Virus genome (UHGV): UHGV-0035288
Strand: one strand, 5' to 3'
Source of the DNA: a virus
Length of the DNA stretch: 44,443 nucleotides
In this document: in pieces, positions 1 to 44,443 of the stretch
Layout of the letters: every line of letters begins with the position of its first letter
Position numbering within the stretch: position 1 is the first letter of the stretch
The notes under the pieces: generated by a model
The model's input: the letters and a program-made list of their open reading frames with translations, nothing else
Databases searched by the model: none
What the model was told of the DNA's origin: nothing
Made by a program: the position numbers and the translations under genes

Positions 1-43
1 AAAAAAGGTGAAAAGATTGCCCTGTACGCGATAGATCCAGATC

Positions 44-529
44 ATGCAGAAGCGTGAGCAAAAAGATAGCTGGCGCACACCGCCAGCTTTATTTAAACCA
101 CTGCGTCGGAAGTACCGATTCCGTTACGATATGGCGGCAAGCGACACCAACCACCTGCTACCGCGTTACTTCACTGCGGAGCACAGCGCGCTTGATGCGG
201 ACTGGGCAGAGTTGAAAGGGTGGAAATGGTGCAACCCGCCATATTCCGATCCGCTGCCGTGGGTCGAGTGCGCAGCGCACGGACGCCGGACCGTCATGCT
301 ACTGAATCAGGACACGTCGACGAAGTGGGCGAAGCTGGCCCGGAGGACCGCCAATATGATAATTCTTCTTGACTGGCGGATTAGATTCATTCACGCCGTC
401 ACCGGCGAAGTCGGTCCGAGCAATAACAAGTGCCAGCAATTAATAATATTTGACGAAGCGCCGCCAGTAGGCAGCGCACAAATTGAAATAATGAGCGAGA
501 GTGAGCTACATGAATATCTTAGTCGTTGA
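44..529 (+). CDS. dam: DNA N6-adenine methyltransferase, phage Dam-type
   Basis: ATG at 44; in-frame stop at 32-34 prevents upstream extension. 161-aa ORF with NPPY catalytic tetrapeptide (WKWCNPPYSD) typical of N6-adenine MTases. No clear SD; may be coupled to a gene crossing the window junction. Confidence 0.6.
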   Translation: MQKREQKDSWRTPPALFKPLRRKYRFRYDMAASDTNHLLPRYFTAEHSALDADWAELKGWKWCNPPYSDPLPWVECAAHGRRTVMLLNQDTSTKWAKLARRTANMIILLDWRIRFIHAVTGEVGPSNNKCQQLIIFDEAPPVGSAQIEIMSESELHEYLSR

Positions 530-734
530 CCGCAGTATGCGCGTCGTGGACGAAATTGTTAAACGCTACCAAATTAACCCGAGGGAGAACAAAGTGCGGC
601 GGGTCAGTCGCCCGGAGCAATTGCTCGGCCTGGACCTTACCGGCTGGCTTGTAATGACTGCTAGCAGCCATCTTGTGTGTGGCACGTTTTCCGCCCGTAT
701 TGTTCGTGAAAATTTGATCAAGGAGTTGAAATGA
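510..734 (+). CDS. hypothetical small protein
   Basis: Track ORF starts at GTG 501; first ATG at 510 preceded by GAGAGTGAG. Overlaps dam 3' end; stop overlaps next start (ATGA at 731). Confidence 0.35.
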   Translation: MNILVVDRSMRVVDEIVKRYQINPRENKVRRVSRPEQLLGLDLTGWLVMTASSHLVCGTFSARIVRENLIKELK

Positions 735-1201
735 AATTACTGATTTGCGATTTGGATGGCGTTATTAACGGCTCAAGCGATGCGCGTGCCGACCTGGTGC
801 CTGGCATAAAAACTAAATCCACCTTTTGGGCGAAGTGGCACAAAGCGCATATACGCGAAGATCTGAACATGGATATGCTGCCGCTGCTGACCATGTACAA
901 AGAGCAAGGCTTCGAGATCGCGTATCTGACCAACCGGCAGCGAGAATGTTGGGACACCACCGCCGAGCAATTGGAGGTATTCCCGGTAGGCCGGTTGTTT
1001 ATGCGCCACATGCTGGACGACACCCCGCCACCTGAGTTTAAGGCGTGCGCCGTGTTCAAAATGGTGTGCTATGCCGACGTGTCGGAACTGGTCATCATTG
1101 AAGACTGTCCGAAGAACATCGCGGCAATTCGTCGGGCGTGCGGCGATCTGGTCCCGAAGATTTATGCGATAAACGTTGCAAAATTCACTTGCAACCAATA
1201 G
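731..1201 (+). CDS. HAD-superfamily hydrolase (phosphatase-like)
   Basis: AGGAG at 721-725 then ATG 731. N-terminal LICDLDGV matches HAD motif I (DxDG). Confidence 0.55.
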   Translation: MKLLICDLDGVINGSSDARADLVPGIKTKSTFWAKWHKAHIREDLNMDMLPLLTMYKEQGFEIAYLTNRQRECWDTTAEQLEVFPVGRLFMRHMLDDTPPPEFKACAVFKMVCYADVSELVIIEDCPKNIAAIRRACGDLVPKIYAINVAKFTCNQ

Positions 1202-1211
1202 GTTGGTTGCA
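1190..1211. promoter_or_regulatory. perfect inverted repeat TGCAACCAA-TAGG-TTGGTTGCA (paired copy of the recurrent TTGGTTGCA motif)
   Basis: Read directly at 1190-1198 and 1203-1211; overlaps stop codon of the HAD gene and precedes gene at 1266. Confidence 0.5.
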
Positions 1212-1265
1212 GTATCTTAACCACATCGGGAGGCAATACCGCCTCCCACTAAAACGGAAAACATC

Positions 1266-1757
1266 ATGAAAGCATACGAATACTGCAAAAACGCCGCCAC
1301 CACTATGGAACAGCGCGGGAAAGAAAACGGCTATGACAACGCGAAAGAAGAACGCAGCGCTAAACAGATCGCCGCCGTGTTTAACGCGCTTACCGGGCGC
1401 GACCTGTCCGAGCAAGAAGCCTGGACCTTCCTGATCTGCCTGAAGCTGGTGCGCCAGCACCGTAAGCACCAGGAAGATAATATCGTGGACCTGGTAGCGT
1501 ATGCCGCCCTGCTGGGCGAATCTTACATGACCGTGCATGATGAGATTCAGATCGACACAACGGCAGCACAATTCGAAAGCCTAAAAGGCTGGCATTCTTC
1601 CGCGGGCAAGACTGTTAAGGCCCGCGATTTTGGGGTCGTAGCCCCGGACGTCCAGCCTATGGTCGTGCTCACCGGCGAAGACGGGTCGAAAATCTGCATG
1701 ACGCAGGAAGATTTCCGCAACATGGAAAAAACACTGGTGACTGGCGCACTTAAATAA
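1266..1757 (+). CDS. hypothetical protein
   Basis: ATG at 1266; 163-aa ORF in early arm; no motif recognised with confidence. Confidence 0.5.
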   Translation: MKAYEYCKNAATTMEQRGKENGYDNAKEERSAKQIAAVFNALTGRDLSEQEAWTFLICLKLVRQHRKHQEDNIVDLVAYAALLGESYMTVHDEIQIDTTAAQFESLKGWHSSAGKTVKARDFGVVAPDVQPMVVLTGEDGSKICMTQEDFRNMEKTLVTGALK

Positions 1758-1799
1758 TTCTAATCGCGGGCCGAAGCCCGCATCAACGAGGACCACACG

Positions 1800-2375
1800 A
1801 TGTACGGCGAATATGAAATATCTGGTAAACAATTCCACCTGGCGGCAATGATCGCAAGCATCGAGTTTGACCAGTGGCGATACAAGTCCGACGCTTGCAA
1901 GCAAAGCCGTCTGGTCGGTGTGCTGGGTGAGATGTTTGCGGGCATGTACCTCGAAGGGCAGGCGGGCGGGCGTAGCTGTATCCCGCAAGGTTTGCTAATG
2001 CGTACCGGCCTGTTTAGCGCTAACACTATCGACCGCGGCGATATTATCATGGTCGGCAAGCGCAAGGTAAAATCCGGTCCCGACTTCCGCGAACATGTGA
2101 TCGATGCCGTCTGGACCTACGAGGTTAAGGCCACCAGCGGCATCCGTCGCGGACTGGTAGAGGCGCGTTGCGCCCGCGAATATCTTGCTCGTCGAGTTGC
2201 CGGTGTTATCCTGGTAGGCGTAGATTTCGGACAACATAGCGCGCACGGCGTGATCGAGGATATCGCAGAACCTTACGTCATTGTTAATGACTGGCCCTTA
2301 GTGGAAGTGGACGGGAAGGAGTATTACGAAAGCCCGCTGGTGCGGCGCAAAATGGACTGGGAAAACTCAAACTAA
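1800..2375 (+). CDS. hypothetical protein
   Basis: GAGGA SD then ATG 1800; 191-aa ORF, last gene before convergent terminator. Confidence 0.5.
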   Translation: MYGEYEISGKQFHLAAMIASIEFDQWRYKSDACKQSRLVGVLGEMFAGMYLEGQAGGRSCIPQGLLMRTGLFSANTIDRGDIIMVGKRKVKSGPDFREHVIDAVWTYEVKATSGIRRGLVEARCAREYLARRVAGVILVGVDFGQHSAHGVIEDIAEPYVIVNDWPLVEVDGKEYYESPLVRRKMDWENSN

Positions 2376-2401
2376 AAAAGGGGCCGCACGGCCCCTTCTG
2401 T
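2374..2401. terminator. bidirectional rho-independent terminator
   Basis: GGGGCC-GCAC-GGCCCC hairpin (2380-2395) flanked by A6 upstream and T-rich run downstream; sits between convergent genes ending at 2375 (+) and 2402 (-). Confidence 0.6.
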
Positions 2402-4123
2402 TTATTTCTTCAACGCCGCGATCTCGGACTTCAACTCCCCCACCTGCTTATTGAGATATTGAATACACCCCATCAAGTCCATCACGATCGGGTTAACGTC
2501 TACGGACGGTCGGTCTACCGTTTTCTCCCCGATCTTGTTGCCGTCTTCGTCGAGGATATCCTCGACGGGTACTTCGATGTGCTTGATGTATTGCGGCGCG
2601 ATTAACTCCGCTTCTTCGGCGATAATACCGAAGCGACGGCGTCCCTTCTCGTCATCCTTGTACACGAAGTTAACAAGACGCTGGCGGCTAATGCGGTCCA
2701 TGGCCTCGCTTGCGTCTGCCTCGGCAATATCTTTCTTATACTCGCGACCCGACGTACCTTGCAGCGCGAGAATTCCGCCGCTGGTTGGGAATGTTACAAT
2801 GATTTGCCCCGTGTTGCTTCCATCCCCGCGTCGCCTAATAAGGTTGACCGTAGATATGACCCCATCTTCCCCCGATACTTCCATTATTGTCCTTGCGCCA
2901 ACCTGCGTATCCGGCGTGGCATACCTATTCGATTTAAAGGTTACGCCAGGGTATCCCTGGTTCTGGATAGTAATAACCCCGTCGGAGTCAATTGGACCCA
3001 AAGAACGCAGGTTTTTCGCCGAGAAAGTGCCCAGGTCATTAAAATCATAAACGGCGGTGCGGTCGGTTGTTCGGTTGTACACACTCAGGCGCGCGTAGTA
3101 TTCAGCCCCGATCGCCGCTCTGATACGCCAGGCCATGTTCGCTTCTTGAATCCCATTAACGTTGTAACGAGAATAGATCCCCCCGCCGTCAATGGTAGTG
3201 CCGACTGAGGGTTGGGTGGCGTCTTCTTTTATTACCGTCCAGCTATTAGTCGCAGTGCCCGCGTCTAGTAAGGACAGCGCCCAGCGCTTAGTCGCGGCAT
3301 CCAGATCCGCAATGGGGTCCGATCCGACTCGAAGCGGGCCGGGAGGCATAAGGTTCCCCCACGACGCCGTTTTATCAGCAAGCCCAGCAAGGTTGCCGGA
3401 TTTGGTTAGCAGGTTATCCACGTTAACGCTTTGCGCCCACTCCTCGGCCTGATCGCGGAATCCCTGAGCGGCAGTGCTGGCAGCTTGCGCGTCCATCTTC
3501 GCAGTGTTGGCCTCATCCCTCATAACGCTGGTGTCAGCCTTGATCTGGTTCGTCTGGTCTTTGATGGCCTGCGTATCAGTCTTAATCTGGTTGGTCTGCG
3601 TCTTGATGGTATTGGTGTCGTTTTTGAAGCCTTCGGCCTCATTGCGAAATCCTTGCGCTGCTGCTTCCGATGCGGCGGCTTGTTGTTGCAGGTTGCGCAT
3701 CTCAACCGGGTCTACGTTCTTAAGCAATTCCGACAGGTAGCCCCATGACATACCCTGCATGACTTGCCCGTTCGGTAGCGTTACCGTGATTTCTTCAGCG
3801 TCTCCGAAGATTGCACGCCAGTTGTTTTCATCTGCGATCATCAAGCGCAACGCTTTCTGTGCCTGTACGGTAACGCCCATAGTTGCCAGCGACATGGTAT
3901 CGCGCTTAACGCCATCCCACGCGAGGCCGGTTGCCGTTGGGCCGTCGAACGGAAGCACCAGCGTTAGCGCGGTTGCACTTTCAATGGACGCAATCGCTAC
4001 GGTGTAGGGTACTTGGCCCACCACCAGCGTTAAGAAGTCGCCAGCTTTAAACGCCGTAAACGTTGTTCCGACCCCGACAACCGCCTTGCTGTTATTCGTT
4101 ACGGATAGTGTACCCGCTGCCAT
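2402..4123 (-). CDS. tail fiber with C-terminal intramolecular chaperone (peptidase S74-like) domain
   Basis: Start moved to ATG at 4123 (GAGGA SD 7 nt upstream). N-terminus MAAGTLSVTNNSKAVVGVGTTF is a phage fiber anchor-type motif; central heptad-like repeats (QTNQIKTDTQAIKDQTNQIK); C-terminal block (...RLVNFVYKDDEKGRRRFGIIAEE...) resembles the self-cleaving chaperone of endosialidase-type fibers. Confidence 0.75.
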   Translation of the reverse strand: MAAGTLSVTNNSKAVVGVGTTFTAFKAGDFLTLVVGQVPYTVAIASIESATALTLVLPFDGPTATGLAWDGVKRDTMSLATMGVTVQAQKALRLMIADENNWRAIFGDAEEITVTLPNGQVMQGMSWGYLSELLKNVDPVEMRNLQQQAAASEAAAQGFRNEAEGFKNDTNTIKTQTNQIKTDTQAIKDQTNQIKADTSVMRDEANTAKMDAQAASTAAQGFRDQAEEWAQSVNVDNLLTKSGNLAGLADKTASWGNLMPPGPLRVGSDPIADLDAATKRWALSLLDAGTATNSWTVIKEDATQPSVGTTIDGGGIYSRYNVNGIQEANMAWRIRAAIGAEYYARLSVYNRTTDRTAVYDFNDLGTFSAKNLRSLGPIDSDGVITIQNQGYPGVTFKSNRYATPDTQVGARTIMEVSGEDGVISTVNLIRRRGDGSNTGQIIVTFPTSGGILALQGTSGREYKKDIAEADASEAMDRISRQRLVNFVYKDDEKGRRRFGIIAEEAELIAPQYIKHIEVPVEDILDEDGNKIGEKTVDRPSVDVNPIVMDLMGCIQYLNKQVGELKSEIAALKK

Positions 4124-4140
4124 AGCTGAATCCTCATAAA

Positions 4141-4169
4141 TTGGTTGCAATCCTGGTCGAGCGGTGCAA
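4141..4169 (+). promoter_or_regulatory. TTGGTTGCA motif plus degenerate second copy (CGGTGCAAT) upstream of lipoprotein moron
   Basis: TTGGTTGCA at 4141-4149, GGTGCAAT at 4162-4169, 35 nt upstream of ATG 4204. Confidence 0.4.
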
Positions 4170-4203
4170 TACTAAAACTCGACCAAATATAGGAGATGAT
4201 AAC

Positions 4204-4422
4204 ATGAAAACTTTAATTATGATTTGTGCGGTTCTTCTGTCCGGTTGTGCCGGTATGCCGTCTAAAATCTGCGACGCGACATATATGAATAGCGGTATGG
4301 AGTATTCTGTACCAGTGTTCGGTGTCGCCGACTTTAGCGGGCACAAAATGCTCAAGGCGGGGTATCCGTTCAACTTCCAGTATGTGTCGGTCGACCACTT
4401 CAAAAGCACCACCTGCAAATAA
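4204..4422 (+). CDS. small lipoprotein, candidate superinfection-exclusion protein (Cor/Llp-like)
   Basis: AGGAG SD then ATG 4204. MKTLIMICAVLLSGCAG is a signal peptide with lipobox LSGC; 72 aa. Opposite strand to flanking tail fiber genes, own terminator. Confidence 0.6.
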   Translation: MKTLIMICAVLLSGCAGMPSKICDATYMNSGMEYSVPVFGVADFSGHKMLKAGYPFNFQYVSVDHFKSTTCK

Positions 4423-4444
4423 GCCCCTTTCGGGGCTTTCTTCA
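4422..4444 (+). terminator. rho-independent terminator after lipoprotein gene
   Basis: AGCCCC-TTTC-GGGGCT hairpin (4422-4437) followed by TTCTTC. Confidence 0.55.
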
Positions 4445-5116
4445 ATCATAATTGGCCGTGTTAATCGCCATAATCGCGTTGCCGTTGTTAGTATACCCCA
4501 CCACATCCCCCGTGGCGTTCCCCGACGACGCTGCCGATATACGCGTTCGCGACCCATCAAATCTGGCCCCCGTGTACGCCGTTACTGATATTACCTGCGG
4601 CTGTCCCTGCACAAAAAACCGGATCAGCGTAGACCCCAATATGCCAGGAGCGACGGCGTAGCTGCCGTTTAGCGTCTGGTCAATGTTAATCCCTCCGTTA
4701 GCTCCTGGCGATCCGACGGTAACTAAATCACTTAGTACGCGACTCTCGTTAGTAAGCACTAGTTTCCCCGTCTTATCCCAAATAGCGAAGCCCCACCGCG
4801 GAAGGGTCTGTGGGAATATGGCAAAGATGTAAGCCGTCATCGTGAAGCCTTGCCCGAATGGATTGCTGGCGCTCACCTTCACCACATTACCAACGCGAGA
4901 AGATCCTACGACGGTCGGCTGGGCGGTGTGCGTAGTTTTCACAAACGCTATTGCAGGGTAGTCACCGCCCAAATTAATATCGGCAGCCGCCGACTGCGCA
5001 GTGCCGTTAGCCGAAGACCCAACAACCACACGGCGGAATAGACAAAACGGCGTCGATTCTGGCGTGATAAACGGGTTGCCGTTTGGTAAGTCAATCAACG
5101 CGCCGTAATTAGCCAT
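4442..5116 (-). CDS. putative distal tail / receptor-binding protein
   Basis: 224-aa Gly/Thr/Asn-rich ORF between the J-like gene and the lipoprotein/fiber genes; ATG at 5116 overlaps upstream stop (TAATG). Function inferred from position only. Confidence 0.45.
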   Translation of the reverse strand: MANYGALIDLPNGNPFITPESTPFCLFRRVVVGSSANGTAQSAAADINLGGDYPAIAFVKTTHTAQPTVVGSSRVGNVVKVSASNPFGQGFTMTAYIFAIFPQTLPRWGFAIWDKTGKLVLTNESRVLSDLVTVGSPGANGGINIDQTLNGSYAVAPGILGSTLIRFFVQGQPQVISVTAYTGARFDGSRTRISAASSGNATGDVVGYTNNGNAIMAINTANYD

Positions 5117-5418
5117 TATGCTCGCTCCACAAAAACAATAACGTCACATTCAGATGCGGAGTAAACCCCGCCACCTACCGCACTTGCCTCGGAAACCGTG
5201 ATAGTGTTCCCGCTGGCGGTTATTCTGCGGCCTGGCCCGACCGCGCCTTTATCCAGTGCGACCACGTATCCGACCTTCATCCCCGCCGGTACAGGGAATG
5301 ACCATGCGCCTGATTTTTGTCCTTCCGCAAGATGAATCCTTCCGATCACGCTTACCGGTTTAATGCCGTAGTTGTTTGGGCGTCCTTGCGCGTCCCACGT
5401 TGCGATACCGAATGCCAT
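5116..5418 (-). CDS. small tail-associated protein (hypothetical)
   Basis: ATG at 5418 with GAGG SD; 100 aa; immediately downstream of J-like gene. Confidence 0.4.
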   Translation of the reverse strand: MAFGIATWDAQGRPNNYGIKPVSVIGRIHLAEGQKSGAWSFPVPAGMKVGYVVALDKGAVGPGRRITASGNTITVSEASAVGGGVYSASECDVIVFVERA

Positions 5419-5430
5419 AAATAACCTCGT

Positions 5431-5450
5431 TAAAAGGGGCCGAAGCCCCC
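5431..5450 (-). terminator. hairpin / partial terminator after J-like gene
   Basis: GGGGC-CGAA-GCCCC (5436-5449) with TTTTA on the minus strand, placed between J stop and next RBS. Confidence 0.35.
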
Positions 5451-5453
5451 ATA

Positions 5454-8400
5454 CTACCAGCTACCAGTAAGCTCACCAATCTGCACGCGGAGAACGCCGT
5501 TTCCGTCCTTCACGCTGATTCTCGTGTTCGTCTGTTTCATCCCGCCGCCGCTACCGGTCCCCAGGTTGATAAACGTTCCATCTTTCCCTAAGCGCCAGCC
5601 GCGCGTGCTGCCGTCGTAGTTATTCGATTGCAGCGTGTCTGTTATCTGCGCGAAGTTGATGGACGCGTTCTTGATGCGTGCCGTGTCGATATACACCGCG
5701 CCACCGTCCACAATAAACGCAGACGACAGCGTCCCATTGGACGGATGCATGATGTAGAACTGGTCCGCCTTGAACGCAATACGCGATTTAACCGCGTTGC
5801 CAGACGTCACAACGGAAAGCTGCATACCCGCATCATAATAAGTCCCGTTATATGTCACGCCAGCCTTAAGGCTATACGTGGCGCTACCACCAGAGTGGTT
5901 AAACGAGGACGTCATCTTCTGCTCGATAGCGGCGGACTGCTGACCGAACTGTGCAGCGACCTGGGTCTTATATTCCGCCAGCGCTCCCGCCACGTCTGCG
6001 GTTGCCGTTTGTACCTGCTGGATGGCGGCTTCCTGTTCCCCGAACTTAGCGGCAACAGTTTGCTGGTACTGGGCGAACGCTTGTTCCTGTGTGCTCTGCG
6101 CGGTCTGCAACGTGTGGATCGCAGCTTCCGCGTCATCAAGTCGCGTGCCGATCAACGTCTCCAGTTGAGCGACCGCCTTGTGGGCGTCCGCCGCCACGCT
6201 ATACGCGACCGAGATTTCCGCATAAATACCCTTGTACTCGGCGCGGGCGTTGAACAATTGCTGCGCGTCGGTGAGCATCGCCTCGTAAATACCCTGCGGG
6301 ATCGTGTTGATTGCTTCCTGGAAGCGTTTACCATCCTCGGAAGTCAAGAACTCGTCATCAAGCCCCTTCATGTACTCGTCAACTTTGTCACTCACCTGCC
6401 CTTCAAACGGGGCCGACCAGTCCGACAGGTTGCCGATTTTATCCGCTACACGGGCGCGCAACTGCTGGTAAATTCCGAACTCCAGCGATGTTTGCGCATA
6501 CTCCGCCCCCGGATATGGGACGTTGGTAAGGAATTTCCATTCCGTTTCGCCCGTCTTGCGTACTTCAAGCTCTGTGTAAGAGATATCCGTCGCGGCGTTG
6601 TTGTGGTTCCACTTCCATAGGATCTGGTGCAAACCTGAAATCGCGTTGGTGATGATTGGCGCATTAAGCCCTCCGAGGCGACCTTCGATCGGCGTGATGG
6701 GGGACGACACCCACGGGGACGAGATTTCGCCCATACCAATTGCGCGGACGCGTGCCTGATAGTTACCGGAGAACACGTTAGGGATGTGCGCCCCATTCGA
6801 TGCCGTGCGTGGGATGTTCACCCAGTCGTTTCCCCACTGGATTTCCATATTCTGCAAGCTGGTACGTCGCCACTGGATTTCATACACCACGGCATCCTTC
6901 ACCGGAGGGAATACAATATCCACGTTGGTGATTAGCTGGCCTTGCGATGAAATCTGCGACGGGGTTATGGTCACGGATTCCGGCCCCTTCATCACACCGT
7001 CCGGCACTTGCGTAAAGATGCCTGGGTCAAGGCGCGCGCCATTATCAACGGCATCATATTTGCTATCGTTGTATTCAATCCCGCGCACCGAAAAAGTGCT
7101 GGTAGAGTCGTCATATTCCAGGTCGGTGATGCGGAACTTCTGCAACTGGATATCGTTGCCATCAACGCAAAACGGCTGGTCTGGAATCGGGTCGGCATCC
7201 AGTGCAGTTTTTAGCGTAACCTTGTTGCCGTTGACGCTGGCGATCTCGCGAGTCTCCACATTACCGCTATCGGTGCGCACCAGGAACTTATCGCCAGGGC
7301 GGAACGTGATTTCGCTGTCCGTGTTCAGCACGGTACGCGTTCCGGGGTCCGACAACAGTCGACCGCCACGAGTCTCGAATCCGCCAGAAATATTAGTATC
7401 TGCGATCGCGACTACGCTACCAGGAATAAAGAATAACCCTTCCATGCCAACTTTAAAGCTAACTTGCTGGTCAAGCTGGTTGGAGATTAGCGCCCAGTGC
7501 CCGCGGCGTTGCGCTTCAGATTCACGCGTACAGCCGATCGCCGTGATATCAAGACGGTTAATCTTATGGCGGCGTACCAGTTCGACACGTTGCCCCGTTG
7601 CGATGGCATCTTCATAGTGGTTCTTCGGGTTGCCGTATGCGACCGCGAAAGTTGAATACCGAGTTTTCTGGCTGCCCGATGCGTAGTCGAATCGACCATC
7701 AATTACCGAGGCGTTGGTGATAGTGTGCGACACTGCTGCGACCGGTTGGTCACTGACGATATTCAACATCTGGTTGCCCCACCAGGTCATTCCGGCGAAG
7801 ATGGCAGCCAAATCCTTAAGCACGGTCCAGGCATCCGTCTGTGACTGAATGTACATATCATTCTTAAAGCGGATTTCTCGACCACCGTTGCCGTCGCTGA
7901 CCAACTGATCGCAGCGCTGCGCAATCTGGTAGAGCGCGTACCGGTTTAACATTTGCGGTTTGATACGCCGACCGAGGCCGAAGCGCTCAGTAATACAAAT
8001 ATCGTACCAGTGCCACGCAGGGTTATCCGTCCATGCGCGTTTAAACGTGCCGTCCCAGTCCCCGGAATAGGTATGGTTAATCGGGTCGTAGTTGTTCGGT
8101 ATTAGAACTTTGCGGCCTTTGCACTTGATGGACACGCGCGGGATGTTCTGGAACGCTTTGGCGTCGAACTCCACAAACAACAGCGCGGTTAGCGGGTAAC
8201 GCAGACGGGCGTCAATAATCTCAGTGATGGACTGCACCCGGATATCATTAACCACTTTCGCCGATGTGGAGTCCGCCGTTATGCGGTGCACCTCCACTCG
8301 CCAGCCGGTATTCACGTTCGGCGGTAATTCGATGCGGTGGTCGCGCTCATACAGCGACATTGTTTTACCAACGGCGGCGAATCTGAACTCACGCGGGTCG

Positions 8401-8873
8401 GCGTTATCCGTATACACAACTATCTTATAGTCGATGCGCCCGCCCACCAGGTCGCCATTATCTTCGTTAGTGTACAGGGCCGGAATGCCGATGCGAATGC
8501 GAACAGCGTCCAGACTGGTATCGTTAATCTGGCGTACCCACGGCGTGCCGTTTTCCAGTTTTACGCCGACAGATTGCTCACTTTCCACCGCCGAAAATCC
8601 GTGGATCACATCCTGGTGCTGTGTGCCGGGGCGGAACTCCACACGCGCGCCAGGGAAGTTTTCGGACAGGTCAGCGTTCTGGATCGGCGTTCCATCCAAG
8701 TAAACACGCTGCCGCAATTCGCTGGCGCTGGTAATACTTTCGAATTCCCCTTCCCCCAGCGCAAGCAAGATGCGGATTTTAGCCAGCGAATGCAGGCTAT
8801 CGGGCGTCTCCTGCGGGGTGTGCTGTTTGCCGCCGCCGCCTTTATGCCCTGTGACGTCGTAGATAATCGTCAT
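5454..8873 (-). CDS. tail tip / central fiber protein (lambda J-like host specificity protein)
   Basis: 1139-aa ORF, ATG at 8873 overlapping upstream stop (ATGA); N-terminus MTIIYDVTGHKGGGGKQHTPQE resembles J-type proteins; last gene of M-L-K-I-J order. Confidence 0.85.
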   Translation of the reverse strand: MTIIYDVTGHKGGGGKQHTPQETPDSLHSLAKIRILLALGEGEFESITSASELRQRVYLDGTPIQNADLSENFPGARVEFRPGTQHQDVIHGFSAVESEQSVGVKLENGTPWVRQINDTSLDAVRIRIGIPALYTNEDNGDLVGGRIDYKIVVYTDNADPREFRFAAVGKTMSLYERDHRIELPPNVNTGWRVEVHRITADSTSAKVVNDIRVQSITEIIDARLRYPLTALLFVEFDAKAFQNIPRVSIKCKGRKVLIPNNYDPINHTYSGDWDGTFKRAWTDNPAWHWYDICITERFGLGRRIKPQMLNRYALYQIAQRCDQLVSDGNGGREIRFKNDMYIQSQTDAWTVLKDLAAIFAGMTWWGNQMLNIVSDQPVAAVSHTITNASVIDGRFDYASGSQKTRYSTFAVAYGNPKNHYEDAIATGQRVELVRRHKINRLDITAIGCTRESEAQRRGHWALISNQLDQQVSFKVGMEGLFFIPGSVVAIADTNISGGFETRGGRLLSDPGTRTVLNTDSEITFRPGDKFLVRTDSGNVETREIASVNGNKVTLKTALDADPIPDQPFCVDGNDIQLQKFRITDLEYDDSTSTFSVRGIEYNDSKYDAVDNGARLDPGIFTQVPDGVMKGPESVTITPSQISSQGQLITNVDIVFPPVKDAVVYEIQWRRTSLQNMEIQWGNDWVNIPRTASNGAHIPNVFSGNYQARVRAIGMGEISSPWVSSPITPIEGRLGGLNAPIITNAISGLHQILWKWNHNNAATDISYTELEVRKTGETEWKFLTNVPYPGAEYAQTSLEFGIYQQLRARVADKIGNLSDWSAPFEGQVSDKVDEYMKGLDDEFLTSEDGKRFQEAINTIPQGIYEAMLTDAQQLFNARAEYKGIYAEISVAYSVAADAHKAVAQLETLIGTRLDDAEAAIHTLQTAQSTQEQAFAQYQQTVAAKFGEQEAAIQQVQTATADVAGALAEYKTQVAAQFGQQSAAIEQKMTSSFNHSGGSATYSLKAGVTYNGTYYDAGMQLSVVTSGNAVKSRIAFKADQFYIMHPSNGTLSSAFIVDGGAVYIDTARIKNASINFAQITDTLQSNNYDGSTRGWRLGKDGTFINLGTGSGGGMKQTNTRISVKDGNGVLRVQIGELTGSW

Positions 8874-9487
8874 TCGTTCAAGTCCTCGGTTACGATTCCG
8901 GCTGAAATAATAGCGCCGCCGATCTCACGCTCGCCCCATAATACACCAAGCGCCGTGCCTTGCGCTGTTGTATTCACTGGCCCGCCGAACGCGTACGACG
9001 CTTTGTTATCCACGTCCTGCCTTGTCTGCAATCCTTTCGGTTGTGGCGACAGCAATTGCATAACGCCACCCAGCGCCATCGACATCCCGAACGAAAACGT
9101 CGCCGTCCCGATAGCGGCAGCGGTTGCAGCCGAAGCCCCGAAAGCGGCAGTAGCAAGTCCGCCCGTATAGAACGACGCCACTACGATCGCGACACCCGCC
9201 AGCAATTGTCCCAACCCTCTTTTTGCGCCCGTCATAACCGGCGCGATGGTAACTACGCGGTTGCCGTGGAACTCGCCCAGCTCATCATAGCCGGTCATCG
9301 TGTGGTCGCCTTTGCGCACCTTGAACATCATATTGTCCAGGTGGGCCGACATTAGAAAGTCCTGTAAGCCGGGTAACTTCACGCACAGGCCGGTGATACC
9401 CTCGCCCGGAGTGAAGCAGTCCAGCTTATGCACTTTACCGAATCGACGTCCTAAAACGCCGTATAATTTAAATGTGGTCATTGCCAT
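8870..9487 (-). CDS. tail assembly protein I-like
   Basis: 205 aa; C-terminal Gly/Ala-rich hydrophobic stretch and overall pattern as in lambda I; position between K-like and J-like genes. Confidence 0.7.
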   Translation of the reverse strand: MAMTTFKLYGVLGRRFGKVHKLDCFTPGEGITGLCVKLPGLQDFLMSAHLDNMMFKVRKGDHTMTGYDELGEFHGNRVVTIAPVMTGAKRGLGQLLAGVAIVVASFYTGGLATAAFGASAATAAAIGTATFSFGMSMALGGVMQLLSPQPKGLQTRQDVDNKASYAFGGPVNTTAQGTALGVLWGEREIGGAIISAGIVTEDLNE

Positions 9488-10218
9488 TCTGTTATATTCC
9501 CCGGTAGGTCTTTATGACGTACCCATTTAACCACATTGTCCCGGAAAAATCCTGACCGGAAGGGTATCACGCTCGACAGACTGCCGTAGATGTGGTGTAG
9601 TAGTTGGTTGCCCGGAAGGAATATCCCAGCATGGTTAGGCACTGGCGCGCTGATCTGCATGATAACCATCGCCCCCGGCGTATTCTCCTCGCATTCCCTG
9701 AAGCCCGCGCCGTACCAGTTATCCATATACAGATTTTCGCCTGTCTCCCACCAGTTATACGGCACGCGGAAGTCTGGCAGGTTTACGCCCTGCTTTTTGT
9801 GCCATGCCATGACGAGGCCGTAACAGTCAGTAACCCCGAGAACAAATCGGCGGCCTACCAGCGGCGGGTCTTCCGGGTCGATCTCGATAAAGTCGCCATA
9901 TTCGTTAGTGATGGTCCAGACGACGCCACTGCCGTTGCATCCGTTAACGTCTCCCAGTGATGGGGTAAGCTCGCGCTGGCCAGGATGCGAGTGGACTACG
10001 CGCACGACGTCGCCCATATCCTCGGCATCCATCCAGGCCATATCACTAATAGTAAACGCGTCTTTGCGTGAGCGCACGCCGGTCGGGTCTTCGAATACGT
10101 TCTGACATGGTACGAATACTTGCTTGCGACCCACCATGACTACCAACCCACAGGCTTCTTCCGGCAGACATGCCGCAACGTGCGCGGCGATATCGCTTTT
10201 AACCTTTTTCGTTAACAT
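9478..10218 (-). CDS. tail assembly protein K-like (MPN/JAMM plus NlpC/P60-type domains)
   Basis: 246 aa; HSHPGQ (JAMM-like His motif) and Cys-containing C-terminal half; position in L-K-I order. Confidence 0.75.
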   Translation of the reverse strand: MLTKKVKSDIAAHVAACLPEEACGLVVMVGRKQVFVPCQNVFEDPTGVRSRKDAFTISDMAWMDAEDMGDVVRVVHSHPGQRELTPSLGDVNGCNGSGVVWTITNEYGDFIEIDPEDPPLVGRRFVLGVTDCYGLVMAWHKKQGVNLPDFRVPYNWWETGENLYMDNWYGAGFRECEENTPGAMVIMQISAPVPNHAGIFLPGNQLLHHIYGSLSSVIPFRSGFFRDNVVKWVRHKDLPGNITEWQ

Positions 10219-10220
10219 GG

Positions 10221-11009
10221 CTACCCCTTAATTAATCTGGACCCAGGAAAGCCGCCGAAGTCCAGCACCGCCGCTTTCGGGTCCGCAAGCCCTTGCCCAA
10301 ATCGAAGATAACAGTCGGACAAACAGCCGCCGCATCGGTCCATATTCATCGCAATGACTTCATTACCTCGCTCGTCGTAATACTTGATGCCGGGCTTCGC
10401 AAGGTTCCAGGTGCACCCGTCCCCGCTGGCGTACTTCCCGTTGAGCGCCCATTCGCACATATTCATGATTTGGCGACGGGGAACGACCTGCCCTTCCATA
10501 TCCGCAGGCGAGGATAGTGCGAAGGTAATTTGCTTGCCCGGATTGCGCCCGACCTGCGAGTCGATGTAATACTCCTGAACTCGTTTCTGCGTCGGGTCTG
10601 GATCTGTCCCGTTGTCCAGGAACTTCGCGAACGTATCAATGATCTCAACCTTCGCGCCAAGTAGCTGGTCGTGGTTCAGCGACAGCCGGGTTATTATGCC
10701 GCCAATATCGACGATTGTTAGTTGCGGTTCTGCTGCCGTCGATGTGGAGAAGTTAAGGCCAGACAGATCGAAGGGCCAGAATTCGAACTCCTGCCCGCCG
10801 AAGAAGATGGATTTTGGCTTCAGCTTATCCTCGTCACCCCCAGCGGCAGCAATATCCTCGGCAGTGTGCGGAATAAAGCAGTAGTGGAAATAGTGATGGC
10901 CCGCGCCGATCGCACCGTCGCCTGGTTCCACGTCCTGCGCGTCAATGTGAATCAGGCGAACGCGACCCGATGGGTCAAAGCGCGTCGCCTCGCGATAAAG
11001 TTTATTCAT
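10221..11009 (-). CDS. minor tail protein L-like
   Basis: 262 aa; C-terminal Cys cluster (CTWN...CGGCLSDC) as in lambda L; position. Confidence 0.7.
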   Translation of the reverse strand: MNKLYREATRFDPSGRVRLIHIDAQDVEPGDGAIGAGHHYFHYCFIPHTAEDIAAAGGDEDKLKPKSIFFGGQEFEFWPFDLSGLNFSTSTAAEPQLTIVDIGGIITRLSLNHDQLLGAKVEIIDTFAKFLDNGTDPDPTQKRVQEYYIDSQVGRNPGKQITFALSSPADMEGQVVPRRQIMNMCEWALNGKYASGDGCTWNLAKPGIKYYDERGNEVIAMNMDRCGGCLSDCYLRFGQGLADPKAAVLDFGGFPGSRLIKG

Positions 11010-11605
11010 CTTACGAATCCAATAGCAGTCTTAAGGGTGGCGGATACGGTTGCCGTTAGGTGTCCGTTGTCCGTGTACGACAAGCTCGAACGCTCGACCA
11101 CGAATAAACCTGTTTCGCCATCCGGCGCGGTGACGACAAACGGCTTGACGAAGTGCCCGCGAAGGAAGTTGTAAACCAGTTTAGGGTTGCACCACTTGTC
11201 CGTAGTCAGCCCGACGAATTGCACGGGGAACTGTTTCGTTTCGGCGTTCGGGCCGTCCGCGATGTTCTGTCCGTAGCCATTACCAAATTGCAATTCCTCG
11301 GACCGGAAAGCTAACTGCACGTCGCCACCGCCCTGCAATTGCATGTGCCAGTAATAGGGCCATTCGTTTGATCGCGGGTCGTGTGCTTCGATTAGCTCAT
11401 ATGCCGCACCGGATTTCGTCGGACCGGCCCAGTTATCTTTCAGTGTAATGACCGTGTTCGAGTTGAATGCTGCAATTTTGCCGGTGTAGTCGTTGCCGTC
11501 GATGCGGGTGAATACGCGTACCTTCCCGATCTCGCTAAGGAACGCCGTTCCCGCGCCCGTAACGGTCTTACTCCCCTTAGTTAAAGTGATTGTACCTTGT
11601 GACAT
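11006..11605 (-). CDS. minor tail protein (M position)
   Basis: 199 aa between tape measure and L-like gene; N-terminus MSQGTITLTKGSKTVTGAGTAF resembles the fiber N-terminal motif. Confidence 0.55.
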   Translation of the reverse strand: MSQGTITLTKGSKTVTGAGTAFLSEIGKVRVFTRIDGNDYTGKIAAFNSNTVITLKDNWAGPTKSGAAYELIEAHDPRSNEWPYYWHMQLQGGGDVQLAFRSEELQFGNGYGQNIADGPNAETKQFPVQFVGLTTDKWCNPKLVYNFLRGHFVKPFVVTAPDGETGLFVVERSSLSYTDNGHLTATVSATLKTAIGFVR

Positions 11606-11641
11606 AAAAAAGCCCCCACGATGGATGTGAGGGCCATTTTA

Positions 11642-14284
11642 TCATCGTTTGTAAAGTACACCACCCGGTTTCGTCGCCTTCACGATCTCGGCCTTCACCG
11701 CCTCGGTGATTTGCTTGCCGAACGCCTGCGCGGTACGGGGGTCTGGCCCGCTGACACTGGTATCCGTTTTACCCGCCCCCGTGTAAACGTTAGTCGTCAC
11801 GACCATACCACCGCCTGCGCCCGACGCGGCAACGCCCAATTTCCCGTCCGGCCCGCGCTTCAATGGCATGATGGCCTCGGGTCCGGCCTCCCCCATCAAT
11901 CCAGCGCCTTTAGCGAACGCCTGGACGCCATAACTGAAAAAGGTGGGCTGGCTTACCACTTTCCCCGAATAGGCCGCGAGATTGCCGCCTGTGTACGCTC
12001 CGCCGTCCGCATTCTTAGTGAGGCCAGAGAAGATAGCGCCGAACAATCCGTTTTTGCCGCCGTCGCCACCGAAAGCGCTAACGATGGACTTGAACGCCTG
12101 CGAGGTAGCCAGCTTGATTAGTTCGCTCAGGATGGATTTAACCATATCCTTTGCGTTCAGCTTGCCAGTCTCGAAAAACTCGTTCATCGTGTCTTGCATA
12201 GCGCTGAATGTGAATTTCGTGAGCGACGCCATCTGCGTATATCCGTTACCCATTTCATCCACGCTATCTTTAAGACCGCGGCTGAAGCCATCCCATAGCG
12301 AGGCGTTAGCGCCGGTCTGCGCCTCCTGCACTTCGCGCAACTTAGACACCGCCTTGTCGATATCGGTATCGCTAGCGCCAACCCGTTTCAGGCGATCAAT
12401 TAGCTGCAATTCTTCACGTAGGTTTGCCGCTTCGCGAGTGGAAAGCGCATACCCAGCGGCGGTGGCTTTTAGTTCGGCGTTCTGGTTCTTAACGAAGGCA
12501 TCGATCTGCGCGTGCGCCTTAACCTGCTTCTCTTTCGCGTCCAGCAATTTGGCTTCTTCGACGATCTGCTCGCGCACTTCCTTCACGCGTCCGAATTCGA
12601 CCATCTGCTGCTTTTCTGCTGCCGTTAGCGCTCTTTCTTTGCTCGCAGCGATTAACTGCTCATTGTCGGCGATCAGCTTGTTTAAGGCCGCTTGAGCGCG
12701 TTGCGTGCGGGTCTGCGTAGATGCGTTGGCTTCGATCTGCTTGCCGGATTCTCGAAGCTGGGCCAGTTCGCTCCGTGCGACTTCCAGCATTTTCATACCG
12801 GCATCCACGCGAACAGCCGCGGCCTTCTTCGGGGCGGGGTCTTTGTAGCGCTCGTTGACCTGCTTAACCGCCTCGGCTAGTTCTTTCTCATCAATAACGC
12901 CGCGCTTATTCAGCAAATTGAGGCGGGCGATCTCGTCGGCGCGCTTCTTAGCGTTGGTGGCGTATTCCTTCTCGAACGCGGCGCGGTCACGGGCAGTGCG
13001 GTTGGCCTCCTCGTTCGCCTTTGCGGATTCGTCTGCGGCGCGGGCGTTGTCTCGCTCCGCACGGTTACGCAGGGTGAGCGACGCCACCACTTTTTCCTGG
13101 GCGACCAGTTCGCTGTAAAGCATGTTAATACGTGCTTTCTGCGCTTCAGTCATTACCCCACCGGCAGCGTTTACCGCTTTCATCTCGGCATAATAAGCCG
13201 TGGTCATGCGCTGCAATGACTCACGCGCTTTCATCTCGGACTCATTGGAGGACTGCGCGCGGCCCACGTCCAGGATTGCATCCCACATAGATTTAGCTGC
13301 CGATGTGACGACGTTCATCGACCGCTCAAGCGTACCCATGTTGGACTTGATTTCATTGGTCATGCTGGTGAACGACGCAGCGGCTGTTTTGTTAGCCAAC
13401 GCAACTGCGTCTGTCTCACGACCCGCATCAACGAGCGACTGTACCTGCTGGATCTGCGCTTCGTTTACGACGTGATACTTATCCGCCAGCGCACGCAGTC
13501 CGCCAACGGGGTCGGTTGACAGCTTTGCCACAGCCGCTACCACATCCTCGATCGGCTGGCTGGACACCTTCGCGAAGTCATTCACTACCTTAGCCAATGC
13601 GCCGAAGTCACCACCCGCTTTCACACCTGCCGCCGCCAGCGCCTGGATTGTGTCACGCGTCTTGCGAAAGGACCCGCCCATGCGCTCGGCGTTCTCGGAC
13701 AGCACCAGGATCTGGTTAGCGGTGAGGCCGGAGATATTACCAGACAGCGCCAGCGTCTTGTTAAGCGCTGCCACCTGGTTCTCTGCTCGGGACGTAATTG
13801 CCACGCCCACGCCTAAAGTCGCCGTTACAGCGGTGAGGCCGATCCCTACGGGGCCGAGGAAGCCCGCAACATACCGAAGCGTGTTACCCAGTCCGCCAAA
13901 TGCGCCGGTTAGCTGTGGTAACTGCTGAAGCATGACGCGGTGCACCGGCATACCCATCTCAAGCGTAACCGCGATATCCTGTAACTGGAATGCGGCGTTA
14001 CGCGAGGCAAAGCCCAAGTTTTTTGTCGACATGCCTAATCGGCTGGCGAGTCGCTCCTGTTTCGTCATGCCGTCGGCGGCGCGCTGCGATTCAGTCGCTA
14101 ACTTTTCCATTCCGCCCGCGGCGTCGCCAGTAACCTTTTTCGACTTGCCGAGGGTGTCGTTTAATTTCTTTACTTTCTGTTCTGTGTTCTCGGATTTCTG
14201 CGCAAATGTGTCCAGCACAGTATTAGCCGTTTTAATTTGCGCGACGTCCGCCTTTAGCGTGATGCCCGCTGCCTGATCTGCCAT
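11642..14284 (-). CDS. tail tape measure protein
   Basis: 880-aa Ala/Lys/Glu-rich coiled-coil ORF with Gly-rich C-terminal region; ATG at 14284; lies between the GT position and the tip genes. Confidence 0.85.
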   Translation of the reverse strand: MADQAAGITLKADVAQIKTANTVLDTFAQKSENTEQKVKKLNDTLGKSKKVTGDAAGGMEKLATESQRAADGMTKQERLASRLGMSTKNLGFASRNAAFQLQDIAVTLEMGMPVHRVMLQQLPQLTGAFGGLGNTLRYVAGFLGPVGIGLTAVTATLGVGVAITSRAENQVAALNKTLALSGNISGLTANQILVLSENAERMGGSFRKTRDTIQALAAAGVKAGGDFGALAKVVNDFAKVSSQPIEDVVAAVAKLSTDPVGGLRALADKYHVVNEAQIQQVQSLVDAGRETDAVALANKTAAASFTSMTNEIKSNMGTLERSMNVVTSAAKSMWDAILDVGRAQSSNESEMKARESLQRMTTAYYAEMKAVNAAGGVMTEAQKARINMLYSELVAQEKVVASLTLRNRAERDNARAADESAKANEEANRTARDRAAFEKEYATNAKKRADEIARLNLLNKRGVIDEKELAEAVKQVNERYKDPAPKKAAAVRVDAGMKMLEVARSELAQLRESGKQIEANASTQTRTQRAQAALNKLIADNEQLIAASKERALTAAEKQQMVEFGRVKEVREQIVEEAKLLDAKEKQVKAHAQIDAFVKNQNAELKATAAGYALSTREAANLREELQLIDRLKRVGASDTDIDKAVSKLREVQEAQTGANASLWDGFSRGLKDSVDEMGNGYTQMASLTKFTFSAMQDTMNEFFETGKLNAKDMVKSILSELIKLATSQAFKSIVSAFGGDGGKNGLFGAIFSGLTKNADGGAYTGGNLAAYSGKVVSQPTFFSYGVQAFAKGAGLMGEAGPEAIMPLKRGPDGKLGVAASGAGGGMVVTTNVYTGAGKTDTSVSGPDPRTAQAFGKQITEAVKAEIVKATKPGGVLYKR

Positions 14285-14349
14285 TATGCAGTCCCCCTTT
14301 TTATGCAGTTGCCGTCGGTCATTGTATCAGCGAATTTAAAACAAACCTT

Positions 14350-14664
14350 ATTCAGTCTCAGACGAGGGGGGCCATTGACCCCCGTCTAGTCTGAAAGACT
14401 GGGGTGCTGTCCCGCTGTCCCGATCGGCTAAAACCCGCGGCAGCACTGGAGGGGACGGGGTGCTGTCCCGATCTGTCCCGCCTCATTCTGTCCCGCTTTT
14501 TGTCCCGCTTACTTTATGCACTAAAACTGCATAGACATTCACATTTTGGGGGTGGGACAGATCGGGACAGCACCCCTGTCCCGCTTTTAATCTATGCAAT
14601 GTAAGTGGGTAAATATGCAGTTTTAGAGGTGCGGGACAAAACGGGACGTCCCGCCTGTCCCGCT
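14350..14664. repeat. iteron-rich element, copy 1 (hairpin plus at least 13 GTCCCG-core repeats in both orientations)
   Basis: TGTCCCG(C/A) at 14408, 14416, 14464, 14474, 14489, 14501, 14577, 14656; GTCCCGC at 14648; inverted GGGACA/CGGGACA at 14554, 14563, 14632, 14642. Conserved hairpin CAGTCTCAGACGAGGGGGG...CCCCCGTCTAGTCTGAAAGACTGG at 14353-14402. About 70% of this block is repeated at 31188-31366. Confidence 0.8.
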
Positions 14665-14667
14665 TCG

Positions 14668-15344
14668 TTATGCGGGGTTCTGCCGCGCCATTTCATCCAG
14701 CGCAACGCGTTCCATTAGCTTGATATCTTTAAACGCACGTTGCGCGTTTTCGATGCCGTGCATCTTAAATAGCCATTCCAGTACGCCGTAGTCGATGCCG
14801 TATGCGCCGCCGAATCCGGTACGCCATTGCGTGGCGCAATCGGTGAAGACTGCGACTATCTTCGCATTGTCGGGCCATATCGCAACAGGCGGACAAACAT
14901 CTTCGGGGGCCGCACCCCATAAACTTGCGGCTAAATCTTCGGAGGGTGGCGGCGGGCCATAAAAGCGTCGCGCCGCCTCAATTAGTTTTTTTCACGCAGT
15001 CCCATCAGTTCGAGATAGTACGAAGTGTGGAACACGCCGAACGCGCGCGGATAGTTGACCACCAGGCGGCGGACGTTCTCCGCGTTAAATTCGTCCGGCA
15101 GATTCCAGCCTTCTGCGACGTGCATGATGGCCTCGACCATAACGTTAAAGCCTTCCGGGTCGTTGTCGTCGTATTCCGACAGCTTGCGCTCCGTGTCCTG
15201 CATGGTCTGCGAAAATTCGTCGATCGGACGGTGGCGCACGGTAAACGTCATTTTGCCCGGTTCGTTTTCGCCTGGGCGCGGGATCTCAATCGGCAGCTTA
15301 AAAGTAGGCTTAGGGTCAAGTGTAAAGAGTGGTGCTTTAGCCAT
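14668..15344 (-). CDS. tail assembly chaperone GT-like fusion made by programmed -1 ribosomal frameshift
   Basis: Slippery heptamer A_AAA_AAC (minus strand, 14991-14985) at the last codons of G; the -1 frame then stays open for 105 codons (LIEAARRFYGPPPPSEDL...DEMARQNPA) to TAA at 14668-14670. Confidence 0.6.
14982..15344 (-). CDS. tail assembly chaperone G-like
   Basis: Track ORF begins at TTG 15359; ATG at 15344 has GGAGA SD. 120 aa ending ...GLREKN; immediately downstream of major tail gene. Confidence 0.7.
   Translation of the reverse strand: MAKAPLFTLDPKPTFKLPIEIPRPGENEPGKMTFTVRHRPIDEFSQTMQDTERKLSEYDDNDPEGFNVMVEAIMHVAEGWNLPDEFNAENVRRLVVNYPRAFGVFHTSYYLELMGLREKN
14985..14991 (-). other. 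-1 frameshift slippery site A_AAA_AAC
   Basis: Plus strand GTTTTTT at 14985-14991, in frame X_XXY_YYZ relative to G. Confidence 0.6.
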
Positions 15345-15360
15345 TGTAGTATTCTCCAAT

Positions 15361-15383
15361 AAAAAAGGGGCCGTGCTGGCCCC
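15361..15383 (-). terminator. rho-independent terminator after major tail protein gene
   Basis: GGGGCC-GTGCT-GGCCCC hairpin with T6 on minus strand, directly upstream of G RBS. Confidence 0.6.
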
Positions 15384-15413
15384 ATATTAACACCCGCTAT
15401 TTAAGCGACCAAA

Positions 15414-16139
15414 TTACGACAGCGCCTCAACCAAGTCCTTACGGTAAATAACCATATCGGATTGCATGGTCAGAGTGGACTCCACCGTCTCCACGTTGTT
15501 TACTTCAGCCGACGGAATCTTCTGGAAAGACACCTTAGCCGGGTAAATGCGGATCTCACCTTTGCCGCTTGCCGCTGCCGGGTTAGTGAACTTAATCACA
15601 GTGGTTTTCTGTGTGTCGTCCAGGTCTTCCAGAATCGGGCGGATCGGGTCTTCTTCGTCGTGGGTGAAAGTGTAGGTCTGGACCAACGGGTTTTTCGTGG
15701 TATTCAGACTGATCGCAGTATTCACCTGCAACGGCTGGAAGGTAGTAGTCTGCTGGTCGCCACCAGACACGGCGACGTTAGTGATAAACGGGAAGTCGAT
15801 AAAGCTCGACACCTTCACCACCTCGCCTGGTGTGCCTACGCCGAAAGCACCGGTAGGATATTTGGTAACGTCCGAGGTGTCGAAGCGCGCCAGTGTAACG
15901 TCGTTAGTCGCCACTTTACCCACGATAAACGCGCGGTTCAGCGCACGGACCCACGGGGCTTTAGTGAACATAACCACGTCACCAACTTGCAGGCCATGAG
16001 AAGCCGCGCAGGTGATAACGCACCCTTTCGTAAGATCAGAGATCGACGCGGCGGCGTTGGTAGCTGCCGTAACAGCGATGCCGTTGCCCAGTACGGACCC
16101 AATCTGGACGCTGGACCCGTTAGGAAGTTGATAACCCAT
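15414..16139 (-). CDS. major tail protein
   Basis: 241 aa; ATG at 16139 with AGGAG SD; upstream of G/GT and followed by a terminator, as expected for the most abundant tail subunit. Confidence 0.7.
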   Translation of the reverse strand: MGYQLPNGSSVQIGSVLGNGIAVTAATNAAASISDLTKGCVITCAASHGLQVGDVVMFTKAPWVRALNRAFIVGKVATNDVTLARFDTSDVTKYPTGAFGVGTPGEVVKVSSFIDFPFITNVAVSGGDQQTTTFQPLQVNTAISLNTTKNPLVQTYTFTHDEEDPIRPILEDLDDTQKTTVIKFTNPAAASGKGEIRIYPAKVSFQKIPSAEVNNVETVESTLTMQSDMVIYRKDLVEALS

Positions 16140-16200
16140 AATGAACGCTCCTGTTTAGATATACGGTTTAATGATACAGCACGCGCAGAATAGCGCCAAA

Positions 16201-16623
16201 TCAGGCGCAACAGGTGTAGGGGACTGTAACCACGATGCGGGCGCGATCAACGTCCTCAACCACTGAACTGGTGTATGGCGCGTCCTGAAGCTGGAATACA
16301 GCGCCGGAAATCTTTACCGCCAGCCACTTATCCGACGTAGCGATGGCGTCCGCCAGTTCGCTCGCGTACTGTGTGCCAGTACCCGCGGGAAACACAACGG
16401 CAACCTGATAAACGCCTGCATATATTCTCCCCTTTTGCTGGAGGCCCACAAACTGGGTCGGGGCCGGTAGCAGGTACGGCTCCAGGTAAACACCACTCCC
16501 GATTGCGTGGTCCCCTTGCACGTTCTCCCAGTTAACCCGGATCGGACGCGGGCTTGTGCTCAGGCTCGCCGATAACTCTTCTACCACGCTGTTAAGCGCT
16601 TTGCGGATTGCGGTATTGCTCAT
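16201..16623 (-). CDS. tail terminator / tail completion protein
   Basis: 140 aa; ATG at 16623; between neck proteins and major tail gene. Confidence 0.5.
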   Translation of the reverse strand: MSNTAIRKALNSVVEELSASLSTSPRPIRVNWENVQGDHAIGSGVYLEPYLLPAPTQFVGLQQKGRIYAGVYQVAVVFPAGTGTQYASELADAIATSDKWLAVKISGAVFQLQDAPYTSSVVEDVDRARIVVTVPYTCCA

Positions 16624-17216
16624 TATTTCACCTTCGAATTAATTTCTGCCGCTACGACGCGAACAATCCCCGCTGGCGCTTGTTTACTCCAGCCATACTC
16701 AAGTCGCTGCGCGTATGGCACGTTGTTAGTAAACCAGATCGACCCGTATTCACTCGAATCATAGTGCGCCAACACTTCACGCCCAGCGGCTAATGTTGCC
16801 GTTCCAGCCTTGTCCACGCGATCAATAGCGCCAACAGCCGGGCGGTCGAACGTCACCTGCCAGTTTCCCCGGAAGCGTCCGCCGGTGTAATTCTTCGCAG
16901 CCCAGCCACGCTGGCGGAACGTGACGTTGCCGTTTTTAGTCTTGAATGATACCAGCACGCTGGCGTGCTTTTTCTGCCCGCGCTTCAGTTTGCCACCATT
17001 CTTGCGACGCTGCGCGGCGTTCACCTTGTTCGCGTGCTGGCGGGCCAGCGCGTAAGCCCTGTTAATTTTCCACCGGCGAGGGTCGCCCACCGGGGAGATC
17101 TCAATAAGGCGTCCGAGTATTTGCATCCCGTACGCCCGCACCGCCTTATCGTTGTTCTCCTTCGTCTTATCCACCCACGTAGCAATAGTGGCGGCGAATG
17201 AGTAGACTTCAGCCAC
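16623..17216 (-). CDS. neck protein (HK97 gp10-like tail attachment)
   Basis: 197 aa; start is GTG at 17216 with AAGGGG SD; position between head-tail adaptor and tail terminator. Confidence 0.5.
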   Translation of the reverse strand: MAEVYSFAATIATWVDKTKENNDKAVRAYGMQILGRLIEISPVGDPRRWKINRAYALARQHANKVNAAQRRKNGGKLKRGQKKHASVLVSFKTKNGNVTFRQRGWAAKNYTGGRFRGNWQVTFDRPAVGAIDRVDKAGTATLAAGREVLAHYDSSEYGSIWFTNNVPYAQRLEYGWSKQAPAGIVRVVAAEINSKVK

Positions 17217-17217
17217 G

Positions 17218-17571
17218 TTAGCCCCTTAGCTGTAGTTGAAACAGCATGGTCGTCCCCGCCGGTTGCAGTGGGTTAGGGTTAACGACCCGGTAGTCAGTGC
17301 CGTTCAGGTTAACAAGGTCGCCCACCCGCAATTGCTCAACTGCCCGACATAAAAACTTCACATCACCGGCAACGATACGCGTTCCGTCGATCTCGCTAGG
17401 CTTGTACTCCTCGCGAAGACCGATGACGTCGAACGACGTTGGCGGGACCACCACTTCGTCGCCGTCTACGCGATTAACCGATCCCGGACGCGTAACCGTA
17501 ACGGTCATGCCGAATTTTTTAATCAGCGGATTCACTTTCCGCTTTAATCCCGCGTAATTAAAGCCCGCCAT
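17218..17571 (-). CDS. head-tail adaptor / head closure protein
   Basis: 117 aa; ATG 17571 with GAGAG SD; position. Confidence 0.5.
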   Translation of the reverse strand: MAGFNYAGLKRKVNPLIKKFGMTVTVTRPGSVNRVDGDEVVVPPTSFDVIGLREEYKPSEIDGTRIVAGDVKFLCRAVEQLRVGDLVNLNGTDYRVVNPNPLQPAGTTMLFQLQLRG

Positions 17572-17677
17572 CTTCTTCGCTCTCCTGTGCCGGTGGTACT
17601 GGTTCTGGCTCCGGTTCTTGTTCCGTCGGCTGTTTAGTATATGCGGCGAGAATAGCCGCCAGTAATGCAGGATTCAT
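17558..17677 (-). CDS. possible small Pro/Glu-rich ORF (39 aa)
   Basis: ATG at 17677 preceded by GGGGGTGA; MNPALLAAILAAYTKQPTEQEPEPEPVPPAQESEEDGGL; stop overlaps next gene start. Fills a 107-nt gap otherwise non-coding. Confidence 0.25.
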   Translation of the reverse strand: MNPALLAAILAAYTKQPTEQEPEPEPVPPAQESEEDGGL

Positions 17678-17678
17678 A

Positions 17679-18179
17679 TCACCCCCGGAATACGTCAAAA
17701 TTACCCGCTGCGTTGCCGTCGGAGTCAATCCAGTGGCCCAGCAAGCCATCCCACCACGGGAACGAGACACCGCTACCAATCGTCGCAGGGTCATATTCCA
17801 TCGTGATCGGGCCAACAGTTTCGCGGATAGTCTCCTTACCACTGCCAACAGGAGAAATATCGACCTCGTCCGCCACCAACATCGCCAACCTGTAAACGGC
17901 TTGCTCGACGGCAATGGGGATTGATGCAAAATCTACGATCTGCCCTGCAGGCACTACTGCCACAACTTCAGTGAGCGTGTCGCGCACCGGCTTACCGTCC
18001 GATGGGTAATTAAGGCGGGGCCATGCGTCGATTCCGGTCTGGTCTGCTTGTTCGCCGATCCAGTTGATGCCGTTAAGGAAGTCGTTAACGATGGTAAGGT
18101 GTCGCGTTGCATCGCCTAGCGTAATTTCAACGCCTCGCGCAGCGGCATAATCGACAAAGGTTTGCGGGTCGCCATACAT
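17679..18179 (-). CDS. head-tail connector protein
   Basis: Track start 18209 lies inside the terminator hairpin; ATG at 18179 has AGGAG SD. 166 aa; first gene after capsid-gene terminator. Confidence 0.5.
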   Translation of the reverse strand: MYGDPQTFVDYAAARGVEITLGDATRHLTIVNDFLNGINWIGEQADQTGIDAWPRLNYPSDGKPVRDTLTEVVAVVPAGQIVDFASIPIAVEQAVYRLAMLVADEVDISPVGSGKETIRETVGPITMEYDPATIGSGVSFPWWDGLLGHWIDSDGNAAGNFDVFRG

Positions 18180-18194
18180 TGTATTCACTCCTGT

Positions 18195-18218
18195 AAAAAA
18201 GGCGGGCATAAGCCCGCC
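18195..18218 (-). terminator. rho-independent terminator after major capsid gene
   Basis: GGCGGGC-ATAA-GCCCGCC hairpin with T6 on minus strand, just below capsid stop at 18238. Confidence 0.7.
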
Positions 18219-18237
18219 CCTTTGGGATGTGCGCCTG

Positions 18238-19332
18238 TTAGGACGCAGTGGTCGCAGTCAGCGTAACCAGTACGCCCGCGGTTTCCTTGATGTTACGGGT
18301 TGGCACTGCCTGCGCTGTCTGCGTACGGCGGCGGCCTTTGGTATCGCTATCGCTGCCAACATCCTGCACGGTTGCCGGTGCGTTGTCTACCTGGCCCTGA
18401 TCCAGTTCCCAGTTGTCCTTAGTGGTGATATCGGACAGCTTGAACGAGCGGACGCCTTCGACAGGAGTACGAGCGGACGCCTTCAGACGATAGCCTTTAA
18501 CAGCCACGTTGAAGTCGAACTCGCCCTGCCACCAGCGCTCAATGTTCTCGTTGCCGCCTTTTTCCTGCGCCAGCATATCGAGGCCGTTGGTCGTAACTGC
18601 AACAGCGCCAGGGACCAGACCCAGCATTTTACCCGCGCCCATAGCATCGGCAGCGGCATCGGAGATAATGAAACGGCGGCCCAGGCCATCGCCCATTACC
18701 TGAAGATCGCCGATCGCGAATACCTGCTCGGCAGACGGGAGCGCCTGGTATGCAATGAAGTTTGCCCAGGTAACGCCGTCCATAAACCAGGATTTAATCA
18801 AAGACGCCTGATCGCCGAACTTAGAAGCCGCCAGCGGGAAGTCTGCCAGGGTAGGGAAGGTACGACCGCCGACACCATCAACGCGCGCCGGTTGGGTGTA
18901 TGCTGCCGCTGCGTTGCTCTCGATCGCCGCTTTACTCGCGCCGATACCTGCTTTCAGGTAATGCAGCATAATCGCCTGGGTAGCCTGTGCTGCAATCTCA
19001 GCCGCAACGCTGTTAACGTTGGTTTCGATTTTAGCCATCATGGCTTTCGTGATCGCAACCGGACCCACTTTCGCTGACAGGTTAACGGAGTTGGTCAGCA
19101 TACGCGCCAACACTTTCGCGTCTGCCGGAGTACCGACAGGGGCGTAGGCGTTACGGTCGGTAACGAGGTTGGCGATCAAGCCTACGGACATTTTTTCTAC
19201 AACGTCCTTCAGCACTTCACCCGTGCCGAGAACAACAGCACCGTTAGCGGCAGCGTTGAACACGTTCAGGTTATCGGGAATCATTTGCGTAACCGCGGTG
19301 ACGAGTTTACGCTGGAACACTGTTAAAGACAT
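18238..19332 (-). CDS. major capsid protein
   Basis: 364 aa; ATG 19332 with AAGGA SD; follows scaffold-like gene and precedes a strong terminator. Confidence 0.75.
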   Translation of the reverse strand: MSLTVFQRKLVTAVTQMIPDNLNVFNAAANGAVVLGTGEVLKDVVEKMSVGLIANLVTDRNAYAPVGTPADAKVLARMLTNSVNLSAKVGPVAITKAMMAKIETNVNSVAAEIAAQATQAIMLHYLKAGIGASKAAIESNAAAAYTQPARVDGVGGRTFPTLADFPLAASKFGDQASLIKSWFMDGVTWANFIAYQALPSAEQVFAIGDLQVMGDGLGRRFIISDAAADAMGAGKMLGLVPGAVAVTTNGLDMLAQEKGGNENIERWWQGEFDFNVAVKGYRLKASARTPVEGVRSFKLSDITTKDNWELDQGQVDNAPATVQDVGSDSDTKGRRRTQTAQAVPTRNIKETAGVLVTLTATTAS

Positions 19333-19397
19333 ATCGAAATCCTTTGAGTTGTGAGCATTCGCCCAGTACCGTTAATGTTACCTTAGATTTACGCGCT

Positions 19398-19428
19398 CGC
19401 AAAATTGCCCGCTTTCGCGGGCAATTTG
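19398..19428 (-). terminator. hairpin / partial terminator between scaffold and capsid genes
   Basis: AATTGCCCGC-TTTC-GCGGGCAATT palindrome at 19402-19427 with short T-run on minus strand. Confidence 0.4.
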
Positions 19429-19429
19429 C

Positions 19430-20131
19430 TTACTCGTCGCCCATTTTAGCGATGATTTCACCCGCCTGTTTCGTCAGGTCAGTGATGCCGAAGCTATGGC
19501 CCATCGTAATTTTAGACTTCACATCTTCGACGACTTGCGTCGGTTTGCTCGGCGCACCGCCGGCTGGCGTGCCTGCCAGGACGGATGCAAAATCGGCGTT
19601 ATTACGGAACTCTTTTTCAAGCTCTTCCATAGTCAGCGCGGACGGTTTGCCATCCTGCAAGACACGCACCTTCAAGCTGCCGTCTTCGCCGTCTTCCAGC
19701 GTCAGGCGGTCCATAACGTGGCGTTGCATGATGCCTGCATTCTTACCGAATAGCTTCGACGCCAGGTCTTTGGCAGCGCTGCCGATGGTTAGATCGTGGA
19801 TCTGCTTGCGGTAGGCTTCGATTTTTCCCGATGTGTCTGCTTCGTGTTTCGCAAACTTATCTTTCCAGGACTTGTCGATCGCTTCGAGGTCGCCATTTTT
19901 GCGCGCGGCGGCTTCCTCTTTCTCTTTCGCAAGGCGCTCGGCTTCGGCGCGACGTTCGGCTTCTGCTTTCTTCTCGCTAACCAGCTTCGCGTTATTGTCT
20001 TTCAGACCCTTAATCTCCGCCTGTACTTCTTCGGCGGTCATGAACGTTGATTTATACCCGTCACCATCGGCAACAAAAAGCGCCTTCATACCTTCCGGCA
20101 ACGCGTCATATTCTGCTTTAGTAAGTTTCAT
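19430..20131 (-). CDS. capsid scaffolding protein (coiled-coil)
   Basis: Start moved to ATG 20131 (AGGGGGAT SD). 233 aa with charged heptads (KKAEAERRAEAERLAKEKEE); directly upstream of capsid gene. Confidence 0.55.
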   Translation of the reverse strand: MKLTKAEYDALPEGMKALFVADGDGYKSTFMTAEEVQAEIKGLKDNNAKLVSEKKAEAERRAEAERLAKEKEEAAARKNGDLEAIDKSWKDKFAKHEADTSGKIEAYRKQIHDLTIGSAAKDLASKLFGKNAGIMQRHVMDRLTLEDGEDGSLKVRVLQDGKPSALTMEELEKEFRNNADFASVLAGTPAGGAPSKPTQVVEDVKSKITMGHSFGITDLTKQAGEIIAKMGDE

Positions 20132-20218
20132 GCTATCCCCCTGGGATTGTGGCAAAGCGGGCCACCCGCTTGACTTCACGCTTCTAATATTATCAGCGAT
20201 AAAAATAATCGCAAAATT

Positions 20219-20258
20219 CGCTTGCAATCCTTGTATTGGTTGCAATATATTGGTTGCA
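20219..20258 (+). promoter_or_regulatory. promoter region with two tandem TTGGTTGCA motifs upstream of moron
   Basis: TTGGTTGCA at 20236-20244 and 20250-20258; TTGCAA/TATATT hexamers; followed by CACCAACAACGAGGAC leader shared with region 30971-31000. Confidence 0.5.
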
Positions 20259-20280
20259 CACCAACAACGAGGACACAAAA

Positions 20281-21045
20281 ATGAGACTGACCAAAGGCAT
20301 TAAAAACCAGATTCTGGCTAACATTCTGCGCGACCACGAAATCGCTACCGAAGCCAAATCAATCATGACGGACTCGCGCGACCTGGCGTATGACATTACG
20401 TTGCACTGTATGCCGGTGGGCATTCATACGTTCGCCGAACTATTCGCACACATTGAAGCAATCAACGATGACCCGTCGCAGATGTACGGCGTCTGCGTAT
20501 ACACCAACAAGGCGACGTATAGTTATAACACCGACCGCCCCAAAGGTATTGGCAGCGTTTACGACGCCACTTTCGAAATCAACGCAGGCGGTAACGTTCG
20601 CACCTTGTCATTGAGCGGCGATGGGCACCGATACCGAGTACATCGCGGATACTGGGAGTATAAATACATGAATAAGCTATCTCCCGATCTCGGCGATATC
20701 GTACCGGGGTTCGAGGAAGTTATGTTGGCTTCGGTGTGTGAAGTGGACGAGGACGGAAAATCGCTTCCGATCTATAAGCCACGCTGCCGTGCTGATTTCC
20801 CGGCGGATCATGACTTCTGTAAGCGCTTGGACCGTAACGACCAGGCCCGCCGCGAATTGCGTGCGAAGTATGACGCATTCAAGTTGACCGTTACCGGTGT
20901 GCTTGACCTGCACAATACTGACAAGAAGCTGATTAAGGCATGGCCTGAAGTTGAGCAATTCATCCCTTACCCGGACAAGCCAAAATCCACGGCGGTGGCG
21001 CTGGATGTGAAAACTCTCAACGAGATTTGCGGTATTCCGCGCTAA
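20281..21045 (+). CDS. hypothetical protein encoded by a moron inside the structural module
   Basis: GAGGA SD then ATG 20281; 254 aa; opposite strand to all neighbours, own promoter motif and own terminator. Confidence 0.6.
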   Translation: MRLTKGIKNQILANILRDHEIATEAKSIMTDSRDLAYDITLHCMPVGIHTFAELFAHIEAINDDPSQMYGVCVYTNKATYSYNTDRPKGIGSVYDATFEINAGGNVRTLSLSGDGHRYRVHRGYWEYKYMNKLSPDLGDIVPGFEEVMLASVCEVDEDGKSLPIYKPRCRADFPADHDFCKRLDRNDQARRELRAKYDAFKLTVTGVLDLHNTDKKLIKAWPEVEQFIPYPDKPKSTAVALDVKTLNEICGIPR

Positions 21046-21046
21046 C

Positions 21047-21079
21047 GAAAAAGGGGCCATTACGGCCCCTTAATTATTT
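21047..21079. terminator. bidirectional terminator
   Basis: GGGGCC-ATTAC-GGCCCC hairpin (21053-21069) with A5 before and TTAATTATTT after; between convergent moron and spanin genes. Confidence 0.6.
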
Positions 21080-21290
21080 GCTGCAACTCCAGCACCTGCG
21101 CCCTTAGCTTCGCCCCGCATTCCATATTTTTCACGTCAATCATCAAATCCTCGTCGGGGTCTGCGGACGGGCTATCGAACTTGCACGGCGGTCGCAGTGC
21201 CGACTCCGTTAGCGGCATCAACGGCGCGTTGCTTGATCCGCACGCGCTCAGCATCAAAACTACAATCAGGGCGGTTAGGGCGCGTAACAT
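21060..21290 (-). CDS. Rz1: o-spanin (Rz1-like outer-membrane lipoprotein)
   Basis: ATG 21290 inside Rz-like gene in another frame; MLRALTALIVVLMLSACGSS signal with lipobox LSAC; Pro-rich mature part; 76 aa. Confidence 0.6.
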   Translation of the reverse strand: MLRALTALIVVLMLSACGSSNAPLMPLTESALRPPCKFDSPSADPDEDLMIDVKNMECGAKLRAQVLELQQIIKGP

Positions 21291-21501
21291 ATTTAACAAC
21301 CTCTTTCGTGATAGTCCGGTATTCCACGTCGCGGGCCTGTTCGGCCTGCACGGAGCGCTCCACAACTTTAGTTTGCTGCCGTTGGGCTTTGGCTTGCGCT
21401 TCTTGCGCCGCCTCCGCCACTACGCCAGCGCGATAGGAGTCACCTAGCCAGAATCCTACCGCCAGACCGATAACCAGTCCAATCGCTGCATATTTAATCA
21501 C
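21172..21501 (-). CDS. Rz: i-spanin (Rz-like)
   Basis: 109 aa; N-terminal transmembrane helix (MIKYAAIGLVIGLAVGFWL) then Ala/Gln/Glu-rich coiled coil; overlaps Rz1-like ORF. Confidence 0.6.
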   Translation of the reverse strand: MIKYAAIGLVIGLAVGFWLGDSYRAGVVAEAAQEAQAKAQRQQTKVVERSVQAEQARDVEYRTITKEVVKYVTRPNRPDCSFDAERVRIKQRAVDAANGVGTATAVQVR

Positions 21502-22597
21502 GCCATAACCCCCGGTTTTTAAGCTGAGCGATAGTCATTAGTTCGCCGGAATCGGTGAACATCTTCGGAACTTTCACTCCGCGAATAATCTGGTCGGCGC
21601 GTTGCACTCCGTATAATTCCTCCAGGATATGGCGCGGCTGGCGCTGCACCCATGAGAAGAAATCAGTCTGCGCGTCTACCTGCTCACTCAGCAATCTACC
21701 CGCGTCAGCCTTCAGTGCCGGACGCTTACCACTGGGCCAATCTTCCATGCCCTTGACTTTCCACGTCTCCGTCGACCGGCAGCAATAATGCAACTTGCCC
21801 GGACCAGCGCCATATTGTGACCCAGCCACCACTTTCCCGCCGCGCTTTCCTTTGGTGTCGGGAGTAACATCAACCGGATAAAACAGGCGATCGCGTAGCT
21901 GGCACATGGGAGAAGTATGCGTGTCCAATGTAGATAACCATTGGCGACCTTCGAGAATATCGTCATTTGCTTTTACCATTAGTTCGCGGGCGGTCGCCGC
22001 ATAGTGGTTGACTGCGGACTTAACAACGCTTGAGATGGCTTGCGCACTACGACCGCCTAGCGCGCGCCTCACGTCCGCGATAATTTCCATCGTTGGCTTG
22101 CCCTGGATGAATCCGGCGCGCACCTGATTACCTATCTGCGTCCTGGTCCACTCAGAAAGTGAGTCAGGCCATTGCATCATCGTATTACCCTGGAACGGGT
22201 TTTTCATTGCCGTCGCTGCGATCTGCGCACCGGTCACTACGCCAACCACCTCGACCGCCGGTACGGCGACCACCGGCTGGATCGCTGCCGTTAATGTGTC
22301 GGCGAGATAATCGGCCTCGGTGTCGGCGAACTCCTGAAGGCTTTCAGCCAACGCCTTAAACTCGGTGCGCAGTTCCGTTTTGACGGTTTTGTCGAGTTGC
22401 GTTAACAGAGTGGTAAGTGCCTTGTTGTTCATGGACTTTTTACCATCAAGTAACTCGGTCAGCTTACCCAGTAACGTGGGCCGGAACTTCTCCCACATAG
22501 CCAGCACCCTCCGCGCCTGGTCATTGCTCAGGCGCTGGGTGAAGATGTGACGGCGGATCATGCGATCCGCCATATATTGATTAATTGTCTTCGCCAT
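21494..22597 (-). CDS. head morphogenesis protein (minor head protein)
   Basis: 367 aa directly downstream of portal gene, overlapping it by 17 nt. Confidence 0.65.
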   Translation of the reverse strand: MAKTINQYMADRMIRRHIFTQRLSNDQARRVLAMWEKFRPTLLGKLTELLDGKKSMNNKALTTLLTQLDKTVKTELRTEFKALAESLQEFADTEADYLADTLTAAIQPVVAVPAVEVVGVVTGAQIAATAMKNPFQGNTMMQWPDSLSEWTRTQIGNQVRAGFIQGKPTMEIIADVRRALGGRSAQAISSVVKSAVNHYAATARELMVKANDDILEGRQWLSTLDTHTSPMCQLRDRLFYPVDVTPDTKGKRGGKVVAGSQYGAGPGKLHYCCRSTETWKVKGMEDWPSGKRPALKADAGRLLSEQVDAQTDFFSWVQRQPRHILEELYGVQRADQIIRGVKVPKMFTDSGELMTIAQLKNRGLWRD

Positions 22598-24101
22598 TGT
22601 CCGCTACCTCGTCCGGGGCTTCTTCGGTCGATTCTACCGCATCCGGGGACATTTGAGGCAATGGATTCTGATTTCGCAGTTCGTCTTCCACCTGCTCGAC
22701 GGTTTGCGAGTCATCAATAACGCCCTGGGCCATCATCCACTTGATAAAGTCAGCAAGTCGGACAGTACCGGTCTGCACACCTGCCATCATCGCGGTCATA
22801 AGCTGCGCATCAACCGTGATTTCAGTGTAGAACTTGTTCAGCGTTACGCGCTGGTCGGCGGTGTCGCCCGTGAACAGCTTAACGATTTGCAGCGCACGGT
22901 TGAAAGCCTTCTCGACGTTACCGGCAATCAGTGACAGGATACTGTTATCAGTCTGTGCATCATAAGCCGCCTCGGTTGCCGTCTTAGGTGCGGTCCCCTT
23001 CTCGACCAGGGCCGCGCCCAGTTTAGCCATTTGCAATTCGCGGCGCTCACACAGTGCAACAGACAAGTTGCGCTCCTCCGCCTGAAGCAGTTTGGCGTCC
23101 ATGTTCTGGCCCAAGATAACGCCCTTAGTTGCCCCGAGCGCGATTCCTCCTTTCAGGTTCTTGTCCGCCCATGATTGGGTCAGACCAGTCGCAATGAGTG
23201 TAGGTTGGCCCACGATGTGCGCAATCTCGGCGACGTCCGCTTCGGCGTTGTAGTGCTTAATGTTGATGGACGCAATATCCGCCAGCGGTGCGGCGTCCGG
23301 TGTCGCGTTGTTGTCCACAGCGCCACACCAGCAAAATGGCAGTTGAGTAAGCGCATTACCGGAGGCATCCACCAGCGGTACAAGATCGGTGCGGGTGAAT
23401 CCACGCGGCAAGTCCATTTGCACTTCTGACGTGTCCGCATTGTAAAACCAGCGTCGGGCGTGTGCCTTGCCGTCAATCATGCGAAGCTCGGTCCAGATGG
23501 TTACCTCGTGGTTTGCGAAGTCGTCCGGGTCTTCGGTGCTGATTTCGTCCGTTTCCTTCAGCACAATCAGCGTGTCGACGCCGTGGGTCTGCCGCCAGTT
23601 AATGATCTGTTCAGCCGTATACAGGCGGATAAGCGGGCGGTGTGCTGCCATTTCAGCGGCGGTCTGCGGTACTACGTTACCCAGTTCGTCAAAATGCGCC
23701 TGGCGGTCGTAGTCCACCATAAAACCGGCACGGCCTGATTGCAGCACTTCCGACATAGCGCCGCGCAGGAGTTGCGCCAGGGGCATCCCGCTGCCGTCTA
23801 CGTCTTCGATCAGGTCAGCCATTGCCCCGGAAAGGTCCATACTCACCGGTTTGGCGAAGGCGACACCTAACAGTGCATTCAGTGTGCGGGCGGTGGCGTT
23901 CAGGAATACCGCACGTTGCTTATACGCCTTATACCGTGCCCGTGATTTCGGGTCGGTGGTGTCGCCGCTGGCGGGGTGTGGCAGGTACAATGGTCCGCAC
24001 GCCTTCACGGCGCGCTCCCCTGCCACACAATCACGGATCATTTTCCACTCGGGCGCGATGCGCGCATAGAGCGGGTGCTGGTTGTCAACGTTAACGGTCA
24101 T
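22581..24101 (-). CDS. portal protein
   Basis: 506 aa; ATG 24101 with AAGGAAA SD; immediately downstream of terminase large subunit; acidic C-terminus. Confidence 0.8.
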   Translation of the reverse strand: MTVNVDNQHPLYARIAPEWKMIRDCVAGERAVKACGPLYLPHPASGDTTDPKSRARYKAYKQRAVFLNATARTLNALLGVAFAKPVSMDLSGAMADLIEDVDGSGMPLAQLLRGAMSEVLQSGRAGFMVDYDRQAHFDELGNVVPQTAAEMAAHRPLIRLYTAEQIINWRQTHGVDTLIVLKETDEISTEDPDDFANHEVTIWTELRMIDGKAHARRWFYNADTSEVQMDLPRGFTRTDLVPLVDASGNALTQLPFCWCGAVDNNATPDAAPLADIASINIKHYNAEADVAEIAHIVGQPTLIATGLTQSWADKNLKGGIALGATKGVILGQNMDAKLLQAEERNLSVALCERRELQMAKLGAALVEKGTAPKTATEAAYDAQTDNSILSLIAGNVEKAFNRALQIVKLFTGDTADQRVTLNKFYTEITVDAQLMTAMMAGVQTGTVRLADFIKWMMAQGVIDDSQTVEQVEDELRNQNPLPQMSPDAVESTEEAPDEVADNGEDN

Positions 24102-24112
24102 GGTCGGTTTCC

Positions 24113-25498
24113 TTAGTAGAAGTCTACGGTAGGAACAGCGGCGATTGGACGAATCACAGGGAACAGGTGCGCAATAGGGTATCCCGCTGCGTCATTCATG
24201 TGGTCCACTCCGGCAGTTTTATCCGGCTCGCCTTTCTTCAGGTCGTAAACCTGCTGTTCCAGACATTTCGCTAGTGTAGGGCATTTATCCAGGTTGACAA
24301 AATACTGGCGCACGCCCTTCGAGTTGCACATCATCGTATTCATCGCGATCAATCGGTCTTTCACAGGTGGGTTAACGCTGTCATATTCCACCTCGAAGCC
24401 AGCGTCTTCCAGTTGTGCGATATCGGACGACGACGCGTTGACCGTCTTGCGGGATTTGCCGCTGCTATCAGGGTAAACTACAACCTTACCGGCAGCGCAA
24501 TGATCGGGGTAGCGCTCCTCGATCGCTTCAATCATAGCCGGGGTATCAAACAGGTCCACGAATTCATCCACGGCGTGAATCTCGTCGCGGAACTCCTTGT
24601 TCTCGGCGGTGCGCTGCCGTCTTACATACACGACCGCCGCCATTTTCGTGACGTTAAAGTCCATACCGATAATCAGCGTGTCTTCCGGTTGTACTTCTTC
24701 GGTGCTGGCGTTCTCCTCGCGATTAAACATCTTGTACACCGCGCCCGACGTAAGGTTAACAAATAGGCCGTTCAGGTACGCGTCGATCAGGTTAGCCGGG
24801 TACTGACTGCGCAGCGTGTCGATAAAGTCTGCCGGTAAATGGTGGTTGTCGGTGGTCTTCGCCCGGATCAGGCGCTTTTGGCTATCCTTCTCCACCTCGA
24901 AAATTTGATACATTGCCCGGAAGCCTTCCGGCGTGGACACGATGACAAACTGACGGACCACGCCCGCACGCAGACGACCGAGCAATTTGTGATAAGCCGC
25001 CATTGCGACGTCTTGCTTCGTGGTGTCGAACTCGTCGGCAACAATCCACGCGGCGTTGACCCCGATCAGACGGGTATAGTTCTCCATTGATTCACAGATC
25101 ACGCGGGTCCATTTGCCTTTCACCAGAACGCTATAGATCTTGTCCTGCTTGTTGAACTTCCACCGGAAGCCAGCCTCGTCGAAAGCCTTCTCCAATTCTG
25201 GATACATGATTTTAACCAGGAGGGGAATAGTCGGTTCTGTAACGATGCCATCATGACCCGGGTTCAGGGTTAAAAGCTGGATTACCTTACGGGCCGCGAC
25301 CCATGACTTGCCGCCGCCGAAGCCGGAACACAGGCCGAGGATTTTAGTCTTCGTGTCCCGCAGTAGTTCGACCTGGTGCGGTAGGCAATCAGGCTGGTAA
25401 AGCCGCACCGCCTGCGCAACGCGTGTCGGGCGCGGTGGTCGGTTGCGCTTCGCGATCGCGCGTTCCAGTGCGCGGTGTTCTGCAGCATAGTTACGCAT
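24113..25498 (-). CDS. terL: terminase large subunit
   Basis: 461 aa; Walker A GLCSGFGGGKS and Walker B-like WIVADEFD; ATG overlaps terS stop. Confidence 0.85.
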   Translation of the reverse strand: MRNYAAEHRALERAIAKRNRPPRPTRVAQAVRLYQPDCLPHQVELLRDTKTKILGLCSGFGGGKSWVAARKVIQLLTLNPGHDGIVTEPTIPLLVKIMYPELEKAFDEAGFRWKFNKQDKIYSVLVKGKWTRVICESMENYTRLIGVNAAWIVADEFDTTKQDVAMAAYHKLLGRLRAGVVRQFVIVSTPEGFRAMYQIFEVEKDSQKRLIRAKTTDNHHLPADFIDTLRSQYPANLIDAYLNGLFVNLTSGAVYKMFNREENASTEEVQPEDTLIIGMDFNVTKMAAVVYVRRQRTAENKEFRDEIHAVDEFVDLFDTPAMIEAIEERYPDHCAAGKVVVYPDSSGKSRKTVNASSSDIAQLEDAGFEVEYDSVNPPVKDRLIAMNTMMCNSKGVRQYFVNLDKCPTLAKCLEQQVYDLKKGEPDKTAGVDHMNDAAGYPIAHLFPVIRPIAAVPTVDFY

Positions 25499-26049
25499 TA
25501 TTCGCCCTGGCCTTTGCCGGTAGGTTCGACAACGACGTCGCCGTTATCATCTTCGTCGTCATCCAGTGGGATATCGTCGCGTACTCCGTGGTTGGCTTTG
25601 AGCAGGAAGGTCGCGAAGCCCGCCGCGATAGTCACGCCGCCAGCTTCCATCAGGAAAGTTTTCTGCAATTCCATAGCGTCCGCCATAGCCTCGGCGAACT
25701 CCTCATGTGCGCGCGCCCAGCGGTACAGGCAGGCAACGCCCACACCGATTTCCGCGGCAAATCGGCCGAAGGTTGGCATTTTGTTACGAGGGATTACCTG
25801 CGCAGCGCCTTTATCGGAGTAATTGACCTGCCAGGCGTCGGCGTCGGCAAAATAGCGGCGAAGCTGGTCGCAGTAAACGGATCGGTAGTCAGTAGGGCGT
25901 CCACATTTGCCGCCTTTACGGCGCTTGCCGTACTCGATCTCAGGTCCGAGATTGGTATGCTCGGTTTGCTCGCCTGGTTTACGGCGCGGGGTTACTGCCA
26001 CTCGTCCGTCCAGTTTGGCGCGTCGGCCCTTAACTTTGATTTCTGCCAT
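25498..26049 (-). CDS. terS: terminase small subunit
   Basis: Start moved to ATG 26049 (MAEIKVKG...); 183 aa; basic N-terminus, acidic C-terminus; directly upstream of terL. Confidence 0.6.
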   Translation of the reverse strand: MAEIKVKGRRAKLDGRVAVTPRRKPGEQTEHTNLGPEIEYGKRRKGGKCGRPTDYRSVYCDQLRRYFADADAWQVNYSDKGAAQVIPRNKMPTFGRFAAEIGVGVACLYRWARAHEEFAEAMADAMELQKTFLMEAGGVTIAAGFATFLLKANHGVRDDIPLDDDEDDNGDVVVEPTGKGQGE

Positions 26050-26166
26050 GATATAAGCCCTTTTGTGCATATGCGCCGACCATCGGCAACATAGGAGACG
26101 GCCCTGCCATCTAATTGGGATTATAACAGGCACAAAAAAGCCCACCAAATCGGCAGGCTGGGAGGG

Positions 26167-26379
26167 TTAAACGTCACGCCCGTAGTATCGGGTTAACATG
26201 CTTTGTACTTCTCTTATCGCGCCTTCTGTGTAGCGTATTTGCGATAGTATCTCGATCCGTTCGCTGATAGACATGCCTACCGCCGCTGCCGTTCGTTCGA
26301 ATCGGCGCAAGCCTTCGAGTTGTTTGCGTAGTTCTTTCAGGCGATCGGCCTGCGTGCTCATGAATACTTGTCTAATCAT
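26167..26379 (-). CDS. hypothetical small protein
   Basis: 70 aa; ATG 26379 overlaps upstream stop (ATGA). Confidence 0.4.
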   Translation of the reverse strand: MIRQVFMSTQADRLKELRKQLEGLRRFERTAAAVGMSISERIEILSQIRYTEGAIREVQSMLTRYYGRDV

Positions 26380-27518
26380 TTCAACATTTCCGGGCTAATG
26401 GTTAAGCGCGCTACTTCGCCGTAGTTGGCGCTATAGGTGATGACGTTTGCGCTGCGACCGGACATCCAACCACCACGACTGGCGTAGGCGTCTTTCGCTG
26501 CGAGCGTCCGGTGCTGTTCAACAATCATGTTGCGAGACTCGACAATCTTCTGGTGGTGCAAATGCCCTACGTGCGCGTAGCTGTATTCGCTTGACCCGAA
26601 CGCCTGTCTGAATTTAGAAATCATGACGGTTTCGATAGCATCAAAGCGCGCTTTGTGCCCGTGGTGGAAAAATAGCGTGGTCTTGCCGTGCTGCACCATT
26701 TTGTAGACGTCCGGGGACGTATCCACATCGACGCGCGGCTCGTTCTCGTACAGCGTGTTGAACATCTCAGCAAGCCAAATCATGCCCGACTCATCATGAT
26801 TCCCCTGGACGATTAGCAGTTTGACTTTGTGGTGTTTTTGCAGCGCCAGTTCGACGACGTTGCGCACCATGCGAATCATGTAGCGGACCAACTTCTGGTA
26901 TCGGGTGTCGGCGTCCAGTATGTGACCACTTGCCGGAGTGACAGCATCGAGGCTATCAAAGTGGGCCATATCACCGAGGATATTAATTACGGCAGTGCCT
27001 GCGTCCGGGGCGCGTGCGAAGGCTTCGACAAACCAGCGGTAGAACAGGTCTTCGGCGATCGCCATATCCCAGTCTTCTCCAGTCTCCTCTCCCCATGCCA
27101 ACATGCCCAGGTGGAAGTCTGACACGGTGTACAGGTTGAGCAAGTCGAGCGCCTGGATCGGTACTGGCGGGGCTTTTACTGGCGCTGCCGGTGTGATTTC
27201 GCTGTTCATCCCCTCGACAACAGCGCGCATGGCTTCGAGTTGGCGCTCTTTGTCCTGCTCAGTGATGACCCACGACATGACCTCTTCGCCATTGCCGCGT
27301 ACCAGGGCGGATACGCGCTTAACCCCGAAGCCATCGGCAACGCGCTTACGGATTACGGCATCGTTACCGTGACCAATACCTTTCTTCGACAGGCGGGCTT
27401 TGCGCATGTAGACGTTTCGTAGGGATAAACCGTACTTCTTAGAAATCTCTTTCGATGTAGCGCCGGATTGTAATTCAGCAATCAATTGCTCGTCGGTGAT
27501 TTTAGTTTGCGGGTGCAT
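26376..27518 (-). CDS. metallophosphoesterase (calcineurin-like) with N-terminal HTH-like region
   Basis: Start moved to ATG 27518 (AGGAAG SD). Phosphoesterase signature blocks GDxHxD-like (ILGDMAHFD), GNHD (IVQGNHDES), GHxH (HVGHLHH). Confidence 0.65.
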   Translation of the reverse strand: MHPQTKITDEQLIAELQSGATSKEISKKYGLSLRNVYMRKARLSKKGIGHGNDAVIRKRVADGFGVKRVSALVRGNGEEVMSWVITEQDKERQLEAMRAVVEGMNSEITPAAPVKAPPVPIQALDLLNLYTVSDFHLGMLAWGEETGEDWDMAIAEDLFYRWFVEAFARAPDAGTAVINILGDMAHFDSLDAVTPASGHILDADTRYQKLVRYMIRMVRNVVELALQKHHKVKLLIVQGNHDESGMIWLAEMFNTLYENEPRVDVDTSPDVYKMVQHGKTTLFFHHGHKARFDAIETVMISKFRQAFGSSEYSYAHVGHLHHQKIVESRNMIVEQHRTLAAKDAYASRGGWMSGRSANVITYSANYGEVARLTISPEMLK

Positions 27519-27579
27519 ATTAATCCACTTCCTGATTATGGGTCCGAGGACAATATACCACGGTCCCGAGTCAAGCAAT

Positions 27580-27603
27580 AAAAAGCCCGGAATTAACCGG
27601 GCT
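27580..27603 (-). terminator. rho-independent terminator
   Basis: GCCCGG-AATTAA-CCGGGC hairpin with T5 on minus strand; downstream of Ig-like gene. Confidence 0.65.
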
Positions 27604-27610
27604 TGTGGTT

Positions 27611-28024
27611 TTATTCTCCTGCTTCCGTTACGGTGAAGATGGCGGACGCCATTGCCCCGCTACCATCGGAGGCCACCCAAAAGATGTGGGCGCTACCTGC
27701 CGTTTGGGCTGTGATTTCTCCGGTAGTCTGATCGATCGCCGCACAGGCAGGATTCGACGACACCCACGACCCGGCCTTGTTAGTCGCGTCGGGTGGCTGG
27801 ACCGCAACCGAAGCGGTGGCCTTCGCACCAACTGCGGCGGATTCCGGTGTGATAGTTACGGTCGCACTTGTCACCGGCTTACTTTCCGGCGGGCTGGGTA
27901 ACTTCGCGTCGAATACCCCCGCATGGCTGATCGTATCCGCTACAATAGCGCGTGCGCCTGGGTCTTCGGTTTTAGCCAGCGCGGCAAGCGCGTCGGCGTT
28001 ATGATCAAGAATACTTTTTAACAT
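27611..28024 (-). CDS. Ig-like (Big_2-type) domain protein
   Basis: 137 aa; C-terminal Thr/Ala/Ser-rich beta-strand pattern typical of bacterial Ig-like domains; downstream of endolysin. Confidence 0.45.
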   Translation of the reverse strand: MLKSILDHNADALAALAKTEDPGARAIVADTISHAGVFDAKLPSPPESKPVTSATVTITPESAAVGAKATASVAVQPPDATNKAGSWVSSNPACAAIDQTTGEITAQTAGSAHIFWVASDGSGAMASAIFTVTEAGE

Positions 28025-28040
28025 ACTGTGTTACCCCGTA

Positions 28041-28532
28041 TTATGCTGCGTTACGTCCGATCTTCTCGGCAACGTCCCACTGCTTACCATCAAATAGCGC
28101 CTGCCTGCCGATTGCTCGACGGACTAACCCCTTCAGCACTTCGCCACCTTGCTTGCGGAACTGCGGCAGAGTAGCCCGTACCTTCGCCCAGTCGCCCAGT
28201 CGCACCGCATCGTCAAAGTCGTTGGCAATGTTGTCCGGTACGATCGGACCCGGACCGGCATTGATTACCAGGTCCACCAGCGCGTCGAATTGCGCCTGGT
28301 TAATGCTCGGATGCGCGTATTTGTTCACCCAGTCCTCGGCATACGCCACATCGCGCTTGAGCAGTTCCAGCGCTTCAGCACGGGTAATGCTTCTAGGCGG
28401 ATTAGTGCCGGTGTGCCCATAACCCCAGGTGTACAGGCCGCGGGCCTGCTCTTTCTTGGTCGCGAAATACGGCACCGGGCTGAAAGCCTCCCATGCTGCC
28501 GTAAATCGTAGACCGTTATCACTGAATCGCAT
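28041..28532 (-). CDS. endolysin (lysozyme-like muramidase)
   Basis: 163 aa; E...GYGHT-type lysozyme motif (YTWGYGHTG); start overlaps holin gene; no signal peptide. Confidence 0.7.
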   Translation of the reverse strand: MRFSDNGLRFTAAWEAFSPVPYFATKKEQARGLYTWGYGHTGTNPPRSITRAEALELLKRDVAYAEDWVNKYAHPSINQAQFDALVDLVINAGPGPIVPDNIANDFDDAVRLGDWAKVRATLPQFRKQGGEVLKGLVRRAIGRQALFDGKQWDVAEKIGRNAA

Positions 28533-28764
28533 GTTTTACCCCATTCAAAACAGCATTACGCAGGGTGCGCAATGCAAACAGCCAGATTAACGCGGTCCAG
28601 GTGGCATCAGATACGTCTCCCGCTTGCAACAGCCCGACAATACAGGTCATTGCTGTTAGCAGATATAACACCCGACCGAAGAAGCCATCCTGAACGGACG
28701 GCGCATACACGTTAAACAGGGACGAAGCCCCTATGATAACAAACAACAGGACGGTGAGAATCAT
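28519..28764 (-). CDS. holin
   Basis: 81 aa with two to three hydrophobic helices; immediately upstream of endolysin, overlapping. Confidence 0.55.
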   Translation of the reverse strand: MILTVLLFVIIGASSLFNVYAPSVQDGFFGRVLYLLTAMTCIVGLLQAGDVSDATWTALIWLFALRTLRNAVLNGVKHAIQ

Positions 28765-29051
28765 TTTGCGCCCCCCGGAAGGTGTAGCGACGCAATTGTC
28801 TCCCGGATCCGGTCAGCTATTGGCATCCAGAAGATGGCAGTTACGAAGCCCAAACCGGCAACAGTGCGCTCGCCAGACAAACCAGACCACTCGGCAATAG
28901 CTGGCGCACCAAATATGGCACACAGGAAGCCAACTACGACATATAAAACGAAGTTCAACGGCCCTTTCGTTGCCTCGCCATGAATGCGTGCGCCGACGAA
29001 GCCACCAGCAAGACACGCAAGGGCGAATAACCACTCGTTTAGCTTATCCAT
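28761..29051 (-). CDS. holin-like membrane protein (second holin or antiholin)
   Basis: 96 aa, three hydrophobic segments; ATG 29051; overlaps next holin (ATGA). Confidence 0.5.
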   Translation of the reverse strand: MDKLNEWLFALACLAGGFVGARIHGEATKGPLNFVLYVVVGFLCAIFGAPAIAEWSGLSGERTVAGLGFVTAIFWMPIADRIRETIASLHLPGGAK

Positions 29052-29085
29052 AAAAAAGTCCCAGTAAGTTTTATCTCACTGGGAC
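29052..29085 (-). terminator. terminator-like hairpin abutting lysis cassette start
   Basis: GTCCCAGT...ACTGGGAC stem (29058-29065 / 29078-29085) followed on minus strand by T6 that runs directly into the holin ATG. Confidence 0.5.
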
Positions 29086-29103
29086 TATATCACGCTTGCA
29101 TAA

Positions 29104-29391
29104 TTAATCGAAAATGGACCACTTGCCGACGCCTTTCCACTCCCACCCGGATGATCGGACGGCTTCGAACATCCGGCCCCCTATCATATCCCGATACCAC
29201 AGCCACCACATGCGCAACCTGGTCGGGTGCTCCTTGATTCCACGGCGCTTGTATATCCGGAACGTCATGCGGGTAATGCTGGCAGCTTCGACGGCGGGCC
29301 AAATCAGGAAGACCCACACCAACAGCGCCAGCACCATAGCAAAGAGTGCCGCACACCCCAACCCAAACCAATATATCAAATCGTGTAGCAT
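29104..29391 (-). CDS. small membrane protein
   Basis: 95 aa; hydrophobic helix (GLGCAALFAMVLALLVWVFLIW); preferred over the overlapping 114-aa frame. Confidence 0.45.
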   Translation of the reverse strand: MLHDLIYWFGLGCAALFAMVLALLVWVFLIWPAVEAASITRMTFRIYKRRGIKEHPTRLRMWWLWYRDMIGGRMFEAVRSSGWEWKGVGKWSIFD

Positions 29392-29516
29392 AGAATTGCC
29401 CCTTCCGGCTTGCCGATATGGCGCGCCCAGGCACGCGCCACGAAGTAATTGCGAAATACCCTACCGCCTACCTCAAAGCGGTTATGCTGAAGCATATCCC
29501 GGATCGTCGCGCTCAT
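29376..29516 (-). CDS. possible small ORF (46 aa)
   Basis: ATG 29516 overlaps upstream stop (ATGA); below ORF-track size cutoff; translated by hand. Confidence 0.3.
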   Translation of the reverse strand: MSATIRDMLQHNRFEVGGRVFRNYFVARAWARHIGKPEGAILCYTI

Positions 29517-30070
29517 TTCAGAATCACCGAGCGCGGGTCGATGGCCTTCATGCTGCCGTCTCGTTCAACCCGGATGAATCCAACGCCGTATTCCTGTGCA
29601 TAGCGCTGTGCATTCGTCACGGCATCAAAGCGATTGACGATTTCGTGTACGGTGCGGCCCATCTTCGCCTGCGCCTGGTGGGCGTCGTAGGTTGCGTAGG
29701 CTGGCTGTGACTTGCGGAACTCAACGCGCTCATGCGGCTGGCGGGCACGAAGGCAGTATTTTCGGCCCACTCGCTCGTAGTTGACCAGCCCGAAGTAAGT
29801 CATACCTGCTACGCCACCCTTGCGGGATTGCATACGCAGGCCATGAAGGCCGACATATTCAACGATCCAAATACTACCGTCGCGGGTATCACGCAGCACA
29901 TCGCCGCGCTCAATATCGTGGGTCAGTACATCAAAGTTTTCATACAGCCCGTCTTTCTTCGCCCACCAGACCCGACTGCCCGCCGCGTTTTGTAGGCGCA
30001 CGTATGCGTCCAGGGTCTGGATCGGCTTCAGAATACGACCATCGTGCTTACGGCGGAATAGTAATTTCAT
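29513..30070 (-). CDS. hypothetical protein
   Basis: 185 aa; ATG 30070 overlaps upstream stop (ATGA). Confidence 0.5.
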   Translation of the reverse strand: MKLLFRRKHDGRILKPIQTLDAYVRLQNAAGSRVWWAKKDGLYENFDVLTHDIERGDVLRDTRDGSIWIVEYVGLHGLRMQSRKGGVAGMTYFGLVNYERVGRKYCLRARQPHERVEFRKSQPAYATYDAHQAQAKMGRTVHEIVNRFDAVTNAQRYAQEYGVGFIRVERDGSMKAIDPRSVILK

Positions 30071-30219
30071 TGTTCTGTCTCCTCAATCTCGTCAACAGTC
30101 TTATAGTCGCCATCGCATACCGTAGCGATGCCGTCCATCTCATAATCAGCTATGCAGGCGTCTACTGAAATAAACTTCTGCGAGAATCCAGCCATTAGCG
30201 CTCTTTGCATTGGTGTCAT
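30067..30219 (-). CDS. small hypothetical protein (50 aa)
   Basis: GGAGACTGAGCAA then ATG 30219; MTPMQRALMAGFSQKF...; stop overlaps next start; below ORF-track cutoff. Confidence 0.4.
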   Translation of the reverse strand: MTPMQRALMAGFSQKFISVDACIADYEMDGIATVCDGDYKTVDEIEETEQ

Positions 30220-30368
30220 TTGCTCAGTCTCCGATAGTTATTGTTCAGGGTAAATTGGCTGATAGTGTGGCGGGATTTGGTTTTTGGGTGCATGAGCGTA
30301 ACGCTTCCGTTCCCTTCCCACACCACGAGATAAATCAATCCGGTGGCCTTGCTCTTGACTCGGATCAT
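30216..30368 (-). CDS. small hypothetical protein (50 aa)
   Basis: Identical 17-nt initiation region (GGAGACTGAGCAAATGA) as neighbour; MIRVKSKATGLIYLVVWEGNGSVTLMHPK...; ATGA overlaps on both sides. Confidence 0.4.
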   Translation of the reverse strand: MIRVKSKATGLIYLVVWEGNGSVTLMHPKTKSRHTISQFTLNNNYRRLSK

Positions 30369-30634
30369 TTGCTCAGTCTCCAGTGTTTGCCTACCCGCTC
30401 AACGGCGGGCTTCCGGCGTAATGTAATACGAATGCCAATTGGTTGCAAGGACGTTTTTATGGCTAACCCATGCTCCCTGGCGAACTGGCGCAAGTAGCGG
30501 GTCTGCGTTAATGGCTTCACATCGTCGCGATAGCACCAGAACACAGAATCGCCCTCATTCGCATTCTTAGCCCATATTCGTATGCAATGCAGTGGGATGC
30601 TCCACGAAAGCTGTTTAGCTCGTCTACGGCCCAT
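30365..30634 (-). CDS. hypothetical protein
   Basis: 89 aa; AAGGGG SD then ATG 30634. Confidence 0.5.
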   Translation of the reverse strand: MGRRRAKQLSWSIPLHCIRIWAKNANEGDSVFWCYRDDVKPLTQTRYLRQFAREHGLAIKTSLQPIGIRITLRRKPAVERVGKHWRLSK

Positions 30635-30643
30635 TCTGGCCCC

Positions 30644-30970
30644 TTATTTCGCAAGCTTGGCAAATAGTTCGCGCTGGGCTTTAATCCGGGCAACGTTTGT
30701 CACTGCCTTCTCGCCGATCCCGAAGCGATACGCCAGGCGCTCACGGGCAAATGCCAGCGCGTAGTCCTGGATAGCGTTCGCCAACGGCTGGATCTCTCCC
30801 ATAGTGTCGAAGCGGCGCTCAAGCATACAGGCGATGGCCTGCTGCGTGACGCGAACAACAGACCACGCTGCCGATAGTCTTTCGACCGCTTCCGCTCCTT
30901 CACCGGCGAACTCCGCCGCTTCTTGTGCCGCCGCCATAGCCATTGCGTAATTCCAGATAATCGCTTTCAT
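30644..30970 (-). CDS. hypothetical protein (first gene of leftward small-gene operon)
   Basis: 108 aa; GAGGA SD then ATG 30970; promoter motifs just upstream. Confidence 0.5.
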   Translation of the reverse strand: MKAIIWNYAMAMAAAQEAAEFAGEGAEAVERLSAAWSVVRVTQQAIACMLERRFDTMGEIQPLANAIQDYALAFARERLAYRFGIGEKAVTNVARIKAQRELFAKLAK

Positions 30971-30991
30971 CGTTCAGTCCTCATGTTGGTG

Positions 30992-31031
30992 TGCAACCAA
31001 TATAGCAGGGTGCTGGAGTGGGTGCAACCAA
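30992..31031 (-). promoter_or_regulatory. promoter region with two TTGGTTGCA motifs (minus orientation)
   Basis: TGCAACCAA on plus at 30992-31000 and 31023-31031; same leader (TTGGTTGCACACCAACA..GAGGAC) as upstream of 20281. Confidence 0.5.
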
Positions 31032-31182
31032 TATTAATCACGCGCATGAAAAAGTTGATCGCTATCTGCTGTAACTGCAAACTGCATTTTTCACCCACCA
31101 TTCTGCAACGCGCATTGGTTGCCTAGTTCATCGACGACCGCAATTCGCATCTTGTTGCCGTGCGTTATGCAATCCCGGATTT

Positions 31183-31370
31183 TATGCAGTCTCAGACGAG
31201 GGGGGTGCCAGACCCCCCGTCTAGTCTGAAAGACTGGGGTGCTGTCCCGCTGTCCCGCTCCTCGCCAGGCCGCGTCATCCGGGGCGGGACGGGGGTGCTG
31301 TCCCGCTTTGTCCCGCCCCTGGTCTGTCCCGCTTTTTGTCCCGCTTACTTTATGCAGTTTTATTGCATAA
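31183..31370. repeat. iteron-rich element, copy 2
   Basis: Same hairpin (31188-31237) and TGTCCCGC repeats (31243, 31251, 31299, 31309, 31325, 31337; inverted GCGGGAC at 31284) as 14353-14520; in 480-bp intergenic gap downstream of primase-helicase. Confidence 0.8.
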
Positions 31371-31450
31371 CTATGCATTATACTCACACTACACGGCAAC
31401 CAACACGACCGACTAAAAGCACGCAAAATGGCAACCAATGCGCGCAAAAT

Positions 31451-33715
31451 TTAATCTTTTAAATCGTCATCGGTCGCTAAAAGCGTGATAGGGATATCCG
31501 ATTTGATGACCAAATTAGACGACCCATAGATGGCCCCGGTGTGTGGATCGGTGTAAAAACCTATCACTCCTCGCTCCACCATATCGTCGATTGCCTTCGT
31601 CGAAGTGCCACCTTTTGCCAGCCCAGCCTGGCGGACAATTGCCGATTTACTGAATCCAGTATGGTCCGGGTTATCTTCCATCAGTTTTTCCAGTGCCGCA
31701 TAAAGCACTTTCTCTTTTTCGTTGCGCGGTCCGGCGGTGTTCTCTTCCTTAACCGCGGCCTTGCCTGCCGCCTTCGCCTGTTCAATAGCGAACGGTGCCA
31801 GGGCAACCGGTACGAGGTAGAGAGTCTCGTCGCGTGGCGTGGAGGCAATCGGCTTGACGTCCCAACCGGCAACCACGTCACCGAAGTCTGGCCCGGTGCT
31901 GGTGGACTGGTGCGCCTCGAACGCCTCAGATTTGCGGAGATCCACCTTCACCTTGCACTTGAGCAGGACGAAGCCGCGCGGCGCTTGCTTGATGCCGTTA
32001 CGTGACTTCTCATGATACAGGTTCAATTGTCCGGGCTGGTTGTCGTCCGGCTGTTCCAGGAAGAACGCAGAATCGACAGCACCATGCAGCGCGCCGGACC
32101 CGCGTGGCGTTCTGCTGCCGTTTGCACCTTTAGCCGGGTGGTGGATGACGCCCGCACTGCCACCTGTATTTTCCGCGATGGCCTTCAGCGCTTTGACCAC
32201 TTCACCCATATCGCTGGCGTTGTTCTCGTCGAACGGTTTAGCCTCGGCGGACCGCAACGCAACAGTCTGGTTGAGTGAGTCGAACGCCACCAGGCCAACC
32301 GGTTCGCCATTAGCGGTGCGGTTGATAAAGCTGATAACTTCGCGCAAGCCCGATTTGCTGGTGATATCCCAGCCGCGTGACTGCAGATCGATAATGTGCA
32401 GCTTGTCCAGGTCGTGCTCATATTTAATCTGCAATGCTTCTTTACGCTGGTTGGAGGCTTCGCCACCTTCCGCGTCGAAATAGAAGCAATGAGACTGGAC
32501 GACCTTCGCACCGCCAAACGGAATACCCGCGGCAACCGCGCCCATCTGGCCCAGCACGTAGAAAGACTTACCGATATTCGACTCACCCGCCATGTACCAG
32601 GTCGATTTAAAGTTAATCAACCCCTCGATAATCGGGTCGTGCTTACTGAACAGCGCAACCGGCTCGTTATCCAGATCCGCATCGGTGCACCCGCCATATT
32701 CTTCGCCGTCGCCAACCGCATCAACAATATGTTCATATAAGGATTCGACTTCCTCGTCGTCCAGCCCCGGAAGGATGGCGGCGATTTGCTTACGGGACAT
32801 ATTGTGTGGCTCGACGTTCAGGTGGTCCGGTATCCCGATGAGACGTAGCGCCAGGTGCTGGTGTCTATTTAGCTCCGAGCAACACTCGTTGCCGGTGTGC
32901 ATACACTTGAAACGGATCTCGCCATCCTTAACCATGATAGCCGTCGACCCTTCGCCGCTGTGCAGATGTTCGTTCGGGCACGGCACTTCATAGCCCCGCC
33001 CGGAAGATAACTCCTCGAATCCTGCCTGGAAGCACCAGTCCAGAATGCCGTCTGCCACTGCGTCGTCGCCCTGGGTCAGTTCGCGGCGAACTTCCTCCTT
33101 CTCCACGCCCAACTTATCCGCCAGGCGGAGCAGACGACGGACGCGGGCGCGCTTGCCATAGTGGCACTTAATAACAGACTGCTGGTGTGGCAGGTACATC
33201 AGGCGGTTCGTGTCTTTCGTGCAATCGTCGAAGTCCACATCTGACAGACCCAGTTGGTGTAATAGTGCATACTGGACGCGGCCCAGGTCTTCTGCCGGTA
33301 CAGGCTTGTCCGTGAGCACCAGGAAACGGGCGCAACGCGTGCCGCCTTTCAGCGGGTGGCGGTCGCCGGTTGTGGTGTGAAAGACGTGCTCCAGTCCCGC
33401 GTCGATGAACGCCTTACGGCAGCGGCGTAGGGTGCGGGTGTCGGTACGGTCTATATCGAAGAACAGGATCGAGCGGTCCACCGCACTGGTCTTACGACGC
33501 AATCCGTCACTGGTATATGCCACGATGCCGTCGGCCTTACGCTTGCGGCGCGCATACTCGGCTTTATCTTCCGTTTTGTTGATATGCACCGAGGAGATTT
33601 CTTTCGCATCATTGATAAATTCGAAAAACTCTTCGGTAGTCATCTGGAAGTTTTCCGCCCTGGCTTTTTCGCCTTTTTTAGCGGGTCTTGTTACAGCGAA
33701 TTTAATTAAGCTCAT
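31451..33715 (-). CDS. DNA primase-helicase (N-terminal primase-polymerase-like domain, C-terminal P-loop helicase)
   Basis: 754 aa; Walker A-like GESNIGKS in C-terminal half, acidic and Cys/His-containing N-terminal half; ATG 33715. Confidence 0.75.
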   Translation of the reverse strand: MSLIKFAVTRPAKKGEKARAENFQMTTEEFFEFINDAKEISSVHINKTEDKAEYARRKRKADGIVAYTSDGLRRKTSAVDRSILFFDIDRTDTRTLRRCRKAFIDAGLEHVFHTTTGDRHPLKGGTRCARFLVLTDKPVPAEDLGRVQYALLHQLGLSDVDFDDCTKDTNRLMYLPHQQSVIKCHYGKRARVRRLLRLADKLGVEKEEVRRELTQGDDAVADGILDWCFQAGFEELSSGRGYEVPCPNEHLHSGEGSTAIMVKDGEIRFKCMHTGNECCSELNRHQHLALRLIGIPDHLNVEPHNMSRKQIAAILPGLDDEEVESLYEHIVDAVGDGEEYGGCTDADLDNEPVALFSKHDPIIEGLINFKSTWYMAGESNIGKSFYVLGQMGAVAAGIPFGGAKVVQSHCFYFDAEGGEASNQRKEALQIKYEHDLDKLHIIDLQSRGWDITSKSGLREVISFINRTANGEPVGLVAFDSLNQTVALRSAEAKPFDENNASDMGEVVKALKAIAENTGGSAGVIHHPAKGANGSRTPRGSGALHGAVDSAFFLEQPDDNQPGQLNLYHEKSRNGIKQAPRGFVLLKCKVKVDLRKSEAFEAHQSTSTGPDFGDVVAGWDVKPIASTPRDETLYLVPVALAPFAIEQAKAAGKAAVKEENTAGPRNEKEKVLYAALEKLMEDNPDHTGFSKSAIVRQAGLAKGGTSTKAIDDMVERGVIGFYTDPHTGAIYGSSNLVIKSDIPITLLATDDDLKD

Positions 33716-33725
33716 TGCCGTGGCC

Positions 33726-34055
33726 TTACTTAGAAGTTTTATTATTGCGTACCCAGGAGCGCACTGTGCTCTGATTAATTCCGGTCAACTCGGCAATCAT
33801 CGCCCAGGATTTGCCCTCGGCGCGCAAACGGATAACCTGCTTTTTGTATTCTTCCATTTCTTCATTGTGCTTTTGCAGCTTGCTGGCTGCCGTACCGTTG
33901 AGCAATTCCAGCCTGGCGCGTAATTCTTTTTCTACACTGCGCAGGCGCTCTACCTCAAATAGCACCGCCCCAACGGCATCGGTATAAGCCCATGACCGGC
34001 TTGTTTCACTGCTAACAGTCTTCGTTAACATTTCGATTGCGTCGTCGATATTCAT
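33726..34055 (-). CDS. HTH DNA-binding regulator
   Basis: 109 aa; C-terminal helix-turn-helix (SWAMIAELTGINQSTVRSWV); GAGGG SD; first gene of leftward transcription from divergent control region. Confidence 0.55.
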   Translation of the reverse strand: MNIDDAIEMLTKTVSSETSRSWAYTDAVGAVLFEVERLRSVEKELRARLELLNGTAASKLQKHNEEMEEYKKQVIRLRAEGKSWAMIAELTGINQSTVRSWVRNNKTSK

Positions 34056-34185
34056 TGCTCTGCCCTCAGTTGGTTAATGACCAACGAAACTACACCTAAA
34101 ACCGCAAGGTGTCAAATCCTTTGGATATTGAAACGGGCGCGCACGCGTGTAATAATAATTCCCGTCTCATTGTCTCTTATTGGTT

Positions 34186-34220
34186 AGCGCCGTTGCATTT
34201 TGCCTCGGCGCTTTTTTTTT
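34186..34220 (+). terminator. orphan rho-independent terminator in the divergent control region
   Basis: AGCGCCG-13 nt loop-CGGCGCT followed by T9 (34212-34220); no coding gene precedes it on the plus strand within 3 kb. Confidence 0.5.
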
Positions 34221-34231
34221 GAAATTAGTTG

Positions 34232-34260
34232 TTGACTCCCTTCTGCAACCAATCTAATAT
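34232..34260 (+). promoter_or_regulatory. strong sigma70-like early promoter (TTGACT-17-TAATAT)
   Basis: -35 TTGACT 34232-34237, 17-bp spacer containing GCAACCAAT, -10 TAATAT 34255-34260. Confidence 0.6.
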
Positions 34261-34458
34261 TCCCCTCGTCGACAGGATGCAGGACGCAAACTGGAGAGGG
34301 GCAACGCAGGGGCCGGATCGAAGTGTCGGGATTCCCAACCGTGATGATATAACCCGGTCCACTACCCGAACGGGAGAACGCGCAACCGGGCAATATGTTA
34401 AGGCCACCGACGAAGTTAACTGCCGACACCTAAACTTAACCAATCGGAGATATAAAAC

Positions 34459-34974
34459 ATGTTTGAACAAATCGTAAACCTGATTACTCGCGGCGTAGTA
34501 GCACTGGAAACCATCGCTAAGCATTATGAAACCGTTGGCGCTGCCGTTGGTAAGCAGGAAGACAAGAAGCCGTCTAAGGTGAAAAAAGAAGTCGTAGAAG
34601 ATGACGACGATGAAACCGAAGACGAAAAACCGGCGAAAACCAAAAAATCCACAGCGAAAGGCAAGGCCAAAAAAGAAGTCGTAGAAGATGACGACGATGA
34701 AGCCGAAGACGAAAAACCAGCGAAGGGTAAAAAAGCTCCGGCGAAAGGCAAAGGCAAGAAAGATGCCGATCCGCTGGCGGAGATGCGCGACGAAATCAAA
34801 CAATATGCCGCTATTATCGCTGGTGGTGACGACGACGACGCGAACGACGAATTTGACGACCTGCTGGAATCGTTCGAGATCAAATCAATCGCCAAGCTGG
34901 AAGATGAAGACGTCGAAGACTTCCACAAAGATCTTAAAGAAATCGTCGAAACTTATTTCGAACTGGAAGATTAA
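34459..34974 (+). CDS. highly acidic tandem-repeat protein (first early gene)
   Basis: GGAGA SD then ATG 34459; 171 aa; duplicated block KEVVEDDDDE(T/A)EDEKPAK (DNA repeat at about 34584-34634 and 34668-34718); strongly acidic overall. Confidence 0.6.
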   Translation: MFEQIVNLITRGVVALETIAKHYETVGAAVGKQEDKKPSKVKKEVVEDDDDETEDEKPAKTKKSTAKGKAKKEVVEDDDDEAEDEKPAKGKKAPAKGKGKKDADPLAEMRDEIKQYAAIIAGGDDDDANDEFDDLLESFEIKSIAKLEDEDVEDFHKDLKEIVETYFELED

Positions 34975-34981
34975 TATTATC

Positions 34982-35009
34982 CGGCCCGCTAATCTGCGGG
35001 CCTCTTTTT
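34982..35009 (+). terminator. rho-independent terminator
   Basis: GGCCCGC-TAATCT-GCGGGCC hairpin followed by TCTTTTT. Confidence 0.6.
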
Positions 35010-35022
35010 AGAGGACGAGACA

Positions 35023-35274
35023 ATGGCACGATTCACGCTAATCGAGGCGGTGGATTCCCGCGACCAGCGCCCGTACTATTGGCTATTCGAACGCATCGGC
35101 AGCTTTCAGTCACGAGTTGCCGTAATAGATAAACGCCGTAACACCCCCGCGCAAATTAAGCGCACCACCTTTACTAACCCCGACTTTTATATTTGGGCGG
35201 ACTCCAATCTGGAATATGTTCGCTTCGCCGTTGCGTCCGAAGCAAAAACAATTGACCGCTGGGAGACAAAATAA
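35023..35274 (+). CDS. hypothetical protein
   Basis: GAGGA SD then ATG 35023; 83 aa. Confidence 0.5.
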   Translation: MARFTLIEAVDSRDQRPYYWLFERIGSFQSRVAVIDKRRNTPAQIKRTTFTNPDFYIWADSNLEYVRFAVASEAKTIDRWETK

Positions 35275-35463
35275 ATGGCTATATTCTTTGTTTTATTTCG
35301 TTGCCGTATTACCGGCGATGAGCAACCGGAAATCGTTATGAATCAGAACTGGAATTGCTGCTGGACTCAAGCCAGAGGTTTGGCGGCTACCATGAACGAA
35401 GCCGCGAAGCGGGCTGGGGTTAAACATGAATATTACATTGCTCAGTTTTCAAGGGTGGAATAA
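35275..35463 (+). CDS. hypothetical small protein
   Basis: 62 aa; ATG directly after upstream stop; Cys/Trp-rich; weak. Confidence 0.35.
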   Translation: MAIFFVLFRCRITGDEQPEIVMNQNWNCCWTQARGLAATMNEAAKRAGVKHEYYIAQFSRVE

Positions 35464-36893
35464 TGGCAATTAAACCAAAACGTAAAACGCAATCCGGTAG
35501 CAATACGGAACACTCATTACTTGGGCCATCCGGTGCTAAAAAGTGGATGGGTTGCCCTGCTGCCCTGGTGGTGGAAAAAGATATCCCGAACGAATCCGGG
35601 CAAGCCGCGATTAACGGTACGAGTATGCACACCGTATCTGAAGTGGTGCTAAACCGCATTATCGCCGGGGAGAAGCTGATAACCGCGAAGACGTATAAAG
35701 GGTGCTACGTCGAGAACGAAGGCAAGGGGCCGGTAAAGGCACACCCGAAAGCACCGAAAGGCGGCGTACTGGTCAACGACGACATGGTGAAACAGTGCGA
35801 CGCGTACATCGACCACTGGCGACCGCTCCTCGAAGTGGCGGAGTTTGTTCAGCTTGAGATGCGCGCCGATCTGACCCGCGTCCTTCACTCAGGCTACGAG
35901 ATCGACGGCAACAGGATTAAAACGTTCGGTACTGCCGATATGGTCATGGTCATGAAAAAGACCGATGGGACGTACATGCTGATTGTTGGCGACCTGAAGA
36001 CCGGGCGGCATAAGGTCGAGGCGAAAGAGAACAAACAGCTTATGTTGTACGCGCTCGGCCTGCTGCGCAAGCTGCAAACTATGTACGACATTACGACCGT
36101 GCGCCTGGTTATCTTCCAGCCGTATTGCGGTGGGGCGTCGGAGTGGGATATTTCGGTAGAAGCTCTGGAGATATTCGCGAAGTTTGCATCCAAGCGCGCT
36201 ATTGCCGCACTGGAGGCGTATTCCCGAGGCAAGAAGGGGCTTACCCGTGCCGACTTCCGCCCCAGCGTTGATGCGTGCCAGTGGTGCCGATTTGCGGATC
36301 AGTGTAGTGCCCGCGCTAAGGCCGCAATCGACACGATGACACCCCCAACGGCAACCGACGAAGACCTGGGCGACGACGTGAGTATTGCGACAGAGGAAGA
36401 ATGCGCCAACCATGACCGCAATATGGCCCGCGAAGCCAGGAAGGCGGCACGACGTGCGAAGCGCGGTAAGAAAGAAGCGGCCCCCGGTGCTATGAGCGCG
36501 GCGGAACTGCGCAAGGCTTATGAAGGCCTGGACGCAATGCGCCAGCACATCAAGGCTATCGAGTCCGCGGTATTCAAGGCGGTCATGGCGGGCGAAGGCG
36601 AATCGCTGGGCCTTAAGATGGTTGCCGGTAAGGAAGGGATCCGTAAGTGGGCGGACGAGAGCGAAGTGATTGAAATCTTCACGAAGGCCCGGATCAAGCG
36701 CGATGTGATGTACAAAGAAACATTGCTCAGCCCGACAGATGCCGAGAAGGTATTGAAGGACGAAAAACCAAAAGTGTGGGCGAAGCTGTGTGATAAAATC
36801 ACGCGCGCACCTGCCAAACCGGTGTTAGCTCCAATCGACGACCCGCGCCCTGCGTGGTCGGAAGCTACTGACGAGGACTTAAGCAATGAATAA
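35463..36893 (+). CDS. PD-(D/E)XK-type nuclease (DUF2800-like, Cas4/RecB-like)
   Basis: 476 aa; N-terminus HSLLGPSGAKKWMGCPA is the characteristic start of this family; C-terminal Cys cluster (CQWCRFADQC); TAATG coupling to upstream gene. Confidence 0.65.
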   Translation: MAIKPKRKTQSGSNTEHSLLGPSGAKKWMGCPAALVVEKDIPNESGQAAINGTSMHTVSEVVLNRIIAGEKLITAKTYKGCYVENEGKGPVKAHPKAPKGGVLVNDDMVKQCDAYIDHWRPLLEVAEFVQLEMRADLTRVLHSGYEIDGNRIKTFGTADMVMVMKKTDGTYMLIVGDLKTGRHKVEAKENKQLMLYALGLLRKLQTMYDITTVRLVIFQPYCGGASEWDISVEALEIFAKFASKRAIAALEAYSRGKKGLTRADFRPSVDACQWCRFADQCSARAKAAIDTMTPPTATDEDLGDDVSIATEEECANHDRNMAREARKAARRAKRGKKEAAPGAMSAAELRKAYEGLDAMRQHIKAIESAVFKAVMAGEGESLGLKMVAGKEGIRKWADESEVIEIFTKARIKRDVMYKETLLSPTDAEKVLKDEKPKVWAKLCDKITRAPAKPVLAPIDDPRPAWSEATDEDLSNE

Positions 36894-37128
36894 AGTATTC
36901 GCAATCTTATTGATGTTTTTGCTCGGCGCGCTGGGCTTTATCCTGCATTGCGTGCAAGGCGTGTTAATGGTGGCGTGGATGATTCGCCATCCGACCCGCT
37001 GGCTGGATGACGGCTATAGCGAAGTTGCCGTCGATTGGGTGGAAAAGAACATCGAACGCCCGCCGCTAAGCTGGATCGAGAACGCTACCAACTACGTGAC
37101 CAGAAATCTTTTTAATGAAAATGCTTGA
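36886..37128 (+). CDS. small membrane protein
   Basis: 80 aa; GAGGA SD; hydrophobic N-terminus (VFAILLMFLLGALGFIL). Confidence 0.4.
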   Translation: MNKVFAILLMFLLGALGFILHCVQGVLMVAWMIRHPTRWLDDGYSEVAVDWVEKNIERPPLSWIENATNYVTRNLFNENA

Positions 37129-37153
37129 CCGCTTAGGCGCAACCAAGTAGATT
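37125..37153 (+). promoter_or_regulatory. sigma70-like promoter (TTGACC-17-TAGATT) with GCAACCAAG motifs
   Basis: -35 at 37125-37130, -10 at 37148-37153; GCAACCAAG at 37137-37147 and 37154-37163. Confidence 0.5.
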
Positions 37154-37218
37154 AGCAACCAAGCCGAACGGGGTGGCTTCCAATAACCCCGATACATGTG
37201 AAAATGAGGAATTGGAAA

Positions 37219-37998
37219 ATGGCTAAAGTCAACCTGAAAAATGTGCGTGTATGTTTCCTTAAAATTTGGGAACGTGATACCCCTAAACAGGATGGACAAA
37301 AACCGGCATACCGCGCCGTGATTCTTCTTGATAAAGAAGATCCGCAGGTGGACAAAGTGGAAGCGGCAGCGCGCGCAGTGCTCACCGACAAGCTGAAATC
37401 CGAGAAGAATGCCGATAAGTGGATGGACCGCCACTACGCCCAGGATTCTAAGGAATGCGCAGTCCGCGACGGTGACGAGCGCGACGAAGTAACCGAAGAA
37501 TTCGAAGGCATGTTGTACATCAACGCTAAATCGTTCAAACAGCCGAACATCCAAACGTCACTGGGCGAGAAGCAGACCGAGCAAGGTCTGACCGTAGAAG
37601 GCGACGAGATCGAAGGCCAGGAAATCTATTCCGGTTGTTATTGCAACGTGTCACTGGATATTTGGGCGTGGAACAACACCAACGGTAAGGGACTCGGTGC
37701 TGGTCTTTTGGGTCTGCGATTCCGCGTCGACGGCGAAGCCTTCGGCGGTGGCGGGTCTTCTTGCTCGGACGAGGACCTGGGCGACGATGACGAAGATGAA
37801 AGCCCGCGCAAGTCCAAAAAGTCAAAACGTCGTGATGACGATGATGAAGACGACAAGCCGCGCAAGTCCAAAAAGTCCAAGCGCCGCGATGACGACGACG
37901 ATGATGAAACACCTCGCAAACGTCGTAAGCCACGCGATGACGAAGATGAGGACGACGACGACGAAGACAAAGCACCGCGTAAACGTCGCCGCCGTTAA
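37219..37998 (+). CDS. single-stranded DNA-binding protein (DUF2815-like) with Lys/Arg-Asp/Glu repeat tail
   Basis: Track start is GTG 37198; ATG 37219 has GAGGA SD. N-terminus MAKVNLKNVRV typical of this SSB family; C-terminal 90 aa are alternating basic/acidic repeats (PRKSKKSKRRDDDDEDD x2, ending KRRRR). Confidence 0.6.
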   Translation: MAKVNLKNVRVCFLKIWERDTPKQDGQKPAYRAVILLDKEDPQVDKVEAAARAVLTDKLKSEKNADKWMDRHYAQDSKECAVRDGDERDEVTEEFEGMLYINAKSFKQPNIQTSLGEKQTEQGLTVEGDEIEGQEIYSGCYCNVSLDIWAWNNTNGKGLGAGLLGLRFRVDGEAFGGGGSSCSDEDLGDDDEDESPRKSKKSKRRDDDDEDDKPRKSKKSKRRDDDDDDETPRKRRKPRDDEDEDDDDEDKAPRKRRRR

Positions 37999-38017
37999 GG
38001 GCAAAGCCCACTATTCA

Positions 38018-38041
38018 AGCCCGCTTAATGCGGGCTTTTTA
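38018..38041 (+). terminator. rho-independent terminator
   Basis: AGCCCGC-TTAAT-GCGGGCT followed by T5. Confidence 0.65.
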
Positions 38042-38056
38042 ATAGGACAATGAAAA

Positions 38057-38227
38057 ATGCGCATTAAAGCCAGCGAAGTAAAAGTCGGAATGCAGGTATG
38101 GTCCAAATTGCTGGGCGAGTATTTCACCGTTGCCGAGATTCGCAACAATGGCGAAGAGATTGCCCTGTCTGACGGCATCTTCTCCATGATCGGCAGCGCT
38201 GACGCCGTAGTGAGGATTAAGCAATGA
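38057..38227 (+). CDS. small hypothetical protein (56 aa)
   Basis: AGGA SD then ATG 38057; MRIKASEVKVGMQVWSKLLGEYFTVAEIRNNGEEIALSDGIFSMIGSADAVVRIKQ; stop overlaps polymerase ATG (ATGA); below ORF-track cutoff. Confidence 0.4.
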   Translation: MRIKASEVKVGMQVWSKLLGEYFTVAEIRNNGEEIALSDGIFSMIGSADAVVRIKQ

Positions 38228-40515
38228 AAGACTTCGAACGCCTTTTTCTCGATACCGAGACATTTAGCGGGGTGGACCTGAAGAAAGTGGGCGCATACGC
38301 CTACGCAGAACACCCAACAACCGAGATTATGATTTGCACGTACGCCATAGACGAGGGCCGCGTGCAGACATGGGATTGCACCGAGTCCCCAACAATGCCG
38401 CGTGAACTGCGCAAGGCGCTCCGCCAGGTATCCCGCAAGAAAGCAAAAATAGTGATGGCTAACGGCCTCCTGTTTGACCGCCTGGTTATTCGCGAGAAGT
38501 GGGGCATTGACCTGCCGGTAGGCCAGATCGAGGATACCATGATTATGGCCTTTCGCCACGCGCTGCCGGGTAGCCTCGATATGCAGTGCCAGGTGTTGGG
38601 CGTCGACGCAGAGCACGCGAAGGATAAGGCGGGCAAGGCGCTGATCAAACGATTCTGTAAGCCAACCCCCAAGACCTACAAAATCCGCCGCTACACGCGC
38701 GAGACGCACCCCGAGGAGTGGGCTAAATTCCTGCGCTATGCCGCACTGGATATTATAGCGATGAGGGAAGTCTATTGGCGCATACCGGACTGGGGTAACA
38801 CGCCGAAGGAAGATGAAATCCTGCTTATTGACCAGTTGATCAACGACCGCGGCTTCTATGTGGACGTTGACCTGGCGAACGCCGCGATCAAAGCGGTGCA
38901 GGCGCATAAGGAAGAATTGAAGGAAGAAGCATGGGAGCGCTTCGGCGGTAAGCTGACAGGCAATGACTTCCTGCCAGCGCTGCGCGACCTGGCGCCTGCG
39001 TTCACAATCCACAACGCGCAGAAATCCACGCTTAACGACCTGCTGGAAGACCCGGACTTCCCCGACGAGGGCAAAGTGCTTATCGAGATGCGCCTCGGTG
39101 CGTCATCAACGGCATCGACTAAGTACAATCCGCTCGTTAATGGCTTATCCGCAGATGGTCGCCGTCGTGGGTGTCTCCAGTATGGCGGGGCGAAACGCAC
39201 GCTACGCTGGGCGGGCAAAGGCTTCCAGCCGCAAAACCTGGCACGCGGCGAGTATAGCGACGACCACGAAGGGAAGATTAAGCGCCGTGAAGGCGAGAGC
39301 GACGTTTCTTTTTGGGTCCGGTCGCACATGCTCACCAACGGCATCAACTCCCTGTTACGCGGGACAGCGCACTGGGCGTATGACATATCGAAGTTAACGG
39401 CCTCGACCGTTCGCGGGTGCATTATCCCGGCTAAGGGCAAGAAGTTTGTTGTAGCTGACTATTCTAACGTGGAAGGTCGCGGGCTTGCCTGGATCGCTGG
39501 TGAGAAAACCGCGCTAATGGTGTTTAGGGCGGGTCGCGATATCTATTGTGAAACTGCCGGTAAGATGTTTGGCCTCGACCCGGAATACATCAAAGCCAAC
39601 CGCAAAGACTTACGCCAGATTGGTAAGGCGTGCGAATTGGGGCTGGGTTATGGTGGCGGCGTTGCGGCGTTCCTGCAGTTTGCTAAAAACCTGGGCCTCG
39701 ACCTGTATGCGATGGCGGACGTCATGAAGGGCACATTCCCCGATCATATTTGGGCAGCGGCGAAACGGGGCTATGAATACGCCCGCATTAACGAAGCTAA
39801 GCGCCCGCCGAAGCCTGGCAAGAAAGACGAGCGCCCAACTTACATACTGCCGAAAAACGTGTGGTTGACGTGTGACGCGATCAAACGTATGTGGCGTGAG
39901 GCCCACCCGAAGACGGTAGCCTTTTGGGCAGAGCTTGAGGACGCGGTGTTGTGCGCAATCCGCAATCCGGGCAAAGCATACTGGGCTGGCGCGAACGTTC
40001 GCCCGGATGGTAAGAAAGCGCTCAAGATAGTCCGCACGAAGGCGAAGCATGACCCAACCTTCGACGAGGAGCGCGACGACCCGAACGCCGCAGGGTGGTG
40101 GTTGAAAATTGAGTTGCCGTCAGGGCGCATCATGAGCTATCCGGGCATTGCGCTGTCTGTCACTACCGAGATCGACGAAGATACCGGCAAGAAACGCACC
40201 AGCACCCGCATCAAATACCAGGGCGAGAATCAGACGACGCGCCAGTGGGGCTTCCAGTATACCTACGGCGGCAAACTGACGGAAAACATCGTGCAGGCGC
40301 TGTGTCGCGATATCCTCGCGTGGTCCATGCCTGGCGTTGAAGCCGCGGGGTATGAAATAGTCTTATCAGTGCACGATGAATTGATCACCGAAGTTCCGGA
40401 TACTGACGACTACACTACCGAGGAATTGTGCTCGCTGATGTGTGACCTGCCGATTTGGGCGAAAGGCTTCCCGCTTGCTGCGGAAGGCGACATTATGTAC
40501 AGGTACAGGAAATAA
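38224..40515 (+). CDS. DNA polymerase, family A, with N-terminal 3'-5' exonuclease domain
   Basis: 763 aa; GAGGA SD; Exo I motif FLDTETFSG near N-terminus; polymerase motif C SVHDELITEV near C-terminus. Confidence 0.9.
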   Translation: MKDFERLFLDTETFSGVDLKKVGAYAYAEHPTTEIMICTYAIDEGRVQTWDCTESPTMPRELRKALRQVSRKKAKIVMANGLLFDRLVIREKWGIDLPVGQIEDTMIMAFRHALPGSLDMQCQVLGVDAEHAKDKAGKALIKRFCKPTPKTYKIRRYTRETHPEEWAKFLRYAALDIIAMREVYWRIPDWGNTPKEDEILLIDQLINDRGFYVDVDLANAAIKAVQAHKEELKEEAWERFGGKLTGNDFLPALRDLAPAFTIHNAQKSTLNDLLEDPDFPDEGKVLIEMRLGASSTASTKYNPLVNGLSADGRRRGCLQYGGAKRTLRWAGKGFQPQNLARGEYSDDHEGKIKRREGESDVSFWVRSHMLTNGINSLLRGTAHWAYDISKLTASTVRGCIIPAKGKKFVVADYSNVEGRGLAWIAGEKTALMVFRAGRDIYCETAGKMFGLDPEYIKANRKDLRQIGKACELGLGYGGGVAAFLQFAKNLGLDLYAMADVMKGTFPDHIWAAAKRGYEYARINEAKRPPKPGKKDERPTYILPKNVWLTCDAIKRMWREAHPKTVAFWAELEDAVLCAIRNPGKAYWAGANVRPDGKKALKIVRTKAKHDPTFDEERDDPNAAGWWLKIELPSGRIMSYPGIALSVTTEIDEDTGKKRTSTRIKYQGENQTTRQWGFQYTYGGKLTENIVQALCRDILAWSMPGVEAAGYEIVLSVHDELITEVPDTDDYTTEELCSLMCDLPIWAKGFPLAAEGDIMYRYRK

Positions 40516-40793
40516 TGACACCAGAAGGCAAGATTCAAAGTCACCTGATGCGACGGGTGAAAGAGGTAGGCGGATTCTGCCGCAAAATGGCATGGGAGGG
40601 GCGCGCGGGTGCGCCCGATCTGATTATCATCATCAACGGCAAAATAGTGTTCGTCGAAGTGAAGCGCCCGGGCGGAAAACCGAAGCCACACCAGGTACGC
40701 GAGCATGAGCGGATGGCCCGCCGCGGTGCGGACGTTCGCGTCATAGACAACATCGCCTACTGTGATTTATTGGTTGCTGAATTGGTCGCATAG
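40515..40793 (+). CDS. VRR-NUC domain nuclease
   Basis: ATG 40515 overlaps polymerase stop (TAATG), AGGA SD; 92 aa; PD-(D/E)XK core PDLIIIINGKIVFVEVKRPGGKP...QVREHERM. Confidence 0.65.
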   Translation: MTPEGKIQSHLMRRVKEVGGFCRKMAWEGRAGAPDLIIIINGKIVFVEVKRPGGKPKPHQVREHERMARRGADVRVIDNIAYCDLLVAELVA

Positions 40794-40802
40794 CGGTATA
40801 GT
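40774..40802 (+). promoter_or_regulatory. sigma70-like promoter (TTGCTG-17-TATAGT) overlapping TTGGTTGC motifs
   Basis: TTGGTTGC 40770-40777 and TTGGTCGCA 40782-40790; inside the 3' end of the VRR-NUC gene. Confidence 0.45.
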
Positions 40803-40833
40803 GTGCCGGTTAGCCATATCGAGGATTTTATAG

Positions 40834-41007
40834 ATGATTGAAGAAAAACGTTGCAGTAATTGCGGCTGCGTTAAACCGCTATCCCAGTTCCACAAATACA
40901 CCGGTAAGACTGCACGCAGCCCGGACGGGTATCGTGCCGAGTGCAAATCATGCCGCAATAAAAAAGAGCGCGAACGGCAGCGCCGCTACCGCGCAGAGCA
41001 AAAATAA
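40834..41007 (+). CDS. small Cys-rich zinc-ribbon-like protein (57 aa)
   Basis: GAGGA SD then ATG 40834; CSNCGC...ECKSC then basic tail KKERERQRRYRAEQK; own promoter and terminator; below ORF-track cutoff. Confidence 0.45.
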   Translation: MIEEKRCSNCGCVKPLSQFHKYTGKTARSPDGYRAECKSCRNKKERERQRRYRAEQK

Positions 41008-41014
41008 TTAATAC

Positions 41015-41038
41015 GGCGGGCTTGTCCCGCCATTTTTG
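41015..41038 (+). terminator. rho-independent terminator
   Basis: GGCGGG-CTTGT-CCCGCC hairpin followed by ATTTTT. Confidence 0.6.
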
Positions 41039-41050
41039 GTGGACATGACG

Positions 41051-41269
41051 ATGAAAGATCATTACCGACTCACCAAGCTGGGCGAATGTAAACCGGGCGA
41101 TCGCGTATGGTTTATTGCGGGCATGAATGACCCGCTGCCGTTGACGGTATGCTGGCAAAAATTTAAGAGCTTCCGGGCGACGGGTGTGCACATCGGGCAC
41201 CGCACCAACTACGACGCCACAAAAAGGAATTGGAACAGTGAAACCGAAGTCTGGAAAAAGGCGGAATAA
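41051..41269 (+). CDS. hypothetical protein
   Basis: Track start is TTG 41036; ATG 41051 has GGTGGA SD 7 nt upstream; 72 aa. Confidence 0.45.
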   Translation: MKDHYRLTKLGECKPGDRVWFIAGMNDPLPLTVCWQKFKSFRATGVHIGHRTNYDATKRNWNSETEVWKKAE

Positions 41270-41273
41270 AGAT

Positions 41274-42698
41274 ATGGCACGTTTCCGACGTCGCGAATAT
41301 CAGAAGTTGATAACCGCGTTCATCCTCAAGCATAAGCGATGCAATATATGGGCGACAATGGGGTCGGGTAAAACCGGCGCGACTATGTGGGCGCTGAATA
41401 AAATGTTCCAGACTGGTATCCTGTCCAACCAGGAGGACCGAGTATTGGTGCTGGCCCCGCTGCGCGTTGCATCCGGCACATGGCCCCCGGAACAGGAAAA
41501 ATGGCGCTTCCCCGCCTTGCTGGTAGTAGATGGCACTGGGTCGGAGAAGGACCGCATCGCCGCGCTTGAGAGCGACGCTAACGTGGTTTGTATCAACTAT
41601 GATGTAGTTGAGTGGCTTGTTGAGTATTGCGGCGACGAGTGGCCCTTTACGGTCGTGGTTGCCGATGAATCAACTAAGCTGAAAGGCTATCGAAGCAAGC
41701 AGGGGAGTAAGCGCGCCCGTGCGCTGGCAGCGATCGCACATAAGCGCGTCAAGCGCTGGATTAACCTAACCGGCACACCCGCACCAAACGGACTGAAAGA
41801 CCTATGGGGTCAGACGTGGTTTGTCGACGGTGGCGAACGCCTCGGCAGTAGCTATAAGGCATTCACGGATCGCTGGTTTATTAGCAAGCCGGTTAAGCCT
41901 GGCAGCTTCACTATGCAGCACGCCCCGCTAAAAAACTCCGAGAAAGAAATACAACAACGTCTGTCCGACGTATCCCTTACCGTTGACGCGGCTGAATACT
42001 TCGGATGTGACAAGCCAATCTATACGCCTGTTGTTGTGGACCTGCCTAAGAAAGCCCGCAAAATATACGACCAGTTCGAAGCGGAGCTATTTGCTGAACT
42101 GGAAAGCGGAACTGTGGAGGCCGCGAACGCTGCGTCGAAGACTATTAAGTGCCTTCAGCTTGCTTCGGGTGCCGTGTATAAAGTCGACGAAGACGGCGAG
42201 CGCACTGATGAATGGGTGAAAATTCACGACGCCAAACTGGACGCGCTGGAAAGTATCGTGGAGGAGTTGAACGGCGCGCCGTTGCTCGTCGCATACCAGT
42301 ACAAGCATGATCTGGCGCGTCTCAAGAAGAAATTCCCGCACGGCGTAGCGATGGGTAAGGGTAAGCAAGGGAATAAGGATATGGAAGCGTGGAACAGGGG
42401 CGAGATCCCCATCATGTTTGCACACCCGGCATCGGCGGGTCACGGACTTAACCTGCAGGACGGCGGACACCACCTTGCTATCTTCTCAGACACATGGAAC
42501 TTTGAGCACTTTTCGCAGATCGTGGAGCGTATCGGGCCGGTTCGCCAGATGCAAGCCGGGCACCCCCGTCCAGTATTTGTCTACATTATCCAGGCGCGCG
42601 GCACACTGGACGAACTGGTCGCCGAGCGTCGCGACAGTAAGCGCGATATTCAGGACGATTTGATGGAATACATGAAAGCTAAAAAGGCGCGCAAATGA
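41274..42698 (+). CDS. SNF2-family (DEAD/DEAH-like) helicase/ATPase
   Basis: Start moved to ATG 41274; 474 aa; Walker A MGSGKTGAT, DExx box VVADESTKLKG. Confidence 0.8.
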   Translation: MARFRRREYQKLITAFILKHKRCNIWATMGSGKTGATMWALNKMFQTGILSNQEDRVLVLAPLRVASGTWPPEQEKWRFPALLVVDGTGSEKDRIAALESDANVVCINYDVVEWLVEYCGDEWPFTVVVADESTKLKGYRSKQGSKRARALAAIAHKRVKRWINLTGTPAPNGLKDLWGQTWFVDGGERLGSSYKAFTDRWFISKPVKPGSFTMQHAPLKNSEKEIQQRLSDVSLTVDAAEYFGCDKPIYTPVVVDLPKKARKIYDQFEAELFAELESGTVEAANAASKTIKCLQLASGAVYKVDEDGERTDEWVKIHDAKLDALESIVEELNGAPLLVAYQYKHDLARLKKKFPHGVAMGKGKQGNKDMEAWNRGEIPIMFAHPASAGHGLNLQDGGHHLAIFSDTWNFEHFSQIVERIGPVRQMQAGHPRPVFVYIIQARGTLDELVAERRDSKRDIQDDLMEYMKAKKARK

Positions 42699-43390
42699 TA
42701 ATCTGGTCATTGTTTGACGGCAGCGGCTTGATGATTGAGCGTGCTGCCGAGGTGGGGCATAAGTGTTATTGCTTCAACTACTCCGAAGCCGACCACGGGT
42801 CGTACCTGGACTACCGGATTTATGGTCGCGGGATCCGATATCGCAATGAGTTTATTGATCTTGACTTTGTAGACCGCGCGATGAATGGCGATTTCGGTAC
42901 GCCGGATATCATCTACGCATTCCCGCCGTGTACTGATCTGGCGGTGAGCGGTGCACCAGCTTTCCCGCGTAAGCGTGCAAAAGACCCCGCCTTTCAGCTT
43001 AAGGCGGTGCGCACCGCGAAGATCGCCGCTTACCTGGGTGACTTCTTCGAAGTGCCATATATGATTGAGAATCCGCGCAGCGTGCTTTCCACACAGTGGC
43101 GTAAGCCAGACCACTCGTTTGACCCGTGGGAGTATGGTGGCTATCTGCCGGAGGATGACGTACACCCGTTGTTCCCGGAATACATCAACGCCCGCGATTC
43201 ATATCCGAAGCTGACCTGCTTATGGACCGGCAACGGCTTCCGTATGCCCGAGAAGAAACCTGTTTTCGTTGAAAAAGGGTACTCGAAGCAGTATAGTCGC
43301 CTCGGTGGTAAATCCGCTCGTACAAAATTAATCCGCTCACTCACCCCGCGCGGCTTCGCGATAGCAGTCAATGAGGAAAATTTAAAATGA
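42695..43390 (+). CDS. short DNA cytosine-C5 methyltransferase-like protein
   Basis: 231 aa; ATGA coupling to helicase; motif I-like SLFDGSG, motif IV-like FPPCTDLAVSG (catalytic Pro-Cys), ENV-like IENPRSV; too short for a canonical target-recognition domain. Confidence 0.5.
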   Translation: MIIWSLFDGSGLMIERAAEVGHKCYCFNYSEADHGSYLDYRIYGRGIRYRNEFIDLDFVDRAMNGDFGTPDIIYAFPPCTDLAVSGAPAFPRKRAKDPAFQLKAVRTAKIAAYLGDFFEVPYMIENPRSVLSTQWRKPDHSFDPWEYGGYLPEDDVHPLFPEYINARDSYPKLTCLWTGNGFRMPEKKPVFVEKGYSKQYSRLGGKSARTKLIRSLTPRGFAIAVNEENLK

Positions 43391-43710
43391 ATACTACATT
43401 CGAGGCCATTGATTTTTCGGTTGCAATGACTAACCAGTTATTCTCCTACGACAGCAAGACCGGCGTCATTCGCCTGAAGTCCACCGGATGTAAGATTGGC
43501 AACCTCAACACTGCCGATGGCGGCACGCGCATCGAATGCAACGGCAAGACGCTGTCTGGCGCACGCGTGGCGTGGATTATTGAGACTGGCAATACAATCC
43601 CTCCAGGCTATGCCGTAGTGTGCCGTCAACGCACACCAGGCCATTACGGCAACCGCATTAGTAACCTGTATCTGGTAGACGTTGCGCGCGACCCAAATTT
43701 TTATTCGTAA
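43387..43710 (+). CDS. HNH endonuclease
   Basis: 107 aa; ATGA coupling to MTase-like gene; ...CRQRTPGHYGNRISNLYLV matches His-Me finger H-N-SNL pattern of phage HNH proteins. Confidence 0.6.
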   Translation: MNTTFEAIDFSVAMTNQLFSYDSKTGVIRLKSTGCKIGNLNTADGGTRIECNGKTLSGARVAWIIETGNTIPPGYAVVCRQRTPGHYGNRISNLYLVDVARDPNFYS

Positions 43711-43715
43711 ATTGG

Positions 43716-43744
43716 TTGCATAATCATATTGGTTGCATTATATT
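43716..43744 (+). promoter_or_regulatory. sigma70-like promoter (TTGCAT-17-TATATT) built from two tandem ATTGGTTGCA motifs
   Basis: Motifs at 43712-43720 and 43729-43737; -35 at 43716-43721, -10 at 43739-43744. Confidence 0.55.
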
Positions 43745-43746
43745 GA

Positions 43747-43773
43747 GGGTGTCCGGTTGGGACGCCCTTTTTT
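43747..43773 (+). terminator. terminator-like hairpin immediately downstream of promoter
   Basis: GGGTGTCC-GGTT-GGACGCCC stem (one G-T wobble) followed by T6 (43768-43773). Confidence 0.5.
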
Positions 43774-43792
43774 AATACCTGGAGACAACACG

Positions 43793-44035
43793 ATGAGATC
43801 ATTATTTTTCGACTACGACGGCGACCTTCGATTTTGGGTGATACTCACCCTCATGTTTGCCGTTTGTATTTTCGTACCTACCGCGGCTATTTACTACTCG
43901 GAACGCTACGAATGCCGGACTGTGTACGCAGAGCAAACAGGTCGTAACACCCAATGGCGCTATGGTGTCTGCTGGGTTGAGATGGACGGCAAATTTATTC
44001 CTCGCGATGAGATTCGCACAACGGAGATTAAATAA
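43793..44035 (+). CDS. small membrane protein
   Basis: Track start 43733 precedes the promoter/terminator; ATG 43793 has GGAGA SD. 80 aa; hydrophobic helix FWVILTLMFAVCIFVPTAAIYY. Confidence 0.45.
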   Translation: MRSLFFDYDGDLRFWVILTLMFAVCIFVPTAAIYYSERYECRTVYAEQTGRNTQWRYGVCWVEMDGKFIPRDEIRTTEIK

Positions 44036-44443
44036 ATGAAAATTTTACAAGAAGAGAAGAATTACTGGGCAGCGCAATGCCTCGAAGCCCGCGAACAGGC
44101 CGAACGTGCGAACGCGTTGGCGGGCACCAACCAGGCGCTATATGAAGGAGAGAAGAAAGCGCGCCAGGAGCTAGCGGAGCGCTTCGGACTGCTATTCGAA
44201 TTGATGGGGATTATGCAGCGCACCGGATACACCACCAGCGTTGCACTAAACCGCATCACTGCCGAAGGGCTGCGCGATCATTGCAAACGTGCGGAGGAGT
44301 ACGTTCGTCCGAAGGGTCGCCAGTCTAAGATCGACAGGAAAGACCTTGTACTCATGGCGTGGCGCAACCCTACAAACGGCAGCATATACCCGAACGCGCG
44401 CCCGCTTAGTGCCGAGGAATCAAAGCGCGTGCAACGAATCATC
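44036..44443 (+). CDS. hypothetical protein, 3'-truncated at window end
   Basis: GGAGA SD then ATG 44036; open for 136 codons to the last base of the window with no stop. Confidence 0.45.
   Translation, partial: MKILQEEKNYWAAQCLEAREQAERANALAGTNQALYEGEKKARQELAERFGLLFELMGIMQRTGYTTSVALNRITAEGLRDHCKRAEEYVRPKGRQSKIDRKDLVLMAWRNPTNGSIYPNARPLSAEESKRVQRII

Follow-up and report, generated by a model that had tools for sequence, protein, structure and literature searches.

Do two short, overlapping open reading frames that lie among the head genes of a phage, several kilobases away from its holin and endolysin genes, encode the spanins that complete host lysis, and is such a split arrangement out of the ordinary? 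The question arises from a 44.4-kb stretch of viral DNA, here called the window. A preliminary description of the window had proposed an Rz/Rz1-like spanin pair, kept structural or assembly proteins as a fallback, and regarded a split lysis module as less common. The 3-kb stretch around the pair matches 159 phage records, nearly all of them Escherichia/Shigella Dhillonvirus (HK578-like siphophages), with SECphi4 as the best match at 98% identity. On the strength of these matches, we take the window to be essentially a whole Dhillonvirus genome.

Two overlapping reading frames with envelope signals

Together, the two minus-strand ORFs 21172–21501 and 21060–21290 cover exactly 21060–21501, the interval singled out at the outset. 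They overlap, as had been described; the overlap measures 119 nt, with the second ORF in the +1 frame.

21172–21501, minus strand: putative i-spanin gene (Rz equivalent), 109 aa; ORF, transmembrane helix, phrog_2536, identity to JL1, codon-position variation
21060–21290, minus strand: putative o-spanin gene (Rz1 equivalent), 76 aa, +1 frame; lipobox, phrog_5672/phrog_1267, codon-position variation
21172–21290, minus strand: dual-coding overlap of the two genes, 119 nt; codon-position variation, depleted double non-synonymous changes

The i-spanin gene starts with GTG, with GGGGG 7 nt upstream, and its product begins MIKYAAIGLVIGLAVGFWLGDSYR. Its sole hydrophobic stretch comprises residues 1–22 (Kyte-Doolittle 17-residue mean 1.95), in line with the transmembrane segment noted before; this stretch probably forms an N-terminal transmembrane helix with a presumed N-in/C-out (type II) orientation. 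The 87 residues that follow are 31% charged. The only cysteine of the protein, Cys80, is invariant in 20 Dhillonvirus copies, and the C-terminal tail occurs within the genus in a 109-aa and a 102-aa version. An AlphaFold2 model of low confidence (mean pLDDT 55, pTM 0.21), built on a shallow alignment for which the database search gave close relatives only, places helices at residues 3–73 and 84–97 and a linker near Cys80; the i-spanin is likely helical, whereas the coiled coil of the preliminary description stays a conjecture.

The o-spanin gene starts with ATG, preceded 9 nt upstream by AAGAGG, and the encoded protein begins MLRALTALIVVLMLSACGSS. Its signal, MLRALTALIVVLMLSA|CGSS, contains the lipobox LSAC and Cys17, followed by Gly at position +2 and Ser at +3; Asp, the residue for inner-membrane retention, is absent from +2. 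The mature part of 60 aa holds 7 prolines (11.7%) as well as Cys36 and Cys58, and is laid out as a proline-rich segment followed by a helix-like C-terminal segment. Lipobox and proline content thus agree with the preliminary description. Across 20 Dhillonvirus genomes, the lipobox cysteine is invariant within a box of the form [LM][ST]AC, and Cys36 and Cys58 are likewise invariant; counterparts of the spanin cysteines exist in the homologues of K1G, SE2, and three metagenomic loci (L023–L025). Past the signal peptide, the o-spanin has no hydrophobic segment. A unimolecular spanin of the T1 gp11 type was ruled out, as the o-spanin lacks a second hydrophobic segment and the rest of the genome holds no ORF of this kind.

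Judged by the criteria of Summer 2007 and Kongari 2018, the pair combines the following features of two-component spanins: a protein with a predicted N-terminal transmembrane helix, an SPII lipobox without Asp at +2, an overlap in the +1 frame, cysteines in the presumed periplasmic parts, and coding capacity in both frames. These periplasmic parts would be short (87 and 59 residues), a point against the assignment. The i-spanin matches phrog_2536 over its full length (4.5e-37) and the o-spanin matches phrog_5672 (4e-26) and phrog_1267 (7e-12), each of the three families being named “Rz-like spanin”. A Pfam scan left both proteins without a match at E ≤ 1, also to Phage_lysis and Rz1, which we take to be the families of lambda-type spanins. 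Thus, neither protein has a detectable link in sequence to lambda Rz/Rz1.

Both frames are under purifying selection

To analyze selection, the 442-nt pair from the window and those from 19 other Dhillonvirus genomes (20 in total) were brought into a gap-free alignment, in which both frames are open in every copy. Where only the i-spanin is encoded, 45 of 70 third codon positions of the i-frame are variable, compared to 23/71 and 11/70 at the other positions. Past the overlap, variation shifts to the third position of the o-frame (22/37 vs 13/36 and, at position 2, 5/36). Within the overlap, the positions that are third in either frame vary at 17/40 and 17/39 sites, while the shared constrained position shows the lowest variation (6/40). 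Moreover, changes that are non-synonymous in both frames at once are depleted in the overlap (9/41 observed vs 155/326 possible, binomial p=6.6e-4). Both ORFs are real genes, with purifying selection in both frames.

This pattern bears on the idea that only the 109-aa membrane protein is genuine and that the 76-aa lipobox ORF is open by chance. Such a reading could draw on the records, many of which, including that of the closest relative SECphi4, annotate just one ORF (in SECphi4 the 109-aa ORF, as hypothetical), and on a large protein database in which the o-spanin retrieves 6 near-identical clusters only. The small number of clusters is explained by gene callers, which seldom call this ORF, and under-annotation of overlapped o-spanins is documented, with 196 unannotated cases in Kongari et al (PMC6139136). 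We drew the o-spanin homologues from DNA (tblastn, IMG/VR loci) rather than from the protein database, and in this way homologous ORFs of 35–49% identity were found in Jerseyvirus, Kagunavirus, and metagenomic relatives. The 76-aa ORF is further preceded by a good Shine-Dalgarno sequence, and its open frame, lipobox, and cysteines are kept in all 20 genomes. The codon-position analysis, with its o-frame third-position peak, effectively refutes a chance frame, to which we assign a negligible probability.

The pair belongs to a catalogued spanin family

In the catalogue of Kongari et al (2018), the overlapped i- and o-spanin families termed “Jersey” have members from Jersey, SETP3, SE2, K1G/K1H, HK578, JL1, SSL-2009a, EK99P-1, EP23, and SO-1 (PMC6139136). 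The pair of the window is 99.1% (i-spanin) and 98.7% (o-spanin) identical to that of JL1 and 42–45% identical to the spanins of SE2 and K1G, a similarity within the BLASTCLUST thresholds used for these families. It shares their overlapped +1-frame architecture and their place after the head-morphogenesis gene, and is thus a direct member. In GenBank, i-spanin and o-spanin labels stand at the same locus in the BASEL phages GeorgBuechner, TheodorHerzl, and Oekolampad, and relatives of the 109-aa protein in NCBI/UniRef bear the names i-spanin or Rz-like spanin. In other records, the shorter ORF goes by “Rz-like spanin” or “putative spanin”; in many Dhillonvirus entries, the o-spanin is the “Rz-like spanin” while the i-spanin is left hypothetical. 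By tblastn, an i-spanin homologue was detected in 660 phage records and an o-spanin homologue in 649.

A six-frame scan of the 44 kb for lipoprotein signals returned three ORFs only, namely the o-spanin, the ORF at 4204–4422, and a weak ORF of 41 aa. The second of these, 72 aa long, corresponds to the superinfection-exclusion lipoprotein Cor (phrog_1119, 5e-28) and was dismissed as an alternative o-spanin. The genome-wide six-frame scan gave no other spanin, u-spanin, or spanin lipoprotein candidate. No spanin-like ORF adjoins the endolysin gene either; the ORF 3′ of the endolysin (27611–28024) codes for an Ig-domain protein and was rejected as a second spanin or u-spanin.

Based on these signals, the architecture, and the family assignment, the two ORFs very probably encode the two-component spanin of a Dhillonvirus (HK578-like E. 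coli siphophage) in overlapped architecture. The initial call of both ORFs as spanins is thereby borne out by their envelope signals, the spanin PHROGs, the ~99% identity to JL1, and the BASEL annotation.

Two other readings have to be set against this one. Both proteins might serve head assembly or the virion structure instead of lysis, as the pair sits in the head-gene block with the i-spanin start overlapping the stop of the MuF gene, and some GenBank records label it “hypothetical” or “conserved exported protein”. A transmembrane anchor and a lipoprotein signal, however, target the cell envelope and not capsids, both proteins match spanin PHROGs and no structural PHROG, and the family is catalogued as spanins (PMC6139136). 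Further, a homologous pair directly follows the holin and endolysin genes in two distant relatives (the metagenomic loci L027 and L028). A literature search on virion proteomics of Dhillonvirus-type phages gave nothing relevant. We consider a structural role highly improbable, and the envelope signals, the spanin PHROGs, and the catalogued family do not support the fallback of the preliminary description. Somewhat less improbable, while still very unlikely, is an envelope system with another role, such as superinfection exclusion or a membrane-associated assembly site, which would leave disruption of the outer membrane to something else. Spanin function in the Jersey-type pair has been assigned from sequence, the phage encodes a further lipoprotein with an exclusion role (Cor), and the distance of the pair from the lysis genes is unusual by lambda standards. 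Yet where a phage with canonical holin and endolysin infects a Gram-negative host, a disruptor of the outer membrane is normally needed as well (PMC6139136), and this genome offers no other spanin, u-spanin, or lipoprotein candidate for the task. In addition, a type II membrane protein together with a +1-frame lipoprotein and conserved periplasmic cysteines is the defining signature of spanins, which remain our preferred assignment.

Spanin genes and lysis cassette lie apart

The pair is flanked by a head-morphogenesis gene on the same strand and by a converging gene on the other strand. The preliminary description had placed it between the head-morphogenesis gene and a “moron”; the location stands, whereas the “moron” is corrected to a gene with an Nmad5 domain.

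21494–22597, minus strand: MuF/SPP1 gp7-like head-morphogenesis gene (phrog_241, 3.5e-116)
20281–21045, plus strand: Nmad5-domain gene (PF18757, 2.6e-56), converging on the spanin pair

The stop codon of the head-morphogenesis gene overlaps the GTG start of the i-spanin gene (GTGATTAA), a junction kept in 20/20 Dhillonvirus copies. This overlap suggests that the spanins are probably translationally coupled to the MuF gene; the two spanin genes close the terminase-portal-MuF block.

The holin and endolysin genes are located upstream of the pair on the same minus strand. PHROG matches for all three agree with the two holins and the endolysin previously placed at 28041–29051.

28761–29051, minus strand: holin 1, 96 aa (phrog_2359, 5.1e-31)
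28519–28764, minus strand: holin 2 or antiholin, 81 aa (phrog_2508, 4.7e-26)
28041–28532, minus strand: endolysin, 163 aa, lysozyme-like, soluble, without N-terminal hydrophobic segment (phrog_7, 5.9e-36)

Spanin pair and endolysin gene are separated by 6.54 kb between their nearest ends (21501 to 28041) and by 6.75 kb when counted from the o-spanin start, making the earlier figure of 6.7 kb acceptable. The stretch between the endolysin and i-spanin genes holds six minus-strand genes, coding for the Ig-domain protein, an exonuclease/phosphoesterase, TerS, TerL, the portal, and the MuF-like protein. Holin, endolysin, and spanin genes are not adjacent and thus do not form a contiguous cassette of the lambda type.

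Terminator-like sites around both gene groups suggest how they may be transcribed.

21051–21071, bidirectional: intrinsic-terminator-like hairpin containing the o-spanin stop codon (fold −25.6 kcal/mol, z=−3.0)
27583–27604, no strand assigned: terminator-like hairpin 3′ of the holin-endolysin-Ig-like block (consensus scan only)
29086–29057, minus strand: terminator-like site before the first holin gene (consensus scan)
26159–26139, minus strand: terminator-like site before the small terminase gene (consensus scan)

The hairpin at 21051–21071 divides the terminase-portal-MuF-spanin block from the converging Nmad5 gene. Its stem is kept in 20 relatives, with both arms changed from AAGGGGCC/GGCCCCTT to CGGGGGCC/GGCCCCCT. 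All four sites come from a consensus scan whose site counts are no higher than in shuffled sequence. Taken together, the terminator-like hairpins around the cassette and after the o-spanin gene indicate that cassette and spanins probably belong to different transcription units, with the spanins at the end of the terminase-portal-MuF unit.

The split layout is not confined to Dhillonvirus. In Kagunavirus K1G, a circle of 43,587 bp, 7.6 kb separate the end of the endolysin gene (40644) from the start of Rz (4663), and in Jerseyvirus SE2, endolysin and spanins are 7.7 kb apart. Both genomes follow the order holin, endolysin, a few genes, terminase, portal, head morphogenesis, spanins, scaffold, and capsid; unlike in the window, where the opposite-strand Nmad5 gene comes next, the pair is followed there by the scaffold gene. 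A separation of spanins and cassette has been stated for phage Schulenberg (PMC6763661) and is implicit in the gene numbers of vB_EcoS_P78, with holins ORF31–32, endolysin ORF33, and spanin ORF40 (PMC12677095). T4 is the textbook case of unlinked spanin genes (PMC6139136). The weight given to the split module as less common is therefore an overstatement, since the layout is conserved in Dhillonvirus, Kagunavirus, and Jerseyvirus, is in print for Schulenberg, and has its textbook example in T4. Given the family listing, the BASEL annotation, and the conserved split order, the spanin pair and its position are already known and ordinary, being shared by related phages of E. coli and Salmonella in the hundreds. 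For annotation, the result is useful yet routine, as both spanin genes are to be called in this genome.

Other well-known spanin systems resemble the pair in part. It shares with lambda Rz/Rz1 the combination of an inner-membrane type II protein with a +1-frame outer-membrane lipoprotein, the periplasmic cysteines, and the presumed role in the last step of holin-endolysin-spanin lysis. In lambda, however, Rz1 is wholly embedded in Rz and both genes directly follow the endolysin gene R, whereas the genes in the window overlap only and lie 6.5 kb from the endolysin. Moreover, the i-spanin of lambda has 153 aa compared to 109 aa, Rz1 lacks the C-terminal helix-like segment of the o-spanin, and no sequence similarity between the two pairs is detectable (Pfam, E ≤ 1). 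The o-spanin of T4 PseT.3/PseT.2 is similar in its two periplasmic cysteines and in a helix predicted at the C-terminus (PMC6139136); the T4 genes, in contrast, are separated rather than overlapped, and no i-spanin homology is listed. P2 LysB/LysC share the overlapped architecture (PMC6139136), while being contiguous with the holin and endolysin genes and belonging to a different sequence family.

Proposed role in lysis

The overlap of the i-spanin start with the MuF stop suggests that the pair would probably be made late, along with the head proteins. Judging by its signals, the i-spanin would insert its N-terminal helix into the inner membrane and expose its C-terminus to the periplasm. The o-spanin would be lipidated at Cys17 and, having Gly and not Asp at +2, would be sorted to the outer membrane by the Lol system. 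The periplasmic domains may then bind each other, giving disulfide-linked complexes that reach across the periplasm and are confined by the peptidoglycan mesh. Once the holin or holins (28519–29051) trigger, the soluble endolysin (28041–28532) would be freed and degrade the mesh, and the released complexes would fuse or disrupt the outer membrane, thereby completing lysis. These steps are modeled on lambda Rz/Rz1 and T4 PseT.3/PseT.2, for which they are established knowledge (summarized in PMC6139136); for the pair of the window, we infer how the proteins lie in the membranes, that the o-spanin is lipidated, that complexes form, into which transcription units the genes fall, and that the pair acts in lysis.

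In such a scheme, it would be the condition of the cell wall, and not the timing or level of their expression, that holds spanins back, so that they would have no need for a place in the lysis cassette. A free gene position fits the ancient, conserved placement of these spanins in the head-gene block. The pair is a further example of spanin genes that need no linkage to holin and endolysin genes, as the cell wall, and not gene regulation, would restrain their products.

A C-terminal module may have moved between the subunits

The part that could be of interest to lysis specialists, and the only one, concerns the C-terminus of the o-spanin. We tentatively propose, at a little less than even chances, that its cysteine-containing helix (residues ~41–76, ending …DPDEDLMIDVKNMECGAKLRAQVLELQQIIKGP) is the same module that ends the i-spanins of distant relatives, and that a frameshift moved it from one subunit to the other as an embedded architecture became an overlapped one. 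Through one frameshifting indel in the dual-coding linker, the i-spanin would be shortened by its C-terminal module, which the +1-frame o-spanin would gain in the same step. Kongari et al (2018) found no family that spans embedded and overlapped architectures (PMC6139136). If the proposal is true, the two architectures would be linked within one family, either spanin subunit could carry the C-terminal helix module, and one frameshift could interconvert the arrangements, which would inform where the two subunits meet and how overlapping genes evolve.

The proposal stems from an IMG/VR profile search with the conserved i-spanin core (ITKEVVKY…C..FD.E.VR), which gave 80 loci that were sorted by architecture. 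Most are overlapped as in the window, with an i-spanin of 102–129 aa and an o-spanin of ~76–81 aa that ends in …D.DLq.D.eNaEC..qLRl..yrWQaWY. At seven distinct loci (L027, L028, L033, L034, L035, L044, and L059), a longer i-spanin of 156–179 aa is paired with a wholly embedded, proline-rich +1-frame o-spanin of 46–77 aa. Here, it is the i-spanin that ends in a similar pattern, …a(l/i)..(i/v)t.NY..C...r..l.gWQ.(W/F)Y, while the o-spanin lacks this segment. L027 and L028 are the loci in which the spanin pair directly follows holin and endolysin. Searched as a profile, the seven long i-spanins bring up another 48 of the long type (149–198 aa) and also Dhillonvirus i-spanins, the latter with E-values down to 5.5e-9 in a database of 5.8 billion sequences, which speaks for a kinship of the two types.

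Several searches trace how far the likeness reaches. Queried by tblastn against cultured phages, the long i-spanin of L027 matched 4 Pseudomonas phage records only (two phages), over its N-terminal part only. An HMM of the o-spanin C-terminal module, run against 16,829 six-frame ORFs, reached embedded-type i-spanins at E-values of 0.17 and 4.7, which are not significant at this database size, and the family of the long i-spanins, phrog_4952, gave no match to the o-spanins at a cutoff as lax as E ≤ 10. The exonuclease beside the L028 spanins matches that of the window at E=0.01 only, and we therefore draw no argument from synteny.

Direct comparison of the module gave pairwise BLASTP E-values of 0.001 and 0.003. 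When the residues were shuffled, the real score was reached in 0 of 2000 trials for L027 and L035 and in 47–210 of 2000 for the other five loci. Finally, hhalign of a profile of the overlapped o-spanins against a 52-sequence profile of long i-spanins aligned o-spanin positions 41–80 (of 81) with i-spanin positions 129–168 (of 180) at a score of 29.2 (P=1.2e-4, probability 55%), compared to a maximum of 18.8 among 200 column-shuffled controls.

C-terminal helix of the embedded-type i-spanin

Distant relatives of the spanin pair in the window, represented by seven IMG/VR contig loci (L027, L028, L033, L034, L035, L044, and L059), display the embedded architecture, in which the o-spanin gene lies wholly inside the i-spanin gene. 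Two of these loci have the following positions.

8971-9444 of its IMG/VR contig: embedded spanin locus L027
8791-9324 of its IMG/VR contig: embedded spanin locus L028

The embedded-type i-spanin is longer, and its C-terminal end is formed by a helix with a cysteine and the motif GWQ.WY. This helix is similar to the one that ends the o-spanin in overlapped pairs such as that of the window (o-spanin at 21060-21290); in hhalign the match has P=1.2e-4 and scores above all 200 column-shuffle controls. The likeness between the two subunits suggests that a frameshift may have moved the domain from one spanin subunit to the other.

Within Dhillonvirus, the i-spanin occurs in two forms that differ in the tail, a 109-aa protein ending in ...GVGTATAVQVR and a 102-aa protein ending in ...RVGL (window 21172-21200 versus loci L005, L016, L019, L020, and L021). 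[quoted passage not shown]

Neighboring and accessory genes

The gene described in the preliminary description as a moron sits on the strand opposite to the o-spanin, with the o-spanin on one side and the scaffold gene on the other. It encodes a nucleotide modification associated domain 5 (Nmad5) protein.

20281-21045, plus strand: Nmad5 protein gene, 254 aa (PF18757, 2.6e-56; phrog_1965)
20222-20251: promoter-like site of the Nmad5 gene

A terminator-like hairpin is common to the Nmad5 gene and the o-spanin side. Unlike the window, K1G and SE2 carry no gene at this spot. The scaffold-Nmad5 interval (window 20140-20280) is a variable insertion spot: many Dhillonvirus genomes have ~360 bp extra here, as judged from database matches that split into two pieces, one example being a pair of small ORFs in phage Zumzum.

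Directly after the endolysin, an Ig-like gene lies within the lysis block bounded by hairpins.

27611-28024, minus strand: Ig-like (Big_2-type) domain protein gene, 137 aa

Its matches to the PHROGs "structural protein with Ig domain" and "major tail protein" run via the Ig-like domain only.

Besides the o-spanin, the only clear lipoprotein gene in the genome is Cor, which adjoins the tail-fibre gene (2402-4150) on the strand opposite to the spanins.

4204-4422, plus strand: Cor superinfection-exclusion lipoprotein, 72 aa (MKTLIMICAVLLSGC...; phrog_1119, 5e-28)

Follow-up and report, generated by a model that had tools for sequence, protein, structure and literature searches.

Between its replication and lysis genes, the phage genome analysed here (UHGV-0035288; the window, 44,443 nucleotides in full) carries a conserved leftward operon of seven small genes, g1 to g7, with a variable slot between g2 and g5, and it is likely that a repeated 16-17-nt linker serves in this slot both as a joint for translational coupling and as a microhomology for recombination. 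Judged from its sequence, the window is a member of Dhillonvirus, the HK578/SO-1-like siphoviruses of E. coli. Comparison of the region with phage records yielded 158 matches at 80-95% nucleotide identity, essentially all of them Dhillonvirus, and content and order identify it with the 'gp49-gp53' operon of small genes conserved in this genus. The operon comparison covers 22 distinct versions, or architectures, drawn from 34 loci, and occurrence counts in GenBank are given out of about 158 Dhillonvirus records. In the 22 distinct relatives the order is conserved, from the primase-helicase gene through the small-gene chain to holin II, holin I and endolysin, and the core operon proteins are 75-100% identical. 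The earlier note had described a compact operon, read leftward, that separates the replication from the lysis module, and this is borne out: the operon sits between the primase-helicase gene (31451-33715), which flanks it on the replication side, and the holin genes. The sole 'transposase' label from PHROGs belongs to a 109-aa gene at 33726-34055.

Genes and transcription unit of the operon

All seven minus-strand open reading frames described in the earlier note were recovered at the same positions. Three of them, shorter than 60 aa and found by hand at that time, are genuine by comparative criteria: pN/pS is 0.21 for g3, 0.29 for g4 and 0.10 for g6, and GenBank records of relatives list all three as CDS. 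Purifying selection extends over the whole of g1-g7 (pN/pS 0.10-0.30), synteny is kept in relatives, and six of the seven proteins fall into PHROG families, all of unknown function. The first gene, g1 (30644-30970, minus strand; 108 aa), is genus-core; its ends are conserved, and its centre (residues about 17-60) is hypervariable. Its model (pLDDT 95) predicts a generic four-helix bundle, and structure comparison of this model gave no informative match. The left flank of the slot is formed by g2 (30365-30634, minus strand; 89 aa; PHROG 12533; pN/pS 0.21), a basic, genus-core protein present in 157 records and ending in WRLSK*. Two accessory cassettes of 50 aa follow on the same strand, namely the basic g3 (30216-30368), which ends in RRLSK*, is present in 25 records and has no match in PHROG or Pfam, and the acidic g4 (30067-30219; PHROG 15977), which ends in EETEQ* and is present in 107 records. 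The right flank is g5 (29513-30070, minus strand; 185 aa), genus-core and present in 156 records; a low-confidence model (pLDDT 63) suggests two domains, a beta-rich N-terminal one and a C-terminal one with a long helix plus a hairpin. The genus-core g6 (29376-29516, minus strand; 46 aa; PHROG 13628) is the most constrained among the small reading frames (pN/pS 0.095). The last gene, g7 (29104-29391, minus strand; 95 aa; PHROG 2531; pN/pS 0.24), is likewise genus-core and has a transmembrane helix at its N-terminus and, after it, a basic domain rich in Trp. Homologues of g7 with 35-43% identity were found by tblastn in 469 records of Jerseyvirus and Kagunavirus phages; in phage templet it adjoins a NinH-like gene, with the lysis genes on one side and terS on the other. 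Gain and loss across phages, for which the earlier note had suggested a comparison, are seen for g3 and g4 and not for g1, g2, g5, g6 and g7, which are genus-core. The note had set against its own reading an operon of invariant core genes with assigned replication or assembly roles; the operon is indeed mostly core, and the roles are not assigned.

The promoter that had been proposed at about 31000 was located as a sigma70-type element, TTGCAC-N17-TATATT (31027-30999, minus strand), with the -35 hexamer at 31027-31022, a 17-nt spacer and the -10 hexamer at 31004-30999. A generic promoter scan missed it and called none at the gene junctions either. In 15 relatives the hexamers are kept and the spacer varies in sequence at a fixed length of 17 nt. 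The pattern TTGCAN-N17/18-TAKATT occurs at three sites in the window, versus 0.06 expected, each upstream of a correctly oriented gene. Transcription is predicted to start near 30992, which would leave a leader of about 22 nt with the GAGGA Shine-Dalgarno sequence of g1, and expression of the operon is presumably early. The promoter is overlain by g0 (30967-31101, minus strand; 44 aa; PHROG 23498), a reading frame annotated as CDS in relatives. It is probably not a gene because its pN/pS is 0.64 (at low divergence), its ATG is lost in two of the 15 relatives (L004 and L008) and an in-frame stop is present in one (L012); its conservation is block-like rather than 3-periodic. At the other end, the terminal hairpin of the earlier note proved real. 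It has the form of an intrinsic terminator (29052-29086, minus strand), with a 12-bp stem (29086-29057) and a T-run (29056-29052), a folding energy of -24.8 kcal/mol and z = -6.3. Immediately beyond it, at 29051, is the holin ATG, and the terminator region is almost invariant among the 22 relatives. A sub-threshold Rfam match to NsiR1 merely reflects this hairpin, and Rfam gave no other match. The transcript is accordingly placed, as a prediction, between these two elements: the single promoter would give a polycistronic mRNA of about 1.9 kb which ends at 29086-29052.

Chaining of the genes by ATGA or longer overlaps, as claimed before, holds for g2/g3, g3/g4, g4/g5 and g5/g6 (ATGA) and for g6/g7 (16 nt), but not for g1/g2, which do not overlap and are separated by a 9-nt spacer after TAA. 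Each start is preceded by GGAG, GAGGA or AAGGGG, and every junction is either a stop/start overlap or a gap of no more than 10 nt with the Shine-Dalgarno sequence inside the upstream gene. This arrangement suggests that the seven proteins are translated as a coupled chain.

The statement that none of the genes has a recognisable function also stands. Scans of all eight reading frames (g0-g7) against Pfam, NCBIfam and PADLOC gave no matches, nor did PDB sequence searches with g1, g2 and g5. Large-database searches with g1, g5 and g7 returned only Dhillonvirus relatives and fragments, the Jerseyvirus hits of g7 in tblastn excepted. No report on expression or phenotypes of the operon genes was found in the literature (PMC10673088, PMC8594841, PMC11564622, PMC11846954, PMC13017515, bioRxiv 10.1101/2022.08.27.505566), and the sole Dhillonvirus proteomics study found, in which sensitivity was low, detected none of the g1-g7 proteins (PMC10673088). 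The earlier note inferred from position that such operons tend to hold host-takeover or anti-defence genes. That the operon, or at least g3 and g4, encodes such proteins is compatible with the proposed action of the linker, and we regard it as a tentative, rather doubtful possibility. It fits the patchy distribution of g3 and g4 and the hypervariable centre of g1 between conserved ends, and the promoter type of the operon also drives a block with a homologue of anti-Tmn, the one experimentally shown Dhillonvirus anti-defence gene (PMC11846954). Like anti-Tmn and Ksap1, which have allele-specific effects on bacterial immunity, the operon proteins are small, genus-restricted and encoded by the same phages. 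Against it, the operon proteins have no homology to known anti-defence or defence-related families, and genus-core genes make up five of the seven. SM_S22 CDS0035, taken to be ORF35 of the paper and hence anti-Tmn, has its homologue at 44036-44443, and Ksap1, a trigger of Avs2, is encoded between genes for a methyltransferase and a phosphatase (PMC11564622). Both are encoded outside the operon, g1-g7 show no similarity to either, and the other known Dhillonvirus determinants (nmad5, SSB, polymerase and portal) map elsewhere as well (PMC11846954, PMC11564622, bioRxiv 10.1101/2022.08.27.505566, PMC13017515). The confidence of the g5 model is low, and SH3-like barrels are ubiquitous.

The variable slot and its linker

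The 17-nt initiation region GGAGACTGAGCAAATGA is duplicated exactly as reported. The copy at 30365-30381 (minus strand) comprises a GGAG Shine-Dalgarno sequence, a 9-nt spacer and the g3 ATG overlapping the g2 TGA; the copy at 30216-30232 (minus strand) comprises the 3' end of g3, the Shine-Dalgarno sequence and the g4 ATG. Only these two matches occur in the window at up to three mismatches, versus 0.08 expected, and none of 100 shuffles reached two. A variant with one A fewer, GGAGACAGAACAATGA, lies at the g4/g5 junction (30067-30082, minus strand) and is for this reason in a different reading frame. An intermediate form in relatives, GGAGACTGAGCAATGA, is one deletion of a single A away from the 17-mer. 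The 17-mer had been seen as a peculiarity of two genes; the 22 operon versions instead reveal it as the linker of a slot that varies genus-wide. The content of the slot differs among phages, from zero to three tiny unrelated genes in 0-459 nt, and each of its boundaries, in the 22 architectures from 34 loci, is the linker or a variant within three changes. In almost all relatives the position of the first copy is constant regardless of the next gene, and where the slot is empty (L011 and L012) a single linker joins g2 straight to g5.

The most informative relatives are those that differ from the window by one cassette. SM_S22 corresponds to the window minus 149 bp, comprising g3 and one linker, and YD-2008.s to the window minus another 149 bp, comprising g4 and its linker. 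Both indels are bounded exactly by the repeats, and their flanks are 97-98% identical to those of the window. Exact 17-mers stand on either side of g3 in the window, SM_A2, YD-2008.s, Oekolampad and BF9, and in distant g3 homologues the linkers have diverged together with the cassettes. One relative (L014) carries in the slot a 114-aa cassette paralogous to the g5 N domain and with WRLRK* at its end, suggesting unequal exchange at the linker. Another cassette, gB62, resembles the centre of g2 at E = 0.22, a hint only. A relationship of the g3 family to g5 was rejected (profile comparison probability 1.9%).

Identical linker bases encode (W/R)RLSK* in one frame and EETEQ* in another; on this sequence evidence, the linker is conserved as nucleotides and not as protein. 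The conservation continues into the flanking genes. Third-position diversity is about 0.01 over the last 12 codons of g2, versus 0.197 over the whole gene, so that about 36 nt at the end of g2 are frozen, and the first 20 nt or so of g5 are almost invariant.

These observations are jointly read as follows. Each slot cassette carries at its end a 16-17-nt linker with the GGAG Shine-Dalgarno sequence, the fixed spacer and ATGA, and would thereby supply an incoming cassette and the next gene with a ready ribosome-binding site and stop/start coupling. The 'initiation region' would be duplicated in the window because two cassettes, g3 and g4, are stacked. Together with the frozen flanks in g2 and g5, the linker would also offer a short stretch of identity for recombination, between co-infecting relatives or within a genome, by which cassettes could be added or removed exactly in register. 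A Gp2.5-like annealing protein and an exonuclease are both encoded in the window and would be the likely agents. That the linker is an actual recombination substrate is suggested by the precise 149-bp indels. For Red-beta recombination, roughly 30 bp are quoted as the minimum (PMC3945230); 17 bp are fewer, so linker-mediated events would be rare.

An alternative is that the linker is an optimal initiation and coupling sequence only, and that slot contents are exchanged by homologous recombination in the flanking genes. The comparison with the closest relative, SM_A2, speaks for it: the two genomes share an identical block of 515 bp (30009-30523) which ends inside g2 and g5 and not, as expected, at the linker. 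In this case it is ordinary homologous recombination in the conserved flanks that moves the slot contents as a whole, without need of the 17-mer. Related strings of Shine-Dalgarno sequence, spacer and ATGA are also found elsewhere, in two first-gene leaders, namely that of g1 (GAGGACTGAACGATGA) and that of the gene at 20281 (GAGGACACAAAAATGA), so the similarity of the linkers could in part reflect selection for a favoured initiation region. RNA folding at the linker junctions revealed no structure beyond that of shuffled sequence (z from -1.0 to +1.2), as suits initiation. Selection for a Shine-Dalgarno sequence does not, however, call for identity of the 9-nt spacer or for 36 nt in which synonymous sites are frozen; the indels of g3 and g4 start and stop exactly at the repeats; stacks such as g3+g4 and g3+gB62+g4 cannot come from flank recombination alone; and in distant relatives linker and cassette have diverged together. 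We therefore consider initiation alone an unlikely explanation. Far less probable still is a regulatory role, in which a translational repressor resembling T4 RegA, or a small RNA, uses the 17-mer as its operator and co-regulates the slot genes. Such an operator would account for nucleotide-level conservation across frames and for sites placed exactly on initiation regions, but no candidate regulator, Rfam family or RNA structure was found, the motif is found nowhere else in the genome and would define a regulon of one slot, and the repeat-bounded indels would go unexplained. Finally, an origin of g3 and g4 as tandem duplicates of one ancestral gene, with the repeat as a remnant, would agree with their adjacency, equal length of 50 aa and identical upstream 17 nt, but is rejected as hardly credible, since there is no relationship between the two proteins (phmmer E = 0.7; g3 basic, g4 acidic, in keeping with the difference noted earlier), identity ends abruptly at both edges of the 17-mer, and each gene is found alone in other phages, g3 in YD-2008.s and 011D5 and g4 in SM_S22 and TheodorHerzl.

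Comparison with known systems and implications

The reading of the linker as both coupling joint and recombination microhomology has several precedents in part. Lambdoid nin regions consist of ATGA-packed small genes (PMC8022706). Like the nin region (ren, ninA-ninI), the operon lies between replication and lysis genes (Q/lysis genes in lambdoid phages), contains small, mostly uncharacterised genes with ATGA overlaps, and differs in gene content among relatives, g3 and g4 being naturally absent from many of them; the Jerseyvirus homologue of g7 even adjoins a NinH-like gene. By contrast, no nin family (NinB, NinG, NinH or others) was matched by g1-g7 in Pfam, NCBIfam or PHROG, the phage here is virulent, and the variation falls into defined slots bounded by one repeated linker rather than a generic ATGA. 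In the variable regions of T4-type phages, short repeated regulatory sequences known as PeSL flank non-essential ORFans, and recombination between the repeats leads to insertions, deletions and replacements by which close relatives differ (Arbiol et al. 2010, PMC2839356; PMC4122927). The operon repeats likewise flank variable ORFan genes, with repeat-bounded indels between relatives. PeSL, however, are much longer transcriptional units with an early promoter and a terminator stem-loop, whereas the linker is a 16-17-nt translational joint inside an mRNA, with neither promoter hexamers nor a hairpin. In the mycobacteriophage Island3, the C-terminus of the inserted gp68 duplicates that of the upstream gene (PMC3029335). 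As in that case, and as with the short boundary sequences at mosaic joints in the Susskind-Botstein model, the inserted gene and the gene upstream of it share nucleotide sequence at their 3' ends, and recombination between such short stretches of identity at gene boundaries can explain the insertion. In Island3 the repeat measures about 50 bp and is a single case; the linker is 17 bp long, includes the next ribosome-binding site and recurs genus-wide. Unlike integron cassettes, the operon has no integrase in or near it and the linker has no attC-like structure.

A bolder version holds that the g2/g5 junction is a 'cassette dock', in which about 55 nt frozen genus-wide around the central 17-nt linker allow a population of virulent phages to plug tiny unrelated genes into an existing, translationally coupled mRNA, to stack them and to discard them, all without a site-specific recombinase, the cassettes (g3, g4, gB62 and the g5 N-domain paralogue) being fast-turnover counter-defence or host-range factors. 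We think this improbable, a little more so than a role of the linker in initiation alone; if true, a small lytic coliphage would possess an accessory-gene system that resembles an integron but works without a recombinase.

For annotation, g0 is a probable non-gene that has been propagated in GenBank records and is corrected here. Among the accessory genes of the operon, g3 and g4 are the ones most worth screening. Dhillonvirus phages are already engineered for therapy (PMC11846954), and the slot may provide a natural, expression-ready insertion site for such work. A swappable small-gene slot amounts to ordinary phage mosaicism, unusually clean in this instance, and its novelty is modest. The relative parts of boundary sequences and illegitimate recombination have so far been debated mostly from isolated cases; the Dhillonvirus operon would offer a genus-wide example of how short conserved joints may enable in-register exchange of very small genes among phages.

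The operon and the coding status of its genes

Matches to the 2.1-kb operon region at 80–95% identity were found in 158 phage records, essentially all of them from Dhillonvirus, which comprises HK578/SO-1-like virulent E. coli siphoviruses of 43–46 kb. The closest is Escherichia phage SM_A2 (93.6%). In minus-strand gene order, the primase-helicase gene (31451-33715) comes first, followed by a 350-bp non-coding block, the operon, two holin genes (28761-29051 and 28519-28764) and the endolysin gene (28041-28532). The same chain of small 'hypothetical proteins' is annotated in GenBank relatives, with the labels gp49-gp53 in several records. All seven minus-strand ORFs described in the earlier note (g1–g7, 30970 down to 29104) were found exactly as it had them. 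The overlap claimed for their junctions is present at most of them: ATGA is common to g2/g3, g3/g4, g4/g5 and g5/g6, and g6 and g7 overlap by 16 nt, but g1 and g2 are separated by a 9-nt gap, close without overlap.

Pairwise Nei-Gojobori pN/pS over ungapped orthologues is 0.24 for g1, 0.21 for both g2 and g3, 0.29 for g4, 0.30 for g5, 0.10 for g6 and 0.24 for g7; the holins give 0.07-0.14 and the primase-helicase 0.04. PHROG families of unknown function match six of the seven proteins, and g3 is a member of none. By these comparative measures, the three sub-60-aa ORFs are real genes. A further 44-aa ORF, g0 (30967-31101, minus strand; PHROG 23498), overlies the operon promoter, and many GenBank Dhillonvirus records list it as a CDS. 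It shows a pN/pS of 0.64 at low divergence and block-like conservation; among 15 relatives the ATG is missing in two and an in-frame stop is present in one. Its substitutions follow the pattern of non-coding regulatory sequence, and g0 is probably non-coding.

None of g1–g7 can be assigned a function, in agreement with the earlier note. For g1, a four-helix bundle was modelled with confidence (pLDDT 95), and fold searches returned only generic helical proteins and Dhillonvirus orthologues. The central third of g1 (30644-30970; residues about 17-60) is hypervariable and rich in indels, whereas the helices at the N and C termini are strongly conserved, and several allelic types have only ~50% identity in common; such central variability would be expected for a surface under diversifying selection. 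The g7 protein has an N-terminal transmembrane helix, and it has homologues with 35-43% identity in Jerseyvirus and Kagunavirus, where the gene lies in a nin-like cluster flanked by the lysis genes and terS. Anti-Tmn and nmad5 (PMC11846954), Ksap1 (PMC11564622), the Dhillonvirus SSB and DNA polymerase determinants (bioRxiv 10.1101/2022.08.27.505566) and the portal determinant (PMC13017515) all map outside the operon. Operon proteins went undetected in the single proteomic study of a Dhillonvirus, but only four phage proteins were detected there in infected cells (PMC10673088).

Promoters, terminator and neighbouring repeats

The promoter, placed by the earlier note at about 31000, has its -35 at 31027-31022 and its -10 at 31004-30999. 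Both hexamers, TTGCA(C/T) and TA(T/G)ATT, are kept in 15 aligned relatives, with the 17 nt between them varying freely in sequence, which is a classical signature. A generic promoter scan missed this promoter because its -35 hexamer matches at only 3/6 positions. Transcription is predicted to start near 30992, giving a 22-nt leader that carries GAGGA. The pattern TTGCAN-N17/18-TAKATT is found at three sites in the window versus 0.06 expected, each upstream of a correctly oriented gene: the operon promoter itself (30999-31027, minus strand), 20222-20251 (plus) and 43716-43744 (plus). A longer box, TATATTGGTTGCACACCAACA-GAGGAC, is common to the 20222 site and the operon promoter. Downstream of the 43716 site lies a block with a homologue of SM_S22 CDS0035 (44036-44443, plus strand; 83% over 136 aa, cut by the window end), a gene taken to be the ORF35/anti-Tmn of PMC11846954 from its number and matching architecture. 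The octamer TTGGTTGC occurs at 18 sites versus 1.8 expected, mostly as intergenic pairs (e.g., 1191/1203, 20236/20250, 30993/31024, 31396/31431, 37139/37155 and 43712/43729), with a perfect palindrome, TGCAACCAA-N4-TTGGTTGCA, at 1191-1210. In three places it belongs to promoters of the above type; elsewhere it may be an operator for some regulator.

The hairpin proposed at the end of the operon is borne out by a stem of 12 bp at 29086-29057 and the T-run behind it (-24.8 kcal/mol, z = -6.3), and the region is nearly invariant in 22 relatives, being much more conserved than the flanking coding sequence. Overlapping the 5' arm is TGATATAGT (29084-29092), an extended -10 consensus with TATAGT at 29089-29084, also invariant in 22 relatives. 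A transcript starting ~7 nt downstream of TATAGT would be without the 5' arm of the terminator and would enter the holin gene, whose ATG (29051) directly adjoins the T-run and whose Shine-Dalgarno sequence would fall in the 3' arm. In this arrangement, terminator and lysis promoter may overlap to form a switch.

Repeats of other kinds are also present. A ~190-bp non-coding block occurs twice, 16.8 kb apart in the same orientation with 82-89% identity, between the primase-helicase gene and the operon (31182-31369) and upstream of the tape-measure gene (14348-14533). Both copies contain a GC-rich hairpin and an array of iteron-like GCGGGACA repeats (16 in the window versus 2.1 expected, with 13 falling in these two clusters); possible roles are a replication origin or an array for protein binding. 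Spurious ORFs are annotated across this block in GenBank relatives (e.g., SM_S22 CDS0055). Tandem in-frame repeats at 34576-34749 (87 nt x2, 86% identical) and 37783-37890 (54 nt x2, 83% identical) encode acidic and basic low-complexity stretches.

A variable slot bounded by a conserved linker

The duplicated 17-mer reported earlier, TCATTTGCTCAGTCTCC (GGAGACTGAGCAAATGA on the coding strand), has exact copies at 30216-30232 and 30365-30381; a search allowing up to three mismatches gives two matches versus 0.08 expected, and no shuffle reaches two. Genes were mapped in 22 distinct operon versions (34 loci) from GenBank and IMG/VR. The observation of the earlier note stands, but its interpretation does so only in part: instead of a mere duplication, a linker copy is found at every boundary of a variable slot between g2 and g5, and g1, g2, g5, g6 and g7 are present in all 22 versions. 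Among ~158 Dhillonvirus records, tblastn finds g2 in 157 and g5 in 156; g4 is present in 107 and g3 in 25. The interval from the g2 stop to the g5 start ranges from 0 to 459 nt. Most phages have g4 alone; YD-2008.s and 011D5 have g3 alone; the window, SM_A2 and Oekolampad have both. Other versions carry g3, a 62-aa gene and g4 (L024), a 63-aa gene and g4 (L006), or a 114-aa paralogue of the g5 N domain (L014), and in two loci (L011, L012) the slot is empty, g2 being joined straight to g5 by a single linker copy.

The g2 gene ends in GGAGACTGAGCAAATG(A/T) in almost all phages, g3 in the identical 17-mer, the L014 cassette in GGAGACTGCGCAAATGA and g4 in GGAGAC(A/T)GA(A/G)CAATGA; distant g3 homologues (about 50-56% identity) have co-diverged ends such as GGAGATTGACAGAATGA. 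In g2 and g3 the linker reads (T/C)GG AGA CTG AGC AAA TGA, or (W/R)RLSK-stop. In g4 it has one A fewer, so that the GGAGAC block is in a different frame, GAG GAG AC(A/T) GA(A/G) CAA TGA, or EETEQ-stop; an intermediate, GGAGACTGAGCAATGA, a single deletion away from the 17-mer, occurs in several phages. Third-codon-position diversity is ~0.01 in the last 12 codons of g2 versus 0.197 for the whole gene, and g5 hardly varies over its first 20 nt; a block of ~36 nt + 20 nt is therefore frozen around the insertion point. The linker is conserved at the nucleotide level. Junction RNA folds no better than shuffled sequence, and an Rfam search returned nothing relevant to the linker.

Several slot and operon variants were seen besides. 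The slot gene of L014, an IMG/VR Dhillonvirus (1268-1609), has ~33% identity to the g5 N-terminal domain and ends WRLRK-stop in the linker, which suggests unequal exchange and divergence of flanking core genes as one way for cassettes to originate. In phage BF9 (L045, 2750-3061), g4 is fused in frame to the g5 C-terminal domain as a 103-aa protein, the g5 N domain being deleted, a natural domain deletion of an otherwise genus-core gene. About 8/22 operon versions have a 59-aa gene between the promoter and g1, and some have a 33-aa transmembrane peptide, absent from the window, between g6 and g7.

Proposed assembly of the slot and its precedents

Origin of the repeat by duplication between g3 and g4 was rejected: one protein is basic and the other acidic, and they are unrelated (phmmer E = 0.7), so the repeat is no relic of gene duplication. 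In a four-way alignment whose common parts are 97-98% identical, SM_S22 equals the window minus exactly 149 bp (g3 and one linker) and YD-2008.s equals the window minus exactly 149 bp (g4 and its own linker). The arrangement in the window thus amounts to g3-type and g4-type phages added together, with the joint at the linker. In the linker, a GGAG Shine-Dalgarno motif lies 9 nt ahead of an ATG overlapping the upstream TGA (8 nt in the variant that is shorter by one base), and a cassette with one copy at its 3' end would leave the chain of coupled translation unbroken. Identical across cassettes and phages, it would be the sole homology for setting two unrelated cassettes together or excising one precisely. 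Among the proteins encoded in the window are a Gp2.5-like single-strand annealing protein (37198-37998) and an exonuclease (35463-36893); T7-type systems of this kind promote deletions and exchanges between short direct repeats.

Joining at the linker would act alongside other processes. Gene-by-gene identity among relatives is strongly mosaic (window versus SM_A2: g1 65%, g2 95%, g3 100%, g4 100%, g5 91%, g7 81%). The block identical to SM_A2 (30009 to 30523) ends within g2 and g5; therefore ordinary recombination in the conserved flanks also moves whole slot contents. Linker-like strings are found in the leaders of both g1 and the 20281 gene, and therefore selection for a favoured initiation region may contribute too. 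The 17-bp linker is short by comparison with the roughly 30 bp quoted for Red-beta recombination (PMC3945230), and exchanges through the linker are probably infrequent, showing up only on an evolutionary timescale.

By its location and dense packing, the operon corresponds to the lambdoid nin region, in which small non-essential genes lying between replication and late functions are linked by 'numerous ATGA sequence motifs' (PMC8022706), but it has no sequence homology to nin genes. The evolutionary logic is similar to T4-type PeSL-mediated shuffling (PMC2839356), although the repeat in the window is a translational joint and PeSL a promoter-terminator unit. The nearest single precedent is gene 68 of mycobacteriophage Island3, in which the final 18 codons duplicate the end of the gene upstream, a finding read as recombination at a short boundary sequence (PMC3029335). 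The slot differs from these precedents in scale and regularity: a single defined slot, a single 16-17-nt linker with the ribosome-binding site inside it, and five or more unrelated cassettes are found repeatedly across the whole genus. The slot and its linker reveal no new function and are a well-behaved example of known phage mosaicism with a tidy mechanistic twist.

Follow-up and report, generated by a model that had tools for sequence, protein, structure and literature searches.

In satellite phage P4, the alpha protein binds short octamer iterons (TGTTCACC) arranged in two clusters, ori and crr, which lie about 4.5 kb apart; crr adjoins the alpha gene and both clusters are needed in cis. 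The oriV of RSF1010 combines iterons with G+C-rich and A+T-rich segments and with hairpin single-strand initiation signals, ssiA and ssiB. [quoted passage not shown] The pRN1 origin is a 232-bp segment directly 3' of orf904 and contains a stem-loop (PMC3869888).

The window, that is the whole stretch of 44,443 nucleotides analysed here (UHGV-0035288), carries two copies of an element made of a hairpin and TGTCCCG units, copy A and copy B. As with P4 ori and crr, there are two separated clusters, copy B lying 108 bp from the gene of the putative initiator, a primase-helicase, and copy A 16.8 kb off. Unlike P4 alpha, however, the window protein has a RecA-fold helicase core (AAA_25), the unit sequence is different and the clusters are 16.8 kb apart; membership in the P4 family was rejected because the helicase is RecA-fold (AAA_25 being the only Pfam family found) and not of superfamily 3. 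A P4-like pairing of A and B as ori and crr is possible and, by analogy, makes a reasonable working model. The order of primase-helicase and predicted winged helix and the stem-loop element 3' of the replication gene are reminiscent of pRN1, from which Dhillonvirus differs in having iterons, in having two copies as against a single origin and in its helicase superfamily. Among replicative helicases, RSF1010 RepA (1g8y) is structurally nearest to the window core, but in RSF1010 the functions are split between RepA, RepB' and RepC and 20-bp iterons are read by RepC, whereas in the window one protein seems to carry all functions and the units measure 7-8 bp. Rhizobium phage 16-3 (p101), Roseobacter phage CRP-823 and 38 IMG/VR contigs have in common with the window an AAA_25 helicase, with or without a Prim-Pol, and immediately behind it direct and inverted 7-8-bp units and a small G+C hairpin, and the 38 contigs use the same TGTCCCG heptamer as Dhillonvirus; in contrast with those contigs, the window protein is, at the sequence level, without the WR..FY..KKKAF.RA motif and the window has a second, distant array.

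The duplicated element itself is already known from the annotation of Sodalis phage SO-1 (NC_013600), so that the bare observation is not new: its record lists a repeat 'region A' (11214-11597) and a 'region B' (40178-40657), the same elements at the same positions, with the note 'direct, inverted and palindromic repeat sequences; sequence similarity with region A' and a function given as 'possible'. The literature searched contained no analysis of regions A and B, no description of an origin in Dhillonvirus, a genus common among E. coli phages, nothing on TGTCCCG/CGGGAC iterons and nothing on a 16-3 origin. New here is the link of TGTCCCG arrays to the 3' ends of AAA_25 helicase genes, and a two-site replication system is not known to have been described for RecA-fold primase-helicases.

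Genomic context of the two copies

The window is a near-complete Dhillonvirus genome (an HK578/SO-1-like E. coli siphophage), 92-94% identical to UAE_MI-01, UHP65 and similar phages over 24 kb of its length. Transcription diverges at ~34.1-34.4 kb, with a rightward replication block that spans both window ends and a leftward gene string of ~32 kb (34055 to 2402). The latter starts with a 109-aa HTH protein, the 754-aa primase-helicase and gap B, and continues through small genes, lysis, terminase, head and tail genes to tail chaperone G and its frameshift extension, gap A and the tape-measure gene. The features concerned are:

11642-14284, leftward: tape-measure gene, start codon at 14284
14285 to ~14672: gap A, between tail chaperone G/GT and the tape-measure gene
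25498-26148: terminase small-subunit gene, 5 kb from copy B and 11 kb from copy A
30971-31450: gap B, 480 bp, from the primase-helicase stop codon to the first small leftward gene (start 30970)
31451-33715, minus strand: primase-helicase, 754 aa; N-terminal domain well folded, then a segment rich in Cys and His and a helicase core of RecA fold (AAA_25)
31496-31735, minus strand: predicted C-terminal winged-helix-like domain of the primase-helicase, residues ~661-740, three helices and a beta-hairpin, pLDDT 74-90
33726-34055, minus strand: HTH protein, 109 aa, directly upstream of the primase-helicase; Pfam HTH_23, Sigma70_r4_2 and HTH_28

These coordinates confirm the original prediction in placing copy B in a 480-bp gap past the primase-helicase stop codon and upstream of the leftward small genes. 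GC skew merely follows the direction of transcription and turns at ~34 kb. DnaA boxes (TTATNCACA-like, with at most one mismatch) are not enriched in the window, 29 being found vs 25.7 expected, with one such box in or near each copy; a DnaA-box cluster marking a host-initiator-dependent origin was rejected, the count being near expectation.

Anatomy of copies A and B

Copy B and the remainder of gap B contain the following features:

31182-31370: copy B core, with TTATGCA, hairpin, six direct and one inverted TGTCCCG unit and a 21-bp palindrome
31187-31236: hairpin, outer stem CAGTCT/AGACTG, inner stem AGACGAGGGGGG/CCCCCCGTCT, loop TGCCAGA (read from the sequence)
31243-31343, plus strand: six direct TGTCCCG(C) units, starting at 31243, 31251, 31299, 31309, 31325 and 31337
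31284-31290: inverted unit GCGGGAC
31281-31319: 10-bp inverted repeat GGGGCGGGAC / GTCCCGCCCC around the third unit, including GCGGGAC and kept in B copies
31350-31370: A+T-rich 21-bp palindrome TTATGCAGTTTTATTGCATAA
30993, 31024, 31115 (minus strand), 31396 and 31431: five GCAACCAA boxes of gap B outside the core
31027-31022 and 31004-30999: weak leftward promoter-like site (TTGCAC, 17-nt spacer, TATATT), found by eye

The element was thus rightly described as iterons with a hairpin: six direct units, at spacings of 8, 48, 10, 16 and 12 nt, and one inverted unit fit within 101 bp beside the hairpin. The units run antisense to the primase-helicase gene, the nearest of them being the one 108 bp downstream of its stop codon. 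The most A+T-rich 30-bp segment of gap B (31345-31374, 77% A+T) holds the 21-bp palindrome, and that of gap A lies at 14587-14616 (73%); overall, both gaps are 47% A+T and their richest A+T stretches are short and without 13-mer-like repeats. Some relatives carry the exact reverse complement of the 21-bp palindrome of copy B. The GCAACCAA box has 18 matches genome-wide vs 2.2 expected, and the TTGCAC and TATATT hexamers are conserved in relatives, the spacer between them being variable.

Copy A and gap A are composed as follows:

14348-14534: copy A core, with hairpin at 14353-14401 and imperfect palindrome at 14514-14534
14408, 14416, 14464, 14474, 14489 and 14501: TGTCCCG units, spaced at 8, 48, 10, 15 and 12 nt
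14549-14665: extra unit cluster present in gap A only, two blocks of two inverted and one direct unit each, including CGGGACGTCCCG
14321-14329, minus strand: extended -10-like TGATACAAT, between the copy A hairpin and the tape-measure start codon at 14284

The extra cluster is less conserved (63 of 139 columns invariant), and the ATTGTATCAG block holding TGATACAAT is invariant in 16 genomes. We infer from the sequence that TGATACAAT is a leftward extended -10-like site, one which the consensus scan did not call. In the window as a whole TGTCCCG occurs 22 times vs 6.4 +/- 2.4 expected; copy B accounts for 6 of these occurrences and gap A for 10, 16 in all, leaving six elsewhere, which is chance level.

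Repeat finding showed the copies to match in three direct-repeat blocks that follow the same order, are 82-89% identical and are shifted by 16834-16836 bp:

14348-14383 (A) and 31182-31217 (B)
14379-14482 (A) and 31214-31317 (B)
14487-14533 (A) and 31323-31369 (B)

In the MAFFT alignment of A with B, 158 of 203 columns are identical, or 153 of 188 (~81%) in the core, with two 1-nt gaps. The repetition of 14353-14520 by 31188-31366 is therefore real, and the wording 'nearly base for base' was slightly overstated, with ~81% identity and a differing loop and spacer. Identical in both copies are the hairpin stems, the six TGTCCCG units and the right-hand TTATGCA...TGCATA palindrome, and copy-specific are the hairpin loop and a central spacer of ~34 nt. 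The inner stem of the copies is AGACGAGGGGGG/CCCCC(C)GTCT, and the right palindrome has the A+T-rich layout TTATGCA-N7-TGCATA(A) in both. The core ends form a 7-bp terminal inverted repeat, TTATGCA ... TGCATAA, the left-end heptamer being TTATGCA in copy B and TTATTCA in copy A, and further TTATGCA copies lie just outside.

Conservation and relationship of the copies

The similarity extends to related genomes: a copy B query is covered to at least 80% by 157 of 159 GenBank relatives, with 2-3 matching places per genome in nearly all records among the matches listed, and it is present in a sister lineage; two exact copies of the hairpin occur in 14 of 16 IMG/VR Dhillonvirus contigs. Invariant columns amount to 118 of 188 in copy B (18 relatives), 126 of 186 in copy A (16 genomes) and 122 of 210 core columns in an alignment of 28 sequences (14 genomes with two copies each). 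Across 29 distinct variants of the hairpin, the stem is near-invariant and the loop variable.

Orthologous copies are ~90% identical and paralogous ones ~79-80%, with fixed differences between A and B in 8 columns and polymorphisms common to A and B in 31, among them the loops CCATTGA, TGCCAGA and CCGCTGA and a first-pair spacing of 8 vs 9 nt. The identity of A and B is 0.798 within a genome vs 0.788 between genomes (permutation p = 0.04), and strong concerted evolution was rejected, the within-genome excess being only marginal. Comparison of the sequences suggests that the copies are old paralogues with occasional exchange and are not actively homogenised, exchange being indicated by the polymorphisms that A and B have in common at 31 columns.

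The argument that conservation proves function was dropped, as the core is no better kept than its flanks or coding DNA (mean pairwise identity 0.87-0.89 vs 0.86-0.94 in flanks and neighbouring genes), so that within a tight genus conservation is weak evidence on its own. A deeper comparison is more telling. In the sister lineage, whose primase-helicase is ~68% and chaperone G ~62% identical, copy B is kept in contigs L234 and L236 and copy A in L363 and L364, and since the ends of L236 and L364 are 100% identical over a stretch of 1711 bp, one genome carries both. Its copy A stem shows a compensatory change from A-T to G-C (AGACG..CGTCT to GGACG..CGTCC). The two positions are fixed in ~160 genomes and in the sister lineage, sites beyond these two never being seen there, and the retention of both copies despite the deletion risk posed by direct repeats 16.8 kb apart argues for selection.

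TGTCCCG arrays and helicase genes in other phages

Scanning IMG/VR for at least three closely spaced TGTCCCG words gave 106 non-Dhillonvirus loci among the matches listed, many of which combine runs of direct units with inverted ones and add a small G+C hairpin and a stretch rich in A+T. A homologue of the window helicase core (residues ~350-590) is encoded at 33 of the 106 loci (tblastn), and a profile of the C-terminal domain common to those helicases raised the number of loci with an AAA_25 (RepA-like) helicase or this C-terminal domain to 38. Without exception, the array either overlaps the 3' end of the helicase gene or follows it at a distance of 0-290 bp, and it is never upstream. Such a protein was encoded at none of the 213 control loci (0/93 unrelated and 0/120 permuted-heptamer loci among the matches listed), giving Fisher p-values of 6e-11 (33/106 vs 0/93) and 4e-15 (38/106 vs 0/120). 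About three quarters of the 33 loci have antisense arrays only, the remainder being sense or mixed, and other window proteins had no recurrent association with the array loci.

The abundance of arrays was dropped as evidence, since the permuted heptamer also gives at least 120 loci, mostly perfect tandem or coding repeats, and the array loci outside the 38 likewise include coding tandem repeats. Only the gene association was used, because the permuted control lacks it. Among the matches listed, no other array-bearing contig has two separated clusters. The idea that the helicases of this family have a small HTH protein as a constant upstream partner was rejected, their upstream neighbours being heterogeneous.

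Helicases linked to TGTCCCG share the C-terminal motif WR..FY..[DE]T[KR][KR][KR]AF.RA...L...G.I....W. Searches with phmmer, hmmsearch and hhalign gave no significant homology between this 'KKKAF' domain and the C-terminal domain of the window protein: hhalign returned an E-value of 0.05 at a probability of 1%, with only the helix order alike, and the best whole-protein hit of the 'KKKAF' profile in hmmsearch (E 0.23) fell on residues 35-60, which are not C-terminal. Copy B agrees with the pattern of the other loci in its AAA_25 core, in a distance that falls within 0-290 bp and in its antisense orientation, and departs from it in the absence of the common C-terminal motif.

Beyond TGTCCCG, the word changes with the lineage. 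Rhizobium phage 16-3 has ~400 bp of GCGTGACA/TGTCACGC units (TGTCACG) directly past the helicase gene p101; the unit is one base off GCGGGACA and the array ends in a G+C hairpin flanked by inverted units. In Roseobacter phage CRP-823, TTGTAGT/ACTACAA units surround a hairpin directly past the homologous gene, and Caulobacter phage RW encodes this kind of protein with no unit array downstream. Closer to the window, L234 (protein 68% identical) retains GCGGGACA and the same hairpin, L235 (46%) has GCTGCCAAC/GTTGGCAGC boxes and GGGGATC..GATCCCT hairpins, and St162 (44%) carries at the same place six GGGGAGA units, the only such cluster in its genome, together with a TTATGCAG motif. A gene-linked array with a lineage-dependent word is a hallmark of co-evolution between an initiator and its iterons.

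These comparisons suggest that copy B holds the ancestral, gene-linked position and that copy A is an extra, lineage-specific site, which reverses the earlier designation of copy B as the 'second' copy.

The primase-helicase and its upstream neighbour

Homologues of the 754-aa protein in relatives are annotated as replicative helicase-primase, and Pfam finds AAA_25 only (E 2.5e-19). In an AlphaFold2 model built on 35 homologues, the N-terminal domain (residues 1-205) has a pLDDT of ~90, and C246, H252, C271, H273 and C279 are the invariant residues of the Cys/His-rich segment. Foldseek searches with the helicase core gave RSF1010 RepA as the best-fitting replicative helicase (TM-score 0.68 on the target), the ranking by E-value being topped by RAD51/RecA-family recombinases. 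A PDB sequence search with the family profile returned RepA only (E 0.1), plus a spurious BurrH.

The C-terminal domain, when modelled alone, reached a pLDDT of 76 and a pTM of 0.65. Its top Foldseek matches in the PDB are all winged-helix proteins (MarR, IclR, Rio2, histone H1, ArsR and LexA), with E-values of 0.1-0.8 that are weak and probabilities up to 0.99, indicating a generic winged helix. P4 alpha (1KA8) was outside the top 50 of these matches, a PDB profile search revealed no sequence similarity of P4 alpha to the domain, and a protein search with the C-terminal fragment alone gave two trivial matches. On this model the winged helix is a candidate reader of the iterons, and the succession of N-terminal domain, RepA-like helicase and winged helix has the predicted layout of a self-contained initiator.

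The 109-aa HTH protein is an equally open candidate for reading the TGTCCCG units. A homologue is present in L234, which keeps these units, and in St162 and L235, with their other repeats, an HTH_3 protein stands in its place. In the C-terminal domain of the primase-helicase, the presumed recognition helix starts with T-[ST]-T-x-A-I in the two TGTCCCG lineages (Dhillonvirus and the L234 type) but not in the same way in St162 and L235. Either protein may thus read the units in this phage, because the type of upstream HTH protein changes at the same lineage boundary and because the C-terminal domain of the window protein is without detectable homology to that of the TGTCCCG-linked helicases.

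Copy B as a probable origin

The analysis shows how the element is built, that both copies are conserved, that such arrays are statistically linked to this helicase family and to which fold class the C-terminal domain belongs. Copy B is best read as an iteron-type origin or initiator-binding site, given that arrays track helicase genes and that the primase-helicase has a predicted winged helix. We consider it reasonably likely that copy B is a binding array, and probably the replication origin, of its own primase-helicase, with copy A as a second array. A role as a replication cis-element had been proposed by analogy with P4; it remains the best reading by way of the array-helicase link, and the kinship with P4 alpha fails on the RecA fold of the helicase.

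Binding to DNA, the protein responsible for it, initiation at the origin and cooperation of A with B, if any, are matters of inference and could be connected as follows. The C-terminal winged helix would read TGTCCCG(C) units on double-stranded DNA; arrays in either orientation lead one to expect such a site and not an RNA element. Several protomers might assemble on the six direct units and the inverted one, and the RecA-fold helicase ring would then open or load at the adjacent A+T-rich palindrome. The G+C hairpin with its conserved stem may be extruded and may serve the N-terminal domain as a single-strand priming signal. Copy A would go back to an ancient duplication event that placed the array between the genes for chaperone G/GT and the tape measure. 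Retained ever since, it could be a further origin, or it could assist or handcuff copy B from afar.

Most likely, only the distant copy A is unusual and copy B is a known kind of element. A more far-reaching proposal, which we regard as doubtful, is that A and B form a two-site replication system, primase-helicase oligomers bound at the two copies pairing across 16.8 kb (by P4-like ori/crr or handcuffing). In it a loop or firing at copy A would gate the block of tape-measure and tail-tip genes, whose own invariant promoter-like sequence lies just downstream of A, and couple replication to late morphogenesis, the module of helicase, C-terminal reader and 3' iterons with lineage-specific 7-8-bp words then representing an undescribed and widespread class of phage origin.

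Dhillonvirus forms part of the BASEL collection and serves in therapy studies. Should copy B be the origin, with TGTCCCGC as its recognition word, a defined cis element would be at hand for phage engineering and minimal replicons, and it would also help to interpret defence systems that sense replication proteins. The succession of an AAA_25 primase-helicase gene, a lineage-specific word array and a hairpin could serve to predict origins in uncultured phages. The conserved copy A within the tail operon is the one odd feature, and it bears on the question of a two-site origin in a virulent siphophage, as in P4.

Alternative explanations

The main rival is a transcriptional role, in which a phage regulator would bind the arrays as operators or as sites of activation from upstream. 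The arrays would then split the long leftward transcription unit into timed blocks: replication genes as far as copy B, the small, lysis, head and tail genes from there to copy A, and beyond it the tape-measure and tail-tip genes. The two copies do occupy breaks in a single leftward string of genes 32 kb long, each 80-340 bp upstream of a leftward promoter-like sequence (TGATACAAT and TTGCAC-17-TATATT), gap B is packed with the second regulatory-looking box GCAACCAA, and the gene of an HTH protein adjoins that of the primase-helicase. We nonetheless judge this role unlikely: in the 38 loci it is the helicase 3' end that the arrays accompany, in either orientation and whatever lies downstream, the other promoters of the genome, including the early divergent region at ~34.1-34.4 kb, are without a TGTCCCG cluster, a consensus sigma-70 scan of gaps A and B gave zero promoters, and a helicase with its own winged helix follows the known pattern of origin-binding initiators (PMC2777425). 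An action as RNA in the leftward transcript, through processing, stabilisation or anti-termination in the manner of the two HK022 put sites, would suit the same orientation of A and B relative to transcription, the hairpin with its conserved stem, variable loop and one compensatory change, and the fact that copy B, taken as its transcribed strand, folds far more stably than shuffled sequences (-94.2 kcal/mol, z = -4.9). It is very unlikely all the same, given that the opposite strand folds strongly too (z = -3.1), as would any DNA rich in inverted repeats, that the homologous arrays of other contigs can run either way with respect to the gene and that direct and inverted words of 7-8 bp are the layout of protein-binding double-stranded DNA. 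A scan of the whole window against Rfam 15 gave zero matches at gathering score, neither hairpin is followed by a T-run, and the only terminator-like matches in a scan of both gaps were the iteron inverted repeats, on the non-transcribed strand.

Least probable of all, and likewise very unlikely in our estimate, is that the pair represents pac or terminase sites, recombination hot spots or functionless remnants of a small mobile cassette. The 7-bp terminal inverted repeat that bounds the core, the extra TTATGCA copies outside it and the 31 columns of polymorphisms common to A and B would fit this view. The terminase sites and hot spots offered as alternatives in the original prediction do not fare well, however: arrays elsewhere accompany helicase genes and not terminase genes, the small-terminase gene lying 5 kb from copy B and 11 kb from copy A, and homogenisation within genomes is weak, A and B being barely more alike within a genome than between genomes (p = 0.04). 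As for remnants, direct repeats put essential genes at risk of deletion, yet both copies have been kept in ~160 genomes and in the sister lineage.

A second over-represented word and its promoter context

The word GCAACCAA(T), with its reverse complement ATTGGTTGC, has 18 matches in the window against 2.2 expected, and these are almost all intergenic and frequently paired:

Positions of GCAACCAA(T) in the window
Paired: 1191/1203, 20236/20250, 30993/31024, 31396/31431, 37139/37155, 43712/43729
Unpaired: 31115; 34245
Single: 4141, 9604, 30439, 40770

A rightward promoter close to consensus at 34233-34261, TTGACT-17-TAATAT, has one of the boxes within its spacer, and the word is probably a promoter-associated operator or a box overlapping the -35 element. 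Analogous boxes, GTTGGCTGC/GTTGGCAGC, were found in St162 and L235, phages with more divergent primase-helicases.

Ends of the duplicated core and palindromes around copy B

The hairpin-and-repeat core, present as copy A beside the tape-measure gene and copy B beside the primase-helicase gene, carries TTATGCA(G) at both ends as a 7-bp terminal inverted repeat, with further copies just outside it:

TTATGCA(G) sites in the window
14284-14310, 14348, 14514, 31165, 31182, 31350, 31364

The arrays of St162 and of L234, a member of the sister lineage, likewise contain this word, which may mark a duplication boundary formed by microhomology or may be an additional binding word.

31350-31370: 21-bp palindrome TTATGCAGTTTTATTGCATAA

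In some relatives (L066, L067, L064, L102, L125 and L027) this palindrome is replaced by its exact reverse complement, TTATGCAATAAAACTGCATAA; its 7-bp centre is flipped there between the inverted arms. The GGCAACCAATGCGCGCAAAATTTAATC box is tandemly duplicated in about half of the Dhillonviruses examined (L125, L067, L066, L058, L127, L102, L091 and L064), at the position equivalent to about 31430, the two copies being separated by a perfect palindrome, GATATGGGAATTCCCATATC; the tandem duplication is absent from the window.

The edge of gap A

The T extension of the tail chaperone ends near 14672, and this end defines the actual left boundary of gap A, the interval containing copy A. A seven-A run (GAAAAAAAC; about 14975-14992, minus strand), invariant in 16 genomes, lies at the chaperone gene end, and it is here that the slippage behind the G/GT frameshift is expected. 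In L363 and L364, of the sister lineage, copy A is separated from the chaperone extension by an insertion of one or two small genes on the reverse strand:

L363, 10674-11422, reverse strand: inserted small gene(s)
L364, 10674-11054, reverse strand: inserted small gene(s)

Gap A is therefore a site of gene gain. The inserted genes are adjoined by ATTGGTTGC boxes.

Other repeats

Two early rightward genes of the window contain in-frame tandem repeats encoding acidic, lysine-rich stretches:

34576-34749, rightward: 87-nt repeat in gene 34459-34974
37783-37890, rightward: 54-nt repeat in the Gp2.5-like ssDNA-binding gene

In phage K1H (L124), a 2.1-kb stretch lacking annotated genes (34646-36759) adjoins the primase-helicase gene and contains three perfect 24-bp tandem repeats (35712-35785); this stretch may be the equivalent cis region of K1H.

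Follow-up and report, generated by a model that had tools for sequence, protein, structure and literature searches.

A conserved structured RNA domain and a candidate small-RNA gene in the early control region of Dhillonviruses

Results

The early control region and its genes

The window analysed here, a stretch of 44,443 nt from a virus genome (UHGV-0035288), is a Dhillonvirus, i.e., an HK578-like coliphage and siphophage of E. coli. Over the 1.2 kb around the elements described below, more than 130 Dhillonvirus genomes share 93-95% identity with the window, among them those of BASEL and SECphi phages and of Sodalis phage SO-1. These elements lie in a divergent non-coding control region (Table 1). 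On its left side, an HTH protein and a primase-helicase are encoded in a divergent minus-strand operon, and on its right side the first plus-strand gene is followed by a replication and recombination operon on the same strand. An intrinsic-terminator-like hairpin lies directly behind this first gene, and the annotation of phage WF5505 has a terminator at the equivalent position. The minus operon has a candidate promoter with a perfect consensus -35 and a weak -10, which fell below the threshold of our promoter scan. The region is conserved in 17 Dhillonvirus sequences, and this promoter may drive the HTH/primase-helicase operon. Several GenBank records show 'hypothetical protein' open reading frames drawn over the structured RNA and the small-RNA promoter described below.

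Table 1 Features of the early control region and of the flanking genes
Feature	Position	Strand	Details
Primase-helicase gene	31451-33715	minus	754 aa; divergent operon with the HTH protein
HTH protein gene	33726-34055	minus	109 aa; Pfam HTH_23 and Sigma70_r4_2
Divergent non-coding control region	34056-34458		403 bp; contains hairpin, promoters and leader
Candidate promoter of the minus operon	34087-34115	minus	TTGACA (reverse complement of 34110-34115), 17-nt spacer, TAGTTT (reverse complement of 34087-34092)
Candidate small-RNA promoter	34128-34156	plus	TTGAAA (34128-33), 17-nt spacer, (TGt)AATAAT (34151-56); extended -10
Candidate small RNA	34164-34220	plus	about 57 nt; start at 34164 predicted
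Small RNA, unpaired conserved 5′ part	34164-34185	plus
Small RNA, terminator hairpin	34186-34212	plus	AGCGCCG (34186-92)/CGGCGCU (34206-12); inner 3-bp GCA/UGC stem
Small RNA, U9 tail	34212-34220	plus	nine T in the DNA
Early promoter, sigma-70-type	34232-34260	plus	TTGACT (34232-37), 17-nt spacer, TAATAT (34255-60); predicted start G34268, 7-8 nt after the -10
Structured RNA domain	34268-34427	plus	160 nt; comparative structure and covariance model
P1 closing helix	34268-75/34420-27	plus
P2 hairpin	34278-80/34286-88	plus	loop AGGAC here; AGGAY across lineages
P4 long-range helix, tentative	34298-302/34403-08	plus
P3 hairpin	34309-18/34325-36	plus	loop CGAAGU here; CGWAGU across lineages
Arm, Pc	34346-51/34394-99	plus
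Arm, Pb	34353-58/34385-90	plus
Arm, Pa	34365-67/34372-74	plus	loop GAAC here; mostly GNRA type across lineages
Arm, conserved internal loop			CACUA/AGAACGC here; CACUM/AGAACGC across lineages
Linker, A/C-rich, unstructured	34428-34458	plus	Shine-Dalgarno GGAG at 34446-49
First plus-strand gene	34459-34974	plus	171 aa, acidic, lysine-rich; PHROG 3127
Intrinsic-terminator-like hairpin	34983-35010	plus	GGCCCGC/GCGGGCC and TCTTTTT; directly 3′ of the first gene

The original prediction had placed a near-consensus promoter shortly behind a terminator hairpin, and an untranslated leader of about 190 nt between this promoter and the first early gene. Both are present: the early promoter begins after a gap of 11 nt from the T-run of the hairpin, and the ATG at 34459 lies 191 nt from the predicted +1 and 198 nt from the -10 hexamer. 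Bare motif matches carry little weight here. A 5-kb region contained 4 promoter-like and 7 terminator-like matches compared to 3.7 and 6.5 in shuffled sequences, i.e., no excess. Because such matches are no commoner than in shuffles, the significance of the elements rests on their conservation.

The leader had been thought to hold a single ATG-initiated reading frame. In fact, it has three ATGs, at 34277 (66 aa), 34344 (2 aa) and 34395 (12 aa), and none of these frames is conserved in relatives. We rejected protein coding by the leader, be it through the 66-aa frame or through minus-strand open reading frames: these frames are not conserved, the insertions and deletions that distinguish the lineages have lengths not divisible by three, and changes in the helices described below are compensatory.

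A structured RNA domain in the early leader

In a sensitive BLAST search with the intergenic region all Dhillonviruses were matched, and outside them only the stretch 34279-34440 was found. In an alignment of five lineages, invariant blocks (GGAGAGGRGYRACGCWGGGG, UCGWAGU, AUUCCYAACCGUGA, CACU, AGAACGC and AGGCYRCCGACGARG) alternate with blocks that differ and yet stay complementary to each other. About 60 positions never vary, even between genera of phages that otherwise have no DNA similarity to each other. We extended the alignment beyond the BLAST matches with sequences from IMG/VR, one genome contig and metagenomes, which were filtered with a profile. The structure was revealed only by hand-built comparative analysis, and RNAalifold on the raw alignment found little structure. 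The resulting model consists of a closing helix P1, two hairpins (P2 and P3), an arm made up of Pc, Pb and Pa, and a tentative long-range helix P4. Its invariant junction strands are AACGCA, AACCGUGA, CACU/AGAACGC and CCGACGAAG. The plus strand is the folded one, as the model contains invariant G-U pairs.

A covariance model built on this structure found one copy in the window (34265-34432, 148.6 bits, E ~4e-39) and one copy in each of 35 other loci. In the alignment fitted to the model, 88.9% of the cells of the helices could pair, compared to 73.0% after shuffling, a value that none of 500 shuffles reached; controls with slid helices gave 28-43%. The result was similar with a MAFFT alignment not fitted to the model: 84.0% against 73.0% (0 of 500 shuffles, slid controls 25-45%). 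Both sides had changed in 26 of the 41 pairs in the model-fitted alignment and in 21 of 41 in the MAFFT alignment. The variation is spread over several helices. P1 occurs in at least eight different helix sequences among the lineages, Pb has 4-5 pair types per position, and Pa and Pc covary. P3 carries compensatory changes in single lineages, namely A-U to U-A in KA2-1, G-C to A-U in KMI8 and C-G to U-A in locus L157. The Pc-Pb-Pa arm was recovered independently by RNAalifold. The same program proposed two further pairings in the core, which we rejected: variants in KA2-1 and L157 disrupt the one between columns 62-69 and 78-87, and they back P3 pairs that the one between columns 48-53 and 143-149 overlaps.

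P4 has to be regarded as tentative, because its only G-C to A-U switch coincides with the division of Dhillonviruses from all other lineages and is therefore phylogenetically confounded. We had considered the covariation R39-Y146 as proof of this helix and downgraded it, since many unrelated column pairs show the identical split of Dhillonviruses versus the rest. More generally, sequence diversity is low (about 8-10 lineages), which places the invariant core, i.e., P4, lower P3 and the junctions, beyond the resolution of the analysis. Structure prediction and covariation across relatives had been proposed as checks on the leader. The minimum free energy fold of the single sequence was no better than those of shuffled sequences on either strand (z = +0.70 and +0.39), whereas covariation across relatives was strong.

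The domain has a fixed position relative to the promoter. In nearly every lineage, conservation of the RNA sets in 7-8 nt behind the end of a -10-like hexamer (5/6 matches), and several lineages also have a consensus -35; in BUCT618, the sequence TTGACA-16-TATAGT occupies the equal relative position. Because of this position of the -10 hexamer, the RNA is predicted to begin at, or at most 3 nt from, the transcription start. Conservation ends after the 3′ strand of P1. Behind it comes an A/C-rich linker of about 25-75 nt, whose sequence is lineage-specific, and then the ribosome-binding site (RBS). The motif ACC(A) often stands directly after P1, though not in every lineage.

To summarize, the leader is, by comparative sequence analysis, a structured RNA domain of about 160 nt in which P1, P2, P3 and the three-part arm are well supported. 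The original prediction had named a structured regulatory RNA as one possibility for the leader. A conserved, covarying multi-helix structure, found in many genera, bears out the structural part of this suggestion, whereas regulation of the downstream gene is somewhat disfavoured by the data presented below.

Distribution of the structured RNA

The RNA was found in 172 phage records, about 148 of which are Dhillonviruses (out of 155 Dhillonvirus records), and it is common to at least eight phage genera. It is present in Warwickvirus (tunus, swan01), Hanrivervirus (slyngel), Changchunvirus (PHB17), Murrayvirus (Lumpael), Sortsnevirus (IME279) and Jilinvirus (PT1), as well as in unclassified phages of Serratia (MQ-4), Klebsiella (KA2-1, KMI8), Enterobacter (Arya) and E. 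coli (BUCT618). The DNA flanking the matches outside Dhillonviruses is unrelated to the window. In every record that we examined, a gap of about 240 nt without annotation holds the RNA, which is on the sense strand of the flanking genes.

A few Dhillonviruses cleanly lack the RNA. In WF5505 (where the missing part corresponds to about 34276-34419) and in LM40P1, its core is absent, and the promoter, a P1 stub, the RBS and the gene are retained. The covariance model detected no copy anywhere in the genome of WF5505, so that relocation of the RNA can be ruled out for this phage, the sole one checked. The RNA is thus dispensable in some Dhillonvirus members. Among virulent enterobacterial phages, it appears to be exchanged as a unit with its host-type promoter.

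Neither 5,426 complete E. coli genomes nor the PLSDB plasmids contained the RNA, and we therefore rejected a host origin. A pattern scan of one genome per species (185,579 species) had a single match, the 42.7-kb phage-like contig L170 binned into a Cereibacter MAG. Scans with gapped patterns added only L157, this contig and near-identical metagenome copies, and no distant relatives of the RNA were found by pattern scans. A search for wider homologues with the 15-mer AGGCYACCGACGAAG hit more than 120 viral contigs, all of which proved to be chance matches.

The domain also resembles no known RNA family that we searched. Rfam 15 (4227 models) gave no match in the whole window at gathering thresholds. 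When the region 34100-34500 was searched with E-values up to 10, only sub-threshold chance matches over the terminator region appeared, and none over 34265-34432; four other lineages gave no match at E up to 1. ARAGORN detected no tRNA or tmRNA in the window. In the literature, we found no paper with sequence strings of the RNA, and no Dhillonvirus transcriptome or RNA motif. We conclude that the 160-nt RNA is a new RNA family without an Rfam relative.

Downstream genes and the search for an expression platform

The first genes after the RNA fall into seven PHROGs or outside any, and Pfam gave no match for them. Even the first-gene proteins of about 300 aa in Lumpael, tunus and PT1 are mutually unrelated. 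A link of the RNA to a downstream gene family was therefore rejected. We found no terminator after the RNA domain, and no helix masking the Shine-Dalgarno sequence (SD) that is conserved across lineages. Free-standing RNA genes usually have a terminator of their own, and its lack is in keeping with a cis-acting leader. As an alternative to forming P1, the 3′ strand of this helix in Dhillonviruses (CUGCCGA) could pair with UCGGAG at the SD; this alternative pairing is lost in Dhillonvirus variants with the 3′ strand GGUCGAC.

These data bear on the possibility of a cis-acting sensor: as a riboswitch or protein-binding element of the leader, the domain would bind a metabolite, an alarmone or a protein of phage or host and thereby alter translation or elongation in the early operon. 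Of the properties of a riboswitch, a conserved structured aptamer in the 5′ UTR was found, whereas a conserved expression platform and a coherent set of downstream genes were not. The location directly before the RBS in every lineage is what one would expect of such a sensor, and the combination of covarying variable helices with invariant junction strands is typical for aptamers. Moreover, two similar G-rich strands in the invariant core could compete for one partner strand, and both the missing terminator and the alternative P1/SD pairing in Dhillonviruses suit a cis-acting element. However, this pairing is not kept in the GGUCGAC variants, no terminator or SD-masking helix is shared across lineages, and the linker differs in length and sequence. 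The downstream genes are unrelated, relatives without the element retain promoter, RBS and gene, and no riboswitch model of Rfam matches even at E up to 10. We consider a cis-acting sensor to be a serious alternative, though a rather doubtful one.

A candidate small-RNA gene upstream of the early promoter

The hairpin upstream of the early promoter had been described as a terminator with a T9 run that has no plus-strand gene in front of it. Hairpin and T-run can be read directly from the sequence at 34186-34220, as claimed. The fold has a free energy of -16.4 kcal/mol (z = -3.26), and none of 200 shuffled sequences folded as well; the program terminator scan overlooked it because its loop limit is 8 nt. 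As for the missing gene, there are indeed no plus-strand protein genes upstream of the hairpin for 31 kb, but the description overlooked a better promoter match on the same strand. This promoter, situated 30 nt 5′ of the hairpin, has 10/12 consensus matches in the promoter scan, and the TG is present. With a conserved extended -10 promoter so close upstream, the terminator is not orphan, and the two elements define a candidate small RNA (sRNA).

All 155 Dhillonvirus records contain the stretch 34128-34220, mostly with at least 95% identity. Across 17 unique Dhillonvirus sequences and the divergent LM40P1, neither promoter hexamer changes, whereas there is variation in the spacer and in the bases after the -10; the 22 nt following these variable bases are again invariant in the 17 sequences. 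In LM40P1, the hairpin stem AGCGCCG/CGGCGCU is replaced by AUCCCCG/CGGGGAU, which corresponds to two compensatory changes (G-C to U-A and G-C to C-G). The hairpin has a variable loop, but a U-run of 8-13 that is never lost in the Dhillonvirus sequences including LM40P1. A compensatory stem, a variable loop, a maintained U-run and invariant hexamers around a variable spacer argue for a small-RNA gene, and the stretch has a conserved promoter and a Rho-independent terminator of its own, by which bacterial-type sRNAs are recognized. Apart from the sub-threshold chance matches mentioned above, no Rfam family, including C4 and any sRNA family, was found in 34100-34500 at E up to 10, and E. coli genomes contained no match. 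We conclude that 34164-34220 is probably a small-RNA gene with its own promoter and a predicted transcript on the strand of the early genes.

The 5′ part of this RNA suggests a target. The seed 34171-34186 is complementary to 34437-34452, which covers the SD of the first early gene, with a duplex of 15 bp (including 2 G-U) and 1 mismatch (-17.2 kcal/mol). The pairing is only moderately unusual: 0.3% of shuffled targets and 3% of the 41-nt windows of the genome pair as well, and it is weaker in LM40P1. Among 17 close Dhillonviruses, the sole substitution in the seed (L001) and the sole substitution in the target (L015) both fall on the mismatched position. By such pairing with the RBS, the small RNA would lower or time translation of the first gene, as c4 RNA does in phage P1; action on this RBS is a reasonable but unproven inference. 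The idea that the terminator ends a small antisense RNA survives in part: there is probably a small RNA, but not a cis-antisense one, as its promoter is on the same strand and its seed would pair with the RBS in trans or over a long range.

Alternatively, the hairpin and U9 could be an insulator or attenuator that keeps stray plus-strand transcription, including that from the 34128 promoter, away from the early promoter, or the DNA itself could be bound by a protein, as an operator or origin for the HTH protein or the primase-helicase. The order terminator-promoter-RNA recurs in BUCT618, whose terminator closes a real gene in front of it, in line with insulation. Palindromes and five copies of RTTGGTY within 380 bp, adjoining the replication genes, could point to a DNA site; the excess of RTTGGTY in the whole genome is, however, marginal (33 versus 21 expected, with 2 of 100 shuffles reaching this number). 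Also against these readings stand the 31 kb without plus-strand genes and the combination of compensatory stem, variable loop, maintained U-run and invariant hexamers around a variable spacer, which is the pattern of a transcribed RNA gene and not of a DNA site. We regard an insulator or a DNA site as rather unlikely. Insulation is possible as a side effect of the hairpin and is not needed to explain it.

Discussion

What does the structured RNA do? With a confidence somewhat below even, we favour the view that the 160-nt domain is an autonomous, horizontally mobile, partner-binding RNA module and not a classical riboswitch, because the genes behind it are unrelated, no terminator or SD-masking helix is conserved, and natural deletions spare the promoter and the RBS. 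In the proposed sequence of events, the early promoter would start transcription at about G34268, the first base of P1, and the RNA, forming the 5′-terminal part of the early transcript, would be made abundantly soon after infection. Probably it would function as a stable 5′ fragment, because P1 encloses its 5′ end and the domain is followed by an A/U/C-rich linker. Its partner would be one that all enterobacterial hosts share, be it a protein or machine of the host or a small molecule; the approximately 60 invariant positions across genera suggest a specific partner of this kind. Host takeover or counter-defence would be a more likely purpose of the RNA than control of the downstream gene. 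We infer a trans-acting role mainly from negative evidence, i.e., from the lack of an expression platform and the unrelated downstream genes.

A simpler explanation would be that the domain is a mere 5′ stabilizer or translation enhancer, in which a 5′-terminal helix blocks decay that depends on the 5′ end and the linker recruits ribosomes. This would agree with P1 beginning at or at most 3 nt from the predicted 5′ end in all lineages and with the unstructured, A/C-rich linkers. Nevertheless, a protective hairpin needs neither 160 nt nor about 60 invariant positions, nor junctions and internal loops conserved across genera, and we find this explanation improbable. Least probable of all is a put-like antitermination element that acts on the nascent RNA and carries its own polymerase through terminators of the early operon: it would suit the promoter-proximal position in the early operon, the intrinsic terminator after the first gene (34983-35002), the four annotated terminators in the homologous operon of WF5505 and the one 1.3 kb downstream in BUCT618, but WF5505 and LM40P1 keep the promoter without the RNA (WF5505 also the operon and its terminators), no terminator-like sites were found downstream in Lumpael and tunus, and a 160-nt multi-helix junction is unlike the two-hairpin put RNAs.

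As for the partner of the autonomous module, highly conserved structured RNAs usually have a precise one. As a speculation that we would give little chance in this specific form, the domain could be a phage aptamer or decoy, either for a small molecule that reports the infection state (e.g., an alarmone or an immune signalling nucleotide) or for a host protein of defence or gene expression; the promoter-RNA cassette would be exchanged among virulent phage genera as a means against host responses, and the small RNA would be a second, Dhillonvirus-specific regulator of early translation.

If the RNA binds a host factor or a signalling molecule, an RNA-based tool would be added to the means of phage takeover or counter-defence, and if the decoy or aptamer reading is true, the RNA would be an RNA-based accessory 'anti-host' gene. 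New structured RNA classes are rare in E. coli systems, the best-studied ones. The function is testable at once, because the RNA is carried by phages of laboratory collections (TheodorHerzl and KarlBarth of BASEL, SECphi4, SECphi18 and HK578) and natural deletion variants exist. For annotation, our results affect the GenBank open reading frames drawn over the RNA and over the small-RNA promoter.

Phages have several RNAs with which the two elements can be compared. The c4 RNA of phages P1 and P7 is cut out of an operon transcript, and sar of P22 and OOP of lambda are cis-antisense RNAs of the opposite strand. The small RNA at 34164-34220 is likewise short, encoded just upstream of an RBS in the same region and complementary to it; in contrast to these RNAs, it has its own promoter and terminator, lies on the same strand and pairs imperfectly. 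The put RNAs of the lambdoid phage HK022 are cis-acting antitermination RNAs of about 65-70 nt with two hairpins. Like them, the 160-nt RNA is a phage RNA located directly after an early promoter that would act as RNA, not through a protein, but it is longer, has up to seven helices (one of them tentative) and has no sequence relation to put. GOLLD and ROOL, phage-associated RNAs of several hundred nucleotides from other bacterial groups that have Rfam families, are likewise highly conserved structured RNAs carried by phages; we found no similarity between them and the 160-nt RNA. The closest general resemblance is to the motif and riboswitch aptamers of Rfam, with which the domain shares a multi-helix junction, covarying stems, invariant joining strands, a place in the 5′ UTR and discovery solely through conservation. 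It differs from them in having no Rfam 15 match, no conserved expression platform and no related downstream genes, and in being confined to virulent enterobacterial siphophages, where it is always fused to its own promoter.

Possible operator sites in the divergent control region

The control region between the HTH gene and the first early gene contains three palindromes, and we consider them possible operator sites for the adjoining HTH protein. Five copies of the heptamer RTTGGTY are found in 380 bp of the same region (34069-34444). In the whole genome it occurs 33 times where 21 would be expected; two of 100 shuffles have as many, and a further cluster of the heptamer lies at 30995-31439.

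Table. Positions of control-region palindromes, annotated ORFs and hairpins flanking the structured RNA. L-numbers denote sequences from other phages or contigs compared with the window; the ORFs are those of public annotations.
Feature	Sequence	Position	Remark
Palindrome TTGGTTAATGACCAA	Window	34070-34084	Within the 5' UTR of the HTH gene
Palindrome ATCCTTTGGAT	Window	34116-34126	Flanked by two back-to-back -35 boxes
Palindrome CACGCGTG	Window	34142-34149	Within the spacer of the small-RNA promoter
ORF over non-coding RNA	Window	34077-34187
ORF over non-coding RNA	L001	3378-3488
ORF over non-coding RNA	L150 (Salmonella phage PT1)	2485-2691	68 aa, minus strand
ORF bas14_0049			36 aa; covers promoter and seed of the small RNA
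ORF gp46	Phage SO-1		Overlies the structured RNA
AATAGCAC motif	L002	about 2415-2440
AATAGCAC motif	L151, L152, L154, L157, L003		Upstream of the structured RNA
Extra G+C-rich hairpin	L149 (Serratia phage MQ-4)	about 2665-2700	No U-run
Extra G+C-rich hairpin	L150	about 2665-2700	No U-run

Database annotation of the RNA region

In public annotations, short 'hypothetical protein' ORFs are placed on top of both the candidate small RNA and the structured RNA; these ORFs are probably not genes. One metagenome-assembled genome assigned to Cereibacter sphaeroides includes a contig (L170, QFQS01000013.1) with the structured RNA, nearly identical there to the form of Klebsiella phage IME279. With 42,764 bp this contig is as long as a phage genome, and it is probably a phage genome that was put in the wrong bin. 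Since the records of Campylobacter phage A144 (MG065648.1), Acinetobacter phage NJ01 (OQ221563.1) and Sodalis phage SO-1 (NC_013600.1) share 94-97% identity with coliphages in the region studied here, their host labels deserve caution. The 88.6-kb record of P-GXEC-L2P5 (PQ843332.1) contains several copies of this region and may be a concatenated assembly.

Tandem repeat in the first early gene

The first early gene carries an 87-bp tandem duplication (34582-34763; 2.1 copies, 86% identical) encoding the repeated segment KKEVVEDDDDExEDEKPAK. Its product has 171 aa, whereas the TheodorHerzl homologue has 143 aa, and the copy number of the repeat therefore seems to vary between phages.

Sequences flanking the structured RNA

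Among T1-like phages and in the Lumpael lineage, the AATAGCAC motif is conserved ahead of the promoter of the structured RNA, often within a small hairpin with T's behind it (AGUGCUAAAUAGCACUUUUU). Thus the cassette that the phages share seems to reach about 60 nt upstream, and it may carry its own upstream terminator.

On the downstream side, an extra G+C-rich hairpin stands between the structured RNA and the start codon of Serratia phage MQ-4, where it reads GCCCCGG-UACG-CCGGGGC, and of Salmonella phage PT1. It could be either a regulatory hairpin specific to the lineage or a 3' stabiliser of a processed RNA. ACC(A) often stands 3' of the closing helix P1, but not in every lineage. The linkers that lead from the structured RNA to the ribosome-binding site (34428-34445 in the window, and their equivalents in other lineages) are A/C-rich, and many contain ACUUUAA or ACUUAA, a sequence similar to the 'epsilon' element that enhances translation of T7 gene 10.

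Follow-up and report, generated by a model that had tools for sequence, protein, structure and literature searches.

A conserved acidic protein with a variable, repeat-bearing linker, encoded in the replication/recombination module of HK578-like phages: a possible replisome adaptor

Comparisons of gene order and of homologous sequences indicate that the 171-aa reading frame described here is a fixed, syntenic member of a phage replication/recombination module, with the distribution expected of a core gene and not of a patchy accessory anti-defence gene. Its product is best explained as an accessory protein of that module, modular in build, non-enzymatic and probably abundant. The reading that we tentatively prefer, with a confidence somewhat short of even, is that of a replisome/recombination adaptor whose acidic domain would dock on the basic DNA-binding surface of a module partner. 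The window, that is, the whole stretch of DNA analysed (44,443 nt; UHGV virus genome UHGV-0035288), belongs to well-sampled surroundings: the 2-kb region around the gene is 94-95% identical to about 130 complete genomes, each of about 44 kb, of Dhillonvirus, the HK578-like virulent siphoviruses of E. coli, indicating that the window is essentially a whole phage genome. Throughout the deposited records the gene is named "hypothetical protein". The features of the locus are collected in Table 1.

Table 1. Features of the locus in the window, with their strand and the evidence for each
Feature	Coordinates	Strand	Description	Evidence or remark
Promoter-like P1	34128..34156	+	TTGAAA-17-AATAAT, TG before the second hexamer, 10/12	HK578 equivalent is an annotated promoter
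Terminator-like hairpin	34186..34221	+	GCGCCG...CGGCGC followed by T9-11 run	RNAfold -16.4 kcal/mol
Promoter-like P2	34232..34260	+	TTGACT-17-TAATAT, 9/12	Noticed in the preliminary description; HK578 annotated promoter
Conserved structured leader RNA	34266..34417	+	150 nt, a few nt after the P2 -10 box	Covariance model
Shine-Dalgarno	34446..34449	+	GGAG, 9 nt before the ATG	Read from sequence
Coding sequence	34459..34974	+	171 aa, HK578 gp44 / PHROG 3127 family	Profile match, homologues, BLASTP
N-terminal amphipathic helix	34459..34548	+	aa 1-30, nearly invariant	AF2 and alignment
Disordered polyampholyte linker	34549..34764	+	aa 31-102, hypervariable length	AF2 pLDDT about 40
Tandem duplication	34576..34749	+	87 nt x2 (29-aa unit), inside the linker	TRF score 273
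Acidic three-helix C-terminal domain	34765..34971	+	aa 103-171, net -20	AF2 and invariant columns
Intrinsic terminator	34983..35010	+	7 G-C pairs and T-run, directly after the stop	RNAfold -17.2 kcal/mol

In a preliminary description of this DNA, the gene was presented as a 171-aa reading frame with an ATG start, a duplicated acidic block, a further poly-Asp stretch and an acidic C-terminus. The reading frame, the poly-Asp stretch (GGDDDDANDEFDD, aa 122-134) and the acidic C-terminus were all recovered as described. The tandem repeat is also real, but its unit is longer than the 20 aa that had been reported, spanning 87 nt (29 aa). Indeed, the two units (34576-34662 and 34663-34749) share 86% nucleotide identity with zero indels, far above chance. 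The protein as a whole is strongly acidic (26 Asp, 26 Glu, 28 Lys and 2 Arg residues; net charge -22; pI 4.48), but in the segment that contains the repeat (aa 32-102) 23 acidic residues are almost balanced by 22 basic ones, and the C-terminal 69 aa (aa 103-171; net -20) account for almost all of the net charge. Among the Dhillonvirus copies of the gene, the N-terminal 30 codons had 1, 3 and 25 substitutions at codon positions 1, 2 and 3, and the C-terminal 69 codons had 5, 2 and 143. This bias towards the third position shows that the reading frame is coding and that both terminal domains are under strong purifying selection.

An AlphaFold2 (AF2) model of the 171-aa protein, built with the family alignment, predicts a three-part architecture consisting of an N-terminal helix, a disordered linker and a C-terminal three-helix bundle. 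Residues 2-29 are modelled as helical (pLDDT about 80) with heptad-like hydrophobic spacing, and the sequence of this helix, MFEQIVNLITRGVVALETIAKHYETVGAAV, is nearly invariant in the alignment of 105 homologues, distant relatives keeping it as M[LF][ED]K[FL]LALLERFVVAHELIA. In a second AF2 model, that of the short-linker natural homologue P0098 (115 aa), the C-terminal bundle was retained and no confident docking of the N-helix on the C-domain was found, suggesting that the helix probably contacts something else or itself. Residues 30-100 form the disordered part of the model. The C-domain of the window protein is modelled with pLDDT above 90, with helices at residues 105-122, 126-138 and 149-167, and like the N-helix it hardly varies across the 105 homologues. 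Its invariant motif in the same alignment, GGDDDDA[NS]D[ED]F...DDLLE, includes the poly-Asp stretch; Asp and Glu make up 38% of the domain, and these acidic residues are invariant, whereas the repeat region is neutral. The protein also has an invariant FDDLLE, and its C-terminal end is YFELED. Being a generic three-helix bundle, the fold of the domain gives no hint of function.

The linker that joins the two terminal parts differs widely among relatives. Across 99 homologues it ranges from 16 to 80 aa in length and from -6 to +8 in net charge (median +1), with no acidic block in 21 proteins, one in 44 and two in 34, and in some relatives the segment has been swapped for unrelated sequence. Because length, charge and copy number (0, 1 or 2) all vary in this way, the tandem repeat appears to be dispensable; moreover, since P0098 is nearly devoid of a linker, the disordered region cannot be essential to the core function. 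On these comparisons, the duplicated acidic block is the least conserved part of the protein, a dispensable, flexible and slippage-prone tether.

The protein matches the PHROG 3127 profile over its full length (residues 1-171 against profile positions 1-178 of 178; E=5.4e-53), a family annotated as "unknown function", and 105 homologues were found for the alignment set. BLASTP identity to HK578 gp44 (143 aa) is 70%, in an alignment that includes a 28-residue gap. Both proteins share the three-part architecture and the position in the genome, but gp44 has about one repeat unit fewer, corresponding to that gap, whereas the window copy has two units. Gp46 of Sodalis phage SO-1 is, like the window protein, a hypothetical protein of this family, and more distant relatives are Gp46 of Edwardsiella phage eiAU and the "13.88 kDa late protein" of Salmonella phage MB78. 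The matches in BFVD were only uncharacterised phage proteins, namely these last two and St162. A search with the C-domain profile against 1.8 billion representative proteins matched 38 clusters, and sequences were retrieved for 28 of them. Most of the 28 retrieved proteins are small and combine an N-helix, a charged disordered linker and a C-domain, and three contain two C-domains; the distant C-domain pattern reads ...GDSD[DE]CAD.FDDLLEDY.V[RK].V.KL.D.DV..FH.... The protein had no above-threshold match in Pfam, NCBIfam or PADLOC, and no Pfam family exceeded its cut-off, whether with this protein or with 28 members of its family. Weak Pfam matches to DUF6669 and BUD22 were discarded as noise because they were not reproduced in other family members. 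No relevant match was obtained in sequence searches of the PDB with the single sequence and two family profiles, and no paper on gp44 was found in the literature library searched.

According to the preliminary description, the gene sits directly downstream of a promoter. A conserved P2 does lie upstream, kept as TTGACT or TTGACA in Dhillonvirus loci, but a gap of about 200 nt, with a structured leader RNA, separates it from the ATG. Further upstream, P1 and the GCGCCG...CGGCGC hairpin, the latter kept in 14 Dhillonvirus loci, would together yield a transcript of about 58 nt; this hairpin was absent from the list of the terminator scanner, probably because its loop is too long for the scanner rules. 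The terminator that follows the stop codon is kept in 12 of 14 Dhillonvirus loci, the loop being inverted in two. The combination of a promoter, a strong Shine-Dalgarno sequence and a dedicated terminator is in keeping with a stoichiometric product made in large amounts, and the unit has the look of one designed to be expressed strongly and at a level of its own. As for timing, the MB78 homologue is a "late protein" by its database label, and the Kagunavirus transcriptome paper provided no usable timing for the homologue.

The leader RNA is a finding in its own right. A covariance model built from four non-Dhillonvirus copies recognised it in the window (34266-34417) with 100 bits and E=7e-22; the model found exactly one copy per genome and none in Guernseyvirinae loci. 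A leader of roughly 200 nt, 72-90% identical, was detected in intergenic regions of unrelated phages, including Warwickvirus (Drexlerviridae), Murrayvirus and Klebsiella phages. A -10-like box stands a few nt before the leader in the aligned copies, and the genes behind it are mutually unrelated. The leader is independent of the gp44-like protein family, and a riboswitch tied to one gene family was considered unlikely because the genes that follow it are unrelated. Folded separately, every sequence formed the same arm, in which a 5-6-bp stem occurred in seven different versions and an apical 3-bp stem in three, and compensatory double changes were present in 12 of 31 leader pairs. Overall, 95% of cells were paired, compared with 16-38% when partners were slid, and none of 500 shuffles reached the observed value. 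RNAalifold on the MAFFT alignment had missed the covarying stems owing to misregister, which was resolved with a hand-set structure and the covariance model. Twelve further copies were found in metagenomes and none in 5,426 E. coli genomes, and the leader had no match in Rfam 15. An antiterminator role through membership of an HK022 put-like family was not supported, the leader being a multi-branch structure of 150 nt as opposed to about 70 nt with two stems. Searches downstream of the leader in two other phage contexts found no intrinsic terminators. Several database entries wrongly fuse the leader to the reading frame as an N-terminal extension starting MQDANWRG.

The genomic neighbourhood of the gene points to replication and recombination. 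Downstream of it, the window has an 83-aa reading frame (orf83), a 62-aa reading frame, a DUF2800/PD-(D/E)XK nuclease, an 80-aa reading frame, an Enc34/gp2.5-like SSB-annealing protein and DNA polymerase I (PolA); upstream lie an HTH protein and a primase-helicase, both transcribed in the divergent direction. The position is the same in the HK578 annotation. Outside the genus, the gene was found between the primase-helicase and the (orf83)-DUF2800 nuclease-SSB-PolA series in all 70 of the 70 distant viral loci compared, whichever strand carried the primase. In many of these the primase-helicase is co-directional, the gene then lying between primase-helicase and nuclease and not adjoining a divergent promoter region. 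The distant loci come from Guernseyvirinae (Jerseyvirus, Kagunavirus), phiEap-2 and similar phages, with identities of 60-66% for PolA, about 47% for the nuclease and about 38% for the SSB. The family protein itself has diverged to about 35% identity, similar to the SSB and primase of the same loci, and it is present in both clades with close DUF2800 homologues, i.e., Dhillonvirus and Guernseyvirinae. Nevertheless, T7 embeds the inhibitors gp5.5 and gp5.9 within its replication cluster, so synteny alone is no proof of a role in the replisome.

The main positive argument for an adaptor is an acidic motif, putatively for wiring, in the neighbouring proteins. Of the 43 proteins of the window, only 3 contain the motif [ST][DE][DE]DL, and these are the primase-helicase, which ends in ATDDDLKD*, the nuclease, which ends in ATDEDLSNE* and has one internal copy in addition, and the SSB, in which it stands at the start of the C-terminal tail. 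This tail continues with three tandem blocks of the DDDDEDD-KPRKSKKSKRR type, built like the linker of the gp44-like protein. In the distant loci, the terminal motif is kept in 58 of 67 nucleases and 48 of 68 primase-helicases, and it varies in step between the two proteins (e.g., TEEDLE in both). By analogy with the acidic tails of T7 gp2.5 and gp4, this pattern suggests that the replisome may be held together by contacts between acidic peptides and basic surfaces, and the invariant FDDLLE and poly-Asp surface of the gp44-like protein would be of the same style. The target of these two C-terminal tails is T7 DNA polymerase, and the acidic C-terminal tip of E. coli SSB docks on partner proteins. 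Like the window primase-helicase, nuclease and SSB with their shared acidic motif, the T7 proteins have acidic tails encoded in a replication cluster. However, the T7 tails and the SSB tip are terminal peptides, whereas the acidic element of the window protein is a predicted folded three-helix domain on a separate polypeptide.

In the mechanism that we propose, two conserved interaction modules, the N-helix and the acidic bundle, would be joined by a flexible tether that tolerates large changes in length, the tandem repeat being a probable replication-slippage expansion of this tether and not the functional core. The acidic domain may dock on a basic nucleic-acid-binding surface of PolA, the gp2.5-like SSB or the primase-helicase and act there as a connector or regulator, in the way that the gp2.5 and gp4 tails do on T7 DNA polymerase, and the N-helix could supply self-association or a second contact. 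We infer both the binding partner and any effect on replication. A chaperone-like role, offered in the preliminary description as an alternative, comes closer to such an adaptor than does its anti-restriction claim.

Mimicry of DNA directed at the host is the classical role of small, highly acidic phage proteins; with all its readings taken together, it is here a distinct minority possibility. The preliminary description favoured an Ocr-type anti-restriction or anti-BREX DNA mimic, expressed first after injection. What stands of that proposal is a real, promoter-proximal gene, with its own terminator, for a protein with a strongly conserved, extremely acidic domain; the repeat that motivated it is variable, disordered, charge-neutral and dispensable, and we consider this reading quite improbable. 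T7 Ocr (gp0.3), like the window protein, is small, acidic and promoter-proximal, and the window C-domain is comparable to or above the Asp/Glu-dense Ocr in its content of these residues. Unlike Ocr, however, 40% of the window protein is a disordered, lysine-rich, charge-neutral linker, and whereas Ocr is encoded in the leading-end early region, the window gene belongs to the syntenic core of a replication module and in many relatives lies on the same strand as, and between, primase-helicase and nuclease. The predicted fold of the protein did not match the elongated all-helical dimer of Ocr, and no homology or fold match to Ocr or ArdA, nor any relationship to Gam, gp5.9, Arn or a solved structure, was found, leaving an Ocr-style role unsupported. 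DNA mimics are not known to share a common fold, so the missing homology is weak evidence against this reading. HK578 already has methyltransferases and a Lar-like protein, and Dhillonviruses are only moderately resistant to R-M systems in BASEL (PMC11990801), which adds mild weight against a potent Ocr-like function. Another host target would be RecBCD or a different host nuclease, the DNA-mimic acidic domain blocking the host exonuclease in the manner of lambda Gam or T7 gp5.9. Linear phage DNA ends, on which the neighbouring nuclease/annealing-protein recombination system depends, would thereby be protected; we consider this reading rather unlikely. It would agree with the acidic content of the C-domain and with the location of the gene ahead of those for the PD-(D/E)XK nuclease and the gp2.5-like SSB/annealing protein, which recalls the order gam-bet-exo in lambda. 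Gam and gp5.9 are also small, helical, acidic and encoded beside phage exonuclease and annealing-protein genes, but no homology of the window protein to either was found in Pfam or PDB sequence searches. The RecBCD inhibitors Gam and gp5.9 are triggers of the P2 OLD system, and this system protects against Dhillonvirus (bioRxiv 10.64898/2026.07.10.737580), suggesting that the genus may encode a RecBCD inhibitor. However, the three HK578 escapers from OLD mapped to gp43, the primase-helicase gp46 and the gp45 promoter (bioRxiv 10.64898/2026.07.10.737580), that is, none of three to gp44, in a screen that was small and not saturating. HK578 gp43 is the next gene, 95% identical to orf83 of the window, and the escaper found in it makes gp43 a better RecBCD-related candidate than gp44, within the limits of that small screen. 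The conserved acidic surface, together with an expression unit suited to an abundant product, would also be compatible with an inhibitor or decoy of some other host DNA-binding protein (H-NS, HU, RNA polymerase or host SSB), acting in the manner of T7 gp5.5, T4 Arn or SPO1 Gp44/Gp46. A precedent is SPO1 Gp44, reported as a phage DNA mimic with disordered acidic parts (PMC8208478). Such a decoy is nonetheless unlikely, given that no homology to T7 gp5.5, T4 Arn or SPO1 Gp44/Gp46 was found and that it does not predict strict linkage to a replication module across hosts. Among known triggers of host defences, Ksap1 (the trigger of KpAvs2) and the RAZR trigger are different genes from gp44, and the escape mutations in the SSB and polymerase of SECphi4/18 described by Stokar-Avihail et al. 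also affect other genes.

Two further readings place the function inside phage replication without an adaptor. In one, the protein would be a scaffold or hub of the replication compartment, whose linker and the SSB tail co-condense and concentrate the replisome proteins tailed with [ST][DE][DE]DL. Alternating acidic and basic tandem blocks are present in both the gp44-like proteins and the SSB, the tail motif is common to three replisome proteins, and the predicted three-part architecture would also be in line with a hub. Caulobacter PopZ has the same order of parts, namely a short N-terminal helix, a variable acidic, proline-rich disordered linker and a C-terminal three-helix bundle, and like the window protein it is about 170 aa long with a low pI. 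However, the linker of the window protein is a polyampholyte, whereas that of PopZ is purely acidic and proline-rich; there is no PopZ homology (no Pfam match), the natural variant P0098 has almost no linker, and the idea is conjectural from end to end. It is very unlikely that such a hub organises a replisome wired by acidic motifs through co-assembly of linker and SSB tail, possibly as a condensate. Equally hard to credit are its extensions, in which the [ST][DE][DE]DL tails would recruit primase-helicase, nuclease and SSB while changes in repeat copy tune assembly, and, just as improbably, the unit would be launched from the promoter-proximal, previously undescribed 150-nt structured RNA. 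In the other reading, which we find hardly credible, the tandem DNA repeat would primarily be a cis-acting element, a set of origin iterons within the gene comparable to ori-lambda in gene O, with the linker peptide as a by-product. The repeat is strongly purine-skewed (AT skew +0.7) and lies at the minimum of the cumulative GC skew of the genome and at the switch to divergent transcription near the primase-helicase operon. Against this, GAA/GAC/GAT/AAA codons account for the skew, gene orientation also switches at the GC-skew minimum, and the repeat varies from 0 to 2 copies, its segment being replaced by unrelated sequence in some relatives. An origin inside the gene was rejected as the main reading because the repeat is dispensable, despite the GC-skew minimum at the locus.

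The analysis corrects a tempting misreading of this gene, in that the conspicuous repeat appears to be evolutionary noise within a tether, the function probably residing in the small domains on either side of it. Several hundred sequenced phages, virulent siphoviruses of E. coli and Salmonella from the genera Dhillonvirus, Jerseyvirus and Kagunavirus, carry a member of the family. These genera are much used in phage therapy, biocontrol and defence screens, with SECphi4, SECphi18, HK578 and BASEL Bas14-18 as examples. Within the module, the gp44-like protein is the sole conserved member without even a predicted activity. Deciding between a replisome connector and a host-directed mimic would clarify the working of a widespread PolA/DUF2800/gp2.5-like module, and the answer would show which phage component is sensed by OLD, Hachiman, Borvo or retron Eco8.

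The 5' leader of the gene contains a conserved structured RNA that is common to Dhillonvirus, Warwickvirus (Drexlerviridae), Murrayvirus and other siphovirus contigs, and the genes lying downstream of its different copies are unrelated (see table). Strong covariation was found along this RNA, with 12 compensatory pairs, the observed value being reached by none of 500 shuffles. No match to it was detected in Rfam, and zero copies were present in the E. coli genomes searched. The loop CAGGAUG of its 5' hairpin is similar to a CsrA-binding site and may act as one.

Features located in and around the gene and in other loci (window coordinates unless a locus is named)
Feature	Position	Strand	Remarks
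Second promoter-like site (TTGAAA-17-AATAAT with TG), then G+C hairpin and T9-11 run	34128-34221	+	
Conserved structured RNA, 150 nt	34266-34417	+	5' leader of the gene; starts just past the -10 box
Copies of the leader RNA elsewhere	L003 1724-1872; L004 2489-2638		Also in L079, L080, L083, L086 and L088
83-aa ORF	35023-35274	+	Directly 3' of the gene; 95% identity to HK578 gp43
[ST][DE][DE]DL motif sites	31454-31477	-	
	36357-36383	+	
	36870-36890	+	
	about 37765-37790	+	
C-terminal tail of the gp2.5-like SSB	about 37753-37995	+	Blocky polyampholyte tandem repeat

The same leader is spanned by the annotated ORF of five deposited homologues (P0003, P0049, P0067, P0068 and P0070), which starts around 60 codons further upstream (MQDANWRGATQGPDRS...) over the equivalent of positions 34275-34458. 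The reading frame of this N-terminal extension, checked in the window, is not in phase with the gene, and therefore the extension is an annotation artefact. Just 5' of the gene's own promoter, the second promoter-like site and the G+C hairpin, separated by about 30 nt, constitute a unit kept in 14 Dhillonvirus loci, whose predicted product would be a transcript of approximately 58 nt, serving as a small RNA or as an attenuator. On a larger scale, cumulative GC skew reaches its genome-wide minimum at 33000-35000, a region comprising the divergent promoters and the target gene, whose repeat exhibits an extreme A-over-T skew (+0.7); an origin nearby is compatible with this profile, with the switch in gene orientation and codon content as confounding factors.

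Relatives also differ at the 3' side of the gene and in the protein itself. In two Dhillonvirus contigs (L077 and L081), a different, ATG-initiated sequence (TAATATCATGGACTATGAAATG...) directly follows the stop codon, the spot occupied by the terminator hairpin in the other loci, and it may represent an inserted extra ORF. In three distant family members (P0108, P0110 and P0112), the acidic C-terminal domain is present as two tandem copies, and thus the family varies in domain number and linker length. Over the 2-kb region used for the search, two records labelled 'Acinetobacter phage NJ01' (OQ221563.1) and 'Campylobacter phage A144' (MG065648.1) showed approximately 95% identity to this E. 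coli Dhillonvirus; the hosts given in these labels seem doubtful.

Regarding the neighbouring genes, no Pfam family matched the 83-aa ORF. Since a frameshift in HK578 gp43 reportedly allows escape from the P2 OLD defence (bioRxiv 10.64898/2026.07.10.737580), this gp43-like ORF is a candidate recombination or RecBCD-related factor. Further downstream, the SSB tail, composed of three blocks of DDDDEDD-KPRKSKKSKRR and ending in KAPRKRRRR, is much alike in construction to the linker of the target protein. This tail begins at a short acidic motif, [ST][DE][DE]DL, with which the primase-helicase also ends (ATDDDLKD*) and which is found in the DUF2800 nuclease both at the C-terminus (ATDEDLSNE*) and as one internal copy. 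The motif is limited to these three of the 43 window proteins and is kept in distant relatives, with concerted change between the proteins; it probably acts as a docking peptide of the replisome.

Follow-up and report, generated by a model that had tools for sequence, protein, structure and literature searches.

[quoted passage not shown] Judged by its sequence, the protein is an ssDNA-binding protein of the gp2.5/Enc34 type and probably also an annealing protein. The tail (residues 176-259, 84 aa) is a composite of a Gly/Ser hinge, an acidic-hydrophobic motif, three units of one basic and one acidic block each, and an Arg-rich tip. We infer that, most likely, it is a multivalent electrostatic module that serves cooperativity or clusters the replisome. 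In the literature on DUF2815 and DUF2800 proteins and on polyampholyte SSBs, no paper on a mixed-charge tail was found. An overview of the locus is given in Table 1.

Table 1 Features of the SSB gene, its tail and the surrounding replication genes in the window
Feature	Position	Strand	Basis and remarks
Replicative primase-helicase	31451..33715	-	PHROG 3228, Pfam AAA_25; C-terminus ...ATDDDLKD, motif at 31460-31471
171-aa protein, phrog_3127	34459..34974	+	ORF; PHROG match; second mixed-charge tandem repeat
Mixed-charge repeat of the 171-aa protein, residues 31-102	34549-34764	+	DNA repeat, 87 nt x2.1
DEFDDL element in the 171-aa protein	34846-34863	+	
DUF2800 PD-(D/E)XK exonuclease	35463..36893	+	PF10926 E=3e-66; SSB-type motif twice
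Internal motif of the exonuclease, TDEDLGDD	36357-36377	+	Motif scan; disordered linker, followed by a basic stretch
C-terminal motif of the exonuclease, TDEDLSNE-COOH	36870-36890	+	Motif scan
Sigma-70-like promoter candidate TTGACC-17-TAGATT, upstream of the SSB gene	37125..37153	+	Consensus scan only
SSB gene, 259 aa + stop	37219..37998	+	ORF, PF10991, PHROG 112; gp2.5/Enc34-type
OB-fold domain, residues 1-175	37219..37743	+	AlphaFold2, Foldseek, PDB sequence matches
Gly/Ser hinge GGGGSSCS, residues 176-183	37744..37767	+	Sequence; pLDDT falls here
Acidic-hydrophobic motif DEDLGDDDEDE, residues 184-194	37768..37800	+	Conservation among 24 relatives; candidate partner-docking or OB-cleft-binding element
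DNA tandem repeat, 54-nt unit x2.4, under blocks 1-2	37783..37909	+	Tandem Repeats Finder score 180, 82% matches
Mixed-charge repeat region, residues 195-250	37801..37968	+	Block map; three basic blocks (P-R-K-S-K-K-S-K-R-R type) alternating with three acidic blocks
Arg-rich C-terminal tip KAPRKRRRR, residues 251-259	37969..37995	+	Conservation
Hairpin + U-tract 3' of the SSB stop	38017..38041	+	RNA fold -20.6 kcal/mol, z=-3.5
Family A DNA polymerase PolA	38224..40515	+	PF00476, PHROG 17; candidate receptor of the acidic motif, by inference only

The N-terminal part had been described in the initial annotation as an OB-fold SSB of the DUF2815 type, and profile, structure and sequence comparisons agree. 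The Pfam profile PF10991 (Enc34_ssDNA-bd) matches residues 3-193 over profile positions 2-172 of 176 (E=3e-31, 108.8 bits at a cut-off of 26). PHROG 112 (gp2.5-like), which is annotated as SSB and annealing protein, matches at E=3e-51, and the RefSeq orthologue in Dhillonvirus SSL2009a carries the annotation Gp2.5-like SSB. A PDB sequence search yielded matches down to E=8e-13. The AlphaFold2 model has a pLDDT of 94-98 per 10-residue block across the domain, and its best Foldseek matches (E 1e-12 to 1e-5) are 4klk (DUF2815; E=1.4e-12, TM 0.76 on target), 5odl/5odj (Enc34 SSB; 5odl with E=4.8e-12 and 0.72) and 1je5 (T7 gp2.5; E=2.7e-6). Residues Y137, F168 and F175 are conserved to at least 90% in an alignment of 76 homologues. 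The ATG start codon is placed 8 nt downstream of a GAGGA element (37206-37210), and the SECphi4/18 orthologues start identically (MAKVNLK). The domain is slightly longer (~175 aa) than the 170 aa first assigned to it and the tail correspondingly shorter (84 instead of 90 aa); the first ~19 tail residues are hinge and acidic motif, not repeats. An E. coli-type SSB was rejected because PF00436 does not match the protein at E<=0.01. E. coli and mitochondrial SSB structures are found only at E>0.4 in the Foldseek search with the SSB model, and a C-terminal tip of the D-D-D-I-P-F type is absent. A search of NCBIfam with the SSB, its exonuclease neighbour and the 171-aa and 56-aa proteins gave no match. 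The protein ends in KRRRR and not in the acidic/hydrophobic terminus typical of PF10991; as such a terminus is a typical but not a strictly defining trait of the family, membership stands on the domain.

From the hinge onwards, the tail reads GGGGSSCS, DEDLGDDDEDE, RKSKKSKRR, DDDDEDD, KPRKSKKSKRR, DDDDDDE, RKRRKPR, DDEDEDDDDED and KAPRKRRRR, i.e. four acidic and four basic blocks that are predicted to be disordered. With 34 D/E and 28 K/R, 62 of the 84 residues are charged (~74%) and the net charge is -6. The charges are strongly segregated: kappa is ~0.56 vs a mean of 0.11 in composition-preserving shuffles, none of 2000 of which reach the observed value. The imperfect acidic/basic repeat with a basic end that had been noted earlier is confirmed. 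AlphaFold2 predicts no secondary structure in the tail (pLDDT 45-60, and 45-57 in the repeat region), where low pLDDT serves only as a proxy for disorder. At the DNA level, the direct repeats reported to match the protein repeats were recovered as the 54-nt tandem repeat of Table 1. Its two full copies are 83% identical, and an acid-Pro-basic unit occurs four times in register, at intervals of 54, 54 and 63 nt. By its charged fraction and charge segregation, the tail fits the blocky polyampholyte or mixed-charge class, which is a physico-chemical class and not a homology family. Eukaryotic mixed-charge domains rich in R/D or K/E are found in nuclear-body proteins, where they give cohesive multivalent electrostatic interactions. 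They share with the window tail a high charged fraction, a near-zero net charge and strong segregation, a likeness that is physico-chemical only and without homology.

That the tail might be an artefact of sequencing or assembly was raised with its first description; more broadly, the tail could also be an annotation error, or the protein could end or shift frame before it. Two homologues with frameshifted tails (P0005, P0007) and an alternative frame open at 37697-38053 would fit such a reading, but its probability is negligible and it is effectively refuted by the related genomes. Frame, block order and tip recur in 150+ independent genomes, Dhillonvirus records with 90-96% DNA identity. Length differences among 16 extracted genes are all in-frame, every indel being a multiple of three, whole blocks are lost in relatives, and purifying selection is specific to the SSB frame. 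The frameshifted forms are single-member clusters vs 537 members in the main cluster. A programmed frameshift or an alternative-frame product (37697-38053 on the plus strand, or a poly-Ser ORF at 37638-37970 on the minus strand) was rejected since the frameshifted proteins are singletons; the alternative frames are open because the GA-rich repeat lacks stop codons. P0005 derives from an isolated phage, vB_EcoS-22664B1, and its frameshift, if real, would mean that the whole extension may be non-essential.

The number of blocks varies, as could be checked among the relatives following the initial annotation: it is 2-4 in Dhillonviruses, i.e. among phages over 90% identical, and 1-12 in the wider family. 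As blocks are deletable in close relatives, any single internal block is dispensable. This variation would also be expected if the repeats were functionally neutral low-complexity sequence, made by slippage in GA-rich DNA and serving at most as a passive spacer. The underlying DNA repeat, the two database entries with frameshifted tails and the fact that all six reading frames are open across the repeat, as composition alone predicts, are in line with neutrality. Nevertheless, we consider it improbable. The tail has a dN/dS of 0.15, near the 0.115 of the OB fold, although dN/dS in a low-complexity repeat is sensitive to the alignment. Neither the first block nor the tip varies in Dhillonviruses: all 15 extracted sequences end in (E/K)APRKRRRR-COOH, in which APRKRRRR does not vary. 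Across tails, the numbers of acidic and basic residues are tightly coupled (D/E = 6.3 + 1.19 x K/R, r=0.93, n=111). Where an acidic block passes into a basic one, Pro is strongly favoured, as is Asp behind the basic block. Further, such tails recur in separate lineages, and a second module protein has matched repeats. Selection acting on the tail is purifying.

Within the family, classical acidic tails are the majority. About 130 of the 150 nearest 50%-identity representatives have an acidic tail with a hydrophobic terminus, and the net charge of classical tails is -8.4 +/- 3.3. Mixed-charge tails occur in two large clades and, besides these, in about ten scattered lineages, in a homologue sample that is in part biased towards tails sharing words with the query. 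At least 14 changes of tail state were counted on a neighbour-joining tree of low resolution. Tips related to that of the window SSB (ERPRRRRR, EAPRRERRRR) are found in relatives with OB identities as low as 37-50%, Jerseyvirus and Kagunavirus among them. Certain proteins of the same clade carry a short acidic tip beyond their final basic block (...RRRRNRDED, ...RRNYEDDEE). Group B relatives have up to 12 units and still end in a classical acidic-hydrophobic tip. Some relatives (P0181, P0216) have pure R/D or RS-D repeats.

Sequence comparison indicates that the SSB has kept the classical acidic-hydrophobic motif, located directly after the OB fold (SDEDLGDDDEDE). Among 24 relatives with 44-87% identity, D186 is invariant, L187 and D190 are conserved to at least 90%, and G177 and G178 of the preceding hinge are invariant. 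DEDLGDDDEDE aligns with the (D/E)(D/E)F(D/E)DL of classical DUF2815 tails at the same place. Hence, the alternating blocks are a near-neutral extension appended to a classical tail. This modifies the initial view of a basic tip in place of the acidic one: the terminus is indeed atypical, but the acidic interaction element is not lost, being retained at residues 184-194.

The same motif is found in other proteins of the module. In the exonuclease, D301 and L302 of the internal copy and D470, D472 and L473 of the terminal copy are invariant, and pLDDT is low both in the linker (residues 269-315) and at the C-terminus. The motif forms the C-terminal end in 119 of 120 exonuclease homologues, a set of close relatives (>=53% identity). 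The primase-helicase ends in [AST][DE]xDL, which is conserved in those group A loci that include the gene end; in group A, DxDL is present at the C-termini of both enzymes. In composition-preserving shuffles, a C-terminal motif arises by chance at 1e-4 to 2.5e-4 per protein (2.5e-4 for the primase-helicase), for a pattern that was defined only after being seen. Distant phages have an F-type motif in both SSB and exonuclease, for example SKFKDFGEDDEDE vs ERFTDFSDEDE in L042. These distant pairs were taken from seven contigs, and the F-to-L co-variation between the two proteins counts as roughly a single independent event in evolution. The C-terminus of PolA is basic and without a DxDL motif.

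T7 gp2.5 has a homologous OB fold (1je5, Foldseek E=3e-6). Its acidic C-terminus with a terminal Phe is reportedly essential, according to work by the Richardson laboratory. In the window SSB, by contrast, the motif is internal, Leu-based and followed by 65 residues of alternating charge that end in Arg. The acidic tail of gp2.5 competes with ssDNA for the OB cleft, and this tail and the C-terminal peptide of the gp4 helicase-primase dock on the same front basic patch of gp5. Like in T7, one acidic motif is common to the window SSB, primase-helicase and exonuclease, and the polymerase would by analogy be the receptor.

The initial annotation suggested partner recruitment or nucleic-acid condensation by the tail. 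In the former case, the basic tip could have replaced the acidic tip as the partner-recruitment element and bind an acidic site on a phage replisome or host protein. The loss of the classical terminus and the conservation of the R-rich end from Guernseyvirinae to Dhillonvirus, typical of a short linear binding motif, speak for this. However, the acidic motif is kept upstream and is common to two other replisome proteins, so recruitment needs no new tip. Moreover, the short acidic tips in some members of the same clade do not fit, and no candidate acidic receptor was identified, the C-termini of PolA and the SNF2 helicase both being basic. A recruiting function of the tip is improbable.

Among the closest known systems, the ORF6 SSB of Enterobacter phage Enc34 (PF10991/DUF2815; 5ODJ, 5ODK, 5ODL) has the same Pfam family and fold as the window SSB and the same gene neighbourhood (primase, exonuclease-type nuclease, polymerase, VRR-NUC, helicase), at a sequence identity of only ~22%. 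Both proteins have a disordered C-terminal segment that starts acidic, but the Enc34 tail has ~29 residues, 16 of them acidic, and no basic blocks, whereas the window tail has 84 residues, four basic blocks and a basic end. The Enc34 tail inserts into the groove of a neighbouring molecule and controls the discrimination between ssDNA and dsDNA; its removal unmasks dsDNA binding, which indicates that tail charge controls nucleic-acid selectivity in the family. As a further alternative, the basic blocks and the R-rich tip might form a second nucleic-acid-binding surface for the backbone of ss/ds DNA or RNA that serves affinity, annealing or condensation, with acidic blocks that only solubilise or auto-inhibit until DNA is met. 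The 28 K/R among the 84 tail residues, the pure Arg/Lys terminal block as the most conserved one and the family annotation as SSB and annealing protein are compatible with this. On the other hand, next to every basic block lies an acidic one that is at least as large, which together with the net charge of -6 disfavours stable DNA binding by the tail. Group B proteins, with up to 12 units, keep a classical acidic-hydrophobic tip, and a similar repeat is present in a non-OB protein of the module. A nucleic-acid-binding tail is unlikely on balance, though it is the least unlikely of the alternatives to the electrostatic module.

Two further SSBs offer partial parallels. E. coli SSB, although it belongs to another OB family, has the same layout in principle: the OB fold is joined to a disordered, low-complexity stretch whose length varies and to a short motif for docking. 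In the E. coli protein, the linker and contacts between tip and core are reported to drive cooperativity and condensation. This linker, rich in Gly, Gln and Pro, has hardly any charge, and the docking motif is located at the extreme C-terminus, whereas the order is reversed in the window SSB, with the motif first, followed by an extension that is ~74% charged. T4 gp32 has a basic N-terminal segment for cooperativity between neighbouring molecules, with a (Lys/Arg)3(Ser/Thr)2 'LAST' motif, and an acidic C-terminal domain for partner binding and auto-inhibition. The LAST element and the RKSKKSKRR blocks of the window SSB have the same K/R/S make-up. The fold of gp32 is unrelated, and its elements are single-copy at opposite ends, unlike the window elements, which alternate in tandem in one tail.

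Returning to the electrostatic module, the DEDL motif would take over the classical job of the acidic tail and fill the OB cleft when DNA is absent. By analogy with T7, it may also dock on a basic site of a replisome partner, most likely the polymerase; primase-helicase and exonuclease, ending in the same motif, would then parallel the gp2.5 and gp4 tails on the gp5 basic patch. The basic blocks and the R-rich tip could pair with acidic blocks of the same or a neighbouring SSB molecule, with the mixed-charge segments of the 171-aa protein, with the exonuclease linker or, transiently, with DNA. Such pairing would tune auto-inhibition, let SSB molecules bind ssDNA cooperatively in a head-to-tail manner and bring the proteins of replication and recombination together. 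The number of units would change when the 54-nt repeat slips or recombines unequally, and such changes may be tolerated within limits. Taken as a whole, this model of docking and auto-inhibition by DEDL, a multivalent electrostatic extension and a slippage-set unit number is put forward tentatively, at somewhat less than even probability.

The gene order duf2800 exonuclease - gp2.5 - polA is kept in every locus examined (L041-L051), and a duf2800 - gp2.5 - polA module has been described (PMC8093625). In the window, the 171-aa protein has a second blocky repeat (kappa 0.45 vs 0.12; none of 1000 shuffles reach the observed value). It has no Pfam match, and a PDB sequence search returned nothing. 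In distant phages, for example L045, L047 and L043, the unit type or the tip of the SSB recurs in the analogous small protein of the same phage, and in both classical-tail phages examined the analogous protein is without charge blocks. Among Dhillonviruses, the block number in the SSB and the repeat number in the 171-aa protein are independent, with no correlation apparent. Recent gene conversion between the two repeats was rejected, as their DNA identity is only 61-66%. A more far-reaching reading is that SSB tail, phrog_3127 repeat and exonuclease linker zip together electrostatically and that the DxDL motifs converge on one receptor, forming a module-wide replication-recombination hub or condensate; this is speculative and has a low probability. 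If true, bacterial viruses would have their own equivalent of the eukaryotic mixed-charge domains, one that arose repeatedly among DUF2815 phages and whose repeat type is matched between proteins of the same genome.

With respect to expression signals, the number of hits in the promoter scan is not above shuffle expectation; in phage Jersey, a promoter is annotated at the place equivalent to the candidate upstream of the SSB gene. The hairpin downstream of the SSB stop codon is likely to act as an intrinsic terminator or an attenuator ahead of polA and the gene for the 56-aa protein, and two relatives have a terminator annotated under its site. A simple consensus terminator scan missed this hairpin, which was revealed by folding. 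The C-terminus of the SNF2 helicase is basic like that of PolA. The likeness of PRKRRK to nuclear localisation signals and of RRxS/SxxD to kinase sites was regarded as coincidental in an E. coli phage.

The SSB also has a link to anti-phage defence. Published work identifies its SECphi4/18 orthologue as the trigger of Retron-Eco8, a system that detects phage SSBs by means of its msDNA and is activated by the SECphi4 protein; the SECphi4 SSB is near-identical to that of the window. The SECphi4 escape mutation T56P falls in the OB fold, and the mutation of one SECphi4 escaper from Retron-Eco8 lies in the intergenic stretch that precedes the SSB gene. T7 gp2.5 triggers Retron-Eco8 as well, and the SSB is also a trigger of at least one other defence system. 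As the oligomeric state of the SSB matters for activation in T7, tail-dependent oligomerisation could bear on immune sensing.

SSB tails are organising hubs of replisomes, and the textbook tail of phages and bacteria is acidic with a terminal docking tip. Dhillonvirus, Jerseyvirus and Kagunavirus are a large cultivable group that departs from this pattern in a regular and conserved way, with 659 database phages carrying a relative. Tractable E. coli phages (SECphi4/18, BASEL Dhillonviruses) make two hypotheses testable, namely that the DxDL shared by SSB, exonuclease and primase-helicase is the real docking element and that the charge-patterned extension controls cooperativity or clustering. 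If the tail were inert, it would still be a clean example of a slippage-prone yet selectively maintained low-complexity region.

The 259-aa SSB, whose ATG is placed 8 nt 3' of a GAGGA, matches Pfam PF10991 (Enc34_ssDNA-bd, formerly DUF2815) over residues 3-193 (108.8 bits, cut-off 26) as well as PHROG 112, 'Gp2.5-like ssDNA binding and annealing protein'. A PDB sequence search returned 4klk, 4jg2 and the Enc34 SSB entries 5odj/5odk. In an AlphaFold2 model built from 76 homologues, residues 1-175 reach pLDDT values of 94-98, while from residue 176 on the values drop to 45-60 without secondary structure. The only significant Foldseek matches in the PDB are 4klk, 5odl/5odj/5odk, 4jg2 and T7 gp2.5 (1je5). 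The DUF2815-type OB fold proposed in the initial annotation is thus borne out by profile, model and family structures. The gene of this Dhillonvirus is matched by 155 phage records at 80-96% DNA identity, and RefSeq annotates the orthologue of Dhillonvirus SSL2009a as gp2.5-like SSB. Near-identical SSBs, which share the N-terminus and the ...PRKRRRR ending, are found in SECphi4, SECphi6 and SECphi18. It is virtually certain that the protein is of a well-known kind, a gp2.5-like/Enc34-type SSB, with an orthologue already in experimental use. Expression of the SECphi4 SSB triggers Retron-Eco8 toxicity, and Retron-Eco8 escape mutations are located in the SSB gene (T56P) or in the region upstream; the tail was expressly omitted from the structural figure of that study (Stokar-Avihail et al., bioRxiv 10.1101/2022.08.27.505566). 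The SSB escape mutations N152H and F106V are listed for a different system. All three substitutions lie within the OB fold. Our literature search found no paper on the mixed-charge tail.

The 84-residue tail starts with a Gly/Ser hinge and alternates between acidic blocks (DEDLGDDDEDE, DDDDEDD, DDDDDDE, DDEDEDDDDED) and basic blocks (RKSKKSKRR, KPRKSKKSKRR, RKRRKPR and the C-terminal KAPRKRRRR). It contains 34 D/E and 28 K/R (net -6), and its charge segregation (kappa ~0.56 vs a mean of 0.11) exceeds that of all 2000 composition-preserving shuffles. The alternation with a basic end and the direct repeats in the DNA, both noted in the initial annotation, are therefore confirmed, the tail DNA comprising four acid-Pro-basic units in register. 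Two further frames are open across the repeat, one encoding poly-Ser (37638-37970, minus strand) and one in the +1 frame starting MTKMK (37697-38053, plus strand). Both were rejected as genes and regarded as by-products of the GA-rich repeat composition. In the database proteins P0005 (phage vB_EcoS-22664B1) and P0007, the OB domain is joined to this +1 frame, reflecting an indel error or else a natural variant that lacks the tail; for the isolated phage vB_EcoS-22664B1, it may be a sequencing error.

Features of the SSB gene, its tail and the surrounding replication module
Feature	Position	Strand	Remarks
Primase-helicase	31451-33715	-	
Acidic motif, primase-helicase	31460-31471	-	C-terminus ...ATDDDLKD, 2 residues before stop
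171-aa protein, phrog_3127	34459-34974	+	function not assigned by profile
Repeat, 171-aa protein	34582-34763		87-nt unit x2.1
DEFDDL, 171-aa protein	34846		six-frame scan
DUF2800 PD-(D/E)XK exonuclease	35463-36893	+	
Acidic motif, exonuclease copy 1	36357-36377	+	TDEDLGDD-type, low-pLDDT linker
Acidic motif, exonuclease copy 2	36870-36890	+	C-terminal, 3 residues before stop
80-aa ORF, phrog_11211	36886-37128	+	strongly hydrophobic, MNKVFAILLMFLLGALGFILH...; start overlaps exonuclease gene end
SSB	37219-37998	+	
Gly/Ser hinge, SSB	residues 176-183		start of tail
Acidic motif, SSB	37768		six-frame scan
Tandem repeat, SSB	37783-37909		54-nt unit x2.4
Hairpin	38017-38041	+	AAGCCCGC-UUAAU-GCGGGCUU + U-tract, directly 3' of SSB stop; -20.6 kcal/mol, z=-3.5
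56-aa ORF, phrog_10102	38057-38227	+	between SSB gene and polA
Family A polymerase	38224-40515	+	Pfam match on residues 393-482 only

Constraint was analyzed in 16 extracted genes, 15 from Dhillonviruses and one from the more distant locus L017. dN/dS is 0.15 for the tail vs 0.115 for the OB fold, and the two differ little in synonymous divergence (pS 0.34 vs 0.32). Basic block 1 is nearly invariant, and APRKRRRR-COOH is invariant in 15/15 Dhillonviruses, preceded by E or K. Tail variation consists almost wholly of in-frame loss of whole blocks, so that the repeat number, as the initial annotation had proposed to check, varies between 2, 3 and 4 basic blocks (3 in SECphi4, 4 in SECphi18, 2 in clusters P0003 and P0004). 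Judged from these alignments, the tail is under constraint and not drifting. The tail dN/dS and the invariant tip argue against an origin of the repeats as a neutral slippage product, which is improbable. Against any essential role of the tail stand the deletable internal blocks and the frameshifted P0005 tail recorded in one isolated phage.

Searched exhaustively with only the OB domain (residues 1-186) as query, a set of 1.84 billion representatives yielded 2225 matches (E<=1e-3). Among the best 150 of these, ~130 carry a classical 20-40-residue tail, in which a (D/E)(D/E)F(D/E)DL-type motif directly follows the fold and the terminus is net-negative and hydrophobic-ended; 13 have acid/basic tails. 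The automated classifier called 14 zwitterionic, 103 acidic and 33 other tails in this set, and P0125, a 123-aa fragment, was dropped from the 14. A word-indexed search with the whole protein added many mixed-charge tails at identities as low as 26%, and 659 cultured-phage records contain a relative. A neighbour-joining tree was built from 257 OB domains. In it, group A of the mixed-charge tails comprises the Dhillonvirus clade with its relatives (60 sequences, 1-5 basic blocks, tip mostly basic). Group B (~34 sequences, 3-12 blocks) still ends in a classical DDDVA/DDDDVV/DDDDI tip, and the remaining mixed-charge tails are scattered over ~10 small lineages. Parsimony requires at least 14 changes of tail type vs ~83 with shuffled labels, which, on a crude tree and a partly biased sample, argues for repeated gain or loss. 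Jerseyvirus and Kagunavirus carry a minimal form (...SVDDLEDDEEDEAPRRERRRR-COOH); conservation of the arginine-rich tip therefore spans OB domains with no more than 37-39% identity, and by comparison of these tails the unit is expanded in Dhillonviruses. That the basic tip serves as a new partner-binding tip is unlikely. The distant DUF2815 homologues P0181, P0216 and P0112 have R/D or RS/D repeat tails (DRGSRSRSRDDDDD, DRDRGRDRRDD), which recall eukaryotic RS or mixed-charge domains and not the K/R-P type found here.

Across 111 mixed-charge tails, acidic and basic residues are coupled (D/E = 6.3 + 1.19 x K/R, r=0.93), corresponding to a baseline of ~6 excess negative charges and only ~-1 per unit added; classical tails have a net charge of -8.4 +/- 3.3. 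Pro is preferred at acid-to-basic junctions, Ser within and Asp after basic blocks. Given this coupling and these preferences, the tail can be read as a classical acidic one with a patterned, near-neutral extension appended. Direct binding of nucleic acid by the basic blocks is a less probable reading, though not a negligible one.

The classical part is recognizable in the segment [ST]D[DE]DL[GD]DD, whose counterpart in alignments is the classical DDF.DL motif. Among 24 group A SSBs (44-87% identical to that of the window), D186 never varies, and conservation of L187 and D190 is 90% or higher. A six-frame scan of the window for D[DE]DL or the corresponding F-type pattern gave six matches, five of them within replication-module proteins. 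In composition-preserving shuffles, the chance of a C-terminal motif is 1e-4 for the exonuclease and 2.5e-4 for the primase-helicase, and that of two motifs in the exonuclease 5e-5. Because the pattern used for scan and shuffles was set only once the motif had been seen, independent evidence is important. The motif forms the C-terminal end in 119/120 exonuclease homologues (53-97% identity), exonuclease D301, L302, D470, D472 and L473 are invariant in the homologue alignment, and every primase-helicase of the group A loci ends in [AST][DE]xDL.... Both exonuclease motifs are located in low-confidence segments of the AlphaFold2 model (269-315 and the C-terminus), where short linear motifs would be expected to lie. 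At nine loci of more distant phages, the C-terminus of the exonuclease is similar to the proximal motif of the same phage's SSB, for example DDFDEL and EEFDDI (L007), NDFEDLTA and DEFDDL (L040), ERFTDFSDEDE and SKFKDFGEDDEDE (L042), GVTAEDFS and GVDDFES (L044), and DDFENLT and DDFDAF (L046), respectively. The F-to-L change of group A occurs in both proteins, which is suggestive but amounts to about one evolutionary event. Behind the exonuclease linker motif lies a basic stretch (REARKAARRAKRGKK) resembling the beginning of an SSB tail; the 20 nt encoding DEDLGDD are 95% identical between the two genes.

In the Enc34 ORF6 crystal, the acidic tail occupies the groove of a neighbouring molecule, and its removal unmasks dsDNA binding. 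The T7 gp2.5 tail competes with ssDNA, stabilizes dimers and docks on the front basic patch of the polymerase, which is also bound by a C-terminal peptide of the gp4 helicase-primase. The primase-helicase end in the window recalls this shared use of one site. By analogy to T7, the shared acidic motif would most probably have the polymerase as its common receptor, the alternative candidate being the SSB's own OB cleft. Neither PolA nor the SNF2 helicase contains the motif, and both have a basic C-terminus.

A second mixed-charge repeat is present in the 171-aa protein, which has no Pfam, PDB or NCBIfam match. Its residues 31-102 contain 23 D/E and 22 K/R in blocks (kappa 0.45 vs 0.12, reached by 0/1000 shuffles), and the repeat unit, DDDDExEDEKPAK.KK, is similar to that of the SSB (DDDDEDDKPRKSKK). 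Recent gene conversion between the two repeats was ruled out, the DNA identity being only 61-66%. A conserved acidic DEFDDLLESF segment lies downstream of the repeat. All group A loci encode a homologue whose middle part is K/P/E-rich and varies in length, and the repeat length differs among Dhillonviruses. In distant phages, the analogue is a small gene upstream of the exonuclease, whose charged segment or terminus mirrors the phage's own SSB tail: ...PKSKKAKRNDDDDEDEKPAKKKASAKRSRDDDDD... with the same unit type in the SSB (L045), EKPRRRHI with ERPRRRSSRL (L047), and EEDDVV with DDDDVV (L043). Charge blocks are absent from the analogues of both classical-tail phages examined (L044, L046). In this small sample of seven loci, proteins of one module seem to have matching mixed-charge segments, a pattern better accounted for by heterotypic electrostatic pairing than by an SSB-only role. 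In the group B phage L047, a primase/VapE-like protein (735-3524, minus strand) ends in a single acid-Pro-basic unit (...DSDDSDAPEKGRKKKKSRSDRLI), the tip of which resembles the SSB end of that phage.

The gene order is primase-helicase, HTH protein, 171-aa protein, two small ORFs, DUF2800 exonuclease, 80-aa ORF, SSB, 56-aa ORF, family A polymerase, VRR-NUC and SNF2 helicase, a duf2800-gp2.5-polA module as in PMC8093625. The membrane-type 80-aa protein is unexpected within a replication module. The polymerase is a divergent PolA, given its short Pfam match. The hairpin behind the SSB gene, not picked up by a consensus terminator scan, is probably a terminator or attenuator that separates the expression of the SSB from that of the 56-aa gene and polA. 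Table S2 of Stokar-Avihail et al. lists escape mutations in the SECphi4/SECphi6 orthologue of the 56-aa ORF and in the intergenic region upstream; the latter would fall in or near this hairpin. The rows of the 56-aa ORF stand beside those of DNA-polymerase escape mutations, which the text ties to Borvo; in the SECphi4/18 family A polymerase orthologue, Borvo escape mutations lie in the proofreading cleft. The DUF2800 nuclease B14T is a reported trigger of retron type IX Sen3 (bioRxiv 10.64898/2026.07.14.737667).

The best-supported reading, which we propose tentatively and with slightly less than even confidence, is a composite tail. The retained acidic DxDL motif would act as a docking or auto-inhibition element. 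Behind it, the multivalent extension of mixed, almost balanced charge, which ends in the R-rich tip, would pair in cis or in trans with acidic blocks; this could provide cooperativity, clustering and tuned auto-inhibition. The tail architecture, apparently undescribed so far, is a real, conserved and recurrent variant.
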